A stretch of 64,000 nucleotides of DNA from Nitrospirota bacterium (lineage in GTDB: Bacteria; Nitrospirota; Leptospirillia; Leptospirillales; Leptospirillaceae). The notes under the pieces were generated by a model that worked only from the letters and a program-made list of their open reading frames with translations, searched no databases and was not told where the DNA came from. Shown piece by piece: positions 1 to 64,000 of this stretch; the first letter of the stretch is position 1, and the number at the start of each line of letters is the position of its first letter. The DNA is taken from positions 1 through 64,000 of the forward strand of contig JAMCWM010000012.1 of the NCBI GenBank assembly GCA_023481175.1, given 5' to 3'. Position numbers and translations under genes: made by a program.

Positions 1-157
1 GGCAGACCGGCCTGGATCTCTTTCGAGGAAAGATCTCGACGACCACGGATTCTTCTCCTTCGACCTTCCTGAAAAAGACGTTCCCGAAGACAAAGCCCTT
101 GAAACGAGCGAGACGATTCAGTACAGTTTTGATAAGCATTGCTCGTTCTCCAAATGG

Positions 158-653
158 TTGATCGTTATCGCAAAAACAATCATACCAAAAGAGAAGGGCA
201 ATGCCTTATTGTTTACCCACAGATTCTGCGGACGAGGCGGAACCAGGGTCCGAGTATCCGTGAAATTTTGGATGCTGGGGGGGGGTTTTAGAGAGAGTTC
301 AGGGGGTGGCAATCATCGCCGGAATAAGTGGCCATCGTGCATCGGAATCAGGTGGCAACCATGGATCGGAATATGCACTATGCCATTCCGAATTCGCTGA
401 TCGAGGAATGCCGATCGGTTTTTCGCCTGGGGCGGGTTCGTCGACAGCGTCACCCAGTACCAGGGGATGGCCACCTGCGAGAAGATCAGCGAAGCCTATC
501 TGGTCCCGGTCCTGGAAGAGATGCTGGAGGGCCCCCGTTCGTGATTCTGGGCATTCGTTCCGACAACGGATCAGGCCAAAAACGGACTTTGAACTCCTGT
601 CGATGCCGAGCATCGTAGTCTTCATGGTGGTGACTCCTTCTTTTGACACGTGA
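158..653 (+). pseudogene. Degraded transposase/integrase-core remnant (DDE rve-like); frameshifted, no intact ORF
   Basis: Three overlapping + frames carry fragments such as PFVILGIRSDNGS (the DNGSEF-like integrase core motif) and FVDSVTQYQGMATCEKISEAYL. No continuous reading frame. Lies next to another IS remnant. Confidence 0.3.
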
Positions 654-877
654 TTGGTTGGCTGTCACTCTACCAATTTGGCCTTCTTGAGGCCGTTAAG
701 GAAGAGGGAGGGACCATTTTCAGCTAGCAGATAGAAAAGAAATCTGGTACTCTTCAACAGAATCAAAGGGCAGGCGGGTGTCGAGGGATGATCGACTGTC
801 TGCGGGTTCCCGCTTCATATGAGGCGGAACTCTTTATCTTCTTTGACTTCTATTCACACAAAACAGAGGGAGGACTT

Positions 878-1225
878 ATGAAACGCATGAAGGGATTCAT
901 TGCCGCCTCCGTGATCCTGGGAACGATGCTTCTGACCGGTTGCAGCATGTGGACCGCTCCCTATGGGACGGAAGAAGGGTCGGCCGGAACCATCTATACC
1001 GATCTGACGGTTGGTTCTCCGCTCAAGGACAATCCGAACGGATCTTCGCTCAAGCGAGGGGAAGCCTGCAGCACGGCGATCATCGGCTTCCAGACGGACG
1101 GGGACTCGTCTACACAGACGGCCATGAAGAACGGGAGCATCAAGCATCTTGTCTCCGTAAAGCACCATATTACGAGTATTCTGGGAATCTATACCAAGGT
1201 CTGCACGATTGCGAAGGGCAATTAA
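878..1225 (+). CDS. Small lipoprotein (signal peptide with LTGC lipobox), TRL-like family candidate
   Basis: MKRMKGFIAASVILGTMLLTGCSMW N-terminus is a lipoprotein signal. About 115 aa. No family match could be verified without a search. Confidence 0.45.
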   Translation: MKRMKGFIAASVILGTMLLTGCSMWTAPYGTEEGSAGTIYTDLTVGSPLKDNPNGSSLKRGEACSTAIIGFQTDGDSSTQTAMKNGSIKHLVSVKHHITSILGIYTKVCTIAKGN

Positions 1226-1343
1226 TCACTCATGAGGGATTGCGGGACAGAAGCTGCCATTTTGATCAAAATCATCTAGAGGGCACCCTCTGTCCCGATT
1301 CCGGAATTTTTTTATATCGTCCGGGCGGGAAGTCGTATTTTAG

Positions 1344-2045
1344 TCAGGCACCACCAAGTCCCATTGAGTTTCGAGATCGTCGTCGCGATTCCGGATGTTG
1401 CGGATGATCCAGATGCGACCCGAAGCGTTTACTCCGACTCCTTATCTGTCCTTCCAGCCCGCAATCGCCTTGCGCGTAAATCCGGGAACCTCCGTCAACG
1501 TGATGTGCAAAGGATGGCCATGATCGTCGAGAGAGACCCCTGCGACAAAGAGCCCCTTGTTTTCCGAACCCCGCCCCGCCTTGCCGCCTGAATGTTCTCC
1601 GCCTAAAGTGATGTCGTCTCCCTTTCCCTGGCTCTCGAGCGTGTAGAGAGTTTCGCGCTCGGCCATCGCTTGCATGAGTTTGTGATGCATCCGCCAGGCG
1701 GTGGGGTCCGCTGACTCCCAAGGCCCGTTTCAACGCCAGAGAGGACAAGCCCGTTTTCACCTCGCTGATCAGAGAGATTTCCAGGAACCGGAGGGTCAGA
1801 GGCAGATGCGTGCTTTGGAACAAGGTGCCGGCGATGAGCGATGTCTGGTGTCGACAAGCTTGGCATTGAGAGGTCTTGCGCAATCCCGATTCGGCAGGAA
1901 GGACGCAATGGCTTGAGTTTCCGCACTGTGGACAACGAAAGCCGGAAGGCCAGCGCGCTTGCTCGACGGCTGCCGCACATTGCATTTCGGTCCCGGAACT
2001 GCTGGAGAAAAGCCGGCATCGACAGGCCTGGCTGAGATTGAACAC
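1344..2045 (-). pseudogene. IS1595-family (ISXO2-like) transposase, frameshifted and C-terminally truncated
   Basis: The N-terminus has the zinc-ribbon ARWPSGFRCPQCG and then TLFQSTHLPLTLRFLEISLISEVKTGLSSLALKRALGVS, typical of IS1595 transposases. A second frame (1442..1690) continues with MHHKLMQAMAERE...GGKAGRGSENKGLFVAGVSLDDHGHPLHITLTEVPGFTRKAIAGW, the ISXO2 DDE domain, and then stops early. Confidence 0.7.
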
Positions 2046-2282
2046 GATTCATAGGAATGGGCGTCCTCCGACTACAGGTAGACATAGAGTCTGCGCCTTC
2101 TGGTTGCGAAATATCGGAGCCGGGCTGAACAATCGTGGTAATAAGACACCCAAATTTAATAACATAGATCCTTTCCCGAGGGAATCTTGACGATTCTCTC
2201 CCCGGGATGGTGTACAATGTCATCCAAAAGAGGTTCGCAACCGTATCAAGATCATGACGTGTTTTTTGGAGGAGGCGCTCCC

Positions 2283-2858
2283 ATGAAGATCTTCGTCGAA
2301 CGATGGCTTCCCTCCGGATTGCTCCTGGCCCTTTTCCTTCTTCCGGCCGCCTGCCAGACCTCTCCGGCCGTTCCCTACCTTCCCCCGCCTCCGGGGACAC
2401 CCGCCCAGCGGGGAATCCCCCTCCGGCCGATCGTCTCCGACATCGCAAAGCTCCTGCACGATGCCGGTCTCCGGAGCGGCCAGAAGATCCGGGTGGGGGT
2501 CATCCGCTACACGACCCCCTCCGGAGCCTCCCGGACCTTCGGCCGCTACCTCTCCCAGAAAATCGGGGAAGGCCTTTCGGAGGATTCGGGGATCTACCTC
2601 ATCGATCCCGGTCAGATCTACGAGGCCCTCCACGAGATGGGCATCGAACAGGGGCTTCTCGACACGAAGAGGCTGCTCGAAGTCGGCCAGAAGGTCGGGG
2701 CCGATGTCCTGGTCATCGGCACCTACACCGACCTGGGGCAGAAGATCGATATCCAGTCCCGGCTGGTGGCCCTGCCCGACGGCCAGCAGCTGGGGCTTTT
2801 CTCCCGGAAGATCCCGAAGACAGGGGAGGTCCTGAATCTCATCAAAGTCGGCCCCTAG
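2283..2858 (+). CDS. Lipoprotein with LpoB/FlgO/CsgG-like fold (hypothetical)
   Basis: MKIFVERWLPSGLLLALFLLPAAC is a signal peptide plus lipobox. The mature part (VGVIRYTTPSG...VLVIGTYTDLGQKIDIQSRLVALPDGQQL) resembles periplasmic TolB-N/LpoB-like alpha/beta lipoproteins. The upstream part of the six-frame ORF was rejected. Confidence 0.55.
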   Translation: MKIFVERWLPSGLLLALFLLPAACQTSPAVPYLPPPPGTPAQRGIPLRPIVSDIAKLLHDAGLRSGQKIRVGVIRYTTPSGASRTFGRYLSQKIGEGLSEDSGIYLIDPGQIYEALHEMGIEQGLLDTKRLLEVGQKVGADVLVIGTYTDLGQKIDIQSRLVALPDGQQLGLFSRKIPKTGEVLNLIKVGP

Positions 2859-2893
2859 ACCCACACAAACAGACTGAAATAAGGAGATTTCCC

Positions 2894-3766
2894 ATGGAGA
2901 CGATTCCTCTTCCCGCAGGTCGGAGCACCGGTCTAAAAGGCCGCCGGACAAGGGCCAGGGGGCGGGCGGCTGCAGCCGGCCTTTCCCTTCTCGCCCTTTC
3001 GCTCTTGTCCGGATGCATCGAGTCCATCGATCCCGGAAAGGCGGCCGTCCTCTGGACCATCAGCCAGGGCACCGACACGAAGACGATCTACCGGGAGGGC
3101 GTCCAGATCATCGCGCCCTGGAACGAACTTTACATCTACGACCTGCGGACCCAGGAGGCCAGGCTGTCGCTTCATGTCCTCTCGGTCAACGGTCTGGCCA
3201 TCGACGTGGATTCTTCCGTTCTCTACCGGATCCAGGGAAAGGCTCTTCCGACACTTCAGGAAAAGGTCGGGCCGGACTACTATCATGTCCTGATCTCCCC
3301 CTATGTCATGAGCGAGGCCCGAAAGATCGTGGGGCGCTTTACCCCCTCCCAGATCTATTCGAGCCAGCGGGAGACGATCGAGCGGCTCATCCTCGAGGGA
3401 ATCCGGGAGAAGCTCCGGAACTATCCCATCACGGTCGAGGGCTTCCTGATCAGGGACGTGCGCCTTCCCCGCATCATCCGGGTGGCGATCGAGCGAAAGC
3501 TCACCGAGGAGCAGAACTACCAGCGCATGGAGTATGTGCTTGAGGTGGCGCAGAAGACGGCCCAGAAGCGCCGGATCGAGGCCCAGGGCATCGCGGCCTT
3601 CCAGAAGATCGTCCAGGAGAACCTGACCCGGAGCTACCTGACCTGGAAGGGGATCGAGGCGACGGAAAAGCTCGCCAAGAGTCCCAACACGAAGATCGTC
3701 ATCATCGGAAGCGGCAAGAACGGACTCCCGGTGATCCTGAACGCCGATCCCGGCTCCGGGCGATAG
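2894..3766 (+). CDS. SPFH/Band-7 (prohibitin/HflC-like) lipoprotein
   Basis: METIPLP start with signal plus LLSGC lipobox. The body (KAAVLWTISQGTDTKTIYREGVQIIAPWNELYIYDLRTQE...ERKLTEEQNYQRMEYVLEVAQKTAQKRRIEAQGIAAFQ) is typical of the SPFH domain and its coiled coil. The long N-terminal extension of ORF 2303..3766 overlaps the previous gene and was rejected. Confidence 0.85.
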   Translation: METIPLPAGRSTGLKGRRTRARGRAAAAGLSLLALSLLSGCIESIDPGKAAVLWTISQGTDTKTIYREGVQIIAPWNELYIYDLRTQEARLSLHVLSVNGLAIDVDSSVLYRIQGKALPTLQEKVGPDYYHVLISPYVMSEARKIVGRFTPSQIYSSQRETIERLILEGIREKLRNYPITVEGFLIRDVRLPRIIRVAIERKLTEEQNYQRMEYVLEVAQKTAQKRRIEAQGIAAFQKIVQENLTRSYLTWKGIEATEKLAKSPNTKIVIIGSGKNGLPVILNADPGSGR

Positions 3767-3876
3767 GGCGGAACGGGCCCGGAAAGAAGCCTCCGGTCCG
3801 TAAGGGAAGAATGATGAAGATTCTGAGAGAAGACCTGAAGAAGACAGATTTTTCTGATATCACCACCGGAGAGGGC

Positions 3877-4290
3877 ATGCGCCCCCTGCACCCCGGCGTC
3901 TTTTTACGGGAGATCATTGAGGAATTCGCCCTTTCCCAGGCCAGGCTTGCAGACATGGTAGGCGTCAGTCCTATGCGCATTTCCCATGTGATGAACGGGA
4001 CGCGATCGATCACAGCGGAGCTCGCCTTGAAGTTTGGCGAGCTCTTTGGTCAAACTCCCGAATACTGGCTCAGTCTTCAGTCCTCGTACGACCTGGAAAA
4101 AGCAGGAAAATCTCCTGATTTGGATCTTGAGGCAATCAGGAAGACCCATAAGTGGTTGCTCTCACAAAGTCGAACATTGTCCCCAGCAAGAGAGGTCCGA
4201 GCTTCTCGTCACCGATCGCCTCGTTCGGGATCAAATGGCAAGGAAGCCCGTCAGACAATCGCGGGACGCAAGACAAAGACAAAAGGATAA
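3877..4290 (+). CDS. higA: HigA-family antitoxin-like XRE HTH protein (orphan; no HigB seen)
   Basis: MRPLHPGVFLREIIEEFALSQARLADMVGVSPMRISHVMNGTRSITAELALKFGELFGQTPEYWLSLQSSYDL matches the HigA antidote signature (PxHPGExL, HTH, YDL). GGAGAGGG precedes the ATG at 3877. The C-terminal end is uncertain. Confidence 0.7.
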   Translation: MRPLHPGVFLREIIEEFALSQARLADMVGVSPMRISHVMNGTRSITAELALKFGELFGQTPEYWLSLQSSYDLEKAGKSPDLDLEAIRKTHKWLLSQSRTLSPAREVRASRHRSPRSGSNGKEARQTIAGRKTKTKG

Positions 4291-4633
4291 GATCACAAAA
4301 GAAAAGGTTTTTCAGCTCTTTCGCGGGGCAAAGGAGTGGTCCCGATCCCTCACTTAAAGAGACCTCCGGACCATGTCCGGAAATCTCAGTCAGCGGAACT
4401 TCCGGGCCTAGTGTCGGGGAAGGGCTTCTGTCCCGATCAGGGGGGGCAGGGGGGAGGAGCGGTCCCGAAGCCGTCTCCCATTCGCGCGGAAATCCCGCAA
4501 TCCCCCGGAGGGCGGGAGAGAGCGGAGAAAGTAGATTCTCGGAAATAGACGGAAAAATCACATAAAAACTCGGGGGTCCCGGAGGCGTTTCGGGGCCACC
4601 CCTATATCGAAGGAGGAGGAATTGACGACGAAA

Positions 4634-5107
4634 ATGGGACTGGTCGAAGGAGACAAGGCCCCGGATTTTACGGCAGAGGCGGCGGGGGCGTCCGCTTCCA
4701 AAGTCTCCCTGTCGGATTATGCGGGAAAAACGGTCGTGCTCTATTTTTACCCCAAGGACGACACGCCGGGATGCACCACCGAGGCCTGTGACTTCCGGGA
4801 TTCGGAACGGGCGCTGTTCGACCGGGGGATCGTGGTCCTCGGGGTCTCGAAAGATTCTGTGGCGAGCCACGAGAAATTCCGGAAGAAGTATGGCCTGATC
4901 TTCCCGCTTCTGTCGGATCCCGACGGAAAAATCTGCGAATCCTACGGGGTGATCAAGGAAAAGACCATGTACGGGGTCAAGCGTCTCGGCATCGACCGGA
5001 GCACCTTCGTGATCGGTCCCGACGGCAAGATCCTCCGGATCTTCCGGTCGGTGAAGGTGGCGGGCCATGTCGCGGCGGTTCTGGAGGCGATCGAACGAAA
5101 GACCTAG
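4634..5107 (+). CDS. bcp: Peroxiredoxin Bcp (thiol peroxidase)
   Basis: GDKAPDF, YFYPKDDTPGCTTEACDFRD (peroxidatic Cys motif) and GVSKDSVASHEKFRKKYGL are all present. RBS AGGAGGAGGA lies upstream. Confidence 0.9.
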   Translation: MGLVEGDKAPDFTAEAAGASASKVSLSDYAGKTVVLYFYPKDDTPGCTTEACDFRDSERALFDRGIVVLGVSKDSVASHEKFRKKYGLIFPLLSDPDGKICESYGVIKEKTMYGVKRLGIDRSTFVIGPDGKILRIFRSVKVAGHVAAVLEAIERKT

Positions 5108-5230
5108 AGCCGTCTCGACCGCCTCTTCCTGTATCTGGGGAGAGCGTCCTTTCTTGCGACGTTCGACGTTTTCGGGGGGCTTCCGGCTTGCGAAAGCCCA
5201 TCCGCAGAGGGGAGGGGGTGTATGTTCGGC

Positions 5231-6295
5231 CTAAGGGCCGGGACGCGGCCCCATCTCGATTCTCACCCTGGGAAGCTCTCCGCCCCCCCGTCGTTGGAGG
5301 TAGCCCAACAGACCTTCCCGGACATAGACGGACAGGTCCCAGCGGGAGCCTGAGTCCCGGGCGGAGAAGAGAGCTCTCATCTGGACCGCTTTTTCGTCGA
5401 GGGAGGTGACCTGGAGATTCCAGACATGGCCGTCCCAGAGGGGCGTCGAGTCCAGGACGACCTTGAGCTGATCCCGAAGATCCCGGATGGAGACGGTATA
5501 GTCCGCATAGATGTGGACGTACCCGAGAAGGGCCGCAGATTTGTAAGTCCAGTTCTGGAAGGGCTTCTCGATGAAGTAGGAGAGAGGCAGGACCAGACGC
5601 CTCAGGTCCCAGATCCGCACGACGACGTAAGCGATTCCGATCTCCTCGATCCACCCCCATTCGTTTTCCGCAATCACCACATCGTCGATCCGTATCGGCT
5701 GGGTCAGGGCGATCTGGACCCCGGCAATCACGTTCGTCAGAAGGGGACGGGCCGCGAGGCCGATCACCAGCCCGGCCAGCCCGGCCGAGGCCAGAAGGCT
5801 TTCCCCGAAGGAGCGGATCCGGGGAACGGTCATAAGGGCGGAGGAGGCCGAAAGAATCACGATCGCAATGATCAGGAGGCGTTCGACAAGAACGATCCTT
5901 GTCCGGGTCTTCCGGGATTCCAGATCGTCCGTGGAGGACGACGGATAGCGGGAGGAGAGGATGTCCCCCGTGATGCGGACGAGCGCGATCAGCGTCCAGG
6001 CGACGGTCAGGATGGTGAGAAGAACCGCCACGCGCAAAAGGACCGTTTCTGTTCTTCCGGAAAAAGGGAGGGCCGGATGGATGACCAGCATGACGAGTTC
6101 CATGGAAAGGAACAGCGTTGGCCAGCGGATCCGGTTCAGAGGGTGTTTTCCGGTCACATCCGTCCACTTCTCCATCTTCCGGCTGGCGATGTGCAGGAAA
6201 AAGCCATGAAGGATCCCCCCCGCGGCCAGGGAGGACAGCAGAAACACAAGCGGTTGCTTCCACGAATTGTCGGCAAAAGGATCAGAAGGCATCGT
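5231..6295 (-). CDS. MscS-family mechanosensitive channel
   Basis: N-terminal TM helices are followed by ...LAGLVIGLAARPLLTNVIAGVQIALTQPIRIDDVVIAENEWGWIEEIGIAYVVVRIWDLRRLVLPLSYF, the MscS TM3/beta-domain signature. Start chosen at MPSDPF (6295), not at the upstream ORF start 6481. Confidence 0.85.
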   Translation of the reverse strand, partial: TMPSDPFADNSWKQPLVFLLSSLAAGGILHGFFLHIASRKMEKWTDVTGKHPLNRIRWPTLFLSMELVMLVIHPALPFSGRTETVLLRVAVLLTILTVAWTLIALVRITGDILSSRYPSSSTDDLESRKTRTRIVLVERLLIIAIVILSASSALMTVPRIRSFGESLLASAGLAGLVIGLAARPLLTNVIAGVQIALTQPIRIDDVVIAENEWGWIEEIGIAYVVVRIWDLRRLVLPLSYFIEKPFQNWTYKSAALLGYVHIYADYTVSIRDLRDQLKVVLDSTPLWDGHVWNLQVTSLDEKAVQMRALFSARDSGSRWDLSVYVREGLLGYLQRRGGGELPRVRIEMGPRPGP

Positions 6296-6595
6296 CTGGC
6301 TCCTTATCTTTAGAGGAAGGGAGAGTCCGGAGCGGGCGACCAGCCCGGGGCGGACAGTCTCCGGAACTGGGTGTTCTCTTCGGACGGAACGGAGAAGCAC
6401 TGCCTTTACGACACCGCTTCGGCCCCGCTCCGCCGGCATGTCAAGATCAAAGGTCATGCCAACCCGTTGGTAGCGTAGCAAATCGGAGACCTGAGACAGG
6501 AAATTGAACTAAACGTACTCCAGGTTTTTGGGATCCCTCTCCAGTGTCGCCGTCAGGCGATCACCAACGTAGATGTCGAGAATATCGCGGTCCAT

Positions 6596-6883
6596 CTAGA
6601 TCTCTCCGGCCAGTCGCATCTTCTTCAGTTCGTCCATGTTCGGAAACCTTCCGGCAACCCGGCCACGGTCAACCGGCTTTTGGACTATTCTGAGATCCAG
6701 CCCGAGGACATCAAGCAACCTCACGAGCGTTTCAACGGACATGTTGGTCGTCCCCTTCTCGATGGAATTGAGTGCGACCCGGGAAATTCCGCTCCGTTTC
6801 GCCAGGACGGCCTGGGTCAGACCCATGCGCTTCCTGGCATCTTTAATTTCCGCGGCAATGCCGGCAACCCTCTGACTCATCAA
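6596..6883 (-). CDS. XRE-family HTH transcriptional regulator (HipB-like)
   Basis: RKRMGLTQAVLAKRSGISRVALNSIEKGTTNMSVETLVRLLDVLGLDL is a classic Cro/C1 HTH. No HipA-like partner is adjacent. Confidence 0.7.
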   Translation of the reverse strand: MMSQRVAGIAAEIKDARKRMGLTQAVLAKRSGISRVALNSIEKGTTNMSVETLVRLLDVLGLDLRIVQKPVDRGRVAGRFPNMDELKKMRLAGEI

Positions 6884-7224
6884 CAGGCCCTCCTTTCAAC
6901 GAAAAAGAATGTCATTGAAACGAGGTGATGTCAAGTAAACTTTACATCTCCGTTTGAGACACGAGTCGGAGTCTCGGGAATATACACCGGAAGCCCACGG
7001 CCAAAGCCGGGGAGCAGTCATAGCGGAGATGTCCCGCTTTTAAGCAACTGTTTTTCCATCTTTACGACGGTCGTCATCGAAGGAGGAATTTGAAGTTATC
7101 TCATCGCTCCCGGCAATACCACCCCCTTTCGGCGCCCGTCCCCGCAGGGTTTTCCCCTTCCCGGAAAAGTCCCTCTCGCACGAGGAACGGCAAGCCTTTC
7201 CGTGGTCCCGGGGGCGTGTCCCGT

Positions 7225-7254
7225 TTGACCATCTTTTTTGCCGGGTGATATACT
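7225..7254 (+). promoter_or_regulatory. Candidate sigma70-type promoter upstream of arc (TTGACC-N18-TATACT)
   Basis: TTGACC at 7225 and TATACT at 7249, about 135 bp upstream of the arc start. Read by eye only. Confidence 0.3.
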
Positions 7255-7388
7255 TTGACCTCGGGGGGAATGACGCTCCTGTCGTTCGCCCCCTGCGAAC
7301 CCACATCCGAACACGCCGTCCGGGGAGCCGTTCCGTCGATCCCTCCGGACGCAGGGTCCATGTGGAACCCTCGCAGAAAGGAGAAGCG

Positions 7389-9170
7389 ATGCACGACTCT
7401 GCCGGCAACGAAGAGCCATGGGTGGACGTCAACCCCCCCCGTTCCGCGTCAGCACGTCCCGGGGAGATGGATGATCCGGGCGACTCCGAGATCTTCCGCC
7501 TCCGTCGACGCCTTGCCTTCCTCGAACAGATCGAGCGCTCCCACGCCGAAACCCGGGAAATGCTCGACTCCTCCGCCGAGATGAACCGGAAGCTCGAGGA
7601 GACCCTCAAAAAGGCCCGCAAGGAAATCCAGGCCCTCCGCGACGAACTGATCCGCCTGACAACGCCTCCCAACAGTTTTGCCGTCGTCCTCGGGACCAAT
7701 CTCCCGGCTCCGGGAGAAGTCTCGGCCCGGGGGGCCGCCGTCGAGGCCTCGGTCGACATCATCGTGGCCGGCCGCAAGATGCGGGTCAACATCGACCGGG
7801 CCATCGATCCGGACTCCGTCGCTCCCGGAGACGCCGTCCTTCTGAACGAGGCCTTCAATGTGGTAGGGAAGGCTCCGGGAGAGCGGCAGGGTGAGATCAT
7901 GACCGTGAAGGAGCTTCTGCCGGATGCCCGGATCCTGGTTTCCGGGGAGGCCGGAGTCGACCGGGTCGTCCTGCTCTCGCCCCTTCTTTCGGGAACCCCC
8001 CTGTCGGTGGGCGATCCCCTCATGGTGGACGTCCGCTCCGGATTCGCCCTCGAGAAGATGCCGAAGAGCGAGGTCGGACAGGTGGTGATCGAGGAGATCC
8101 CCACCGTGACCTTCGAGGACATCGGAGGGCTCGACGAAGAGCTCGAGATGGTCCGGGACGCGGTGGAGCTTCCCTTCCTCCATCCAGAACTCTTTACCCG
8201 CTATCAGCTCGAGCCCCCCAAAGGAGTCCTTCTCTATGGACCTCCCGGGTGCGGAAAGACCCTGATCGCCAAAGCCGTTGCCAATTCGGTCGGGCGCAGG
8301 ATGGCCGAACGGGGGGGAGAGGCCAGGTCCTACTTCCTGCACGTGAAGGGGCCGGAGCTCCTCAACAAGTATGTGGGAGAGTCGGAGCGCCAGATCCGGG
8401 AGGTCTTCGCCCGGGCCAGGGAAAAGGCCCAGGAAGGGCATCCGGTGATCGTCTTCTTCGACGAGATGGACTCCCTCTTCCGGACGCGGGGCACCGGCGT
8501 CTCCTCCGACATGGAAAGCACCATCGTCCCGCAGTTTCTGGCCGAGATCGACGGGGTCGAGCGGTTGCGGAACGTGATCGTGATCGGGGCCTCCAACCGA
8601 CAGGATCTCATCGATCCGGCCATCCTCCGCCCGGGACGTCTCGACGTCAAGATCCGGATCGACCGGCCCGACGAACGCAAGGCCCGGGCCATCTATCGCC
8701 GGTACCTGAACGAACGGGTGCCCCTGGCCGAGACCCTGACCGCGGGCCATGCCACTCTCTCCGAAGCGATCGAATTCCTGATCGACCGGACGGTTGAGTT
8801 CATGTACCGGAAGAGCGAGGAGAACCGCTTCCTCGAGGTCGCCTATGCCAGCGGGGAGAAGGAAGTTCTCTACTTCAAGGACTTTTCGAGCGGGGCGATG
8901 ATCTCTGGCATCGTGGCTCGGGCCAAGCAGACGGCCATCAAGCGCCAGCTGTCGGGAACCGGACCCGAGGGCCTCACCTTCGAGGACCTCTCCCAGGCCA
9001 TCCGCCGGGAGTTCCAGGAAAACGAGGACCTCCCCAACACCACCAACCCGGACGACTGGGCCCGCATTGCGGGACGCAAGAACGAGCGGATCGCAAGCGT
9101 CAAGACCCTCTCCTCCCGGGAGGCCCGGGAGCGGCCGGTGGAGACGATTCCCGTGGGGCACTACCTGTGA
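7389..9170 (+). CDS. arc: Proteasome-associated AAA ATPase ARC/Mpa
   Basis: N-terminal coiled coil (RRRLAFLEQIE...) is followed by an OB domain. Then an AAA module with GPPGCGKT Walker A and IVFFDEMD Walker B. C-terminal GHYL resembles the Mpa GQYL tail. RBS GGAGAAG precedes the ATG at 7389. Confidence 0.93.
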   Translation: MHDSAGNEEPWVDVNPPRSASARPGEMDDPGDSEIFRLRRRLAFLEQIERSHAETREMLDSSAEMNRKLEETLKKARKEIQALRDELIRLTTPPNSFAVVLGTNLPAPGEVSARGAAVEASVDIIVAGRKMRVNIDRAIDPDSVAPGDAVLLNEAFNVVGKAPGERQGEIMTVKELLPDARILVSGEAGVDRVVLLSPLLSGTPLSVGDPLMVDVRSGFALEKMPKSEVGQVVIEEIPTVTFEDIGGLDEELEMVRDAVELPFLHPELFTRYQLEPPKGVLLYGPPGCGKTLIAKAVANSVGRRMAERGGEARSYFLHVKGPELLNKYVGESERQIREVFARAREKAQEGHPVIVFFDEMDSLFRTRGTGVSSDMESTIVPQFLAEIDGVERLRNVIVIGASNRQDLIDPAILRPGRLDVKIRIDRPDERKARAIYRRYLNERVPLAETLTAGHATLSEAIEFLIDRTVEFMYRKSEENRFLEVAYASGEKEVLYFKDFSSGAMISGIVARAKQTAIKRQLSGTGPEGLTFEDLSQAIRREFQENEDLPNTTNPDDWARIAGRKNERIASVKTLSSREARERPVETIPVGHYL

Positions 9171-9220
9171 CCGAACCCCGGGAGAAGGCCCTCTCTCCCG
9201 CGGGGGGAGGAGGGATGGGA

Positions 9221-10768
9221 ATGCCCTGCTTCGGCCGCATCGTCGGCACGGAGGTCGAATACGGGATCTCCTTCGCATCGGGAACGATCGGAGACGCCCA
9301 GGGGGAGATCTCCCACGAGCTCGTCAACCGGCTTCCCGGTCTCTACGCCCCGGGCGCCCTCTGGGACTACGAGGAGGAGGATCCCTTCCTGGATGCCCGG
9401 GGCTTCCATGTCGAGGGAGACCGCGAACGGCCCGACCGGGGCGAAAACCGCTGGACGAACCGGGCCCTTTTCAATGGGGGACGCCTGTATGTCGACGGAG
9501 CCCATCCGGAGTATTCCGCCCCGGAGTGCACGAGCCTTCGGGATGTCGTCCGCTTTGAACGGGCCGGAGACCGGCTGGTCGAGGCCTGCCTCCTTTCCTG
9601 GGAGGCGGAGGACCCGGCGCGGCGGAGCCTCCGGGTCTTCCGGAACAACAGCGACGGATGGGGAAATTCCTGGGGATACCACGAAAACTACCTTCTCTCC
9701 CGGGAGCTTCCCTTCGACCGGATCATCGCGGGACTCACCGCCCATCTGGTGAGCCGGATCGTCTTCTGCGGGGCCGGGAAGACGGGATCGGACCGGGGAC
9801 GGGAAGGACCTCCCTACCAGCTCTCCCAGCGGGCGGAGTTCTTCGAGGTTCCGGTGGGGCTTTCGACCACCTCGCGGCGGGGGGTCGTCAACACCCGGGA
9901 CGAACCCCATTCCCGGAAGGAGGCCTACCGAAGGCTTCACGTGATCACCGGGGATTCGAACTGCTCCGAGATCGCGACGGCTCTCAAGGTCGGGTCCACC
10001 CTCCTCGTCCTGTGGGTGCTCGAGGAGAGCCACCGGCAGGGAGTTCCCCTCGACTTTCCCCTTCTGGCCGATCCCGTGGCGGCCTTCCACCAGATCTCGG
10101 CCGACCTGACCTTCGAAAAGCCGGTCGCCCTGGCCAACGGGAAGACGATCACGGCGCTCGGGATCGCGGAACGGTATCTCGAGAATGTCCGGCTCTGGTT
10201 TTCGCGGGAGGGAATGGACTCGGAGGTCCGGGATCTTCTGGACCGGTGGTCCGTTGTTCTCCGGCGTCTCGCAAGCTACCGGAGGGATCCGGCCGGCCTC
10301 GACCGGGAGCTCGACTGGGCGATCAAGCGGCGCATGATCGAGCGTTACCGGGAGTCGCGCCATCTCCCGGAGGGAGACCCGAGGCTCCGGATGCTCGACC
10401 TCCAGTACCACGATATCCGATCGGCGAGCGGGCTGTTCCGTCTTCTTGAGGCAAAGGGGGAGGTGGAGCGCCTTCTGGACCCGATGGAAATCGAAGAGGC
10501 CCTTCTCCACCCGCCTTCCGATACCCGGGCCTTCTTTCGGGGGACTCTCCTTCGACGTTTTCCGTCCGAGGTCGTGGCGGCCTCCTGGAGTTCGGTGGTG
10601 GTGGATGACGGAAGCCCCTCCCTGAAGCGGATCCCGCTCACCGATCCCTTCCGGGGAACGCAGAAGAGCGTGGGGGCGATCATCGACCGCGCCCAGAGCG
10701 CAAAACAACTGCTGGACGGGCTTTTGGCCAAGGGCGGTCCGTCCGGAACAAGCGAGGATTTGTCATGA
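9221..10768 (+). CDS. dop: Pup deamidase/depupylase Dop
   Basis: RIVGTEVEYGIS at the N-terminus is the carboxylate-amine ligase fold of Dop/PafA. About 515 aa, longer than the downstream paralog, consistent with the Dop loop insertion. It sits directly after arc. Start could instead be GTG 9167 or ATG 9215. Confidence 0.85.
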   Translation: MPCFGRIVGTEVEYGISFASGTIGDAQGEISHELVNRLPGLYAPGALWDYEEEDPFLDARGFHVEGDRERPDRGENRWTNRALFNGGRLYVDGAHPEYSAPECTSLRDVVRFERAGDRLVEACLLSWEAEDPARRSLRVFRNNSDGWGNSWGYHENYLLSRELPFDRIIAGLTAHLVSRIVFCGAGKTGSDRGREGPPYQLSQRAEFFEVPVGLSTTSRRGVVNTRDEPHSRKEAYRRLHVITGDSNCSEIATALKVGSTLLVLWVLEESHRQGVPLDFPLLADPVAAFHQISADLTFEKPVALANGKTITALGIAERYLENVRLWFSREGMDSEVRDLLDRWSVVLRRLASYRRDPAGLDRELDWAIKRRMIERYRESRHLPEGDPRLRMLDLQYHDIRSASGLFRLLEAKGEVERLLDPMEIEEALLHPPSDTRAFFRGTLLRRFPSEVVAASWSSVVVDDGSPSLKRIPLTDPFRGTQKSVGAIIDRAQSAKQLLDGLLAKGGPSGTSEDLS

Positions 10769-10965
10769 GCCAGAAGGAAAAGGAGACAAGAAAGCACGAA
10801 AAGACCGAGGAGACGGCCCCCGAGCCGGAGGTTCCGGCCGAGGCCCAGGAAAGGGCGAAGAAGGTCACGGAGGAGGCGGACGACATTCTCGACAAGATCG
10901 ACGAGGTCCTGGAAAAGAATGCGGCCTCCTTCGTCAAGTCCTTCATCCAGAAAGGCGGGCAGTAG
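10765..10965 (+). CDS. pup: Prokaryotic ubiquitin-like protein Pup (C-terminal GGQ)
   Basis: 66 aa, acidic and disordered (EETAPEPEVPAEAQERAKKVTEEADDILDKIDEVLEKNAASFVKSFIQKGGQ). Ends GGQ. ATGA overlap with the dop stop. Confidence 0.88.
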   Translation: MSQKEKETRKHEKTEETAPEPEVPAEAQERAKKVTEEADDILDKIDEVLEKNAASFVKSFIQKGGQ

Positions 10966-10968
10966 ACG

Positions 10969-11772
10969 GTGAACTGGAAGAGTTCCGCTCCCTTTGTCCA
11001 GCCATTTGACTCCCCGTCCTTTCTCGACTGCCTCAGATCCTCGGGATACTGGGACCAGTCCCCCCTTCCGGGGGGCCACTCCCCGGGGATCGGGTCTCTG
11101 CCCCACGCGACCACCGTCCTCGCCGTCCGCTATGCGGGGGGGGTGGTCATGGCCGGAGACCGCCAGGCCTCGGAGGGCTACCAGGTGTCGAGCCGGGCCA
11201 TCTCCAAGGTCATTCCGGTGGACCGCTTCTCCTGCGTCGCGATCGCGGGGGCCGCGGGGCCCGCGATCGACATGGCCCGGCTCTTCCGGGTGGAGATCGA
11301 GCATTACGAAAAGCTCGAGGGGGTGATGCTGACCACCGACGGAAAGGCCAACAAGCTCGCCCAGATGGTCCGGGAGGCCCTTCCCATGGCCATGCAGGGT
11401 CTGGTGGTGGTCCCTCTTTTCGCCGGATACGACGTCGGCCGGGGGGCCGGGCGGATCTACAAGTACGATCCGGCCGGAGGCCGGTACGAGGAAGACGCCT
11501 ATCACGCGAACGGCTCCGGAGGGCTGTTCGCCAGAAATGCCCTCAAGATGCTCTGGAAAGAGGGACTTGACCGGAACCGGGCCATCGAGGCCGCCCTCCG
11601 GGCCCTCTACGAGGCGGCCGACGAGGACCTGGGAACGGGAGGTCCGGACTTTGTCCGGGAGATCTACCCCTCCGTCTTCACGATGGATCGGGAGGGAACG
11701 ATCGAACTTCCCGCGGCCGAGGTGGCTCTCTATTACCGGAATCTCGTCGACTCCCTCAAGCGAAAGGACTAG
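10969..11772 (+). CDS. prcB: 20S proteasome beta subunit PrcB (with propeptide)
   Basis: A propeptide is followed by HATTVLAVRYAGGVVMAGDRQAS, the N-terminal catalytic Thr context of a beta subunit. GTG start. Confidence 0.9.
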   Translation: MNWKSSAPFVQPFDSPSFLDCLRSSGYWDQSPLPGGHSPGIGSLPHATTVLAVRYAGGVVMAGDRQASEGYQVSSRAISKVIPVDRFSCVAIAGAAGPAIDMARLFRVEIEHYEKLEGVMLTTDGKANKLAQMVREALPMAMQGLVVVPLFAGYDVGRGAGRIYKYDPAGGRYEEDAYHANGSGGLFARNALKMLWKEGLDRNRAIEAALRALYEAADEDLGTGGPDFVREIYPSVFTMDREGTIELPAAEVALYYRNLVDSLKRKD

Positions 11773-11778
11773 CGCCCG

Positions 11779-12471
11779 ATGGCGGCCCTTCCCTTTTATG
11801 TCTCTCCCGAACAGCTCATGCAGGACAAGGCGGAGTATGCCAAGAAAGGCATCTCCCGCGGCCGTTCGGTGGTCGTTCTGGTGGTCCGGGAGGGGATCCT
11901 CCTCGCGGCCGACAACCCCTCGGCGAGCCTCTACAAGATCTCCGAGGTCTACGACCGGGTGGCCTTCGCCGGGGTGGGCAAGTACAGCGAGTTCGAGAAT
12001 CTCCGGAAGGCCGGGATCCGCCATGCTGACCTCAAGGGGTTCATGTACAGCCGGGAGGATGTGACGGGGCGCTCGCTCGCGAACGCCTACTCGCAGCTTC
12101 TGGGCTCGGCCTTCAGCCAGGAGGTGAAGCCCCTCGAGGTCGAGATCGTCCTGGCCGACCTGGGAACGGACGGACGTCCCGACGAGATCTACCGGATCTC
12201 CTACGACGGATCGATCTTCGACGAGCCCCTCCTGACGGCGGTCGGAGGACGGGCCGAGCAGCTCGGAGCCCTGCTCCGGGAGAGGATCAGGGAGCCCCTT
12301 CCCCTTCACGAAGGGCTCCGGATCGTCCGCGGCGCCTTCCAGGAGATCTCGGAGGCCCCCCTTCCTGTCGAGCAGATGGAGGTGGGGCTCCTCGACCGCA
12401 CGGCGGCCGGCCGCACCTTCCGCCGGTTTTCGAAGGACGACCTGTCGAAGATCCTCGACACCCCCGTCTGA
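11779..12471 (+). CDS. prcA: 20S proteasome alpha subunit PrcA
   Basis: Ntn-hydrolase fold sequence without the catalytic Thr-1 context (RGRSVVVLVVREGILLAADNPSASLYKISEVYDRVAFAGVG). Directly downstream of prcB. Confidence 0.9.
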   Translation: MAALPFYVSPEQLMQDKAEYAKKGISRGRSVVVLVVREGILLAADNPSASLYKISEVYDRVAFAGVGKYSEFENLRKAGIRHADLKGFMYSREDVTGRSLANAYSQLLGSAFSQEVKPLEVEIVLADLGTDGRPDEIYRISYDGSIFDEPLLTAVGGRAEQLGALLRERIREPLPLHEGLRIVRGAFQEISEAPLPVEQMEVGLLDRTAAGRTFRRFSKDDLSKILDTPV

Positions 12472-12483
12472 TCGGAGGTTCCG

Positions 12484-13821
12484 ATGCACCGCCGGATCAT
12501 GGGACTCGAAAGCGAATACGGATTCATGTTCACCAACACGGGAGACAGGATCTTTCCTCCCGAACGGGCTCTCGAGTACCTGTTCCAGGGCATCATGCAG
12601 AACAGCTGGTCCAGGGACGCCTTCCTCCCGAACGGGGGACGGATCTACCAGGACACCGGGAGCCACCCTGAATATTCGACGCCGGAGTGCGACAAGGTCC
12701 GGGACGTGGTGATCCACGACAAGGCCGGGGAGCGGATCCTCTCCCGGGCGGTGGAGGCCGTGACCCACCAGCTGGAGCTCGAGGGTATCGACGGCCATCT
12801 CTACGTCCTCAAGAACAACACCGACTCCGCCGGGAACTCCTACGGGTGCCACGAAAACTACCTGATCGACAGAAATGTCACCTTCTGGCGCCTCTCCCGG
12901 ACCCTGATCCCCTTTTTCGTCTCGCGCCAGATCCTCTCCGGGGCGGGGGGCCTCGTCCGTAAGGCGGACGAAAGCGTCCGCTTCGTCATCTCTCCCCGCT
13001 CCCTCCACATCCGGGAGAAGATTTCCTGTTCGACCACCTCGAGCCGTCCGATCATCAACACTCGGGACGAACCCCATTCCGATCCCCAGAAGTACCGGAG
13101 GCTGCACATCATCGTGGGGGATTCGAACATGAGCGAGATCAGCGATTTTCTGAAGATCGGGACGACGGCCCTGGTTCTCGAGGTGATCGAGGGAGGGGGA
13201 CTTCACGACCGGATGAGCCTCGAGGATCCCATCCGGGCCATCCGGGAGATTTCGGAGGATCCCACGCTCTCCGTCCGGGTTCGCCTTGAATCCGGTGCCG
13301 AGCTGACGGCGCTCGAGATCCAGGAGGCCTATCTCGAGGCCTGCCGGGATTTCTTCGACAGGGAAGGGACGACGCCGGCCGTCCGTGATATGCTAAATTT
13401 ATGGGAAAGAATCCTGGGAGAACTTTCGCGCCGGGACGAATCCGTCCTGGCGCGTGAGATCGACTGGGTGATCAAGTGGCAGCTCCTGACCCGCTACCGG
13501 GACAGGAAACAGGGAGCATGGGAGGATCCGGCCTTGGCCATGCTGGATTACCAGTATCACGACGTCCACGAGGAGAAGGGACTCTACAACCTCCTTTCGA
13601 AGGCCGGGTGCGTGGACCGGATCGCCGCGGATCCGGAAATCCTCTCCGCCATGGAGAAGCCTCCACAGACCACCCGGGCCCGCCTCCGGGGCGCCCATAT
13701 CCGGGACGCCATGGAGCATCACCGTTCCTACACCGTCGACTGGACCTACATGAGGCTCAACGATCCGCCCCAGGAAACGCTCCACTGGGCCGACCCCTTC
13801 AATGCGGCGGAACTTCCGTGA
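12484..13821 (+). CDS. pafA: Pup-protein ligase PafA
   Basis: MHRRIMGLESEYGF N-terminus. 445 aa. Paralog of the dop product and about 70 aa shorter. Sits after prcA as in the canonical locus. Confidence 0.88.
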   Translation: MHRRIMGLESEYGFMFTNTGDRIFPPERALEYLFQGIMQNSWSRDAFLPNGGRIYQDTGSHPEYSTPECDKVRDVVIHDKAGERILSRAVEAVTHQLELEGIDGHLYVLKNNTDSAGNSYGCHENYLIDRNVTFWRLSRTLIPFFVSRQILSGAGGLVRKADESVRFVISPRSLHIREKISCSTTSSRPIINTRDEPHSDPQKYRRLHIIVGDSNMSEISDFLKIGTTALVLEVIEGGGLHDRMSLEDPIRAIREISEDPTLSVRVRLESGAELTALEIQEAYLEACRDFFDREGTTPAVRDMLNLWERILGELSRRDESVLAREIDWVIKWQLLTRYRDRKQGAWEDPALAMLDYQYHDVHEEKGLYNLLSKAGCVDRIAADPEILSAMEKPPQTTRARLRGAHIRDAMEHHRSYTVDWTYMRLNDPPQETLHWADPFNAAELP

Positions 13822-14501
13822 GACGCGGAGGCGGCCTTGACGCCCTTCTTCTCATCGTCTGGTGCCTGATCCTGGCGGGCCAGGGCCTTGGCCGCTACGA
13901 TCTTCCCGGAGGAGGTTTTTCCGGCGTTCCCGAGGGCACCCCCCACGAGAGGCGGCCCGCTCCCGGCTCCCCGCACGGCGCCCGATCCCTTCATCCTCGC
14001 TTTACCCCCGTGGCGGTGCTCGTTCCGCCGATCGGAAGCCCCCCTGTGGGACCGGTCTCCCTTCCCGCAACGCCCAACCTTCCGGGAGCCTTCGGACAGA
14101 CCTCGGGCGCCTTTGCCCCTCCGCCCCCGACGGGGCTGTCGGTCGGACCTCCCGCTGTCCTCCTGATCCCGCAGACGCCTCTGGGCCAGGGAAGCGGCGC
14201 CTTTGCGCCCTCGGCCCCGACCGGCCTCCAGTTCGTTCCTCTGGCGGGAAACGCTCCCCAGACGCAGGGGGGCATTCCCTATTTCGTGCCCTTCGCCATG
14301 GGGCCGACCTCCATCATCAACCAGTTCGTCCAGCCGCCCCTGGTGCCCTTCGGGCAGGTGGGGGTTCCCGTCCAGCCCTATCTTCCGGGCTTCTTCACCG
14401 GAAACGCCAACCCCTTCAACCGGTCCTGCAACTACTATTATTTTGCCGGATGCGGCCCGTCCGGGGGCGCCGTCACCGACTTCAACTTCTCGACCCGCTA
14501 G
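13818..14501 (+). CDS. Pro/Gly-rich putative secreted protein with internal repeats (hypothetical)
   Basis: GTG start overlaps the pafA stop (GTGA). It has a hydrophobic N-terminus (LLLIVWCLILAG) and repeated GAFAPPPPTGL / GAFAPSAPTGL units. GC3-rich codons support coding. No homolog recognised. Confidence 0.4.
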   Translation: MRRGGGLDALLLIVWCLILAGQGLGRYDLPGGGFSGVPEGTPHERRPAPGSPHGARSLHPRFTPVAVLVPPIGSPPVGPVSLPATPNLPGAFGQTSGAFAPPPPTGLSVGPPAVLLIPQTPLGQGSGAFAPSAPTGLQFVPLAGNAPQTQGGIPYFVPFAMGPTSIINQFVQPPLVPFGQVGVPVQPYLPGFFTGNANPFNRSCNYYYFAGCGPSGGAVTDFNFSTR

Positions 14502-14791
14502 GCCTCCGCCTGTTTCTCTCCCGTTCGGAGAGGGCTTCGCCGATTCCGGGGAAAGGGACAGAAATTCCTTTCCGGCTCCCGGCCCGATTTCCGGGAACCC
14601 GGGACATCCCTTGCCGGACGTCCCGATAAAGACCAGGACAGAGGACTTTCCCGGGGCGAAAAGAGCCCCGGAAGGCCCGGGCCAGCTTGAGCGAATCCGA
14701 CGTTTGGAAATCTCTCGCAAATCCGGACGAGGCCCCTGAGAGCAATCCTGTATCAGAATTCGTGAATCCTGAATCGATTGACAGACGGAGC

Positions 14792-14832
14792 TTGAATGGA
14801 TATCATTCAAGGCATGAATGATATCCATTCAA
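14792..14832. promoter_or_regulatory. 18-bp perfect inverted repeat spanning the start codon of the DUF4143 ATPase gene
   Basis: Arms TTGAATGGATATCATTCAA (14792-14810) and TGAATGATATCCATTCAA (14815-14832) are exact reverse complements, separated by GGCA. ATG 14796 lies inside arm 1. Confidence 0.6.
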
Positions 14833-16067
14833 AAGACGAATTTGTTTACAGACCGAGATGGATTGTCCCTTTTCTTCGCCAGTCTCTCGAGGATCATCCG
14901 ATTCTCATTCTTGCCGGAGCTCGCCAGGTCGGCAAAAGTACCCTCCTGAGAGAAGAAGAACCGTTTTCCGGATGGAACTACCGGACGATGGACAACTACG
15001 ATACCCTGGAACAGGCGAAACGGGATCCGGCCGCCCTTTGGGCCGGAACGGACCGACTCGTCCTCGACGAAGTCCAGAAATCCCCCTCTCTCCTGTCGGC
15101 CGTCAAGGAGGCCGTGGACCGGAGCCGAAGGAAAATCCGGTTCGTGCTCTCCGGGTCCCAGAATCTTCTTCTTATGCAAAGAGTCACAGAAAGCCTGGCG
15201 GGACGGGCCGTGTATGCCTCCCTCCTTCCCATGGCCTGGGGGGAGCGAGCGTCACGCCCCCCCTCCCGCTTGATCGAAAATCTCTTTGCCGGAGAGTTCC
15301 CGGAGGAAGGCCCGCGGGGGAAAGGGGAGGAAGCCACCCAGGACATTCTTCTCCGGGGTCTTTTTCCTCCCCTTGAGACGTTGTCCTGGCCGGCGGGGGT
15401 TCTTGGATGGTGGGAAGGGTATGTCGCCACCTATCTCGAGCGAGATCTTCGCCAGATCTCTTCCGTGGAGTCGCTTCCGGATTTCAGGCGGGTCATGGAG
15501 GCCCTGGCGCTAAGAAGTGGGTCCATGCTCAACCAGACCGAAGTCGCCCGGGATACGGGAGTCAGCCAGCCGACCGTTCATCGTTACGTCAACCTCCTTG
15601 AAGTTTCGTCTCTTCTGACCCGTCTTCCAGCTTTTTCCAGGAACCGGACCCGGCGCCTCCTCAAATCCCCCAAGATCCACTGGATCGACCCCGCTCTGGC
15701 TGCCTATCTTTCCGGGTTGCACGATCCGCTGGCCTTCAAGCATTCCCGGGAGGCCGGAGCGCTTTTTGAGTCTCTCGTCTTTCTTCACATTCAGGTCCCG
15801 TCCGGCCTCATGGTCCCCAAACCCCGTCTCTTCCACTGGCGAACGGCGACGGGACAGGAGGTGGACTTCGTTCTGGAGCGGGGGAGACACCTCCTCGCGG
15901 TCGAGGCAAAATACACCACCGCCCCCCGTTATGCCGACACCAAGGGACTTCAGGACTTCATGGCGGAATATCCGGAAACGGTCGCCGGTCTTCTGGTTTA
16001 CGACGGAGATGAGATTCTGAGACTTCACGAAAAGATCGTGGCCCTTCCCTGGTATGTTCTCGGTTGA
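14796..16067 (+). CDS. AAA+ ATPase of the DUF4143 family (COG1373-like)
   Basis: ILAGARQVGKSTLL Walker A and RLVLDEVQKSP Walker B. The C-terminal part has the DUF4143 pattern (LNQTEVARDTGVSQPTVHRYVNLLE...FESLVFLH). 423 aa. Confidence 0.85.
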   Translation: MDIIQGMNDIHSKDEFVYRPRWIVPFLRQSLEDHPILILAGARQVGKSTLLREEEPFSGWNYRTMDNYDTLEQAKRDPAALWAGTDRLVLDEVQKSPSLLSAVKEAVDRSRRKIRFVLSGSQNLLLMQRVTESLAGRAVYASLLPMAWGERASRPPSRLIENLFAGEFPEEGPRGKGEEATQDILLRGLFPPLETLSWPAGVLGWWEGYVATYLERDLRQISSVESLPDFRRVMEALALRSGSMLNQTEVARDTGVSQPTVHRYVNLLEVSSLLTRLPAFSRNRTRRLLKSPKIHWIDPALAAYLSGLHDPLAFKHSREAGALFESLVFLHIQVPSGLMVPKPRLFHWRTATGQEVDFVLERGRHLLAVEAKYTTAPRYADTKGLQDFMAEYPETVAGLLVYDGDEILRLHEKIVALPWYVLG

Positions 16068-16117
16068 CAAAAATCGGCCGCGCAAGCCCTGCGTCCGGCA
16101 CGGGACCGACGCTCATC

Positions 16118-16300
16118 ATGGCTTCGGACACCCCGATCAGACGACACATCAAGATTATCAGTCAAGCCCATCCGTTCGACCCGGAATGGACGCCCACCTT
16201 CGAGGAGAGAAAGCGAAAGCCGACTTTCCGAGAGGCCGTCAAGAAGAAGATACAGGCGGCCAAGGCGTTCTTCGGGTTTCCCGACACCCCTGAGAAGTGA
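16118..16300 (+). CDS. Small hypothetical ORF (60 aa), weakly supported
   Basis: MASDTPIRRHIKIISQAHPFDPEWTPTFEERKRKPTFREAVKKKIQAAKAFFGFPDTPEK. No RBS was noted. Followed by hairpins. Confidence 0.2.
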   Translation: MASDTPIRRHIKIISQAHPFDPEWTPTFEERKRKPTFREAVKKKIQAAKAFFGFPDTPEK

Positions 16301-16724
16301 ATGCCGGGTCCGGGTAGCACCGGGCATCAGAAAGGCTTGAGCCGCTTGCGGAAAGACCCGCCCAGGCGGTTCTTGCGGAATCCGGGAGTTCCCGGAAAGT
16401 AGGGAACTCCTGTCGACAAGGCCTTGGGCCTTGCTGGGATGGATGTTCGGAGCGGGGCTCGGAATCCGAAAGGTCTCCATGTCCCACGAATGCCTGAAAA
16501 CGCGCGACGTGTCCTGTGTTTTTATGGTCAGTGTAAGTTGTTTAGGTAAAATAAATATTTGAATTTTGAACTCCTGTCCGCGCTAATGGAATGGTCAGGG
16601 AGGCTCTGGGGTGGGATCCCCGCTCCCCCTTGGGTATACTTGCCGGAACGAAAAAAGGGGAAGGCGCTCGAGAACGCCTTCCCCCCAACACAAACCAGAC
16701 TGTTCCATTATCGTAGGAGTCGCG

Positions 16725-17816
16725 ATGAAAGTCCAGATCTCGAAGAAAAAAACCGAAACAGCCCGTAACGAAGCCGCGATCGAGCGCGTTTGCGTGGATC
16801 TTGCGAAGAGCACCTTTCATGTCGTGGGCCTCGATGCCGACAGAAAGACGGTTTTCCGGAGAAAGTTCAACCGGAAGGGCTTTCTCGAGTGGCTGGGAAC
16901 TCTTGAAAAAAAGGTTCTCGTGGTGATGGAGGCGTGTGCGGGGTCCCAGTGGTGGGGCCAACAGTGCCAGGCTCTGGGGCATACGGCGATGCTGATTCCT
17001 CCGCATCGAGTAAAGCCTTATGCTCTCTAGAAAAAAAATGATTTCAATGATGCGGAGGCCATGGGAGAAGCGTCCCGGAATCCCAAGACCGTTCCCGTTC
17101 CGGTCAAGACGCTCGAACAGCAGGATCTGGCCATGCTGATCGCGGCCCGGCAGGGGCTGATCGAGGAGCGCACCGCCCATGCCAACCGGATGCGCGCGTT
17201 TCTTCTGGAACGGGGGATCGCCCTTCCCAAGGGCATCCGGATCCTCCGGCACCAGATGTCCGATGTTCTGGACGACGGGACGAACGGATTGACCCAGATC
17301 GCGCGCACCTGTCTTCGGGAGATGCAGGCGCGGCTTTTGGAACTCGACGAGAAGATCGAGGAGATCGTCGGCATGATGGGTCAGATCGCAAGCCTCAACG
17401 AGGTGGGAAAGATTCTCCAGACGATTCCGGGATTCGGCCCCCTGATCGTCGCCGCCCTTGTGGCGGTGATCGGAGATCCCCGACGGTTCCGGTGCGGGCG
17501 CGACATGTCGGCTTATCTCGGGCTTGTCGTCCGGCAGAACACGTCGGGCGACAAGATCCGCCTGGGAGGCATCACCAAGCGGGGCGATGCGGGTCTTCGG
17601 ACGCTTCTCATCCATGGAGCCCGAGCCGCTCTCCGGTGTCTCGCGACCAAGGAAAACGGCAAGATGGGGAACGGCCGGCTTCGCGCCTGGTGCCTGGCCC
17701 TCCTGGAACGAAAGAGCAAGAAGAATGTGGTCATCGTGGCGTTGGCCAACAAGCTCGTGAGAATCGCATGGGCCGTCTGGACAAAGGGAACAGCCTTCAA
17801 TGCGGCGATCGCCTAG
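16725..17816 (+). mobile_element. IS110-family transposase gene interrupted by a single in-frame TAG (codons 16725-17027 and 17031-17816 in the same frame)
   Basis: N-terminal part: KVQISKKKTETARNEAAIERVCVDLAKSTFHVVGLDADRK...VMEACAGSQWWGQQCQALGHTAMLIPPHRVKPYAL. After the TAG (17028-17030) it continues KKNDFNDAEAMGEASRNPKTVPVPVKTLEQQDLAMLIAARQGL...LANKLVRIAWAVWTKG, matching IS110 transposases end to end. RBS TAGGAGT lies upstream. A perfect 9-bp hairpin (GGGAAGGCG...CGCCTTCCC) and an AT-rich leader sit upstream. Element ends are not determinable because IS110 lacks TIRs. Confidence 0.85.
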
Positions 17817-18364
17817 AATGGATGTCTTTGCGTTGCCGGACGGAGCGAACATCATGGGCTCCTGACGCCTTACGCGTACACATAAAGATGATTTTGGGTC
17901 CCTCCGCAAGACGGATGCCCACGCCTGGTTGATGGCGGAAACGGCCCTGTCACCTGCAGAGAGCCCGAAAGAGAATGGCCCATCGAGGCCGCTTTACTAA
18001 CCTCTCCCTAGGGGCACTGCAGGCGCGAATATCCATCATGGCCCCGGAGACTCTCCGTGAGGTCCGATATATTGGAGCATCCGATCCCTCCCCGGGATCG
18101 AGAGTGCTGACAGGCCAGGAGAACGGGGCAGACGGTCGAACGGAGAACCAACAGGAACGAACCTCTTTCGAGGATTTGCGGGAGAGTCTTGTCCCCAAAA
18201 CCCAACAATCGGGAGCGGGGGTCCCGCCCCAGAGGGCACGGCAATCTAAGTTCGCAGGGGAATTTGCTACATAAGCCGTCGCGCTTATTGAACATTTTGC
18301 CACCCCGACAGAAAAGAGGGTTCTCTTTTCCAGGGGGCTTGACATCCATCCCTGACCATATATT

Positions 18365-18412
18365 CCCCTTCTTGGGCCGTAGGCCAAGAGGGGATCAAGC
18401 GGGTTTTTTTTC
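18365..18412 (+). terminator. Hairpin followed by T9 tract (possible intrinsic terminator)
   Basis: CCCCTTCTTGGGCCGTAGGCCAAGAGGGG is followed by ATCAAGCGGG and then TTTTTTTTT. Confidence 0.3.
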
Positions 18413-18479
18413 TCGCTCCACACTCTCATGTTTTCCATGCGACGTGCCGCAAGGCACGTCGTCCGACCCGCGGGCAACG

Positions 18480-18660
18480 AGGGCCGGAACGGTCCGAAGT
18501 CAAAGCCTCCTCCGATCCCGATAAGACGCGAAGCTCCAAACGCCTTCGCGTATCCTCTGGCGAACGGCGACGGGACAGGAGCCGGAGATCGTTTTGGAGG
18601 GGAGGGGAAGACACCTCCTCTCCGTCGAGGAAAAACACATCCCCCTCCCTAAACTTGTTC
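18480..18660 (+). pseudogene. Duplicated 3'-end fragment of a DUF4143 ATPase gene (paralog remnant)
   Basis: 18548-18640 (TCTGGCGAACGGCGACGGGACAGGAG...GAGACACCTCCTC..GTCGAGG.AAAA.ACA) is about 75% identical to 15830-15930, inside the intact ATPase gene. The 25-mer CTGGCGAACGGCGACGGGACAGGAG is identical in both. Confidence 0.55.
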
Positions 18661-18688
18661 GCCCCCCCCAATCCCCCCTCCGTCCCTG

Positions 18689-19933
18689 TCAGCCCCTCCC
18701 TCCGGAGGAACGTTCGGCCTTTCCTTTCTCCAGAAGGAGCAGTCCCCCCCCGGCCGCGGCCGCCAGGGCGGCGACCCCCATGCCGAACGCCGTTTCCCCC
18801 CGGTCCCAGAGGTGGGCGAGAAGGGGCCAGAGGAGGAGCGACAGAAGGGCGGCCGAGATTTCGAAGAGCGCAAAGCCCCGGCTCCGGAGCTCCGGGGGCC
18901 AGAGGGCGGCTCCCCGGACCTTGAGGCCCACCATCGCGCAGGCCTCCCCCGCGCCCCAGGCCGTCATGGCCAGGAGATAGGCGGCGGGATGAGCTCCCCC
19001 GCGGGCCAAAAGGAGGGCCGAAGAGGCGATGAGAAAGGCCGCGATCCCCATCAGAGGGCGCGGAGACTGAGGCAGGATTTTCCGGACGATTCCCAAATTG
19101 GCCAGAACGGTCAGGAGGCTCGCCAGGAGGAAACCCACCACCGTCACCGGGAAGCTTCCCCCCTCCGAGGCGAAGCGGAACATGAGGAGGGTGGCGGGAA
19201 GCATTCCGGCTCTCAGGAGGGTCCCGCCCAGAAAATAAATCCGGATGTCGGGCCGGATCAGATGGCCCCGGACGGAAGAAGAGAAGAGCCCGGGGGCGGA
19301 GGCGTGTCCGTCCTGCGTCTTCCTCTGCTCCGCCGCGGCCCTGCGGGTGGCCAACACCGAAAAGGCGAGGCACAGGACTCCGGGGAGGGCCCCCAGAAAC
19401 AGGAGATGCGCGGGGGAAAGGAAGCCGGCCAGAGCCAGGGCCAGGAGCGGGCCGGTGATTCCCCCGACCTGGTCCAGCGACTGGACGGTCCCGAAGGCTC
19501 TTGCAAGGAGTTCCGGAGGAAGAGCGTTGGACAGAAGGGCGTCCCGGGCCGGTCCCCGGAGCCCCTTCCCGAACCAGGAGAGGCTTTTGAGAGCGATCAG
19601 GGCCCCGGCCGACCCGGCCGCACCCATGAGGACCGTCGACAGGACGGTCAGGCCGTAGCCTCCCCGCACGAGAAGAATCTCCCTCCGGGGAACTCCCCCC
19701 AGACGGCCGGAGAAGAGGAATCCCCCCATCCGTGTTCCCTCCGCCAGAGACTCCATCAGGGCGGTCGCCATTCCCGTTCCTCCGAGGTGGAGCATCAGGG
19801 CGGGAAGCAGGACATGGGCCATCTCGTAGGTCATGTCCGCAAACAGGCTGGTCATCCCGAAAAGAAGCGGAACGGAATCCCCGCGGGGCGGAGGGGCCGA
19901 GGACGGGGAGGGGGGAGGGAGAGGGGCGGTCAT
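18689..19933 (-). CDS. MFS transporter
   Basis: About 12 predicted TM helices. Typical MFS loop sequences are present (GRLGGVPRREILLVRGGYGL). ATGA overlap with the upstream CaCA gene. Confidence 0.8.
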   Translation of the reverse strand: MTAPLPPPSPSSAPPPRGDSVPLLFGMTSLFADMTYEMAHVLLPALMLHLGGTGMATALMESLAEGTRMGGFLFSGRLGGVPRREILLVRGGYGLTVLSTVLMGAAGSAGALIALKSLSWFGKGLRGPARDALLSNALPPELLARAFGTVQSLDQVGGITGPLLALALAGFLSPAHLLFLGALPGVLCLAFSVLATRRAAAEQRKTQDGHASAPGLFSSSVRGHLIRPDIRIYFLGGTLLRAGMLPATLLMFRFASEGGSFPVTVVGFLLASLLTVLANLGIVRKILPQSPRPLMGIAAFLIASSALLLARGGAHPAAYLLAMTAWGAGEACAMVGLKVRGAALWPPELRSRGFALFEISAALLSLLLWPLLAHLWDRGETAFGMGVAALAAAAGGGLLLLEKGKAERSSGGRG

Positions 19934-20817
19934 GGGGTGGACTTTCCTGTCATGCCGCCTTTTCGGAGGGCTAGGCCGAACAGGAGCGTCAGGGCTCCCA
20001 GAAGGGCCAGGCCGGCATGGAGCGCGTCGGACGAGCCGGTCCAGGTGGAGATCAGAAGCCCTGCGGCGATCGACAGGGTGACCTGAAGGTGGATCGAGCC
20101 CCAGAGGAGGACGAAGGATTGGGTCAGGCTCCGTTTCCGGAGGAAGTGGGTGAGGGTGAGGAGCTCCGGGGCTTCGGTCGCGATGGGGCCCAGGAGTAGC
20201 GCCGTCCAGAAGGAGGACAATCCAGAGGCCTCCTGGAGGCCGGCGATCCCCGACAGGAAGAGATGGCTTCCCAGACCCATCAGAAGGGCTCCTCCCCCGA
20301 CCGAGAGGCCGTCCTTCATGGACCAGCGCGCAGGGGAATCCCCGGCTCCCGTGGAGTCCTCATGGTCCGGAGAGGAGAGGAGCCCCCAGAGATACAGGGC
20401 TCCGAGCGCGAGCGCGAGGAGAGCCCGGAGAGGGAGGCTCCGGCCAAAGAGCAGGAGGGCCGCGGCGAGCCCCGCCGCCAGAAACGGAATCTCGCGGAAG
20501 AGGCTCCGGGCCTGGGCTCTCCCCAGAAAAAAGGCCAGGGGGACCAGAAAGAGGCTGAGAAAGAGGGGAGGGCCGAACAGGGCCCCGGTCCCGGCCTCGA
20601 TGAGGGAGCGGCCCGCTCCCGGTGTCAGAAAGGCGATCAGGGGGAGGATCAGTTCGGGAAGGGAAAGGGAGATATTCCCCAGAATCCGGAGCCCCCGGTT
20701 CCGGTTTTCGAAAAACCGCTCCACCGTGGCTTCGAGCGACCGGGTAAAGAGGGCCGATCCGGCCACGATGAGGAAAAAGCCGGTCGTCAGGGTGGCTCCC
20801 GCAGGGAGGAATGTCAT
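19930..20817 (-). CDS. Ca2+:cation antiporter (CaCA/YrbG-like, Na+/Ca2+ exchanger family)
   Basis: Two alpha-repeat motifs: ILGNISLSLPELILPLIAF and LLLGPIATEAPELLTLTHFLRK (the G-x-S/T-x-PE signatures of CaCA). Confidence 0.8.
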   Translation of the reverse strand: MTFLPAGATLTTGFFLIVAGSALFTRSLEATVERFFENRNRGLRILGNISLSLPELILPLIAFLTPGAGRSLIEAGTGALFGPPLFLSLFLVPLAFFLGRAQARSLFREIPFLAAGLAAALLLFGRSLPLRALLALALGALYLWGLLSSPDHEDSTGAGDSPARWSMKDGLSVGGGALLMGLGSHLFLSGIAGLQEASGLSSFWTALLLGPIATEAPELLTLTHFLRKRSLTQSFVLLWGSIHLQVTLSIAAGLLISTWTGSSDALHAGLALLGALTLLFGLALRKGGMTGKSTP

Positions 20818-21230
20818 CGGAAAAGGAACTCCTTGGAACCGGTCGTGGCTCTCTTCTGGGTATACGGTGTGGGCAGATAACGTTTCCTTCTCTTTGGCAG
20901 AGGCAAGGTGGTATCCATTCTAACTGCGGTTGTGCGGACAGTCATGAGAGTGTCGTGTTCCCCTGATTCCGAAATAGGGAGTCAAAAAAATAAACAAGCC
21001 CTCTTTACTGTTGGATTTTCGGTGAGGTATAATCTCACCTGTCAGGTGAAAACCATAACAGTATCGGAGGGCCAGGATCATGGTACGAAACGGACAGAAG
21101 GGAATCAAGCTGGAACGGACTTACGAACCCCTGACCGGTCAGGGAGGATATTTGCCCTTTTCGGGGGGTTGGAACGGGATCCTGGCCGGGGTATGATGGG
21201 AGAGTGTTCGCAACGCCCAAGGAGGTTTCC

Positions 21231-21794
21231 ATGAAAACGGCCAAGCTCAAAGAATGGACCTACGAAGACTATCTGGCGCTCCCCGAAGGGGATCCCTTTC
21301 GTTACGAGGTGATCAACGGAGACTTGTACATGACCCCTGCGCCCAATCTCAGACATCAGAGAATTTCCATGAATATTTCGAGAATCGTCAGTAGTTTTCT
21401 TCATCAGAATCCCCTTGGGGAGATTTTCTCCGCTCCTTGCGACGTGATCTTTGTCCCCGAACCTCTCCAATACGTGGAGCCGGATCTCGTATTCGTTTCG
21501 AAGGAGCGTTCGGCCATCCTCACCGAGAAAAATATTCAGGGAGTTCCGGACCTGCTCGTGGAGATCCTGTCCCAAACAACGAAAATAAGGGATCGCCGTC
21601 TGAAACTTTCCCTCTACGAACGGTTCGGGGTTCCCGAATACTGGATCGTCGATCCCGAGACGGAATCCGTCCAGGTCTTCCAGCTTGTCGACGGGCGCTA
21701 TCCGGCTTCTCTGGAATTTTGCAAGACGGACATTCTGGAATCCCCCCATCTTCCCGGTCTGGCGATTTCCCTCTCCGACGTGTTTTCCTCCTGA
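21231..21794 (+). CDS. Uma2-family (DUF820) putative restriction-endonuclease-like protein
   Basis: KLKEWTYEDYLALPEGDPFRYEVINGDLYMTPAPNLRHQRISMNI...VPDLLVEILSQTTKIRDRRLKLSLYERFGVPEYWIVDP is the Uma2 PD-(D/E)xK pattern. RBS AAGGAGG lies 6 nt before the ATG. Confidence 0.8.
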   Translation: MKTAKLKEWTYEDYLALPEGDPFRYEVINGDLYMTPAPNLRHQRISMNISRIVSSFLHQNPLGEIFSAPCDVIFVPEPLQYVEPDLVFVSKERSAILTEKNIQGVPDLLVEILSQTTKIRDRRLKLSLYERFGVPEYWIVDPETESVQVFQLVDGRYPASLEFCKTDILESPHLPGLAISLSDVFSS

Positions 21795-21798
21795 AAGC

Positions 21799-23502
21799 GT
21801 AACTACTCAGGTCAGGTTCTGCCCCGTCGGATTCACCGAGGGAGATTTCTGAACGCGCCAAAGTCCTGAGATCTTTTGAGCGGACAATCTTTTCAATCGG
21901 ACTGCTGGCTTTTTCCGAATTTCCCGTTTATCATGATCCCCATGACGACTCCCCATCCCGACAAAGACGCCCTTGTGGCTCTGGTACGATCCGACCCCGA
22001 ACAGTCCGTCGAACTCTTTCTGGAACTCCTCTCCCTTCTTGCGACGTCCGAGACAGAGATCCGGAGCCTGAAGGAGGAGATCAAAGAGCTCAAAGCTCGG
22101 CTGAACAAGAACAGCCAGAACAGCTCCAGACCTCCCTCGAGCGACGGCTACCGAAAACCCGCCCCCAAAAGTCTTCGGACTCCTTCCGGAAAGAAAACGG
22201 GAGGACAGCCCGGGCACGACGGAGACACGCTTCTCGCCGTTCCGGTCCCGGATCGGATCGTCGAGATTCCGGTCCTCTCCTGTTCCTGCGGGGCGGATCT
22301 CTCCGGGATCACGGCCTCGGAGTACGAAGCCCGCCAAGTCTTCGATCTTCCGGAACCCCGTCTCGACGTCACCGAATACCTCTCGGCAAAGTGTGCTGCC
22401 CGTCCTGCCGGAAGAGTGTGACCCCTCCGGCTCCCGAAGGGGTGACCGCTCCGACCCAGTACGGATCCCGTTTCAAGGCCGCCCTGGTCTACCTGCACGA
22501 GGACCAGGCCCTCCCCACGAACCGGGTCCGGCAGCTCTGTTCCGATCTCTTCGGAGCGGTCGTGAGCGAAGGGACCATTCTCGAGGCCAGCCGTCTCCTG
22601 TCCGGCCGGCTCGATCCCTTCGTCGAGCGCGTCCGGGAGCTCCTGGTCGCCGCCCCGGTCCTTCATGCCGACGAGACGGGACTCCGGGTGGCTTCCCGTC
22701 TTTCGTGGTGCCACGTCGCCTCGACGGAGAGAGTGACGCTTCTGGGTCTTCACGAGAAACGGGGACAGGAAGGCATCGACGCCCTCGGGGTGGTTCCCCA
22801 AGCCCTGGGAACCACCGTACACGACTTCTGGGGGCCCTATCTCTCCTACCCCGGACAGCACGCCTTCTGCAATGCCCATCTTCTCCGGGAGCTGACCGCT
22901 CTCGAAGAGTCCGACGGCCATCGCTGGGCCACGGAGATGAAAGAGTTCCTTCTCGAGACGAAGGCGGAGGCCAAATCCCGAACAGGGCCTCCCGACGAGA
23001 TCCGCCAGAAGGCCGTGCTCGATGCGATGAAGAGAATCCTCGACCGGGGATGGGAGGAGGCGGGACGTCCCGAAAAGCCCCGGAACTCCCGGGGACGTCC
23101 CAAGGCCACCCCCGCCCAGAACCTTCTTCGACGCTTTGAGGAGTACCAACGCCAGATTCTCGCCTTCTTCTTCGATCCGGCGATTCCGTTCACCAACAAC
23201 CAGGCAGAACAGGATCTCCGGATGGTCAAGGTCCGCCAGAAGGTCTCGGGAGGATTTCGGACCGACCGGGGAGCCCAGGTCTTCCTGACCATCCGGAGTT
23301 ATACCGGAACCCTCCGGAAACAGGGCCGAGATGTCTGGGCCGGCCTGACACGGGCCATGAAGGGACTTCCCTTCCTCCCCTCCGACGCCTGATCTCCCTC
23401 TTCTGTCTCCCCGGACATCCTTCCTGATCCTTCTCGAACCCTCCTGCCTCGATCTCTCCCAACTCCTGCGTGTTCATCTCGTGGGGCTCGGGACTTGACC
23501 TG
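21799..23502 (+). mobile_element. Single-ORF IS66-family element with terminal inverted repeats; transposase frameshifted
   Basis: IRL GTAACTACTCAGGTCAGG (21799-21816) matches the reverse complement of IRR CTTGACCTGAGTAGTTAC (23485-23502) at 17/18. The internal ORFs (21933..22421 plus 22391..23392) have the IS66 TnpC hallmarks: SSRPPSSDGYRKP, GKKTGGQPGH, a zinc-finger region, DETGLRV and FFFDPAIPFTNNQAEQDLRMVK. The frame shifts near 22400. The element is inserted 5 bp after the Uma2 stop. Confidence 0.8.
21933..23392 (+). pseudogene. IS66-family transposase (TnpC-like), disrupted by a frameshift near 22390-22420
   Basis: Two consecutive ORFs in different frames together cover a full-length IS66 transposase. 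Confidence 0.75.
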
Positions 23503-23559
23503 AGTAGTTACCCGTGTTCTAGGGGATTGACAGAATTGCAGGGACTCAACCCATGAATT

Positions 23560-25002
23560 TCAACTAGTCTTGGTCGGTTTTACGCCACCTTTGCGGCCCA
23601 ATCCGAAGCCGACCCGATACAGATCGGGCATATCGATGCGCCCGTCCGACCGGATAGTGAAAATCCCCAATCGAACCAAATCATCCCGAACGCCATTCCA
23701 GCCTTGTCCAGCATGTTGCGGCGGCAAGCGATCCGAGCGGATGTTATTCGGGCCGTCGGGGAACTTCTGATTCCAGGATTCCATGATTTCACCATAATCA
23801 ACGGGCACGTTCTTCCCTTTCAATGGCCCCATGACATGAGACACCCAGGGATCATCCTCGGCTACTTCCGAGACCCGAATTTCCGATGCTTTCTGAATGC
23901 CACGCTTGAGGCTCTCGTAATGCATCGCAAGCGGATAGTCCCCATAGCGCGCATCGCTATCTTCGGCGGCACCTCGAATGGCTGCCAGGAAAGACCGAGG
24001 TGACGTAAGTCCGTGGCCATCGGCGAGATGGCTGACGCTCCACACATAGGGCACCCCACGGCGCGCATCCTTTCCCATTTTGTCGCCCGCCAGGATCTCG
24101 AACAGGAGCCGCTGATAGGGTGGCTCGGATGTCAGCTGAGCGGGCAAACGCCATACTGGGCCATCCCCCCAGGCGCTTTCCCGGATCAGGACCGAAGATA
24201 CTACGGCACGCATGCACTCCCCGTTATTTTTCGGCGCGTTGATGAGGCGCTGCCACATCATGGCATGAAGGTCATGTCGTTCCCACGTCAGGTCGGCACG
24301 CGTCGCCATCAGTTTGGAGGCGTCGACGAATGCGGTTGTCGATAGCTGCAACTGATCGGGTCGCAAAAATACTTTGGCCCGAAGACGTGAAAAATCACGC
24401 AGTCTCAAAGCCAACCGCAAGAGACCCTGAACGATGCGGTCCATCTCGGCCCATTGGTGGCTGGTGCGATCCAGTGCATCGAACACAAGGAGGACAAAGT
24501 GATTGTTTTCAGCCAGTTTCGCATCAGCCTCTTCGATCAGGCGTGCGACCGGTTCAGGGTTCTGGACGATCCACTTTACCGTGGTTTCCCAGGAATCCGC
24601 GGGCACCGACTTCCCGATGATGTTGGCCAGCCTGCGCGCCACCACGGCACGCCAAATGATTTCCGGATCGTAGTTCCTGTCGACTAGAAACTTGAATGTG
24701 TTTTGATCCGGATAGTGTTGGATATCGGGTTTTGCCGCATGGCCGACCCAGATCCTGGCATGGGCCAGATCGGTCACCGATGCCCCGATTTGCTGACGCA
24801 GAATGTCATTGCTCAAAACGGCGGTCCAGAAAGATTTTCCAACGCCGCGAGCACCCACGACCAACGAGCCGTCAAGAGAAAGCGCCTTGCGATGAGCGGG
24901 AGGGAGATAAAGGGTACCCGGACTGGGCACCTCATCTCCCTTGGTATCCAGTTCGAAAGGCGCAGTCATGATGGCCCGGCGGATTTCCCTTGCGCTACTC
25001 AA
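23560..25002 (-). CDS. STAND/NACHT-like P-loop NTPase, unknown function (gene C of a 3-gene operon)
   Basis: Walker A VVGARGVGKSFW and Walker B-like HFVLLVFDALDRT (hhhhDxhD, as in STAND NTPases). About 470-480 aa. Start is either TTG 25002 (TTGA overlap with the upstream stop) or ATG 24969. Confidence 0.7.
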   Translation of the reverse strand: MSSAREIRRAIMTAPFELDTKGDEVPSPGTLYLPPAHRKALSLDGSLVVGARGVGKSFWTAVLSNDILRQQIGASVTDLAHARIWVGHAAKPDIQHYPDQNTFKFLVDRNYDPEIIWRAVVARRLANIIGKSVPADSWETTVKWIVQNPEPVARLIEEADAKLAENNHFVLLVFDALDRTSHQWAEMDRIVQGLLRLALRLRDFSRLRAKVFLRPDQLQLSTTAFVDASKLMATRADLTWERHDLHAMMWQRLINAPKNNGECMRAVVSSVLIRESAWGDGPVWRLPAQLTSEPPYQRLLFEILAGDKMGKDARRGVPYVWSVSHLADGHGLTSPRSFLAAIRGAAEDSDARYGDYPLAMHYESLKRGIQKASEIRVSEVAEDDPWVSHVMGPLKGKNVPVDYGEIMESWNQKFPDGPNNIRSDRLPPQHAGQGWNGVRDDLVRLGIFTIRSDGRIDMPDLYRVGFGLGRKGGVKPTKTS

Positions 25003-26282
25003 GAAAATTCTCCGGAAAGGGTGCGCTCCAGAAACTCCAGAAGTGGGCCATAAACCAACCGGACTTCGTCGTCATCCACCTGTGTCATGCGTCCATGCAG
25101 GCTCATCAGGCCGTACCACCCCCGGTTCCATCGGATAGGCAAGGGCATGTGCGGGGCGTATTCGTCATCGGGCTCGTAGTTCCATCCGCCAGTTTCGCCT
25201 GGCCCTGTTTCATCGTAGGTCGTTTCGAAAAGGTCGTAGGCATCTTTGCGTAGCCTTGCAAGGTAATCCGCTCTCCGTTCATCGTCCGGTACCAGGCCCG
25301 CAACCAATTGCAGACGCTCGCGTATTTTGGTGATAACCCCACGGCTCTGCCAATGGGCGAACAAGGATCGGTAGCCGGTCCATGTTTGCTGGCCCTGAAT
25401 TGCGAACAGCATGATCGTGTGAGCCCCCAGATCAGTGACGCAGGCAGCCGCCACCTCGTCGATGCCTGCGCGCGAATCGATCAGAACGATCTCGGGATGC
25501 AGCCGTGCTTCCAGCGCCCCGATCAACCGGTTCAGGCGGGAGGACCACGCTTCGGGTTGCAAGGGGTTCTTCAGCTTGGGCATCCATACACGCCCCAACT
25601 TGGAGACATATTCCCCCGGATCTTGCCCGTGCGAGGGAACGATATGAATAGAGCCATCCGTGGGCAAATCACTCATTGCGAACAGGCTGTCGATCAGTCC
25701 CTCTCCGTTATCGACGAGATCTTCCACCAGCCAGTCGGTGATGCCGTACTTTGGTTGGCGTTCATCCGGCAGCAAGGCGCTCGAAAGACCCGGCGATTCC
25801 AGATCCAGGTCCAGCACCAACACTTTTTTCCCAAGCCTGGCCAGGTGCCAGGCGCTTGCTGCAAGCGCCGTTGAGCGACCCACCCCGCCTTTGATCGAGA
25901 AAAACACGATTCGCGGGACATCCTCGGCCACATTCTTGATCGGCACCCACTGGCTCTCGCTGGCCAAGCGATCGACGACCCAAACCCTATCGAAATCCTC
26001 CAGCGCGAATCGTATAGTCCCTTGGCAAGCCTGGTCGATGTCCTGCTCGTACAGGATGCCGCACTCGACCGGATATCCGTGCGGTTCGATATCCTCGGCA
26101 AGGGTCCGATAGAGATTCTCGACCCGAACGCGTTGCTCTCCTTCGATACGCTCGGACACGATGAATCGTACCCGACCGTTGAGGTCGCGGTTGATCAGCA
26201 GCCAGTCCAGATCAGCCAGAAGACCGGAAGAGGTTCGGAGCACCCGGGCCACAGTGGGCAGTATTTGATCGAACGTCGTCAT
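24999..26282 (-). CDS. ParA/MinD-like (SIMIBI) ATPase with about 140-aa N-terminal extra domain; unusual KGGVGRST P-loop (gene B)
   Basis: IVFFSIKGGVGRSTALAASAWHLARLGKKVLVLDLDLESPGL is the deviant Walker A KGGxG[K>R]ST plus the ParA-type DLD motif. ATGA overlap with the upstream gene. Confidence 0.75.
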   Translation of the reverse strand: MTTFDQILPTVARVLRTSSGLLADLDWLLINRDLNGRVRFIVSERIEGEQRVRVENLYRTLAEDIEPHGYPVECGILYEQDIDQACQGTIRFALEDFDRVWVVDRLASESQWVPIKNVAEDVPRIVFFSIKGGVGRSTALAASAWHLARLGKKVLVLDLDLESPGLSSALLPDERQPKYGITDWLVEDLVDNGEGLIDSLFAMSDLPTDGSIHIVPSHGQDPGEYVSKLGRVWMPKLKNPLQPEAWSSRLNRLIGALEARLHPEIVLIDSRAGIDEVAAACVTDLGAHTIMLFAIQGQQTWTGYRSLFAHWQSRGVITKIRERLQLVAGLVPDDERRADYLARLRKDAYDLFETTYDETGPGETGGWNYEPDDEYAPHMPLPIRWNRGWYGLMSLHGRMTQVDDDEVRLVYGPLLEFLERTLSGEFS

Positions 26283-26695
26283 AAGATCCCGTCCCGTTTG
26301 GCCTTTTGAATCAGTCGGCAGACTGCCTTTGCGCCTGCTTTATGGGATTGTACCAGCTCTTGATCGAAGCCTGACTGATGGGCGTAGCGTTGCGAAGCAT
26401 TCCAGTTATGGAACGGGTTCGACGTGGGTAAGGGATAGGCCATTCCCCGATGATGTCCACAGCGATAGCTTTCAAAGCGGTCCCAGATACCGTTCGCATG
26501 CTCCCGATCCTGACTATTATCAGGACGATCCCTGGTCGTGTCGTAGGGCATGCCAAAGATCAGCATCAACCGTTTCAGTCCACACTCCGCAGCCAAGCCA
26601 TAAAGATGGTCGGCATTCGCCCAACGGTGAGCCTGAAGCAAACGCTCCGCATCCTCCCAGTGTCTGTCGTGCGCATCAAGAAAATCCGTTTTCAT
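26279..26695 (-). CDS. Small hypothetical protein (139 aa), first gene of the 3-gene operon (gene A)
   Basis: MKTDFLDAHDRHWEDAERLLQAHRWANADHLYGLAAECGLKRLM... Strong RBS GGAGGGG 2 nt before the ATG. No recognisable domain. AT-rich putative promoter region upstream (26700-27000). Confidence 0.6.
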   Translation of the reverse strand: MKTDFLDAHDRHWEDAERLLQAHRWANADHLYGLAAECGLKRLMLIFGMPYDTTRDRPDNSQDREHANGIWDRFESYRCGHHRGMAYPLPTSNPFHNWNASQRYAHQSGFDQELVQSHKAGAKAVCRLIQKAKRDGIL

Positions 26696-27306
26696 TTCCC
26701 CTCCGTTAAGTCTCAAAGAGATGATTTTCGAGTTGGCACCAGCTCCCCCACACACCATAAAAAAATTCTTTAGGCCAAGGAGGCTTGTGTTTAGCGGAGA
26801 CCAGAACGACAGTCATCATGACAGCCGCACTTCCAAAAATCGGATTCAGGACTGCTCCAGACAAGGGGATTTTTATAAAAATGTCGAAAATAAGTCTTTT
26901 TGTCAAATTCCTTTTTCGTCTCGACAATCGTTTTCCTGTTGCAGGAGTTCAGGGGTTCCAGGAAGTTTTCCAGAAATCCTTCATGGGAGAAGACCGCCTA
27001 TCTGTGGCGAACTTTGAAGGAGAATTTTCATTCTTGCCCCGAAGGACAGATCGAAAGCCTTGCGCACCCTGTAAAACCCGTGGTCGGACGAGTCGGGGCC
27101 GGGAAAGAGGATCTCGGGACCTTTGGGAGCGGACAAGCCAAGAACCGGATTTGCGAAAAGGGGGAGAAATTCAGGAACGGGAAGCGATTTTCAAGAACGA
27201 TCCGATTTTCTTGTGGGGGGGCTCCTCTTCCCGTCCTGACCCCCAGCCTGATCCACGATGGTGTCACGATTTTGCCCGGCACGATTCCGGAAAGATCCGG
27301 AGGAAA

Positions 27307-28548
27307 TCAGGCTTCCTCCGCATTTTGGGAGAGCCCGACCGCGGCGGACGAGGGCTCTCCGAGCCTTGCCGACCGATACAGGACCAGGAAGAGGAACAGG
27401 GAGAGTCCCGCCAGAGATCCGGCCAGGATCAGAGGCGTATCCGTGTCCCGGGCCTGCCAGAGGAGTCCGGCTATGAGGGGACCAGCGATCTGGGCGGCCT
27501 GGAGGGAGGAGAGGTGAAGGCCGGCCGCCAGACCTGTCCGGTGGGGAGGAACAAGGGAGAGCGCCAGGGCCTGCCGGATGCCTCCGGGGGCCTTGATCCC
27601 CGCAAGCCGGACGGTGTAGAGAAGGACGGCCGGTCCCAGGAAGGGGGAGAGAGGCAGGAGAAGGCCCGCCACGAAGGAAATCGCGGAGATCGCGAGGACG
27701 GTCTCCGGCATCATTCGGGATTTCCCCATCCGGGCGAGAAGGGCGGAGACGAGAGAGGCCGAAAGGTAGGCCAGGGCCAGGAAAAGGGCGGTCTCCCCGG
27801 GACCGGCATGGAAGCGGATCAGGAACCAGTAGGCGATCACCGGATCGACCAGTCCCAGGGCAAGTCCCCCGGAAATGTTCGTTGCGACCAGCAGGACCAG
27901 GCGGCGCTTTTCCCGGGAGGAAAGGCGCGCGGGGGAAGGGAGGGCCGCCGGCTTCGGGCGTGGCTCCGTCCCGGCCGGACCCGGAAGGAGGGCTGCGAGA
28001 AGAAAGCTTCCGAGGGAGAGAAGGAGCAATCCTGAAAGCCCGACCCGGAGACCGGCCGCCGGGGCGGGATTCAGCGTCCCGGAAAGAAAGGCGCCGGCGG
28101 CCATTCCCAGAAGCCCCAGGGCCATGTTGGTTCCGAAGTGGAAAAAAGGAGCGGACGGAAGGGGGAGCCGGGCCAGGAGCACCTGCTCGGAGGGTGCCCA
28201 GGGGCCAGGGGAACCGTTGCTTCTCTGCCCGGCTCCGGCCAGGAAAATGGCAATGGCCAGGGAAAGAGGCGCCGGATGGAGGAGGAAGGGAAGGGCGGAG
28301 AGGGCATTGGCCATTTCTCCGGCCATGAGGAGCCGGCGCGGGGAGATCCGGTCGGCGACGGGGCCCATGCAAAGGGTGAGGAGGAAGTCCGCAAGGAGGC
28401 CTCCCGAAAGGGCGCCCCCCATCTGGAGGCTCGACCAGCCCAGCGCATGGAGGTCCGGAAGGAAGCAGGCGACCAGGTAGCCCTGGACGATCCCCCGGAG
28501 CCCCCTGGCAAGACCCAGGAGCACAGGGATCCCTTCGAGCGGCCTCAC
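27307..28548 (-). CDS. MFS transporter
   Basis: 12 TM-like hydrophobic segments. GTG start overlaps the stop of the upstream GT9 gene (GTGA). The long upstream ORF extensions were rejected. Confidence 0.75.
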   Translation of the reverse strand: MRPLEGIPVLLGLARGLRGIVQGYLVACFLPDLHALGWSSLQMGGALSGGLLADFLLTLCMGPVADRISPRRLLMAGEMANALSALPFLLHPAPLSLAIAIFLAGAGQRSNGSPGPWAPSEQVLLARLPLPSAPFFHFGTNMALGLLGMAAGAFLSGTLNPAPAAGLRVGLSGLLLLSLGSFLLAALLPGPAGTEPRPKPAALPSPARLSSREKRRLVLLVATNISGGLALGLVDPVIAYWFLIRFHAGPGETALFLALAYLSASLVSALLARMGKSRMMPETVLAISAISFVAGLLLPLSPFLGPAVLLYTVRLAGIKAPGGIRQALALSLVPPHRTGLAAGLHLSSLQAAQIAGPLIAGLLWQARDTDTPLILAGSLAGLSLFLFLVLYRSARLGEPSSAAVGLSQNAEEA

Positions 28549-29717
28549 CGGGAGGGCCGCCTGTCGGTGCGGAATCCGGCCAGGGGGAATCCCTGGCCGT
28601 CCGAGAAGCGGAAGGGAAGAGAGGGGACGTCCTGGTCCCCCGAAGCCCCCCCGGCAAGACGGAATTCGACCTCCCGGACGACCCGCTCCACCGGAAGGGA
28701 CGAGAGACAAACATTGTCTCCCCCGCAGGGGGGGCGGGAGACCTGGTAGAGACAGGGGCTGCAGTAGTGGGGCTCGGTCAGGACCGAGAGGGACCGGAGT
28801 CCCTCCGGGTCCAGCACAAGGTCCGGCCGGGTCGGACCGAAGAGGCCGACGGAGGGGGTCCGGAGGTGGAGCGCGAGATGAAGGGGGCCGGTATCGTTCG
28901 AGAGAAAGACATCGGCCCGGGCGAGGAGGGCGATGAGGCTCCCGAGGGAGAGTTGTCCCGCCAGATTGACGATTTTTGCTCCGAGGGAAGGGGGGAGAGC
29001 GCGGGCGACCCGGTCGGTGTAGTCCCGCTCTGCGGCAGAGCCGGTCAGGACGATCCGGAGGGACGGGTGGCGCCGGAGGAGCCGTTCGGCGGCCTGGGAA
29101 AATTTTTCGGCGGGCCACCGCCGTTCCAGGGCCCGCTCCGAGGCGTTGGGATTCAGGACGCAGATTTTTCCCGGCCTGGAAAGAGAAGGATAGACCCGCT
29201 CGAGCTCCTGAAGGTCGGCCGGAGATTCCCGGAGAACGGAGTCCAGGGCCTCCGGCCGGGTGATGTCCGGACAGATTCCCAGAAGGAGGGCGGCCTGCCC
29301 GTAGGCCTGGCGGGAGGGATGATGCATGTTGAAGTAGAGGGGATGGGTCAGAAAGCGCATCCGGGGGCCGTCCTCCCTCCGGACGAATCCGACCCGGCGG
29401 GGGGCTCCGCTCGCGAGGCCGAGCAGGAGGGCGGTCCTGCGCCAGGTGTGGAGCTGAAGGTCGAGAAAGAGGGCGGGGCTCTGGGCCCGGATCCGGAGAG
29501 CCAGGGTCGCCAGGGCAGGAAGCGACATCCTCCCGCCGGTCGCGGGGGCCTCAAGATAGAGAATCCGGTCGGGCCAGGGAAAGCGGGAGGCGACGGGAGC
29601 GTTTCTCCGCTCCGTGACAAGAACCTGCCGTGTCTCCGGCGCCCTTTGCCGCAGTTCGGCCAGGAAGGGAGCGATCCCCAGAAGGGTGCCCCACCCGGAA
29701 AACTTGAGGATCACCAT
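28545..29717 (-). CDS. Glycosyltransferase family 9 (ADP-heptose:LPS heptosyltransferase-like)
   Basis: MVILKFSGWGTLLGIAPFLAELRQRAP N-terminus. C-terminal RIVLTGSAAERDYTDRVARALPPSLGAKIVNLAGQLSLGSLIALLARADVFLSNDTGPLHLALHLRTPSVGLFGPT is typical of RfaF/RfaC-type GT9. RBS GGAGGGAGGG. Confidence 0.8.
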   Translation of the reverse strand: MVILKFSGWGTLLGIAPFLAELRQRAPETRQVLVTERRNAPVASRFPWPDRILYLEAPATGGRMSLPALATLALRIRAQSPALFLDLQLHTWRRTALLLGLASGAPRRVGFVRREDGPRMRFLTHPLYFNMHHPSRQAYGQAALLLGICPDITRPEALDSVLRESPADLQELERVYPSLSRPGKICVLNPNASERALERRWPAEKFSQAAERLLRRHPSLRIVLTGSAAERDYTDRVARALPPSLGAKIVNLAGQLSLGSLIALLARADVFLSNDTGPLHLALHLRTPSVGLFGPTRPDLVLDPEGLRSLSVLTEPHYCSPCLYQVSRPPCGGDNVCLSSLPVERVVREVEFRLAGGASGDQDVPSLPFRFSDGQGFPLAGFRTDRRPSR

Positions 29718-29914
29718 CGTCCCTCCCTCCACGCTTTTCAGAAGGGAGGAGACGGCGGGTTCCGGAATTTCCTCCGGTTCGGGTGAGGGGACTTCCTCCA
29801 GGGGATGGACTCTGTTCACGTTTGCTCCATGAAAACAGAAGACCGTCCTCTCGAGGGAAAGTCCGGACCTCTGCATTCTTATTTGAATGGTCGCCGGTCG
29901 ATGGACCGGATGAG

Positions 29915-30559
29915 TCAGAGCCATCCCTTCCGGAAGGCCTTGACGGCCGCATCGGCCCGGGTGGTGGCCGAAAGCTTGACCAGGATGCTCTGGATATGCG
30001 CCTTGACCGTGCTCAGGCTGATGTCGAGCTCGCTTGCGATTTCCCGGTTCGGCCTCCCCTCGGCCAAAAGCCGGAGGACCTCCGTCTCCCGCGGGGAGAG
30101 AGGGGACTCCGGCCCGGGCTCGGGGGAGGAGAGGATCCGTCGGATGGCAAGATGGGCGATGCGCGGGTCGACATACAGGGATCCCAGGGAGACGGCCTGG
30201 ATTCCCAGAAGCAGGCTGTCGACGTCGCTGTCCTTCAGGCAGTACCCGTCGGCTCCCGAAGAAAAGGCCGCAAAGATCTCGTCCTCCAGCTGGTGGACGG
30301 TAAACATGAGGATCCTGAGGGACGGGTGCGCCTCCTTGAGCCGCCGCGTCGTCTCGATCCCCGAGATCCCCGGAAGGCCGATATCCATGACCACCACGCC
30401 GGGGAGCGAGCCGGCGGCCTCCGGTGCGAGAAGGACCTCCAGGGCTCTCTCTCCGCTCTCCGCTTCGCCTGCGACCTCGAGGGAAGGAATCCGGTCGAGG
30501 GCCGCCCGAAGCCCCTGCCGCATCAGGAGATGGTCTTCGACCAAAAAAATACGGGTCAT
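29915..30559 (-). CDS. LuxR/NarL-family response regulator
   Basis: REC domain (IFLVEDHLLMRQGLRAAL...VVVMDIGLPGISGIETTRRLKEAHPSLRILMFTVH) plus C-terminal LuxR HTH (LSPRETEVLRLLAEGRPNREIASELDISLSTVKAHIQSIL). Confidence 0.88.
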   Translation of the reverse strand: MTRIFLVEDHLLMRQGLRAALDRIPSLEVAGEAESGERALEVLLAPEAAGSLPGVVVMDIGLPGISGIETTRRLKEAHPSLRILMFTVHQLEDEIFAAFSSGADGYCLKDSDVDSLLLGIQAVSLGSLYVDPRIAHLAIRRILSSPEPGPESPLSPRETEVLRLLAEGRPNREIASELDISLSTVKAHIQSILVKLSATTRADAAVKAFRKGWL

Positions 30560-32136
30560 GGAGATCTCCTTTCCGGGAGTTCCACCGTAAAGAGGCTTCC
30601 CGGATCTCCCGGCCGATAGCGGATCCGTCCGCCATGGAGTCGGGCAATCTGCTGGGCCAGATAGAGTCCCAGCCCAAAGCCCGAGCCGGGATGGAGCCCT
30701 CCGAAACGCCGGAAGAGGCGCGGGACCATCGCCGGAGGGATGCCGGGTCCGGAGTCCCGGATGGTCGCCAGAAATGCGGAGCCCTCCTTATGACAGGATA
30801 CAGCAATTGTTTCTCCAGGGGGAGACCATTTGATTGCGTTGTCGGCCAGATTGAGAAAAAGGCGCTTGAGGGCCTGGCGGTCGCCCTCGATCAAGCCATC
30901 GCCCAGGCAAGACGAAATGGCGATCCGGTTTTGCCGGGCGAGGGGGGCGAGCTCCCCTATGACCTCCTCCAGAAGGGGGGCGAGAGGGAAAAGGCTCCAT
31001 TCGAGGGGTTGGTCGTTCAGTTCGTAGCGGGACAGAAGGAGAAGGCGGTTCGAGAGCTCCAGGAGGGAGCTGTTCGAGTGGATCATCTGTTCCAGGAGCT
31101 TGGCCACCCCGTCCGGCACAGGCTCCCAGACCCCCTCGAGGGCCAGCGTCATGTTCAGGTTCTGGGCCAGGAGGGGGGTCCGGATGTCGTGGGAGACCCC
31201 TGAGACGAGATCCCGGATCATGGCGTTTTTCTGGAAAAGCCGGTCGTTCGTCTCCTGAAGATGGCGGAGGAGCTCGAGCCTTCTTAGCATTTCCTCGAGG
31301 ACGGGGAGAATCTCGGAAAGGATCAGGGAGGTGTCGGGTTCGCGGGGGTCCAGGAGAAAGAGGAGAAGGTCGGGAAAATCTCCGTCTCCTCCGTTTCCCG
31401 GCGACAGACGGGCCAGGATCCCCTCGCCGACGCCGTTCTCCTCGAGGACGGGGGCCAGGCTCAAATGGGAGACGGGACGCGGGGAAAAGGGTCGGGCCAT
31501 GAGCAGGGACAAGGCTCCGGGCAGGGTTTCGCCCTCTTTCCAGAAGGCGAGCGCGGGGGGGTCGGTGAGGATGGGGGCGCGCCACCGGTTGTCATGGGCC
31601 GCCGCGAAGATGATCCCCCGGGCTGAGAACAGGGTCCTGAATTGGGTGGCGATGCGCGCCAGGAGCTCCCGGGGGTCTCCCTCTCGGGAGAGCTCTTCGA
31701 GCAGGCCCCGGATCTTTCGGTCCCGGTCGGCCCGGAGCCGCTCCGAGAGGACCTTGCCGGTTTCGAGGGCATTGTCCTGGATCCGCATGGCCAGATAGCC
31801 CACCAGGAGAAAGGAGAGGACGGCGAAGATCCGGTTGGCGATGGCGATAGGGCTGACGGCCCCCTCCGCATGGGCGTTGATTGCCTCCGCGAGGACATTG
31901 GAAAGGATCCCGAAGAGAACCATGCCGAGGGTGAATCGCCGATTGAGTGTCAGCCCCGTCAGCGCGATGGGAACGTCCTGGAGAATGGAGACGACCAGAC
32001 GCTGGGGGGTCAGGGCATCGACGAGAAAAAGGAACAGGGAGAGCGAGACCGACAGGACAACGATCCGGCGGGAGAAGGGGTCCCGACGGAAGGAGCCCGT
32101 CCGGACATCCTCCCTAGGGGCGAGAAGGGGATTCAT
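30556..32136 (-). CDS. Sensor histidine kinase (membrane N-terminal domain, GAF-like region, HisKA + HATPase_c)
   Basis: H-box LVSGVSHDIRTPL. N/G boxes LADNAIKWSPPGETIAVSC...IRDSGPGIPPAMVPRLFRRFGG...GSGFGLGLYLAQQIARLHGGRI. 4-nt overlap with the response-regulator gene. Confidence 0.85.
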   Translation of the reverse strand: MNPLLAPREDVRTGSFRRDPFSRRIVVLSVSLSLFLFLVDALTPQRLVVSILQDVPIALTGLTLNRRFTLGMVLFGILSNVLAEAINAHAEGAVSPIAIANRIFAVLSFLLVGYLAMRIQDNALETGKVLSERLRADRDRKIRGLLEELSREGDPRELLARIATQFRTLFSARGIIFAAAHDNRWRAPILTDPPALAFWKEGETLPGALSLLMARPFSPRPVSHLSLAPVLEENGVGEGILARLSPGNGGDGDFPDLLLFLLDPREPDTSLILSEILPVLEEMLRRLELLRHLQETNDRLFQKNAMIRDLVSGVSHDIRTPLLAQNLNMTLALEGVWEPVPDGVAKLLEQMIHSNSSLLELSNRLLLLSRYELNDQPLEWSLFPLAPLLEEVIGELAPLARQNRIAISSCLGDGLIEGDRQALKRLFLNLADNAIKWSPPGETIAVSCHKEGSAFLATIRDSGPGIPPAMVPRLFRRFGGLHPGSGFGLGLYLAQQIARLHGGRIRYRPGDPGSLFTVELPERRSP

Positions 32137-34009
32137 GGAGGGGTCCCGCCGGACCCATCTTCCGGAACTTCCAGAGCGTGACCGGAAGACCGGACCGCCC
32201 GACGGCCGTTTCGATGGCGCCGGCGATCGCCGATCCGGTGTCGTTGATGACGAGGGTGTCGGCCTTTTCCCGGCGCAGGGTCCGCACCAGGACCTCCCCG
32301 GCCGACCGGCCCCGGAGAAGGCGCGTGTCGACCAGGACATCCCGCTCCACCCCGATCGCCTGGCAGAGGGCTAAGGTCTGGCGGGCGGCCTGCTCTTCGG
32401 CCGGAAGGGGGGCGGCCAGCGGAACGGAGAGGGGAACCTCGAGAACGGTGACCACAAGAAGCCGGGCTCCGTCGGTTTTGGCGATCTTCAGAATGTCCGG
32501 AAGAACGGGCGAGGGGGCGGTGGGGGAGGTGGCCACCATGAGCGTCGTGTGGGGGATGTCGACCGGGACCGGGGGTTCGGGGATCTCCGTTACCGACAGC
32601 CGGTCCATGAGAGGCATCCGGGCCTTCTTCCGGTAGACATAGTAGTAGGCGATTCCGGCCGCCATCCAGAGGGTTCCGAAGACCCGCCCGTACTTGTGGA
32701 AGATCAGCACCATCGCAAAGACGCTTCCCGTTCCGAGAAGGCCGAAGACGGCGATCAGCGGGATCTCCCGGCCGAAGATCCGGAGGGAGAGGGGGACACG
32801 GAAGGGGCGGGGAAGGTCCGGGTCCGTGTTCCGGAGCCGGATCAGGGCCAGGTGGGTCATCGTAAAGGAGATCATGGCGCCGTAGTTGTAGAGGTCGGCC
32901 AGGACCTCGAGATAGGGAAAGAAGGCCACGATGGCGGCGCCGAGAGAGCCGAAAAAAACGAGGGAATAGACCGGGGTCCGGAAACGGCGGGTGGTATGGC
33001 GAAAGATCGGATGGATCAGGAAATTGTGGGACATGGAAAAGGCCAGGCGGGAGACCCCGATCAGCCCGGCATTGGCGGCCACCGTCAGGATCGTCGCGCC
33101 CAGAAGGGCCACCCAGGGGCCCAGGTAGGTGTTCACGTGGGGAATGAAATGGGCGATCCCCGCGATCGGGTCGTTGACCCAGACGGTGGAGAGGAGCCGG
33201 GGGCTCATCGCCGAGACGGCGACCAGACTGATGCCGGAATAGAGGAGGACGGTCGTGCCCATGGTCATGAACATGGCCCGGGGAACGGACTTCCCCGGAT
33301 CCCGGGCCTCGGCCGACATCTGGCTTATGGCCTCGATCCCGATATAGGCCACCATGGCCACCGAAATCCCGTAGAGGAAGTGGGGCCAGGTCGGATTGGT
33401 TCCCAGGGAAAACTGGGACAGGATCCGGGGGAGGTCGAAGAGGAAGACCAGCCCCAGGACCATGAGGGAGAGCTGGGTGACGATGTCGAAGCCGGCCAGG
33501 AGCAGACTGAAGCGGGAGGATTCGCGGAGCCCCAGGATGTTGAGCAGGATCAGGAGCAGGATCAAGGCTCCGGTGAAGGTCACATTGGCCTGGACGTTGT
33601 CCTTCAGGATCGGGAAGAAATATCCGAGATAGGGGCCGACCGAAAAGGCGCTGATGGCCAGGGTGACGATGTAGTCGAGGAGGAGGGCCCATCCGGCGAA
33701 AAAGGCCCACCCGTCCCCGAAGGCCCGCTGGGCGAAGAGGGAGGAGCCCCCCGCCTCCGGAATGGCCGAGGAGAGTTCGGCATAGGAGAGGACGGTGGCC
33801 ACGAAAAAAAGTCCGGCGATGAAGATGGCGAGAAAGGAGGCGCCTCCGGCGTAGATGGTGGTGACCCCCAGGGCGAAATAGATGGAGGATCCCACGTCGC
33901 CGTACCCCGAGGAAAAAAGGGCGCCGACGCCGATGACCCGTCCGAGGACCGCCTCCCGGAAGCGGACGACGCTCTTTCGGGTTTCGTGATAGAAGTGAAA
34001 AGCGGACAT
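32114..34009 (-). CDS. APC-superfamily amino-acid/polyamine permease fused to a C-terminal UspA domain
   Basis: 12-TM APC core (GSSIYFALGVTT...AELSSAIPEAGGSSLFAQRAFG) followed by about 140 aa with Usp-like ATTLMVATSPTAPS...LVRTLRREKADTLVIND. Confidence 0.85.
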   Translation of the reverse strand: MSAFHFYHETRKSVVRFREAVLGRVIGVGALFSSGYGDVGSSIYFALGVTTIYAGGASFLAIFIAGLFFVATVLSYAELSSAIPEAGGSSLFAQRAFGDGWAFFAGWALLLDYIVTLAISAFSVGPYLGYFFPILKDNVQANVTFTGALILLLILLNILGLRESSRFSLLLAGFDIVTQLSLMVLGLVFLFDLPRILSQFSLGTNPTWPHFLYGISVAMVAYIGIEAISQMSAEARDPGKSVPRAMFMTMGTTVLLYSGISLVAVSAMSPRLLSTVWVNDPIAGIAHFIPHVNTYLGPWVALLGATILTVAANAGLIGVSRLAFSMSHNFLIHPIFRHTTRRFRTPVYSLVFFGSLGAAIVAFFPYLEVLADLYNYGAMISFTMTHLALIRLRNTDPDLPRPFRVPLSLRIFGREIPLIAVFGLLGTGSVFAMVLIFHKYGRVFGTLWMAAGIAYYYVYRKKARMPLMDRLSVTEIPEPPVPVDIPHTTLMVATSPTAPSPVLPDILKIAKTDGARLLVVTVLEVPLSVPLAAPLPAEEQAARQTLALCQAIGVERDVLVDTRLLRGRSAGEVLVRTLRREKADTLVINDTGSAIAGAIETAVGRSGLPVTLWKFRKMGPAGPLHESPSRP

Positions 34010-34386
34010 GGCGGGTCTCCCTGATTTTGGTCGGAATTTTTTTTATAACCCATTGGAGAGGGATCCTGCAATTGGCCGGATGGCCAGAGGTGGCCCCGGG
34101 GGCCCTCCGGTCATCCGGGCGGGGAGGTCCCCTGCGGGAGGGAGACGGGCGGGCGGGGCCCTTCCCCCCGCGTCACGTGAAGATTCTTGGTGACCATGAT
34201 CCCGAACAGAATGGCCGCCAGCAGAAGAAAGAGCACGACATCCAGAATCGAGGCCTCTCGTTTCGGGCCATCTCCTTTTTCGTTCACCTGATTCTCCTTT
34301 CCGGTTTTTAAATCCGGCCGCTTTCCCTCCCTCCGTTTCCGGTGTCCCGACTCTCCCCGGATCGGCTGCGGAGGCGTCTCCCCGGG

Positions 34387-34971
34387 TCAGGCGGCCCTTC
34401 GGGAGAAAGGCTCCCGGCTCTTCGCCGTGCCGCGTTCCAAAAGCCCGGATCGGGAGGCAGGCCCTTTCTTCACAGGATCCGGCGGCCAGATTTCCACGAT
34501 CCCGTCATGGACACGGTCGCGGGTTATTCCGGACCCCGGAGGCGGCAGGAGGCGGATGCGCCCCCGCACGCCCTCCCGAGTGTCAGGTCTCACGGTGACG
34601 CACATTCCCCTCTCAAGCTCCCGGGAGGAGCGATCCTCCGGATTCTCCATGATCACAAAGGCGCTTCTTTGCGCGTTTTGCCCGGACGAAACCACCGCCG
34701 TCACCGACTCGACCGCAAGGAGCCGGCCGGTCGGGGCGGAACACCGGGGGTGTCCGTCCTTTCCGATCCGGACCTCCCGAAGGGTGAGAGAGAGACGCCG
34801 GGTCGCCGGATCTTTCCGGATGTCGGCCACGAGCCCCCCGAAGATCGTCCTTGACGACCGGGGATCGTCGCCCCCGGAAAGGAGAAGGAGAGAGCCGGCA
34901 TTCGTCGTTTCGCAGGCCGGAAGGCACATTCCAAAGATCAGGGCCACGGCCAGGAAGATTTTTTTCATCAG
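34387..34971 (-). CDS. Hypothetical lipoprotein
   Basis: MKKIFLAVALIFGMCLPAC is a signal peptide plus lipobox. About 194 aa. No recognisable domain. Confidence 0.45.
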   Translation of the reverse strand: MMKKIFLAVALIFGMCLPACETTNAGSLLLLSGGDDPRSSRTIFGGLVADIRKDPATRRLSLTLREVRIGKDGHPRCSAPTGRLLAVESVTAVVSSGQNAQRSAFVIMENPEDRSSRELERGMCVTVRPDTREGVRGRIRLLPPPGSGITRDRVHDGIVEIWPPDPVKKGPASRSGLLERGTAKSREPFSRRAA

Positions 34972-35435
34972 TGTTTTCGCTGTCTTTTTCACTCGGAACT
35001 CCTGCCCTCCGGTCTCCGGACCTCTCCGTTCCCCGGAGCGGAGGCCCTTATCCGGGCCAATCCGCCCATCCCGGCGAACAAGGTCGAGAGGAAGTCGGGC
35101 ATCAAGAGAATCTGTGGCCTCGATCAATGGTCCGGATCGAAAAAAACCTTCCGGACCGGGATCTTCCAGGGTTTCTGTGATCTTTGTCGATCCTCGACAA
35201 ACGTCGAGACAATGTTTCTTTTGCGGGCATGTCGACAGAAAGAAGCGGAAATCCTGATCCGATTCTCTTTGCGTTCAATGGAATTTCTCCCGGAAAGTCG
35301 ACTGGAATGCGACAATCAACATTGCTTTAAGGACGTCGGTCAATACGCCTAATGCGGTCTTGATTTAAGGCTTGACCCGCAAGCTCCGGCCTTCAGGCCG
35401 GGGGAGTTGACGCAAAAGGATTTTCAACCGGAAAG

Positions 35436-35778
35436 TCAGACCGAGCCCGGTTCTGGAGGACTCGTTTTTAAGTTTCGGATTTGCGCCTCCATCTGGGCGA
35501 GGTCCCTCCTCATGCTCAAAAAATCAACGGTCCCTTTCGCAACAATACTGGCTGCGACAAGAAACGATATCCCTCCGATGATTTCGTAAAGATCATTGGA
35601 GTTCCGGCTGAAAAATCGAAACATCGCCAGACCCACGACGGTCATGTTCAATCCTGTCGTGATGTGCAGGAGAAAGTTCCGCTCGATGGCCAGGAGAAAC
35701 TGGTCGAAGGCGATCTGATCGGAAAAGGTCAGCGGCTCCCGAATCTGCCCCTTCAGACTGTTTGCCCGCACCCTGTTC
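35436..35778 (-). CDS. DUF202/YidH-family small membrane protein
   Basis: ERNFLLHITTGLNMTVVGLAMFRF ... EIIGGISFLVAASIVAKG is the two-TM DUF202 pattern. RBS GGAGGGAGAGG. Confidence 0.6.
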
Positions 35779-36020
35779 ATCCTCTCCCTCCTTTTTCGCC
35801 CTTCCCGACAGCTGTCCGGAGGCTCGAATTTTCGGCAAGATCCCGGAGGCCGCTCAATCAAGCGTCGCGGGGCGGATCCGTTCTTTACGGGGGCTCGGAG
35901 AGGCATCCCCTCTCGCCGGACCGTCCGGGGCCTGACTGGAAATTGCCGGACTTTCCTGGAAACCGGTTCCGGGTTCCAGGTTCCACCAACCCACAAAACC
36001 TTGTCGGAAGCGCTCCCGGG

Positions 36021-36046
36021 CCCGGCTCGATTTCCGGGAACCCGGG
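36021..36046 (+). repeat. 26-bp dispersed repeat CCCGGC[C/T]CGATTTCCGGGAACCCGGG (second copy at 14578-14603)
   Basis: 25/26 identical between the two intergenic sites. Related GGTTCC..CCACAAAA motifs occur at 35950-35995 and 45045-45075. Confidence 0.6.
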
Positions 36047-36249
36047 TTCGTCCGGATTCCCCGGAACCACCGACCAACCCTCACCTTATCTGGTCTGGGT
36101 CGATTTTCCGTCTTGACGATAGGGAGCCCTTCACCCGGTCTCCGTTCGGATCGGATGAAGGGGAATCTGGCAGATTGTCTCAGACGGTCATCCCCTTTTT
36201 GAGACGCTTCGGATCTTCTCGAAATGGTTCACGACCGATTTCCCGTCCA

Positions 36250-37674
36250 TCAGAAGGTGTAGATCAGCTCGAGGTCGACGGTGTCCTGGGAGTAGAGGGC
36301 CGGACCCCGGTTGGCCGAACTGTAGAGACTGTTGTTGAACAGGGCATTGTTCGAGTTGTCGTGGCGATACTCGATCCGGCTGATGATGTTCGGATAGAAG
36401 TTCCACTGGAAGTCCACCGTCTCGTCGTTGATGGCCGTTCCGGGGATCCCCGTCATGAAGCCGTTGGGGTCGTAGTAGACCTCGTAGCGGGCCACGAGAT
36501 CCATCGTGTCGCTGATGTCGTAGCGCACGAAGTTCTCGCTCGAGTACCAGGTGGCGTTGCCCACCGGCATCCCGGTGGTGGAGCTGATCTGGCCCTCGGC
36601 CTGCCAGCCGTAGGAGTCGTCGGTGACCAGGGTGAAATGGGCGAACGGCCCCACCTCCACCACGAAGGCTCCGTAGTTTCTCCAGGTCGGCGTGTTGGCG
36701 TTCCCGTTGGTGTACTGGGCCTGGGCCGCAGGTGAAATGGCCCCGAAGAAGAGCGGGTCGAAGTACATGTTCCGCACCTGGGGTCCCAGGTATCCCGAGA
36801 AGTTGATGTTGAGCCAGGAGACGGGATTGGCCACCAGTCCCAGCTCCAGGTCCTGGAAGTAGGAGCCCTCGTTGGACTGGAAGTTCGAGTTCCACCCGTT
36901 GTTCACCCCCAGGTAGAAATTGGTGGTGGCGTTGGGGGCGTAGTGCACCCGGACCCCGGTCTGGGTATAGGGCCCGAGAAAGAAGGTGTAGCCGTCGGAG
37001 ATCATCCAGTTGCCGTAGGGCTGGATCACCTCGAAGTTCGCGAGCGTCTGGAACTGTCCGGTGTAGACCTCGAGCTCCTTGTTGGTGTCGGGCACGAGGA
37101 AATTGATGTAGGCCTCTTCCATCCAGAAGGAGGAGTAGGGCATGCCGGCGGCGTTGGGAGCCTCGAGGGTGGTGCCGTTCGAGCCAAAGGCATGGCCCCC
37201 GCCCAGGGCCCCGTAGTAGCCGGGAGAGAAGTTCTGGGCCGACGCGTAGGCGCCGGGACCGAAGTCGGTCCGGAGGACGAAGCCCACCCCGTCGTCGTCG
37301 GGACGCCAGAGCTTGAGCTGGGCCATGTTGACGTTGAAGGAATTGGCCCCGTAGTCGTAGGCCCGGAAGTCGGTGGTTCCCGCCGAGGTCGGATTGTACT
37401 GGGCGTAGACGTCCACGAAGCCCTTGAGGTGGATGTTCATGGCGGGCACCACCAGATCCGACGGGGGGGCCGGCGCGTCCGCGGGGGCTCCCGCCGGAGC
37501 GGGGGCGGGCGAGGCGGTTGTTCCGGACGAGGCCGGGGCGGAGGCCGCCGGGGTGCCCGAGTCGGCAAAGGCCCGCAAAAGCGGGGCGGGTCCCGCGAGA
37601 AGAAGACCGGTCACGGCCGAGAGGGCCGCAAGCTTTGAGCAAGCCGAAAGCGATGATCTGAAAGAGAGGGACAT
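36250..37674 (-). CDS. Outer-membrane beta-barrel porin-like protein
   Basis: Signal peptide, an Ala/Pro-rich linker, then alternating aromatic/Gly beta-strand segments. C-terminal VDLELIYTF is an OMP terminal-Phe signature. Confidence 0.7.
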   Translation of the reverse strand: MSLSFRSSLSACSKLAALSAVTGLLLAGPAPLLRAFADSGTPAASAPASSGTTASPAPAPAGAPADAPAPPSDLVVPAMNIHLKGFVDVYAQYNPTSAGTTDFRAYDYGANSFNVNMAQLKLWRPDDDGVGFVLRTDFGPGAYASAQNFSPGYYGALGGGHAFGSNGTTLEAPNAAGMPYSSFWMEEAYINFLVPDTNKELEVYTGQFQTLANFEVIQPYGNWMISDGYTFFLGPYTQTGVRVHYAPNATTNFYLGVNNGWNSNFQSNEGSYFQDLELGLVANPVSWLNINFSGYLGPQVRNMYFDPLFFGAISPAAQAQYTNGNANTPTWRNYGAFVVEVGPFAHFTLVTDDSYGWQAEGQISSTTGMPVGNATWYSSENFVRYDISDTMDLVARYEVYYDPNGFMTGIPGTAINDETVDFQWNFYPNIISRIEYRHDNSNNALFNNSLYSSANRGPALYSQDTVDLELIYTF

Positions 37675-37759
37675 GGAGGCGGATCCTTTCGTGTGTGGTC
37701 GAGGCGCAGAGGCCCTGTCGGAAGTTCCGGGACAGGGCGGGTCGCCGCCGGAAGATTTT

Positions 37760-38353
37760 CTAGGGTTTCAGGGAGTCGAGCGCCAGGTTCAGTGTGAGGA
37801 CATTGACCCGAGATTCGCCGAACAGCCCCCATTGGGGTCCTTCGACACGGGAGAGCACCAGGGTCTTGAGGGCCGCCGGGTCCATGGATCGCGCATGGGC
37901 CACCCGGTTCACCTGAAGGAGGGCATTGGCCAGACTGATGTCGGGATCGAGACCCGATCCCGAGGCGGTGACCGCATCCGCGGGAACGGCCACGGTGGGG
38001 GGAAGCCCGTTTTCGTCGCGATAGGCCTTTGCCGCCGCGGTGACGGCCTTGATCTGGGCCCCGTTCGTCGGAGCGAGGTTCGAAGCCGACGAGAAGGCGG
38101 CGTCGTAGGGGACAGATCCCGACCCGGAGGGATCCGGCGTCGCCGACGGTCGCGGATGGAAGTACCGGGGTTGGGTGAAGGCCTGCCCGATGAGGGAGGA
38201 TCCGACCACCACCCCGTTTTTCGTCAGGAGGGACCCGTCGGCCTGGTGCGGGAACAGGAGGTGAGCGATCACATCCATGCCGATCGGGTAGGCGAATCCG
38301 GTGACGAGGACGAGAAGAAGCGTGGCCCTTACTGATGTACCAATGGTTTTCAT
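37760..38353 (-). CDS. kdpC: K+-transporting ATPase subunit KdpC
   Basis: MKTIGTSVRATLLLVLVTGFAYP ... VTASGSGLDPDIS ... RVNVLTLNLALD match KdpC along its whole length. Confidence 0.9.
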   Translation of the reverse strand: MKTIGTSVRATLLLVLVTGFAYPIGMDVIAHLLFPHQADGSLLTKNGVVVGSSLIGQAFTQPRYFHPRPSATPDPSGSGSVPYDAAFSSASNLAPTNGAQIKAVTAAAKAYRDENGLPPTVAVPADAVTASGSGLDPDISLANALLQVNRVAHARSMDPAALKTLVLSRVEGPQWGLFGESRVNVLTLNLALDSLKP

Positions 38354-38444
38354 GACGTCCTTTCCTTGTGACTGGCGGCGGCGGGGGGACCCGCCCCCGC
38401 GCCTTCGTTCGTTTCGGCGGAGAGTTCCCGTCCCTTCCGTGGGA

Positions 38445-40148
38445 TCAGAACGACACGCCGTGCAAAAGCGACAGCTGTTCGAGGATCGGCCCCAGCATCA
38501 GGGCCGGGAAAAAGGTCAGGAGCCCGACCATCAGCATGAATCCCAAAAGAAGGACCACAAAGAGAGGCGTGTCGGTCTGAAGGGTTCCCGCCGTCTCGGG
38601 ATGGGTCCGCTTCCTGGCGAGGGACCCGGCCAGGGCCAGAAGGGGAAGAAGAGGCAGGTATCGCCCCAGCAGCATCTCGATGCCGATCGAGTCGGCGTAG
38701 AACGGGGTGAAGACAGTGAGGCCGGCCATGGCCGAGCCGTTGTTGGCATTTCCGGAGGAGAAGGCATAGAGGACCTCCTCGAATCCATGGGGGCCGGGAT
38801 TGTCGATCGTGCTTGTCCCGACGGTCGTCGTCACCCCCACGGCCGTGAGACCGAGGACCAGGAGGGGAGTCACGATCAGGGCCAGGGCCGCGAGCTTGAT
38901 CTCGCGGGATTCGAGCTTCTTTCCCAGGAATTCCGGCGTGCGTCCGACCATCAGCCCTGCCAGGAATATCGCGAGAATCGCCTCCTTCAGAAGTCCTGCG
39001 AAGCCCACTCCCTTCCCGCCCGGTTCCTCGTTGAGCCACATGTGGGAGAAGTAAACCATGAGGCTCGAGGGAGACATGCTGTCCATGGCGGCGTCCACGG
39101 CGCCGGTGGTGGCGGCGATCGTCGTGTTGGAGAAGAGGCTGGTCTGGGTGATGCCGAACCGGACCTCCTTGCCTTCGGTGTTTCCCCCGGACTGAAGGGG
39201 GCCCGGCGCCTGTGCGACTCCGGCCACCGACAGAAGAGGATTCGGCGCTTTTTCGAAGGTTTCGATCACGGCGAATCCCCCCCCGTAAAGAATCATGATC
39301 ACGGCGAAGAGGGCCCAGGCCTGACGCGGCCGCCGGGTCAGACGCCCGAAGAGGAAGGGGAGGGAGGCCGTGAAGACCAGCATCCCGAGGAATTCGAGCG
39401 TGTTCGAAAAAGGGGTCGGGTTTTCGAAAGGATGGGCTCCGTTGGCGTTATAGAAGCCCCCGCCGTTCGTCCCCAGGTTTTTCACGGATTCGAGGGAGGC
39501 GACGGGGCCCAGGACGATCGTCTGGGTTCCCCCTTCCAGGGGGTGGGCCACCACCGATGTCGCGAGCGTCTGGGGGCATCCCTGCCAGACGAGGACGAGG
39601 CCCAGGATGACGCAGGAGGGAAGAAAGGCCCGGACGAAGAAGCGGAAGAAGTCGTCCCAGAAATTTCCGATCGTCGACGCCCCCGACCGGGTAAAGCCCC
39701 GGAGGATGGCGACCAGTGCCGCGATTCCGGTGTTGGCCCCCACGAACATCAGGAAGACGATGGGGACCATCTGGGAGAAGTTCGACAGCTGGGCCTCTCC
39801 GGCATAGGCCTGCCAGTTGGTGTTGGTGACGAAGGAGGCGGCCGTGTTGAAGGTGACCTCCGGCGTGAGGGCGGCAAGGTGGCGGGGATTCAGGGGAAGG
39901 TGTCCCTGGGCCCACAGGAGGAGGTAGCCCGCCGCGAAAAAGATCGCGTTCGCGACGAGGAGGGTCGTCCCATATTCGCGCCATCCCATCTCCCGGTCGG
40001 GGTCGGAGCCGATCGCCCGGAAGATCCAGCGTTCGGGGGCAATGCGGGGGCTTGTGAAGACCCATGCGAGATAGCGCCCCACGAAGGGGGCCATCGCGCC
40101 GATGGCCAGGAAGGCCAGAAGGATTTGAATGAAGTCATGGGCTGTCAT
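38445..40148 (-). CDS. kdpA: K+-transporting ATPase subunit KdpA
   Basis: 567 aa. MTAHDFIQILLAFLAIG ..., NTNWQAYAGE, GTNGGGF are KdpA selectivity-filter-like motifs. Confidence 0.93.
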   Translation of the reverse strand: MTAHDFIQILLAFLAIGAMAPFVGRYLAWVFTSPRIAPERWIFRAIGSDPDREMGWREYGTTLLVANAIFFAAGYLLLWAQGHLPLNPRHLAALTPEVTFNTAASFVTNTNWQAYAGEAQLSNFSQMVPIVFLMFVGANTGIAALVAILRGFTRSGASTIGNFWDDFFRFFVRAFLPSCVILGLVLVWQGCPQTLATSVVAHPLEGGTQTIVLGPVASLESVKNLGTNGGGFYNANGAHPFENPTPFSNTLEFLGMLVFTASLPFLFGRLTRRPRQAWALFAVIMILYGGGFAVIETFEKAPNPLLSVAGVAQAPGPLQSGGNTEGKEVRFGITQTSLFSNTTIAATTGAVDAAMDSMSPSSLMVYFSHMWLNEEPGGKGVGFAGLLKEAILAIFLAGLMVGRTPEFLGKKLESREIKLAALALIVTPLLVLGLTAVGVTTTVGTSTIDNPGPHGFEEVLYAFSSGNANNGSAMAGLTVFTPFYADSIGIEMLLGRYLPLLPLLALAGSLARKRTHPETAGTLQTDTPLFVVLLLGFMLMVGLLTFFPALMLGPILEQLSLLHGVSF

Positions 40149-40149
40149 G

Positions 40150-40236
40150 TCAGAGCTTCTCCGCGTTTAGGAGGGTCCAGAAGAGATAGAGAGTCAGGAA
40201 AAACGTCAAAAGTCCCAGAAAAATCCAGAGCGTCAC
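40150..40236 (-). CDS. kdpF: KdpF-like small hydrophobic peptide (28 aa)
   Basis: VTLWIFLGLLTFFLTLYLFWTLLNAEKL. GGAGGGA RBS, GTG start. Its stop lies 1 nt before the kdpA ATG. LNAEKL resembles the KdpF LINAEAF tail. Confidence 0.6.
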   Translation of the reverse strand: MTLWIFLGLLTFFLTLYLFWTLLNAEKL

Positions 40237-40245
40237 GGGTCCCTC

Positions 40246-40326
40246 CTATATCCGCCCGAGGGCGGCGATAAAGGCGGCGAGGAGTCCGAAGATTCCCAGA
40301 CCCACCAGAAGGTAGACTGTCATCAT
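40246..40326 (-). CDS. Second small hydrophobic peptide (26 aa) upstream of kdpF
   Basis: MMTVYLLVGLGIFGLLAAFIAALGRI. AAGGA lies 9 nt upstream. Its stop overlaps the kdpF RBS. Confidence 0.35.
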   Translation of the reverse strand: MMTVYLLVGLGIFGLLAAFIAALGRI

Positions 40327-40389
40327 GGTCGATCGTCCTTTTCTTTTCGTGAAATCGTTTCGATCCTCCGTGCCAAACCCACGGCTCTG

Positions 40390-42402
40390 TCAGCTGAAAT
40401 GCAGGAGCGCGAGCGCCATGTCGATCAGCTTGATGCCCAGGAACGGCACGAGGATCCCTCCGAGGCCGTAGACGAGAAGGTTGCGGCGCAGGAGCGCCGC
40501 GGCCCCCAGCGGCCGGTAGCGGACCCCCTTGAGGGCGAGCGGGATCAGGGCCGGGATGATGAGGGCGTTGAAAATGATGGCCGAGGTGACCGCCGACACG
40601 GGGGTGGAGAGCCTCATGACGTTCAGGACCCCCAGCTGGGGAAAGCTCGCCACGAACATGGCCGGAAGGATGGCGAAGTACTTGGCCACGTCATTCGCCA
40701 CCGAAAAGGTCGTCAGGGCGCCCCGGGTGATCAGGAGCTGCTTGCCGATCTCCACGACCTCGATGATCTTGGTCGGATCGGAGTCGAGGTCGACCATGTT
40801 TCCCGCCTCTTTGGCCGCCTGTGTTCCCGAATTCATCGCCAGGGCCACGTCGGCCTGGGCCAGCGAGGGGGCGTCGTTGGTCCCGTCTCCGCTCATGGCC
40901 ACAAGACGGCCTTTTTCCTGCTCCTTCTTGATCAGGGCCATCTTGTCCTCGGGCCGGGCCTGGGCGAAATAGTCGTCGATGCCCGCCTCCCGGGCGATGG
41001 AGCGGGCGGTGAGGGGATTGTCGCCCGTCACCATCACCGTCGCGACTCCCATCTTCCTGAGCCGCGCGAACCGTTCGGTGAGCCCCGGCTTGATGACATC
41101 CTTCAGATGGATGACGCCAAGGATCGTCTTGTCCCGGCTCACGACCAGGGGGGTCCCTCCGGATTCGGCGATGCCCGACACGGCCGCCTTGAGCTCCGGA
41201 AGCAGGGGATGGCCGATGAAGGCCTCCATCGCGTCTTCGGAGCCTTTTCGGAAGGAGCCTTCCGGGGTGTCCGCCCCGCTCATGCGGGTCTCGGGGGTAA
41301 AGGGAACCGGATCGATCTTCTCCGGAAGGGCGGGTGTTCCGGGAAGAAGGCTCGCAGCCAGGGCGAGGGTGCTTTTCCCTTCGGGGGTCGTGTCCTTCTG
41401 GGAGGCCAGGAGGCAGGCCCGGGCCAGATCCTCGGGGGAGACGCCCGGCGCCGGGAGGAGCTGGACGGCCTGGCGATTTCCGAAGGTGATGGTCCCGGTC
41501 TTGTCGAGGAGAAGGAGGTCGATGTCCCCGGCCACCTCGACCGCCTTGCCGGACTTGGCGACGACATTGGCCCGGAAGGCCCGGTCGATGCCGGCGATCC
41601 CGATGGCCGGAAGGAGGCCCGCGATCGTCGTGGGGATGAGGCAGACCAGAAGGGCGATCAGGACGGTCGGACTTGTCGGGGTCTTGGCGTACGCCGAGAA
41701 GGCCGGCAGGGCGGCCACCACCACCAGGAATATCAGGGTCAGCCCGATCAGGAGGATGGAAAGGGCGATCTCGTTGGGGGACTTTTTCCGGGTCGCCCCT
41801 TCCACGAGGGCGATCATCCGGTCGAGAAAGGTCTCCCCCGGGTTGGAGGAAACAGCAACGCGGATTTCTCCCGCCAGAATGCGCGTTCCCCCCGTCACCC
41901 CCGACCGGTCGCCGCCGGCTTCGCGGATGACCGGGGCCGACTCTCCCGTGATGGCGGACTCGTCGATGCTGGCGATCCCTTCCAGGATCTCCCCGTCGGT
42001 CGGGACGATCTCCCCCGGAGACAGGAGGAACTGGTCCCATTTCTTGAGGGAGGAGCCGGGAACGCGCCGGGTCTCCTGGCCCACGACCAGCCGGGCCTGG
42101 ACCTCGGAGCGGGTCGTCCGGAGGCTTTCGGCCTGGGCCTTGCCCTGGAACTCGGCCAGGGATTCGGAGAAATTCGCGAAAAGGATGGTCAGCCAGAGCC
42201 AGACCGAGATGACGCCCGCGAAGAGGGCCTCTCCCGTGTGATGGAGAAAGCCCAAGACGCAAAAGACGGTCGTCAGAAGACTTCCGATCTCGACGATGAA
42301 CATGACGGGGTTTCTGGCCAGGGTCTTCGGGTTCAGCATGACGAAGGAGCGCACAAGGGCCCGCCGGTAGGTTTCCGGGCTGATCGACACGGTTTTTTTC
42401 AT
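40390..42402 (-). CDS. kdpB: K+-transporting P-type ATPase subunit KdpB
   Basis: DKTGTIT phosphorylation motif, TGD and [15 protein letters not shown] motifs. 670 aa. Confidence 0.93.
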
Positions 42403-42584
42403 CGGTAATCCTCAGGTTGATCGGTCGTGACAGATGACCTTACGGTTATAGCCCGAAGGGAAAGGCTCCGGCAATTGGCCGGACGGAGACGTCAGGTTGG
42501 CCAACCGGCCAGTCGGAAGCCTCCCCCCTCCTGTCGTATCATCAGGACAGGGCAGAAACGCAGTGTCGGAGGAGGGAGGGGAGC

Positions 42585-44822
42585 ATGGAGGAGCGGACGG
42601 AGGAGGGGAGACCCGGGCATGGCGGAGACGGGGAGGCCTTCCGGGGGGTCGGCCGGGGCCGTCTCAAGATCTACCTGGGGTGGGCGCCCGGCATCGGCAA
42701 GACCCGGCGGGCCCTTCTCGACGCCCGGGCGATGGCCGTCCAGGGGGTCGACATCGTCCTCGGATGGCTGGAAGAGAAGGGGCGTCCGGACCTTTCGGAG
42801 CTGGCCCGGGGTCTGGAGCGGATCCCTCCGAAGACCCTGATGCGCTCGGGAGTCGCCGTTTCGGATCTCGACGTCGAGGCCGTTCTCCGGCGCCGTCCGG
42901 CGACCCTCCTGGTCGACGAGCTGGCCCGGACCGGGGGGCTTCCCGGAATGGGGCCCCGGTGGCAGACGATCGAAGGGCTCCTGGAGCAGGGCATCAGTGT
43001 CGTGACGACCCTGAATGCCCTGCATATTTCGGAGCTCGCGGGACCGTCCTCCCAGATCCTGGGACATCCGGTCCGGGAAATCGTGCCGGTGGACTTCGTG
43101 AGAAGAGCCGACGAACTGGTCCTGGTCGATCTCCCGCCGTCGGAGCTGGTCGCCCGGATCCGGTCCGGAGGGGTGTTCGGGGCCGGTCCGGACCCCTCTG
43201 TCCGATCCCCCCTCTTTTCGGAGAGCACCCTGAACCGGCTGCGGGACATGACCCTCCAGTTCGCGACCAAGGTTCTCGACGCCCGGCTGACGCGGGCCGG
43301 CGGAGAGAAGGGAATCTTCGAACGGGTGACCGTCCTGGTGTCCGACCACCCGGAGGCCTTCCGGACCCTTCTCGAGTATGGCGGCACCCTGGCCCGGAGG
43401 CTGGGGGGCGAGCTTCTTGTCCTCCATCTCGAAAAGGTTCCGCTGTGGGGCCGGTGGTTCGTCCCGGAGCGCCCCTTCCCGGACGCCTTCCGGAGGATGG
43501 TCCGGGAGGCCGGCGGCAAGCTGTCGGTCCTCCGCACCCGCCAGGTGGCCTGGACCCTCTGGCGCTTCATCGAAAGGACCCGGACGACCCGGGTGGTCCT
43601 GGGCCATGCGGGGACCCTCCACCCCTGGCGGAAATCTCTCGTCCGCTCCGTCCTTCGCCACTTTCCCCGGATCGATGTCGAGGTCTCCCTGGTTCCGACC
43701 CTTCATCCCGTTTTTCCGGACCTGGGAGGCTCTCCGGCCGGGCCGAGCCAGGCGACGGAGCGGGCGGTCCCCGCCCCCGCCCCCGGCCGCGGACGATTTA
43801 CGCTTTTTCTCGGGGCCGCGGCCGGGATCGGGAAGACCTACCGGATGCTGCAGGTGGCCCGGGAGCGTCAGGCGGCGGGGATCCGGGTGGTGGTGGGCTT
43901 TCTTGAGACCCATGGCCGGCGGGAGACGGAGGAGATGGCCCGCGGCCTTCCGTCTCTTCCCCGAAAACGGGTCCCCTACCGGGGGCTTCTCCTGGAGGAA
44001 ATGGATCTCGAAGGACTTCTTTCCGTCCGCCCGGAACTCGTCCTGGTCGACGAGCTCGCCCATACCAACCCCCCGGGATTCCCCTCGAAAAAGCGCTACG
44101 AGGATGTCCTGCGCCTTCTGGAGGCGGGGATCGATGTCTTCTCGACCCTCAATGTGCAGCACGTCGAGAGCCTCAACGACCTGGTCGAGCTCCAGACCGG
44201 CATCCGCGTCCGGGAGACGGTCCCCGACACCATGGTGGCCGGGGCGGACGACCTGGTCCTGGTCGACCTCACCCCCGAAGAGCTTCAGACGCGACTTCTG
44301 GAAGGGAAGGTCTATCCTCCGGAGAAGGTGGAGAGCTCCCTCGCGAACTTTTTCACGACGAAAAACCTGACGGCGCTCCGGGAGTTCGCCCTGACCTCGG
44401 CGCTTCGCTCCGGGGGCTACCCGGGGAGAATCGCTCCCCGGGGGGGGACGCTTCTTGTGGGCGTCTCCGCACGGGCGGAAGACCAGGCCCTCGTCCGGCG
44501 AGGAGCGAGGATCGCGGAGCGCCTCGGGCTGAGGCTCCTGGTCCTCTTTGTACGGACGGAGGGGGCCGACGGAGAGGAGGAGACCGGAGCGCTCGGGCGG
44601 CTGGTCTCCTCCCTCGGGGGCGAGTTCCGGGTCGAGAGCCGCCCCTCCTGGGAGGGGCCTTTCGTCGAGAGATGCCAGGAGATCCGTCCCGCCCTCGTCC
44701 TTCTCGGACAATCGGCCTGGCGCCCGGGAAACGAGTCCACGGCGGAAAAGATCGCCCGGAAGCTGACCTCCTTTCCGCTCCTGATCGTTCCGGTCGACAT
44801 CCGGAAACACCGGACGGGGTAA
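42585..44822 (+). CDS. Tandem KdpD N-terminal sensor (KdpD-N) + Usp modules, no TM or kinase domains
   Basis: RLKIYLGWAPGIGKTRRALLDARAMAVQGVDIVLGWLEEKGRPD at residues about 25-70. It repeats as RFTLFLGAAAGIGKTYRMLQVARERQAAGIRVVVGFLETHGRRET at about 405-450. Each repeat is followed by a Usp-like region. No HisKA/HATPase motifs are present. Confidence 0.8.
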   Translation: MEERTEEGRPGHGGDGEAFRGVGRGRLKIYLGWAPGIGKTRRALLDARAMAVQGVDIVLGWLEEKGRPDLSELARGLERIPPKTLMRSGVAVSDLDVEAVLRRRPATLLVDELARTGGLPGMGPRWQTIEGLLEQGISVVTTLNALHISELAGPSSQILGHPVREIVPVDFVRRADELVLVDLPPSELVARIRSGGVFGAGPDPSVRSPLFSESTLNRLRDMTLQFATKVLDARLTRAGGEKGIFERVTVLVSDHPEAFRTLLEYGGTLARRLGGELLVLHLEKVPLWGRWFVPERPFPDAFRRMVREAGGKLSVLRTRQVAWTLWRFIERTRTTRVVLGHAGTLHPWRKSLVRSVLRHFPRIDVEVSLVPTLHPVFPDLGGSPAGPSQATERAVPAPAPGRGRFTLFLGAAAGIGKTYRMLQVARERQAAGIRVVVGFLETHGRRETEEMARGLPSLPRKRVPYRGLLLEEMDLEGLLSVRPELVLVDELAHTNPPGFPSKKRYEDVLRLLEAGIDVFSTLNVQHVESLNDLVELQTGIRVRETVPDTMVAGADDLVLVDLTPEELQTRLLEGKVYPPEKVESSLANFFTTKNLTALREFALTSALRSGGYPGRIAPRGGTLLVGVSARAEDQALVRRGARIAERLGLRLLVLFVRTEGADGEEETGALGRLVSSLGGEFRVESRPSWEGPFVERCQEIRPALVLLGQSAWRPGNESTAEKIARKLTSFPLLIVPVDIRKHRTG

Positions 44823-44876
44823 GCCCGGTCGTCCGGGGGGCTCCCCCCGGGCGGGGCCTTGACCCCCTCCCTCCTC

Positions 44877-44892
44877 TGTCCGAAACCAGACA
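44877..44892 (+). promoter_or_regulatory. TGT-N10-ACA (NifA-type upstream activator sequence) upstream of the MOT1 gene
   Basis: TGTCCGAAACCAGACA at 44877-44892, about 80 bp upstream of the -24/-12 element. Confidence 0.4.
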
Positions 44893-44969
44893 CAAACGCC
44901 CCACTTCCGGTCTCTTTCGCCTCCCGGCCTCCCTTTCCCCGATCGGGAGCGGGCGGGCCGATTCCGGTG

Positions 44970-44984
44970 TGGCATCCAAATTGC
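44970..44984 (+). promoter_or_regulatory. Sigma-54 (-24/-12) promoter TGGCAT-N5-TTGC upstream of the MOT1 gene
   Basis: TGGCATCCAAATTGC. GG and GC spacing is correct. About 155 bp upstream of ATG 45139. Confidence 0.55.
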
Positions 44985-45138
44985 TTTTCTTCGAGCGGGT
45001 CCTCTGGCTGACGAAAGCCTGAGCCCGTCACTTCCGGAACCCCGGTTCCGCGGTCCACAAAATTCCTGTCCCTGTCCGTCTGGTCCCATTTCAAAAAGCG
45101 AAGGAGCGGCGTCCCCCTTTACGGGGACAATAATAGCG

Positions 45139-46623
45139 ATGAACGGCGTGCGTGCGTGCTTGAAACGGATTATGGGTCCGGAGGCGTTCCGGGCGGAGGA
45201 GCTCTGGGGGTCTCTCTTCGATCTCTGGTTCCTGCTCCCCATGGTCGGGGTGATGGTCGGATCGGAGCGGGGCGGAAATGCCCTGGCCATGGGGCGCGAC
45301 CTGATTTTCATGGGGGGAGCCTGGCTCCTGTCGGCCGTCCTTTTCCGCACCTCCCTCCCCCTCCAGCCTCTCAAGGTCTGGGCCTTTCTCTTCCTGATCC
45401 TGCATCCCTCCCCGCTGGCGGTTTCCCTCTCGGGCGTCCTTCTCGGGGGGCTGATCTTCCTGTCCGGACAGGCCGGACTCGTCCGCCGGCTCGAAGAGAC
45501 CCTTTCTCCGAGCGCCTTCGACAGGATCCGGCGGGGGGTCGGATTCTACGTCCGTGGCGTGGCCTTCCTTTCGATGGCCCTGGTCCTCCTGCGGCACTGT
45601 CCGGGACTTCTTCCCGCCGGAGCCTTTTCCGCCTGGCCGATTCCGGGCGAAGGCTTCTCCGGCCTCTTCGTCCCGGTCCTCCTCCTGGTCCTTCCGCAGC
45701 TTCCGGTGACTCTGGTCAACGGCCTGGTCTCGACGGTCCGGGAGCGTCGGGAGGCGGCCTCCCCGTCGTCCGGCGCGGGAACGACTCTGACGGGACGCCG
45801 CCTTTCCCGATGGGTCGGTCTGGCCGACCTTGTGGCGGGGGCCGCGGGCCTCCTTCCCTTTTGCCACGGCTCCGGCAATCTGTGGGTCTATCGCCGCCAC
45901 GCCATCCGCTCGCTCCTGCCCTCCCTCGCCTCGTCCCTGGTCCTGATCGGATTGGGATCGGCCCTTTCCCGGGGACTCCTGCCCCTTCCCTCCATGGCCC
46001 TCTCCGGCGGCCTCCTGGCGGGATTTCTGGCGGCAGAATTCTTCCTGAAGGGAGAGAAAAAGCGGGCGGTCGGCCCGAGGGGGGAGGAACATCCCCTCTC
46101 CGGTCTTCTCGAATTCTGGGCCATGGCCGGAGGGGCGGTTTCCGCAAGCCTCCTTCTGGGAGGGCTCCCCCTTCTTCTGGTCTTTCTCCTGGGGGTGAAC
46201 GCGGCGCTGGCCGTCCCGGCGAAAGACAAGGGGAGCCGGCCCGGCGTCGGCCTTTTTCCGGCCGGGGGGACTCCGGAGGCGGGCTCCGGAGGGACCTCGG
46301 TCCTTCCCTGCCGGACCCTTTCCCCGCTGACGGGGACGCTTTCCGCCCACCCGGAGATTCTGCCTCTCTCCTCCACACCGGACCCCGGAGTCGATCCCTC
46401 TTTCGCGCTCGTTGTTCCGGCGGACCCGGAACGGATTGTTGAGGCGTTCCGGGAAAGATTCTTCCGGCGGCCCCGGGAGATCCCGGACGACCTCGTGCTC
46501 CCGATCCTCCTCCTTCTGTTTGCCTTCCCGGTCCCGACCGTCTTTTTGTCCCGTTCCTCATTCCGCCCCTTCTTTTTCCATCTGTCGGTTTTTGTCCTCC
46601 CTGGCCTGGCCCGGGCTCCCTAG
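45139..46623 (+). CDS. Polytopic membrane protein, putative MOT1-family (MFS-related) molybdate transporter
   Basis: Many TM helices. LLPFCHGSGNLWVYRRHAIRS resembles the MOT1 P-x-CHG-[AS]-G motif. A sigma-54/UAS promoter lies upstream and the gene sits next to the nif cluster. The family call is tentative. Confidence 0.5.
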   Translation: MNGVRACLKRIMGPEAFRAEELWGSLFDLWFLLPMVGVMVGSERGGNALAMGRDLIFMGGAWLLSAVLFRTSLPLQPLKVWAFLFLILHPSPLAVSLSGVLLGGLIFLSGQAGLVRRLEETLSPSAFDRIRRGVGFYVRGVAFLSMALVLLRHCPGLLPAGAFSAWPIPGEGFSGLFVPVLLLVLPQLPVTLVNGLVSTVRERREAASPSSGAGTTLTGRRLSRWVGLADLVAGAAGLLPFCHGSGNLWVYRRHAIRSLLPSLASSLVLIGLGSALSRGLLPLPSMALSGGLLAGFLAAEFFLKGEKKRAVGPRGEEHPLSGLLEFWAMAGGAVSASLLLGGLPLLLVFLLGVNAALAVPAKDKGSRPGVGLFPAGGTPEAGSGGTSVLPCRTLSPLTGTLSAHPEILPLSSTPDPGVDPSFALVVPADPERIVEAFRERFFRRPREIPDDLVLPILLLLFAFPVPTVFLSRSSFRPFFFHLSVFVLPGLARAP

Positions 46624-46697
46624 GGGACCTGCCTGTCCGTCCTTCACTCTTCTCAAACGACGTCAGGATCCACTTTCCAAACACGGGGAGCCTTCCA

Positions 46698-47830
46698 TGA
46701 AACGCCTGATTTCCGACCGAATCCGTCATGCCTGTCTCATGCTGTTTCCGATTCTCTGCCTTTTGTCGCCCCCGGAAGGAGAGGCCGCGTCTCCCTTCCT
46801 TGCCTCCGGCGGGAGCGCCTCCGGACAGGACTCCTCTCCGGCGGGGGACGGATTGTCCTCGAACGGCCCCGATGCCCTGGCCGCCTACCGGAGGATGTGG
46901 AACCCCCTGTCGGCCGGTCCCGAACTCATCCCGATGGCCGACACCGCCCCTCCGGGCGAATTTTACGTCCGTCCCTTTTTCTATGGCCAGTTCGTCCAGG
47001 GGGAGTACGGCGCCGGAGGAGGCGTCCACTCCCTCCCCAACGGGTTCTACGAGACCCAGCTCCTCTCGCTTGCGGAAATCGGCGTGGGGCTCAGCGACAA
47101 CGCCCAGTTCACGATCTTCCCCTCCATGGCCTCGGTCTGGTCCTCCTACGGCGGAGCCTTCACCGACGGCTCGGGCTTCTCCGACCTGACGATGGAGGTC
47201 AAGTACCGTTTCTATGTCCAGCATCCCGACCGCAAACTTCCCTCCATGGCCTTTGCCCTCCATCTCACCCTTCCCACCTCCGACTGGACCAACGCGCCGG
47301 TGGTGAAGGGAGGGTTGCCCCCCCTGGCCCGGATTCCCTCGACCCATTACGGGGCTCCGGCCCTGACGCCGGCGCTTCTGACCCGGTACATCGCCAAACC
47401 CTTCCGGTTTTATGCGGATTTTTTCTACACCTTCGACTTTCCCAACAACGGCACATTGCCGGGGGCCCCCGGGAAACCCCTCGTCCAGTACGGGGACATC
47501 GCCCAGTACCGGCTGGGGATCGAGAACATTGTCGACGACAGGACCGGGACGGGGTACATCCTCGAATTCGTCGGAATGTCCGGACTTCCGTTTTCCGTCG
47601 ACGGCCTCCCGGTGAACGGGCTTCCCGTGACGGCCAGCGGCCTCCATGTCGGCGCCTTCAACCTGTGGGGCCTTCAGCCCACCTTCGAAACCAACATCAC
47701 CCGGAACCTCGTCTTTTCGGTGGGAGTCCTCCTGCCGATCGCCGGAACGAACCAGTACCAGTCGATCAGTCCCAACCTGTCCCTCTACTGGTACTGGGGG
47801 CCGGACGGGGGAGAGGTCGTCGCCCGATAG
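46698..47830 (+). CDS. Outer-membrane beta-barrel protein (MetA/TodX-pathway-like transporter family candidate)
   Basis: MKRLISDRIRHACLMLFPILCLLSPPEGEA is a signal peptide. Beta-strand-rich body with aromatic girdle. RBS GGAG lies upstream. The upstream ORF extension was rejected. Confidence 0.65.
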
Positions 47831-47883
47831 AAGCGCGGGGGGAAGGCCCTCCCCTCATCCCCCCGCGATATTTGTCCGTGTTT

Positions 47884-47899
47884 TGTCCACATCCTGACA
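47884..47899 (+). promoter_or_regulatory. NifA-type UAS TGT-N10-ACA upstream of nifH
   Basis: TGTCCACATCCTGACA at 47884-47899, about 80 bp upstream of the sigma-54 element. Confidence 0.55.
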
Positions 47900-47975
47900 A
47901 ATGATGTCCGGCGGTCCGGGAGTATCCCGGAAGACGAAATTGCTCAAGTATTTTTAGCTTAATATTTTTTTATTT

Positions 47976-47990
47976 TGGCACAGGGATTGC
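47976..47990 (+). promoter_or_regulatory. Sigma-54 promoter TGGCAC-N5-TTGCT upstream of nifH
   Basis: TGGCACAGGGATTGCT, a perfect consensus, in an AT-rich leader about 210 bp upstream of the nifH ATG. Confidence 0.75.
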
Positions 47991-48121
47991 TTTAATCGTG
48001 GCAACGTCCGTTTCCGGAGCATTCGATGCAGGAGGCTTTGGAGACGGGATGAGCTACGTGATGGCGGAAAAGAGAACGGGCCGTGGAGTCGTATACCGGC
48101 CAAGGCGCTGAAGCCGAATGA

Positions 48122-49075
<954 letters not shown>

Positions 49076-49100
49076 CGCACCGCACCGTCATTTTGCACGC

Positions 49101-49126
49101 GGCGGAGGAGGTCACGCGCCTCCGCC
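49101..49126 (+). other. Stable hairpin in the nifH-nifD intergenic region (mRNA stabiliser/attenuator candidate)
   Basis: GGCGGAGG-aggtcacgcg-CCTCCGCC followed by ATTCTTTCC. A similar hairpin (GGCCGGGG...CCCCGGCC) lies at 50647-50671 between nifD and nifK. Confidence 0.4.
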
Positions 49127-49192
49127 ATTCTTTCCTCCCGGTTTTTCCGGGGGGCCATTGCGAGATCCGTCATCCGATCGGGGGGGTCCATC

Positions 49193-50623
49193 ATGAGCAG
49201 CAATATCGAGGAAGCCAAAAAAATCATCGCGGAGGTTCTGGAGGTCTACCCGGAAAAGACCCGGAAGAAGCGCGAGAAGCACCTGAATGTTTTCGAGGAA
49301 GGAAAGCCCGACTGCGGGGTGAAGTCGAACATCAAGACCGTTCCGGGAGTGATGACCATCCGGGGGTGCGCCTATGCGGGATCGAAAGGCGTCGTCTGGG
49401 GTCCGATCAAGGACATGATCCACATCAGCCACGGGCCGGTGGGCTGCGGCCAGTATTCCTGGGCCGCCCGGCGCAACTACTACATCGGAACGACCGGGGT
49501 CGACTCCTTCGTCACCATGCAGTTCACCTCCGACTTCCAGGAGAAGGACATCGTCTTCGGGGGCGACAAGAAGCTCGAGAAGATCATGGACGAGATTCAG
49601 GTGCTCTTCCCGCTGAACAAGGGGATCACCGTCCAGTCGGAATGTCCGATCGGTCTGATCGGCGACGACATCGAGGCCGTCTCCAAGAAGAAGAGCAAGG
49701 AATATGACGGGAAGACCATCGTTCCGGTCCGCTGCGAAGGGTTCCGCGGGGTGAGCCAGTCCCTGGGCCACCACATCGCCAACGACACCATCCGGGACTG
49801 GGTCTTCGACAAAAAGACGGGGAAGGAGATCGAAACCACGCCGTACGACGTGGCCATCATCGGCGACTACAACATCGGCGGCGACGCCTGGTCCTCCCGG
49901 ATCCTGCTCGAGGAGATGGGGCTCCGGGTCGTGGCCCAGTGGTCGGGGGACGGGTCGATCGAGGAGCTCGTCAATACGCCCAAGGTCAAGCTCAACGTCC
50001 TTCACTGCTACCGGTCGATGAACTACATCTCGCGGCACATGGAGGAAAAGTACGGGATTCCCTGGGTCGAGTACAACTTTTTCGGCCCCTCCAAGATCGC
50101 CGAATCCCTCCGGAAGATCGCCGCATTCTTCGACGATACCATCAAGGAGAACGCGGAGCGGGTCATCGCCAAGTACGAGGCTCTCACGAAGGCGACCATC
50201 GAGAAGTTCCGGCCGCGCCTCGAGGGCAAGACGGTCATGCTCTTCGTCGGCGGCCTCCGCCCCCGCCACGTCATCGGCGCCTACGAGGACCTGGGCATGA
50301 ACGTGATCGGGACCGGGTACGAGTTCGGCCACAACGACGACTACCAGCGGACCACCCACTACGTCAAGGACGGGACGATCATCTACGACGACGTGACGGG
50401 CTACGAGTTCGAGAAGTTCGTCGAGGCGCTCAAGCCCGATCTCGTCGCCTCGGGGATCAAGGAAAAGTATGTCTTCCAGAAGATGGGGTATCCCTTCCGG
50501 CAGATGCACTCCTGGGACTATTCCGGTCCCTACCACGGCTACGACGGGTTCGCGATCTTCGCCCGCGACATGGACATGGCCATCAACAATCCCGTCTGGC
50601 AGATGGCGAAGGCCCCTTTCTGA
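49193..50623 (+). CDS. nifD: Nitrogenase MoFe protein alpha chain NifD
   Basis: [32 protein letters not shown] (Cys62/Cys88 region). HCYRSMNY carries the Cys275 FeMoco ligand. 476 aa. Confidence 0.97.
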
Positions 50624-50689
50624 AAAAAACCGCGACGCATTCCCCCGGCCGGGGCATCCTCCGCCCCGGCCCAACATGAGGATCCGACC

Positions 50690-52228
50690 ATGAGCCAGAA
50701 TCCCAAGCACGTCCTCGACCACTTCAACCTGTTCCGGGAGCCGGAATACGTGGAGATGTTCGAGAACAAGAAAAAGAACTTCGAGAACCCCCATCCCCAG
50801 GAGAAGGTCTCCGAGATCATCGAATGGACCAAGACCGAGGAGTACCGGGATCTGAACTTCAAGCGCGAGGCCCTGACCGTGAATCCCGCCAAGGCCTGCC
50901 AGCCGCTGGGCGCGGTCTTCGTCGCCCTGGGCTTCGAGGAGACCCTTCCCTTCGTCCACGGCTCCCAGGGATGCGTGGCCTATTACCGGAGCCATCTGTC
51001 CCGGCACTTCAAGGAGCCGACCTCCTGCGTCTCCTCCTCGATGACGGAAGACGCGGCGGTCTTCGGAGGCCTGAACAACATGATCGACGGCCTGGCCAAC
51101 GCCTATTCCATGTACAAGCCCAAGATGATCGCCGTCTCCACGACCTGCATGGCCGAGGTGATCGGGGATGACCTGAACGCCTTCATCAAGAACGCCAAGG
51201 AGAAGGGATCGGTTCCCCAGGAATACGACGTGCCCTTCGCCCACACGCCGGCCTTCGTCGGCTCCCATATCACCGGATACGACAATGCCCTGAAGGGCAT
51301 CATGGAGCATTTCTGGGCCGGGAAGGAGCGACACGAGAACGAGACGGTCAACATCGTCATGGGCTTCGACGGCTACAGCGTCGGCAACATCCGGGAGATG
51401 AAGAAGATCCTGGGCCAGATGGGAATCGACGCCCTGATCCTTTCCGACACCAGCGATGTCTTCGACACGCCCACGGACGGAACGTTCCGCATGTACATGG
51501 GAGGGACAAGGCTCGAGGACATGGCGCGGGCCGTGAATTCCAAGGCGACGGTCTCCTTCCAGGAGTACAACACCCCCAAGTCCCTGGAGTATGCCGCCTC
51601 CCTGGGACAAAAGACCCTCGCCTTCAACTATCCGATCGGGATCCGGGGAACCGACCGCTGGCTGATGGCTCTCTCCTCCCTGACCGGAAAGGACATCCCC
51701 GAGGTCCTGAAGCTCGAGCGGGGACGTCTCGTCGATGCCGTGGCGGATTCGACCTCCCATATCCACGGCAAGAAGTTCGCCCTCTACGGGGATCCGGACC
51801 AGATGCTGGGGCTTTCCGAGTTCCTGATGGAGCTCGGGGCGGAGCCGGTCCATGTTCTGGCCACCAACGGCGGAAAGGAATGGGAGGAGAAGATGAACGC
51901 CCTCTTTTCAAGCTCTCCCTACGGCGCCGGATGCCATGCCTGGCCCGGCCGGGATCTCTGGCACATGCGGAGCCTTCTCTTCACGGAGCCGGTGGACTTT
52001 CTGATCGGGAACACCTACGGGAAGTACCTCGAGCGCGACACCGGGACGCCGCTGATCCGCATCGGGTTCCCGATCTTCGACCGCCACCATCACCACCGGT
52101 ATCCGACGGTCGGCTACCAGGGGGCGATGAATGTCCTGGTGAAAATCCTCGACAAGATCTTCGACGAAATGGACAAGAACACCAACGTTCCCAGCAAGAC
52201 GGACTACAGCTACGACATCATCCGGTAG
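50690..52228 (+). CDS. nifK: Nitrogenase MoFe protein beta chain NifK
   Basis: [32 protein letters not shown] and CMAEVIGDD. 512 aa. Confidence 0.97.
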
Positions 52229-52287
52229 CCGGACGTCCGGTCGGACAAGGGGAGGCCACGGCCTCCCCGCGCTCCGGGGAGGAGATC

Positions 52288-53688
52288 ATGATCAGCCAGA
52301 AGGTTCAGGAGGTCTTTCAGGAAGCGGCCTGCGGACACAACCAGGCCAAGTCCGAAAAGGACCGGAAAAAAGGGTGCACGAAGGTGGCGACGCCCGGGGC
52401 TGCGGCCGGAGGCTGCGCCTTCGACGGAGCCAAGATCGCCCTTCAGCCCATTGTCGACGCCGCCCATCTGGTCCATGGACCGATCGCCTGCGAGGGAAAT
52501 TCCTGGGACAACCGCTCCGCCCTGTCTTCAGGTTCCCGGCTTTACCGCACGGGCTTCACGACGGACATGAACGAGATGGATGTCGTCTACGGAGGAGAGA
52601 AGCATCTCTTCAAGGCGATCCGGCAGATCATCGACCGCTTCGATCCGCCGGCGGTCTTCCTCTACCAGACCTGCGTTCCCGCCATCATCGGGGACGACAT
52701 CGAGGCGGTGGCGAAGGCGGCCTCGGAGAAATTCGGCCGTCCGGTCATCCCCGTCAACGCGCCGGGGTTCGTGGGCGGAAAGAACCTGGGCAACAAGCTC
52801 GCCGGGGAGGCCCTTCTCGACTATGTGATCGGGACGATGGAGCCCTCCACGACGACTCCGACCGATCTCAACATCATCGGAGAATACAACCTCTCGGGGG
52901 AGCTCTGGCAGGTCAAGCCCCTCCTCGACCGGCTGGGGATCCGCATCTCCGCCTGCATCAGCGGGGATGGACGCTACCGCGAGGTGGCCGGATCCCACCG
53001 GGCCCGCGCCGCGATGCTGGTCTGCAGCAAGGCGATGATCAACATTGCCCGGAAGATGGAGGAGCGTTACGGGATCCCCTGGTTCGAGGGCTCCTTCTAC
53101 GGGATCTCCGACATGAGCGCTTCCCTCCGGAACATCGCAAGACTCCTTGTGGAGAGGGGAGCCCCCTCCGATCTCCTCGAACGGACGGAGGCGCTGATCG
53201 CCTCCGAAGAGCGGGAGGCGTGGGCGGCCATCGAAGGGTTCCGCCCCGGACTCGCCGGCAAAAGAGCCCTTCTCATTACGGGAGGGGTCAAGAGCTGGTC
53301 GGTCGTCTCGGCCCTCATGGAAGCCGGCCTCGTCGTCGTCGGGACCAGCGTCAAGAAGTCGACGGCCGGGGACAAGGAGCGGATCGCCGAGCTCCTGGGG
53401 GAGGATGCCCACATGATCGATACCATGACCCCCCGGGAGATGTACCGGATGCTCCGCGAGGCCGAGGCCGACATCCTGATGGCCGGCGGCCGCTCCCAGT
53501 TCGTGGCCCTGAAGGCCAAGGTTCCCTTTCTCGATGTGAACCAGGAGCGCCGCTTCGCCTTTGCCGGCTACAAGGGAATGGTGACCCTGGTCTCCGAGCT
53601 GCACCGGACCCTTTCGAACCCCATTTTCGGGACGCTTCGCCAGCCTGCGCCGTGGGCGCCCGGTTGTCGGATCACCCCGCTCGTGTAG
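52288..53688 (+). CDS. nifE: FeMo-cofactor biosynthesis scaffold NifE
   Basis: NifD-like: CAFDGAKIALQPIVDAAHLVHGPIACEGNSW and [16 protein letters not shown]. Start at MISQKVQE with a GGAGGAG RBS. The long upstream ORF extension was rejected. Confidence 0.93.
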   Translation: MISQKVQEVFQEAACGHNQAKSEKDRKKGCTKVATPGAAAGGCAFDGAKIALQPIVDAAHLVHGPIACEGNSWDNRSALSSGSRLYRTGFTTDMNEMDVVYGGEKHLFKAIRQIIDRFDPPAVFLYQTCVPAIIGDDIEAVAKAASEKFGRPVIPVNAPGFVGGKNLGNKLAGEALLDYVIGTMEPSTTTPTDLNIIGEYNLSGELWQVKPLLDRLGIRISACISGDGRYREVAGSHRARAAMLVCSKAMINIARKMEERYGIPWFEGSFYGISDMSASLRNIARLLVERGAPSDLLERTEALIASEEREAWAAIEGFRPGLAGKRALLITGGVKSWSVVSALMEAGLVVVGTSVKKSTAGDKERIAELLGEDAHMIDTMTPREMYRMLREAEADILMAGGRSQFVALKAKVPFLDVNQERRFAFAGYKGMVTLVSELHRTLSNPIFGTLRQPAPWAPGCRITPLV

Positions 53689-53701
53689 GGAGGAGGGCGC
53701 G

Positions 53702-55135
53702 ATGGAAACATTGAAGACGGCCCCGACGAAAAAGGACGACGCTCCCCAGGAGTTCGTCTCGGTCAACCCCCTCAAGATGAGCGCGCCTCTGGGGGGCGCC
53801 CTCTTCTTCCTGGGGCTCGACCGGAGCCTGCCGGTCTTCCACGGCTCCCAGGGGTGCACCTCCTTCGCCCTGGTCCTCCTGGGCCGCCATTTCAAGGAGT
53901 CGATCCCGCTCCAGACGACCGCCATGAGCGAGGTGACGACCATCCTGGGGGGCGGGGAGAACATCTCCGCCGCGATTCTCAAGATCCTCGAGAAGGGGAC
54001 CCCCGGAATCATCGGCCTCTGCTCGACAGGGCTCACCGAGACGAAGGGGGAGGATATCGCGGGCGAGATCGTCCTCTTTCGCAAGCGGCACCCCGAACAC
54101 GACGGTGTCCCCATCGTGGCGGTCTCCACCCCCGACTTCCGGGGATCCCACGAGGACGGCTTCCGGGAGGCCATGGTCCGGACGATCGAGGAACTCGTCG
54201 GGGAGGGGGGATCCCCGGTCAAAAACCAGGTGAATGTCCTGGCCGGATCCCACCTGACGGTCGCCGACATCGACCATCTCAGGGAGACGATCGAGTCCTT
54301 CGGCCTGACTCCGATCTTTCTTCCGGATCTCTCGCGCTCCCTCGACGGAATCGTCCCGGAGAGCTTCGAGCCGGTCTCGATGGGGGGGACGACGCTTCAG
54401 GAAATCCGGAGGATGGGAGAGTCGAGCCATACCCTCGTCCTGGGAGAGTCGCTCCGGCCCGCGGGGGAGGCTCTCCTGAAAAAGGCCGGCGTCCCGTATG
54501 TGGTTGTCGACCGGGTCATGGGGATTGCGGCCTTCGACCGCTTTCTCGTCACCTTGCGGGACCTGTCGGGGAAGGACTATCCGGAGACCCTGAAACGGGA
54601 CCGGAACCGGCTCTCCGACGCCATGCTCGACGCCCATTTTTATCTGGGAGGCCAAAGGGTCGCCGCGGGGCTCGAACCGGACCATCTCTACGACCTGGGC
54701 CACTTTCTTCTGGAGAACGGGATGGATCTGGTCTCCCGGGTCACGACGACCGCCTCGCCGCTCCTTGTGCGGATGCCGGGCGGAAAGGCCCGGCTCGGGG
54801 ATCTGGGGAGTCTCGAAGGTGAGGCCCGGGAGAGGAAGGCCGGCCTGATCGTCACCCACTCCCATGGGCGCCAGGCGGCGGAGCGACTGGGCATCCCGCT
54901 TTTCCGGGTCGGCTTTCCCGTCTTCGACCGGCTCGGGGCGACCCACAGGCTCTTCGTCGGCTATCGCGGAGCCCGGGAGACCCTCTTCCGCCTCGCGAAC
55001 ATGCTCTGGTCGCGGGATCCGGAAAACCGGCCGGACACCTGGTATCCGGAGGCCCGGAAAATGGACAGCGACGACTGGGTTCCTCTCCCCGTGACCGGGG
55101 GAGGGTCCCGGAATTTCCAAGGAGAAAAGCGATGA
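53702..55135 (+). CDS. nifN: FeMo-cofactor biosynthesis protein NifN
   Basis: NifK-like: [28 protein letters not shown]. 477 aa. Directly follows nifE. Confidence 0.9.
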
Positions 55136-55530
55136 GGATTGCCTTTGCGACGCAGGACATGGAAACGGTGGACGCCCATTTCGGATGGGCGAAGAACATC
55201 GTCCTCTACGATCTCGATGCCCAGGGGTACAGGCTTTCGCACGTCGCCTCCTTCGAATCGAACCTGGCCGAGGACGGCAACGAGGACAAGCTTGTTCCGA
55301 AGATCGAGGCCTTGAAGGGATGCGCGATCCTCTACGTCGCGGCCATCGGAGGATCCGGCGCCGCCCGGGTCGTGGCCCAGAGGATCCACCCCGTCAAGGT
55401 CGAAAAACCGGAAAAGATTTCCGATCTTCTGGAGAGGCTTCGAGTCCTCCTGAACGGAACGCCTCCCCCCTGGATGCGGAAGATCCTCCGGGACCAGGGC
55501 GAGAAAACGGCGGACTTCCTTTCGGAATAG
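55132..55530 (+). CDS. nifX: NifX (FeMo-cofactor carrier, dinitrogenase FeMoco-binding domain)
   Basis: [28 protein letters not shown] ... [28 protein letters not shown]. 4-nt overlap with nifN. Confidence 0.85.
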
Positions 55531-55598
55531 GACGTCTCGAGAGACGGCGGGGCGTTGGCTCCGCCCGGAATCCACGCACAGAATCAGGGGGAATAAAG

Positions 55599-56060
55599 AT
55601 GACGACCGGTGATGCGACAGAGGAAAAATCCGACCCGTTCTTTCGGGACCTGGCCCTGCAATTCCGGTCCCACGACGGGTTCGGGGCCTGGGACAAGCTC
55701 TCGGACGAACAGGTGCTGAAGCCTTTCATCCTCGACGCGGAGGCCCGGCGGGCCATCCCGATCATCGGGGATCCCGATCCCGACGTGCTCTGGCGTCTCG
55801 AGATCTTCTACAACACCGTCGCGCTCGCGATCGAAAAAAGGACGGGGGTCATGGTGACCCCCCTCATGAAGATGTCTCACGAGGGCTTCGGCCGCATGGT
55901 CCTGATCGGAGGCCGCCTGGTCGTCGTGAACAAGAATCTCAGGGATGTGCACCGCTTCGGGTTCGCATCCCGGGAGAAGCTCCTGGAGGAGGCCGAAAAG
56001 CTGATCCGCCAGGGCACGGAAATGATCGAAAAGTTCAAAGAGGTGGCGACATTCGGATAG
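55599..56060 (+). CDS. NifX-associated nitrogen fixation protein (DUF269 family)
   Basis: [72 protein letters not shown] is typical of the conserved ORF downstream of nifX. Confidence 0.8.
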
Positions 56061-56114
56061 GGCGACATTGACCGTATCTCAAAGTCCCCGAAGGAGGGGA
56101 CGAAGGGGGAGACG

Positions 56115-57680
56115 ATGGATTCCAGGGACACAGACTTTCTGAAGATCATCCAGGAACCGGAGACCGAGGCCTCGGGCTGCTCCGAGAAGGCGACCTGCGG
56201 AAGTTCGGCCGGGCCGGCGGACATGGATCCCGAGGTCTGGAACAAGGTGAAGAACCATCCGTGCTACAGCGAGGAGGCCCATCATTTCTACGCCCGCATG
56301 CATGTGGCGGTGGCCCCGGCCTGCAACATCCAGTGCAACTACTGCAACCGGAAGTACGACTGTTCCAACGAGTCCCGCCCGGGCGTGGTCTCCGAGCGCC
56401 TGACTCCGGAACTTGCCGCCAAGAAGGTGCTCGCGGTGGCCTCCGAGATCCACCAGATGACCGTGGTCGGCATCGCCGGCGCCGGGGATTCGCTCGCCAA
56501 TCCCGACAAGACCTTCAAGACCTTCGAGCTCATCTCGAAGGCCGCCCCGGACATCAAGCTCTGCCTCTCGACCAACGGTCTGGCCTTGCCGGACATGGTC
56601 GACCGGATCGCCGACTACAACGTCGACCATGTGACGGTGACCATCAACATGGTCGACCCCGAGGTGGGGGAGAAGATCTATCCCTGGATCTTCTACAACA
56701 AGAAACGGTGGAAGGGTCGGGATGCGGCGAAGATCCTCTCGGAGCGCCAGCTCCTGGGGCTCGAGATGCTGACAGCCCGGAAGATCCTCGTGAAGGTCAA
56801 CTCCGTGATGATTCCCGGAATCAACGATTCCCACCTGAAGGATGTCAACCGGGAGGTCAAGAAGAGGGGGGCCTTCCTCCACAACATCATGCCGCTCATC
56901 TCCGAGCCGGAGCACGGGACCTTCTACGGACTGACCGGACAGCGGGGACCGACGGCCGAGGAGCTGAAGGCTCTCCAGGACTCCTGCGAGGGCGAGATGA
57001 ACATGATGCGCCACTGCCGCCAGTGCCGGGCCGATGCGGTGGGCCTTTTGGGCGAGGACCGGTCCGCCGAGTTCACCAACGAGAAGATCGAGGCGATCGA
57101 GATCGCCGATGTCTCCTACGATCTTTCGGCCCGGGAAGCCTACCGGGACAAGGTCGAGGGGATCCGCGAGAAGGAGCGGAAGATCAAGGAGATGCTGGTG
57201 GCCGGCCTGGGCCGGGACAGCGGCATTGGCCAGGCTCCTCCCATTCTCGTCGCCGTGGCCACCCAGGGCGGCGGAGAGATCAACCAGCACTTCGGCCATG
57301 CCCGGGAGTTCCAGGTCTATGAGGTGAGCGCCGCCGACGCCAAGTTCGTGGGCCACCGGCGCGTCGACCTCTATTGCGAGGGAGGCTACGGGGAGGAGGA
57401 CTCCCTCGGCCGGATCACGGCCGCCCTCTCCGACTGCGTGGCGGTCATGGTGGCCAAGATCGGGGGGTGTCCCAAAAAGACCCTCGAGGAGGCCCGGATC
57501 TTCGGCATCGACAAGTACGCCTACCAGTCGATCAAGCCCTCGCTCCTCTCCTACTTTGCGGAATACGTGGAGGGGGTGAAGGCGGGCCGGATCACCCCGA
57601 AGGCCTCGGGATCCCAGACTCCGATCCGGTCCGGGGCCTTCACGCCCACCGGGCAGATTCCCCTGACCGTGCTGTCCTGA
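56115..57680 (+). CDS. nifB: NifB (radical-SAM FeMoco precursor synthase with C-terminal NifX-like domain)
   Basis: CNIQCNYCNRKYDC is the radical-SAM CxxxCxxC. C-terminal ILVAVATQGGGEINQHFGHAREFQVYEV is a NifX/NafY-like domain. 521 aa. Confidence 0.93.
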   Translation: MDSRDTDFLKIIQEPETEASGCSEKATCGSSAGPADMDPEVWNKVKNHPCYSEEAHHFYARMHVAVAPACNIQCNYCNRKYDCSNESRPGVVSERLTPELAAKKVLAVASEIHQMTVVGIAGAGDSLANPDKTFKTFELISKAAPDIKLCLSTNGLALPDMVDRIADYNVDHVTVTINMVDPEVGEKIYPWIFYNKKRWKGRDAAKILSERQLLGLEMLTARKILVKVNSVMIPGINDSHLKDVNREVKKRGAFLHNIMPLISEPEHGTFYGLTGQRGPTAEELKALQDSCEGEMNMMRHCRQCRADAVGLLGEDRSAEFTNEKIEAIEIADVSYDLSAREAYRDKVEGIREKERKIKEMLVAGLGRDSGIGQAPPILVAVATQGGGEINQHFGHAREFQVYEVSAADAKFVGHRRVDLYCEGGYGEEDSLGRITAALSDCVAVMVAKIGGCPKKTLEEARIFGIDKYAYQSIKPSLLSYFAEYVEGVKAGRITPKASGSQTPIRSGAFTPTGQIPLTVLS

Positions 57681-57691
57681 AGGAGGGAGAG

Positions 57692-57949
57692 ATGGCCTAT
57701 ACGATCGTCCTGGAAAACTGTACCGGATGTTCGGCCTGCGAGCCGGAGTGTCCGAATGCGGCCATCGCCCAGACCGGCGATGGCCTCTACCAGATCGACC
57801 CCGACCTGTGCACCGAATGTGTCGGCTTCTTCGACGAAGCCCAGTGCACGGCGGTCTGTCCGATCGATCTCACCTGCATCCCCGATCCCGCCCGCGTCGA
57901 GGATCGGGAGGTGCTCATGGCGCGCAAGGTGGCGCTTCACGGATCATAA
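57692..57949 (+). CDS. fdxN: Ferredoxin (2x[4Fe-4S], FdxN-like) in the nif cluster
   Basis: CTGCSACEPECP and CTECVGFFDEAQCTAVCP are two Cys clusters. RBS AGGAGGGAGAG. Confidence 0.8.
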   Translation: MAYTIVLENCTGCSACEPECPNAAIAQTGDGLYQIDPDLCTECVGFFDEAQCTAVCPIDLTCIPDPARVEDREVLMARKVALHGS

Positions 57950-57985
57950 GGAAACGGAAGGATCCGAAACGACAAGGAGAAGACT

Positions 57986-58369
57986 GTGGGCGTAACGGTG
58001 ACAGAAAAAGCAGGCGTTTTTCTGAGACGGATGATCCGGTTCAACGGAGGGACGGAGAAATCCGGGATCCGGTTGATCGTGAAGCCCGGAGGATGTTCGG
58101 GCCTCTCCTACGACATGGAGCTGGCCGACGAGGCGCGGCCCGGGGAACAGGTCTTCGCCGGGCCCGGATTCGCCCTGCACATTCCGGGGGACTGTCTGTC
58201 CTATGTGGAGGGCTCCGTGATCGACTTCGAGGACAACATGATGAACACCCAGCTCGTCTTCAGAAATCCCAACGCCGTGAGTTCCTGCGGGTGCGGGACC
58301 TCCTTCAACGTGGAGGGGGGGCCGGCGGCCCCGGAGGGAGGATGTTCGAAAAAGGGATCCGGGCCCTGA
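57986..58369 (+). CDS. IscA/HesB/ErpA-family Fe-S cluster assembly protein (nif-associated)
   Basis: LIVKPGGCSGLSYDM and CGCGTSF are the three conserved Cys of A-type carriers. GTG start. Confidence 0.8.
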   Translation: MGVTVTEKAGVFLRRMIRFNGGTEKSGIRLIVKPGGCSGLSYDMELADEARPGEQVFAGPGFALHIPGDCLSYVEGSVIDFEDNMMNTQLVFRNPNAVSSCGCGTSFNVEGGPAAPEGGCSKKGSGP

Positions 58370-58373
58370 TCCG

Positions 58374-58889
58374 GTGAGGGAGCCGGGAGTTCTCGAAGAG
58401 GCCTGGGAAGAACGGGCCGGGGATCTCTTTCCCCCGGCCCCTGCGGAGGCGGAGGCGCTCCTGTGGCGCGCCGCCCGCTCCTGGTCCGACACCGACAGGG
58501 CCAGGGGCTGGCTCCTTCTGGCGGATCGGGACTACGGGGACCTTCTTCCCGTCGTTCTCGGATGCTACAAGTTCCATTTTTACAAGGGTCTTCTCCGGGA
58601 AGCGATCCCTTACGCGGAGAAAGCCGCCCGCATCATGGGAGAAAAACTCGGCCTGCCGGCCGATTTTTTTCAGGTGAGGCCCGAGGATGCCGATTTTTCA
58701 GGCTACGAAGCCGCCCCGAGGTTCTATCTGTTCGCCATGAAGGCCGTCGGCTATCTTCATGCCCGTCTGGGCGAGACCGAACGTGCCGTGGCCGTTCTTG
58801 AAAAAATCCTGGAGCTCGACCGGAAGGACCGCCTGGCGGTCTCCCGCCTGATGGCGGTCATCGAAAGGAAAGGAGGGGAGGAGGAATGA
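58374..58889 (+). CDS. Hypothetical nif-cluster protein (helical repeat-like)
   Basis: 171 aa, GTG start. No recognisable motif. Codon usage fits coding. Confidence 0.45.
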   Translation: MREPGVLEEAWEERAGDLFPPAPAEAEALLWRAARSWSDTDRARGWLLLADRDYGDLLPVVLGCYKFHFYKGLLREAIPYAEKAARIMGEKLGLPADFFQVRPEDADFSGYEAAPRFYLFAMKAVGYLHARLGETERAVAVLEKILELDRKDRLAVSRLMAVIERKGGEEE

Positions 58890-59668
58890 GAGTCTTTTGC
58901 GGCAACGGACAGCCGGCGTTTCCCCGGGATGTCCCCGAAGCTTCCGGCTCTTCCTGCGACGGGTGTGCCGTTCGCTCCCAGAGCTCGTCCACCGGATGTT
59001 CCCCCGGTTCCTCCTGCGTCCGGACTCCCTATGCCCGTCATATCGAACGTTTTTTTCGCCAGAATCCCTCCCTTGCCATCCGCTTCTGGCAGGATCCCTA
59101 TTTCGAGGTCCGGGCGATCGTGACCCGGTATCTCCCCCCGGAGATCCTGCGCCGGATGGCCCGGGATTCCGACGAGACCGTCCGGATGAACGTGGCCCTC
59201 TTCCTCCCTCCGGCGGACCTCGTCCGGATGATGAACGATCCGGACCGCGAGGTCAGGATCCGGGTGGCCGGCCGGATCCCGGTGGCGCTCCTGCCGATGA
59301 TGGCGGGCGATCCCGACTACTACGTCCGCCACCAGGTCGCCCTCCGGATCGCTCCGTCGGCCCTGATCTTCATGAAGGAGGATCCCGACTCCGAAGTCAG
59401 GCGGGTCGTCGCCCGGAGAATCCCCGAACCCCGCCATCTCGACCTTCTCTCGGACCCCGACGCCCTGGTCCGGATCGAAGTTCTCGAACGGGGAGGGGAG
59501 GCCCTCTGGAGCGAGGCACTGAAGGATCAGGACGTCAGGGTCCGCTTCTGGCTGGCCGAGCGGTCGACGGGGGAGGCCCTGCACCGGATGGCCCATGACC
59601 CGGACCCCTTCCTTCGCCAGATTGCCGTGCGGCGGTTGCGCGAACAGGCCGGGAGGGCGGCCTCGTGA
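58886..59668 (+). CDS. LRV (leucine-rich-repeat-variant) Fe-S protein
   Basis: N-terminal Cys-rich segment (CDGCAVRSQSSSTGCSPGSSC) followed by about 8 repeats of DPDxxVRxxVAxRIP (DPDREVRIRVAGRIP, DPDYYVRHQVALRIAP, DPDSEVRRVVARRIPEP ...), as in the Azotobacter LRV protein family. Confidence 0.7.
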   Translation: MRVFCGNGQPAFPRDVPEASGSSCDGCAVRSQSSSTGCSPGSSCVRTPYARHIERFFRQNPSLAIRFWQDPYFEVRAIVTRYLPPEILRRMARDSDETVRMNVALFLPPADLVRMMNDPDREVRIRVAGRIPVALLPMMAGDPDYYVRHQVALRIAPSALIFMKEDPDSEVRRVVARRIPEPRHLDLLSDPDALVRIEVLERGGEALWSEALKDQDVRVRFWLAERSTGEALHRMAHDPDPFLRQIAVRRLREQAGRAAS

Positions 59669-60831
59669 TCGCTCCCGCCTCCTTCGTGGACCTCGACTCC
59701 TCGGCCACCACCCCCGTCTCCGAACGGGTCCTGGAGGCCATGCGCCCCTGGTTCCGGGAGTCCTATGCCAATCCCGGCAGCCCCTCTCCCGGAGGAGAGC
59801 GGGCGAAGATGGCCGTCTCGGAGGCCCGCGCCGCCCTGGCGGAGTTCCTCGGGGCCAAACCTTCCGAGATCCTCTTTACCAGCGGGGGAACGGAGTCGAA
59901 CCAGACGGCGATCCGCTCGGGAGTCCGCGCCCGTCCGGGCCGCCGGAGGGTCCTGGCGAGTGCCGTCGAACATTCCTCGATCCTGGGGCTCGCGTCCGAG
60001 CTCGAAGGCGAAGGGATCCGGTTCGAGAAGATTCCGTCCCGGCCGGACGGGAGGATCGATCCCGAGGAGGTCGCCCGCCGGGTCGACGGAGAGACGGCCC
60101 TCGTGGCGGTCATGTGGACGAACAACGAAACCGGCTCCATGAATCCCGTAGACGAAATCGTCGAAATCGCGCACCGGGCGGGAGCCCTCTTCCATTGCGA
60201 CGCCGTTGCGGCCGCAGGAAAGGTTCCGGTGGATCTCGGAGGAGTACCGGCGGACTTCCTCTCCCTCTCGGCCCACAAGATCCACGGCCCCAAGGGGGTC
60301 GGAGCCCTGTTCGTTCGCTCGGGAACGCCCTTCTTCCCCTTGATGCCGGGATCCCAGGAACGGAAGCGGCGGGGGGGGACGGAGAACGTCCCGGGAATCG
60401 TAGGGCTAGGGGAGGCGGCCCGGGAGTCCCGGAGCTATCTCGCCCAGGGGGGGGCCTCGCGGCTCGAGGACCAGCGGAACCGGCTCGAGGAGGGGATCCT
60501 CGCCCTGTGGCCCGGAGCCCGGAGAAACGGACCGGCGGAGCCACGGATCCGGGCTCCGCACATCGCGAATTTCCAGTTTCCGGGAACGCCGGCGGAGAAG
60601 ATTCTCCTGGCTCTCGGCCGGGAAGGGATCTATGTGTCGATGGGATCGGCCTGTTCAAGCGGATCGATGGATCCTTCCCACGTGCTCCTGGCCATGGGCC
60701 TCGGCCGGGAAGAGGCCCTGTCGTCCCTCCGCTTCTCCCTGGGACGGGACACGACTCCCGAGGATATCGGACGGACCCTTGCGGCGCTCTCCCGGATCCT
60801 TGCCCAGGAAACGGCCCGGAGGGTCTCGTGA
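59665..60831 (+). CDS. nifS: Cysteine desulfurase NifS
   Basis: LFTSGGTESNQTAI ... SLSAHKIHGPKGVGALF (PLP-Lys) ... MGSACSSGSMDPSHVLLAMG (active-site Cys loop). GTG start overlaps the previous stop. Confidence 0.85.
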   Translation: MIAPASFVDLDSSATTPVSERVLEAMRPWFRESYANPGSPSPGGERAKMAVSEARAALAEFLGAKPSEILFTSGGTESNQTAIRSGVRARPGRRRVLASAVEHSSILGLASELEGEGIRFEKIPSRPDGRIDPEEVARRVDGETALVAVMWTNNETGSMNPVDEIVEIAHRAGALFHCDAVAAAGKVPVDLGGVPADFLSLSAHKIHGPKGVGALFVRSGTPFFPLMPGSQERKRRGGTENVPGIVGLGEAARESRSYLAQGGASRLEDQRNRLEEGILALWPGARRNGPAEPRIRAPHIANFQFPGTPAEKILLALGREGIYVSMGSACSSGSMDPSHVLLAMGLGREEALSSLRFSLGRDTTPEDIGRTLAALSRILAQETARRVS

Positions 60832-60848
60832 AAAGACAGGAGGGAAAG

Positions 60849-61991
60849 ATGGGAGGGGATAGGACGATTCCCTTCGACGCCCCCCAGTGGAGCGCCGAGG
60901 AGGAGAGGGAGCAGACGGAGAGTCTGGGAAAGGAGGCCTCCCTGCGTCCGGTCGAAAGTCTCGAGGCCCGGCTGGGGTTCGTCTTCGGACGGGCGAGGGC
61001 GCTGGTCGTTCCCTCTCCCTCCGTGGCCCTCTACCTCGTCCTGGCCGGCCTGGGAATCGGGGAGGGAGACGAGGTGGTCGCCTCCCCCTTTTCCTGGTTC
61101 GGCATGGCCCGGGCCGTTCCCTGGCGCAATGCCCAGCTCACGGTCTCCGACATCGATTCCTGGTCCTTCACCCTCGATCCGGAGAAGGCCGCCAGAAAGA
61201 CGGGGCCCCGGACCCGCCTTCTCCTGGTGGGCAATGCCCTGGGCCATCCCGCCGACTGGGAGCGCTTCGAGGCCCTGGCCCGGGATTCGGCCGCTGTCCT
61301 GGTGGAAGACGCCACGGAATCGCTCTTCTCGGAGTACCGGGGCAGAAGGACCGGAAGCTTCGGGGATCTCTCGATCCTGGCCTTCGGCTCTCCCCATCCC
61401 AACCTGGGAGAGTCCTATGCCGCGATCCTCACCGACCGGGAGGACCTCGATCTTCTCTTCCGAACGCTCCGGGGAGGCGATCCGGCGGTCCTGCCTTCCG
61501 GGACGCCCCCTCTTCTTCCCCTGGAGCTCTCCCTCTCCCCGGGGATGGCCCGTCTGGCCCTCCGTTCCCTAGGAAGGCTCGCCGCCGGCCTCAAGAAGCG
61601 GGCCCTTCTCCTGTCGGCCTACCAGGAGGCCATGCGTTCGTTCGAGGGGGTCAAGGACCTCTATCAGTCCCCCCACGTGGATCGGGTCAACTGGTTTTCC
61701 TACATGGTCCACCTGGGAACGCGCTTCTCTGTCCTTTCGCGGAACGCCATCGTCGACGACCTTCGGGGGGCGGGGATCGGGGCCCGGCCATTTCCCGCCC
61801 CCCTCCACCTCCATCCCTGGTTTGTCGCGCGGGGATCGCGCAAGGGGCTGGCTCCGGTCGCCGAAAAACTGGCGGAACGGGCGATCGCCCTCCCCTTCCA
61901 TCCCGGCCTGGATCCGGAAGAGGCGGGCCCCATCGTCGAGCGCCTCAAGGAGGCCGCCACCAATGTCGGAGCCGGATCCGCCATTTACTGA
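60849..61991 (+). CDS. DegT/DnrJ/EryC1/StrS-family PLP aminotransferase-like protein (possibly lacking the PLP lysine)
   Basis: Fold-type-I aminotransferase pattern (VVPSPSVALYLVLAGLGIGEGDEVVASPFSWF ... GDLSILAFGSPHPNLGESYAAIL). The usual SFHxxK motif appears here as SPHPNL. Confidence 0.7.
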   Translation: MGGDRTIPFDAPQWSAEEEREQTESLGKEASLRPVESLEARLGFVFGRARALVVPSPSVALYLVLAGLGIGEGDEVVASPFSWFGMARAVPWRNAQLTVSDIDSWSFTLDPEKAARKTGPRTRLLLVGNALGHPADWERFEALARDSAAVLVEDATESLFSEYRGRRTGSFGDLSILAFGSPHPNLGESYAAILTDREDLDLLFRTLRGGDPAVLPSGTPPLLPLELSLSPGMARLALRSLGRLAAGLKKRALLLSAYQEAMRSFEGVKDLYQSPHVDRVNWFSYMVHLGTRFSVLSRNAIVDDLRGAGIGARPFPAPLHLHPWFVARGSRKGLAPVAEKLAERAIALPFHPGLDPEEAGPIVERLKEAATNVGAGSAIY

Positions 61992-62062
61992 CAGACGGAA
62001 AGGGGTGGCGGGAGAACTCCGTCCCCCCGTCTTTCCGGGAGACGAAGAAAAATGGAGGATTT

Positions 62063-62280
62063 CTGAGATGGAGAGGATTCATGTGGTCTTTGAAAATGAC
62101 GGGAGCGTGAAAATGATATCCGGCTGTCCGGAAGGAGTCGCTTACCAGGACTGGTTCAACTTCCTCTCGAGGTCCACCCGCGACTGTTACGAGCCGCTCT
62201 CGGGGGGGCGGGGGGTCTTCCGCTTTTCGCCCGGGGAGACCGAAAGGCTCCGGGGAGAACTGATCGGGAGCCGGGCATAG
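62063..62280 (+). CDS. Small hypothetical protein in the nif cluster (72 aa)
   Basis: MERIHVVFENDGSVKMISGCPEGVAYQDWFNFLSRSTRDCYEPLSGGRGVFRF. Weak call. Confidence 0.35.
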
Positions 62281-62305
62281 GCCATTTATCCGGAGGAGGG
62301 ATCCC

Positions 62306-62623
62306 ATGGCCGACGGAGATATCGTGGAACTCACCGGACCCCCGTTTTTCGAGTTCGGGGAAAAGGTCCGGATCAAAAAGCACATCCGGAACGACGGGAC
62401 CTTCCCCAACCGGGAGGTCGGCGACATCCTGGCCCGAAAGGGGGACGAGGGCTACATTCGGAGCATCGGAACCTTTCTCCAGCAGTTCTACATCTATGCC
62501 GTCTATGTGCCGGAGACGGGGGTGACGGTCGGCTGCAAGCGCCGGGAGCTCGAGTCTCTGGACTATGACGACGGGCCGGAGGAGCCGGCGAGCCAGGAAA
62601 CGGCGCGGGAGGAGGCCCCGTGA
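62306..62623 (+). CDS. nifZ: NifZ
   Basis: FEFGEKVRIKKHIRNDGTFPNREVGDILARKGDEGYIRSIGTFLQQFYIYAVYVPETGVTVGCKRRELE matches the NifZ domain. Confidence 0.8.
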   Translation: MADGDIVELTGPPFFEFGEKVRIKKHIRNDGTFPNREVGDILARKGDEGYIRSIGTFLQQFYIYAVYVPETGVTVGCKRRELESLDYDDGPEEPASQETAREEAP

Positions 62624-62934
62624 AGGGGGACTTCCGGACTGGCCGCTTCCAGGCGGGACAAACGGTCGTCCTCCTCCGGGACATCACGAACGACGGTTCC
62701 TATCCGTCCTTCCGGGAGAGGGATTTTCTGGCGGAGGAGGGGGACCGGGGAGAGATCCTGGGTGTCGGCTACCAGGAGGAGAAAAAACGTGTGGTCTATT
62801 TCGTGGGGCTTCTGACGGACAACCGGGTGATCGGATGCTTCGAGGAGGACCTGCTTCCTCTTGCGCGGCCCGTTCGGCATCCCGGCCGGAGGGAGTCCTC
62901 CGGCGTATCGAAAAACCTTCTCGGAGGAGGATGA
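62620..62934 (+). CDS. Second NifZ-domain protein (paralog)
   Basis: RFQAGQTVVLLRDITNDGSYPSFRERDFLAEEGDRGEILGVGYQEEKKRVVYFVGLLTDNRVIGCFEEDL has the same domain architecture as the gene above. GTG start with 4-nt overlap. Confidence 0.7.
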   Translation: MKGDFRTGRFQAGQTVVLLRDITNDGSYPSFRERDFLAEEGDRGEILGVGYQEEKKRVVYFVGLLTDNRVIGCFEEDLLPLARPVRHPGRRESSGVSKNLLGGG

Positions 62935-62935
62935 G

Positions 62936-63235
62936 ATGGACGAGATCTTCGAGGAACCCGGAGCCGACCGGGAGGATTTCGTGGGGGAGTTCTACTGGTC
63001 GCTCGCCAGGGTGATGGATCCGATCCGGTTCGAGCTGATTCTTTCCGGAGGAGACGTCCGGCTGGCGGGGGTCGGCACCGACGGGCGGGTGGTGGTCCGT
63101 CTGACGGGTCCGTTCACCCGGTCCTGCACGGAGAAAAGGGCGGTCATCGCCCGCATCGAAGGCTATCTGAAGGAGAAGGACCGGCGTGTTTCCGCGGTCG
63201 TTCCGGTGTGTCCGGCTCCGGAGGAGACGCTCTGA
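62936..63235 (+). CDS. Small hypothetical nif-cluster protein (about 100 aa; Nfu/NifU-C-like?)
   Basis: MDEIFEEPGADREDFVGEFYWSLARVMDPIRFELILSGGDVRLAGVGTDGRVVVRLTGPFTRSCTEKRAVIARIEGYLKE. Only one Cys, so not a canonical Nfu. Confidence 0.4.
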   Translation: MDEIFEEPGADREDFVGEFYWSLARVMDPIRFELILSGGDVRLAGVGTDGRVVVRLTGPFTRSCTEKRAVIARIEGYLKEKDRRVSAVVPVCPAPEETL

Positions 63236-63291
63236 CTTGGGGGGATGTCCGGGACGAAGGTCAACGGCCTCGATAAGGAGAAGGGACGACG

Positions 63292-63501
63292 ATGAAGGTC
63301 ATGGTTCGGAAGAATGTCGAAGGGGGATTCTCGGTCTACGTCCCCAAGAAGGATCTCGAGGAAGCCGTCGTCTCTTCCGAGAGGGAGAGCCTTTTCGGAG
63401 GAACGGTCACGCTTGCGAACGGAATGGTGCTGGAGCTTCCCGAAATCCCCCCGGGGCAGGGTCTTCCCCTGACGGTGGAGGCCCGGAAGATCTCCGGATA
63501 G
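63292..63501 (+). CDS. nifT: NifT/FixU
   Basis: MKVMVRKNVEGGFSVYVPKKDLEEAVVSSERESLFGGTVTLANGMVLELPEIPPGQ is the hallmark NifT/FixU sequence. Confidence 0.85.
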   Translation: MKVMVRKNVEGGFSVYVPKKDLEEAVVSSERESLFGGTVTLANGMVLELPEIPPGQGLPLTVEARKISG

Positions 63502-63516
63502 GAGGGCGGAAGGTCA

Positions 63517-63776
63517 TGGAGGAGAATGTGGTGAGGGAGGTGGCCGAACTGGTCGACCTGAACTGGCAGGGACTGGGAAGGGGAACGCTGCGCCTTCTCC
63601 GGGAACGCTTTCCCGGGGTGGTCTTCATCGCCGTTCCGGCCTCCGACGTCTCGGAGGAGCCCTTCCGGAAGGCCGGGAGGGTGGAGTTCCATTTCATCAA
63701 TACGGCGGACCATTGCGTGTCTCTGGTCTCCGATCGCCGGGCGGCGGGAGGAATCCTGCTGGCCGTCAGGGAGTGA
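63517..63776 (+). CDS. Small hypothetical protein (86 aa)
   Basis: MEENVVREVAELVDLNWQGLGRGTLRLLRERFPGVVFIAVPASDVSEEPFRKAGRVEFHFINTADHCVSLVSDRR. Confidence 0.4.
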
Positions 63777-63779
63777 ATT

Positions 63780-64000
63780 ATGAAGCTGTCCGAATCCGTG
63801 TCCCCCGAGTCCCTGCCGGTCCTGCCGATCTCGTCCGAGCGGGATCAGGCCCGGACGATCGACAGGATCGCCGCCCTCTGGAAAAAGGGGGATCTCGTCG
63901 TCTACCTGGGGCCCGATCTCTATGACGGCCCCCAGGACATCCCCCTCGACCCCCTGTCCCTCGCCAATCTTCTGGGAAGCCGGGTCGCCGTTCCGGGCCG
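63780..64000 (+). CDS. Hypothetical protein, 5' partial (continues beyond the window)
   Basis: MKLSESVSPESLPVLPISSERDQARTIDRIAALWKKGDLVVYLGPDLYDGPQDIPLDPLSLANLLGSRVAVPG... Confidence 0.35.
   Translation, partial: MKLSESVSPESLPVLPISSERDQARTIDRIAALWKKGDLVVYLGPDLYDGPQDIPLDPLSLANLLGSRVAVPG

Follow-up and report, generated by a model that had tools for sequence, protein, structure and literature searches.

The closest described counterpart of the locus reported here is PDC-M28, also listed as cassette CAS_00115, a candidate defence system that was predicted by "guilt-by-embedding" (Payne et al., 2024, bioRxiv 10.1101/2024.01.29.577857). The literature that we searched held no experiment on PDC-M28 and described neither its domains nor an activity or mechanism, and several other PDC candidates gave no protection when tried by other groups. 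A second point of reference is the dyad of a MAE_18760-family HEPN protein and a ParA/Soj-like ATPase, which was predicted as a toxin-antitoxin pair with the ATPase proposed to control the HEPN toxin (Anantharaman et al., 2013, PMC3710099). Two groups of defence proteins are also relevant, namely the STAND/ORC-Cdc6-type NTPases (Avs, bacterial NACHT, BrxC and RADAR RdrA) and the HEPN abortive-infection or toxin proteins (HepT/MntA, AbiV, the AbiA C-terminal domain, Csm6 and ApeA). The same literature held nothing relevant on KGGVGR, on Sll1717 or on a defence system that combines HEPN with a ParA-like ATPase, and a STAND survey (Nature, 2026) and a BREX survey (NAR, 2026) make no mention of a ParA partner.

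The locus lies in a 64,000-nucleotide stretch of a Nitrospirota bacterium genome (hereafter the window), where we termed its three genes A, B and C. The features referred to below are as follows.

26279..26695, minus strand: gene A, 138-aa HEPN-fold protein, PDC-M28A
26698-26704, minus strand: ribosome-binding site (RBS) of gene A, GGAGGGG
24999..26282, minus strand: gene B, 427 aa, N-terminal domain of about 120 aa followed by a SIMIBI NTPase, PDC-M28B
25869..25892, minus strand: deviant Walker A of B, KGGVGRST, with the signature Lys131 kept and Arg136 in place of the canonical P-loop Lys
23560..25002, minus strand: gene C, 480-aa AAA+ NTPase, PDC-M28C
24832..24855, minus strand: Walker A of C, GARGVGKS
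24463..24492, minus strand: Walker B of C, LLVFDALDRT
21799..23511, plus strand: IS66-family element with DUF6444 and DDE_Tnp_IS66 ORFs, a neighbour outside the system
26696..27306, no strand: upstream intergenic region, holding a 44%-GC stretch at about 26700-27000

The ORF listing of the window gives A, B and C as three overlapping minus-strand ORFs, and on the source contig the JGI gene caller predicts the same three ORFs, with 138, 427 and 480 aa. A and B overlap by the 4 nt ATGA at 26279-26282, and B and C by the 4 nt TTGA at 24999-25002, where the TTG start of C lies on the stop of B; the translational coupling proposed in the initial annotation is thus borne out. All three proteins match PADLOC-DB models end to end, namely PDC-M28A (E 2e-56), PDC-M28B (model PDLC04559, E 1e-170) and PDC-M28C (E 4e-192), and the genes follow the PDC-M28 order A, B, C, adjacent on one strand (26695 to 23560, minus). 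The locus is therefore a standard, apparently intact copy of PDC-M28, with the same three proteins, order and strand, and an ordinary member of a catalogued candidate. The initial annotation could assign this architecture to no described system and had itself named an already catalogued defence system as the finding that would speak against its view; since PDC-M28 is such an entry, albeit a predicted one, that view has to be given up. What is new here is the ORC/STAND fold of C, the clade-wide P-loop Arg of B, the synteny, the B-C fusions and the embedding in defence systems.

The product of gene A adopts the four-helix up-and-down fold of the HEPN superfamily, so that the statement that it has no recognisable domain does not hold. 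Its Foldseek matches to the HEPN fold are weak (E 0.2-2), no Pfam family matches it even at E up to 10, with HEPN and MAE_18760/MAE_28990-type models included, NCBIfam and PHROGs returned no match, and a PDB sequence-profile search gave chance-level matches only. Translation starts at the ATG at 26695 within a longest ORF that reaches 26758; the RBS reported for this gene is indeed present upstream, and the length of 139 given for the gene counts the stop codon, the protein having 138 residues. The N-terminus of the last helix reads R103-Y-A-H106 (Rx2H) rather than the canonical Rx4-6H, and H118 is conserved within the helix. A further R24-x5-H30 stands at the start of helix 2 in the close family and is lost in the distant subtype. 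Because of this loss and the missing canonical Rx4-6H, an RNase activity of A is uncertain. A shares the four-helix fold and the defence-linked context of HepT/MntA, AbiV, AbiA, Csm6 and ApeA, but differs from them in having no canonical Rx4-6H at the start of the last helix and in its partner, which is a ParA-like NTPase and neither a nucleotidyltransferase nor a CARF domain. The public name 'SAM-dependent methyltransferase' attached to A was rejected, the model being an all-helical bundle without a Rossmann fold.

Gene B belongs to NCBIfam family NF047398, 'KGGVGR-motif variant AAA ATPase', scoring 192.4 bits over residues 122-312 (cut-off 90). Its description as a ParA/MinD-type ATPase with Arg for Lys in the P-loop proved correct, as KGGVGRST places Arg136 on the P-loop Lys of KGGVGK when aligned by profile with ArsA and MinD, the PDB matches of B; of the two lysines of the deviant Walker A KGGxxK[ST] by which ParA/MinD proteins are recognised, the second is absent. 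The exchange is no oddity of this locus, given that the trait names the family. KGGVGRS is kept in 119 of 120 close homologues, none of the 150 readable representatives of the B clade (clusters at 50% identity) has Lys at that position, and across the whole clade the residue is Arg, rarely Cys or His, and never Lys. The N-terminal extension noted earlier is also real, at about 120 and not 140 aa, and its 122 residues match nothing in Pfam, NCBIfam or PHROGs.

What would speak for a role in DNA partition or positioning, or for a secretion/cellulose-type ParA operon, is that B resembles CbiA, ParA, MinD and BcsQ models near its P-loop. The Pfam matches (CbiA, ParA, ArsA_ATPase) are confined to the P-loop region, the CbiA, ParA, MinD and BcsQ matches span just 40-60 residues or so, and the curated equivalogs ParA_partition, minD_bact and BcsQ score 20-29 bits, far under their cut-offs of 158-213. 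The canonical P-loop Lys is missing clade-wide, the window has no ParB, centromere repeat, repeat arrays or secretion gene near the operon, relatives occur in only 16 of 72,556 plasmid records, and the genes conserved beside B encode a HEPN-fold protein and an AAA+ NTPase. We therefore rejected a partition system, for want of a ParB and of the P-loop Lys and for its rarity on plasmids, and regard this whole class of explanations as highly improbable.

Gene C encodes an AAA+ NTPase of the ORC/Cdc6/STAND/'archaeal ATPase' kind without sensor repeats, much as the initial annotation had it from GARGVGKS and LLVFDALDRT. Its P-loop NTPase core has a Walker A, a Walker B of hhhhD type and the AAA+/STAND-like fold, and the C-terminal half that follows is helical and winged-helix-like. 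Residues G50, R52, G53, V54, G55, K56 and S57 of Walker A and F174, D175, A176, D178 and R179 of Walker B are invariant in 44 homologues. C stays below the Pfam gathering scores (NACHT 17.3 against 26.7 bits, AAA_16 23 against 32.6 bits), and PDB sequence-profile matches are at chance level. With NCBIfam NF047389, 'P-loop ATPase, Sll1717 family', it aligns at E 2e-17 and 63.4 bits, under the cut-off of 75, so that it is related to that family yet outside it. Both NF047389 and NF047398, whose motif B carries unchanged, are models that give a name but describe no function. Nothing in Pfam, NCBIfam or PHROGs matches the C-terminal 195 residues of C. C has in common with Avs, NACHT, BrxC and RdrA the AAA+ core, the Walker A and the hhhhDxxD Walker B; unlike them, its 480 residues hold no TPR, LRR or WD40 C-terminal sensor and no fused effector, and two partner proteins are needed.

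Each of the three proteins has hundreds to thousands of homologues in many phyla. The co-occurrence of the triad across genomes, which the initial annotation had proposed as a check, was found as the order A-B-C in 75 of 80 species loci, covering Alpha-, Beta-, Gamma- and Deltaproteobacteria, Acidobacteria, Chlorobi, Chloroflexi, Verrucomicrobia, Synergistetes and Peptococcaceae, and the triad persists down to 31-38% identity of B. One embedded locus has B and C with no detectable A. B and C are fused into a single protein in three separate clusters, in one of which three contigs carry an A homologue ahead of the fusion. The closest relative shows 89.5% DNA similarity over 26729-23560 only, an interval that holds hardly more than the three genes, and its cassette likewise stands alone. 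The 4-nt overlaps, the gene order, the triad at low identity of B, the B-C fusions and this narrow extent of similarity all speak for one functional unit and against a chance neighbourhood. The cassette travels as a 3.2-kb unit, and in this genome, where it arrived by horizontal transfer, it stands alone. No relative of it was found in phage records, and it is absent from complete E. coli genomes.

A module that is small, mobile and translationally coupled, with a small HEPN protein as its first gene, could also be a toxin-antitoxin or addiction module in which A is the toxin and B, with or without C, the antitoxin, and whose main role would be to stabilise the genomic islands or defence operons around it and not to sense phage. 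The HEPN and ParA/Soj dyads predicted as such (PMC3710099) resemble it in that the small HEPN-fold A adjoins the SIMIBI ParA/Soj-like B with a 4-nt overlap, and PIN-type toxin-antitoxin genes and IS elements adjoin some loci. The locus differs from the dyad in its third conserved gene, in that A matches no Pfam HEPN family, and in the KGGVGR trait of B, of which PMC3710099 makes no mention. A plain pair would not be expected to include a 480-aa AAA+ NTPase that is conserved as strictly as the other two proteins and sometimes fused to B. The catalytic HEPN motif of A is non-canonical as well, the cassette is rare on plasmids, and we consider this reading unlikely. Toxin-antitoxin and abortive-infection roles can coexist.

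In other genomes the cassette is found inside other defence loci. BREX-1 of Aeromonas has it between PglX and PglZ, BREX-2 carries it in Thiodictyon, Sphaerotilus and Streptomyces, and a DISARM-like locus holds it with a ThsB-TIR gene adjoining. In 14 of the 80 loci it is part of DUF499 systems, with the DUF1156 methyltransferase on one side and the PLD-SNF2 helicase on the other. This pattern agrees with how PDC-M28 was defined, and the embedded relatives fit that definition, whereas the present copy stands by itself. Relatives inside BREX-1, BREX-2, DISARM-like and DUF499/DUF1156 systems support the defence-like character that the initial annotation had read from the local context. Alternatively, the cassette might serve BREX/DISARM-type systems as an accessory or regulatory module, for example by guarding or tuning the methyltransferase or by backing up a system that phage inhibitors have disabled, with no activity of its own, in which case the present copy would be an orphan. 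However, no BREX-1, BREX-2 or DUF499-system marker was detected near most loci, this window included; of the 80 loci screened with those markers, 66 lacked them. The host systems belong to at least four unrelated kinds, as would rather be expected of an autonomous module that hitch-hikes; we hold a purely accessory role to be quite unlikely.

On balance, PDC-M28 is probably a module that acts autonomously against phages or mobile elements, by abortive infection or as a 'back-up', with two NTPases that would gate a HEPN effector. C, with intact Walker A and B, would be a nucleotide-driven sensor or assembler. B, as a ParA/MinD-type dimerising NTPase, may be a nucleotide-gated switch in physical coupling with C, hydrolysing slowly or not at all, and A would be the output, either as an RNase toxin that B and C restrain until triggered or as a nucleotide- or RNA-binding adaptor. 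A more specific version is tentative and we think it possible at best: a new three-component immune switch, where C is the sensor, coupled or in some lineages fused to B, a ParA-type dimer without its catalytic lysine that would be a nucleotide-gated clamp and not a motor, and where B and C together license the non-canonical HEPN effector A, giving back-up abortive infection next to methyltransferases inside BREX, DISARM and DUF499 operons. Such a back-up layer might fire once the BREX, DISARM or DUF499 systems are inhibited. If PDC-M28 is a working defence system, its mechanism would be new among characterised systems, with a degenerate-P-loop ParA/MinD protein as the regulator that links an ORC/STAND-like NTPase to a HEPN-fold output. 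Since a mobile 3.2-kb unit is found repeatedly inside BREX-type systems, knowing its role would help to explain layered immunity. Residues and constructs for testing follow from the folds assigned to A (HEPN) and C, from the B-C fusions and from the K-to-R exchange fixed in B.

As to the surroundings in the window, the operon has a GC content of about 55-58% against 65-70% in the flanks, and about 20800-27200 as a whole forms a lower-GC island, at whose edges neither a tRNA gene nor flanking direct repeats were found. The AT-rich stretch described at the upstream side is present (43.5-44% GC over 26700-26999), but it lies outside the conserved cassette, homology to the closest relative ending at 26729. 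It was rejected as a boundary of the system, being not conserved with that relative. The region at 26696..27306 is presumably the promoter region, specific to the locus and outside the mobile cassette; its AT-rich DNA matched no plasmid DNA, and an Rfam search of 20000-28000 returned no family. The IS66-family element does adjoin the module, with 19-nt inverted repeats at 21799-21817 and 23493-23511 that are 95% complementary and with no visible 8-bp target duplication. Given the position of the right repeat at 23493-23511, its distance from the stop of C is 48 bp instead of the 58 bp first given. The Uma2, DUF4143-ATPase, IS110 and IS66 neighbours are all present. The cassette is surrounded by housekeeping genes, IS elements and two further predicted candidates, with no validated defence system; the Uma2 and DUF4143 neighbours match PADLOC candidates PDC-S03 and PDC-S01, respectively, which also favours the defence-like reading.

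The three minus-strand genes, A (a small protein), B (a ParA-like ATPase) and C (a STAND-like NTPase), are a genuine feature that the initial annotation described accurately, and they are arranged as follows.

A: 26695-26279, minus strand, 138 aa, with an ATG behind the strong RBS GGAGGGG
B: 26282-24999, minus strand, 427 aa
C: 25002-23560, minus strand, 480 aa, with a TTG start

The ORF listing and the sequence place an ATGA overlap at the A/B junction (26279-26282) and a TTGA overlap at the B/C junction (24999-25002), and an independent gene caller on the public source contig (JGI metagenome 3300017831, 36 kb) made the identical three calls, all of which bear out the three overlapping co-directional genes first proposed. 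The motifs also read as noted, with KGGVGRST in B and GARGVGKS and LLVFDALDRT in C, and B does carry the extra N-terminal domain attributed to it, at ~120 aa rather than about 140 aa.

It had been claimed that this architecture could be assigned to no described system. The claim does not hold, since PADLOC-DB v2 lists the triad as candidate PDC-M28 and matches it over essentially the full profile of PDC-M28A (A, E 2e-56), PDC-M28B (B, E 1e-170) and PDC-M28C (C, E 4e-192); the architecture had therefore already been catalogued. PDC stands for “phage defence candidate”, of which 145 were derived by “guilt-by-embedding” in loci of BREX, DISARM and type I RM systems, and PDC-M28 corresponds to cassette CAS_00115, which occurs 121 times in RefSeq v209 (Payne et al., bioRxiv 10.1101/2024.01.29.577857). 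No experimental test of PDC-M28 was found in the literature searched. The ATPase domain of B matches the NCBIfam “KGGVGR-motif variant AAA ATPase” (192 bits vs. a cut-off of 90), so an Arg in place of the P-loop Lys is a trait that already has a named family, and C is related to the NCBIfam “Sll1717 family” (63 bits, under the cut-off of 75). The window triad is an ordinary member of this candidate family, and the remaining interest lies in the mechanism of PDC-M28 and in the testable annotations from the present analysis.

The triad behaves as a single unit. Scanning genomes with B as the anchor gave 80 species loci, and A-B-C keep the same order and strand in 75 of them, which answers the question of synteny raised by the initial annotation; four of the five exceptions lie at contig ends or hold only a partial A, and the remaining one has no A. 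The phyla involved include four proteobacterial classes, Acidobacteria, Chlorobi, Chloroflexi, Verrucomicrobia, Synergistetes and one Peptococcaceae member, and the three genes are still together where B identity falls to 31-38%. In the closest relative (C 90% identical) the cassette is flanked by unrelated housekeeping genes, and DNA similarity, at 89.5%, is confined to 26729-23560; the three genes are thus transferred together as a segment of 3.2 kb, without the AT-rich stretch that had been taken as a boundary of the cassette. Proteins of 915-935 aa in which B and C are fused form three clusters (30-46% identity between clusters), one of them directly behind an A homologue on three contigs. 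The locus without A (L040, MAG Pseudomonadota, about 7680-10520) has B and C inside a DUF499/DUF1156 system, with only about 137 nt between the methyltransferase gene and B, and represents a natural variant lacking A or else a copy in decay.

Embedding was seen in defence systems of four kinds. The cassette lies in the BREX-1 locus of Aeromonas, flanked by PglX and PglZ, in BREX-2 loci of Thiodictyon, Sphaerotilus and Streptomyces, next to a ThsB-TIR gene in a DISARM-like locus, and in DUF499/DUF3780 systems (Chloracidobacterium and 14 of the 80 loci), where it separates the DUF1156 methyltransferase from the PLD-SNF2 helicase; the last kind has been named “BREX-related type 2” (PMC12839542). 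A methyltransferase gene adjoins the cassette in every embedded case inspected. One rival reading makes the triad a dependent accessory of BREX-type systems. The window triad itself is standalone and not embedded. Plasmids seldom carry the cassette (16 of 72,556 records), and it is absent from phage records.

Further genes accompany some of these loci. In the DISARM-like locus (L099), which has a B-C fusion, the fusion is directly followed by a 145-aa gene and a ThsB-type TIR gene (7813-8765), which may be another embedded module. Six of the DUF499 systems above (L008, L012, L041, L021, L027 and L051) hold other embedded genes upstream of the DUF1156 methyltransferase gene, one encoding a Schlafen/AlbA_2, HATPase_c_4 and Fic-like_C protein and another a DarG-like macro-domain protein, and in Chloracidobacterium (L082-L084) a DUF4143 ATPase gene and an Mrr_N gene lie within a few kilobases of the embedded cassette.

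B is a SIMIBI NTPase, and in profile alignments with ArsA and MinD its Arg136 falls at the position of the P-loop Lys. Of 120 close homologues, 119 have KGGVGRS. When 1.84 billion cluster representatives were searched, 5,965 proteins matched B; among the best 150 of these, about 137 have KGGxGR[ST] motifs, a few have Cys, and none has Lys at the P-loop lysine position. The signature Lys is also missing from some distant members. This points to B as a binding or dimerisation switch and not a fast ATPase. Tandem B-B proteins, expected because the ParA/ArsA-type fold forms dimers, do exist (P0488, 907 aa; P0506, 918 aa), each with two KGGVGRS ATPase modules; they are ArsA-like pseudo-dimers and suggest that B works as a dimer.

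The predicted fold of A is an all-helical HEPN bundle, with a putative RNase role. Polar residues conserved across 85 distinct homologues, distant subtypes included, are R11, H12, D15, R24, N27, D29, E37, K41, H66, R103, Y104 and H118. Where the last helix begins, A reads R103-YA-H106 instead of the canonical Rx4-6H, and the Enterobacter-plasmid subtype has lost the R24-x5-H30 motif seen in the close family. Several public A homologues (e.g., P0012, P0015, P0039, P0086) are named “SAM-dependent methyltransferase”; the predicted helical fold gives this no support, so the name looks like a propagated annotation error.

For the triad, structure and family membership are observed, as are synteny, fusion and embedding; every functional step is inferred. 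The best supported reading is an autonomous module of abortive infection or back-up immunity, in which a nucleotide-driven sensor or assembler, C, would be coupled to a dimeric switch, B, that is gated by nucleotide and poor in hydrolysis, with the HEPN-fold protein A as the output, a putative toxin or adaptor. Among described ideas the nearest is the dyad of HEPN (MAE_18760) and ParA/Soj, a predicted toxin-antitoxin pair in which the ATPase would be the antitoxin (PMC3710099); the analysis did not place A in the MAE_18760 HEPN family. A second rival view takes the triad as no more than a toxin-antitoxin or addiction module. The third rival, a partition system, is rejected on its membership tests.

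On one flank of the triad lie MFS, glycosyltransferase and two-component genes. The other holds Na/Ca-exchanger-like and MFS genes together with the following.

14796-16067, plus strand: AAA_14/DUF4143 ATPase, PADLOC candidate PDC-S01 (E 3e-111)
16725-17816, plus strand: IS110-family transposase in two separate ORFs, DEDD_Tnp_IS110 (101 aa) and Transposase_20 (251 aa)
21231-21794, plus strand: Uma2-family (PF05685) gene adjoining IS66, end-to-end match to PADLOC single-gene candidate PDC-S03 (E 2e-44)
21799-23511: IS66-family element with 19-nt inverted repeats at 21799-21817 and 23493-23511, starting GTAAC

The PDC-S03 and PDC-S01 matches thus bring three candidates and two IS elements within about 12 kb, which is suggestive of a defence island, though one without a validated system; the neighbours cited as defence-island-like context are all present. 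In a cold-seep study, PDC-S01 was not among the four candidates giving protection (PMC12881386). GC content is about 55-58% in the operon, 44% at 26700-27000 and 65-70% in the flanks. The Uma2 gene, IS66 and the triad share a lower-GC island at about 20800-27200 (about 45-58%, genome 65-70%), which has a second low-GC stretch at 20800-21100 (46-50%); no tRNA gene or flanking direct repeats were found at its ends. No 8-bp target-site duplication is visible at the IS66 element, and its right inverted repeat ends 48 bp from the stop of C, not 58 bp as first measured. The IS66 transposase is split into two overlapping ORFs (DUF6444, 21876-22421; DDE_Tnp_IS66, 22391-23392), which could mean that the copy has decayed or suffered a frameshift, or that frameshifting is programmed, and the two ORFs of IS110 suggest a disrupted copy.
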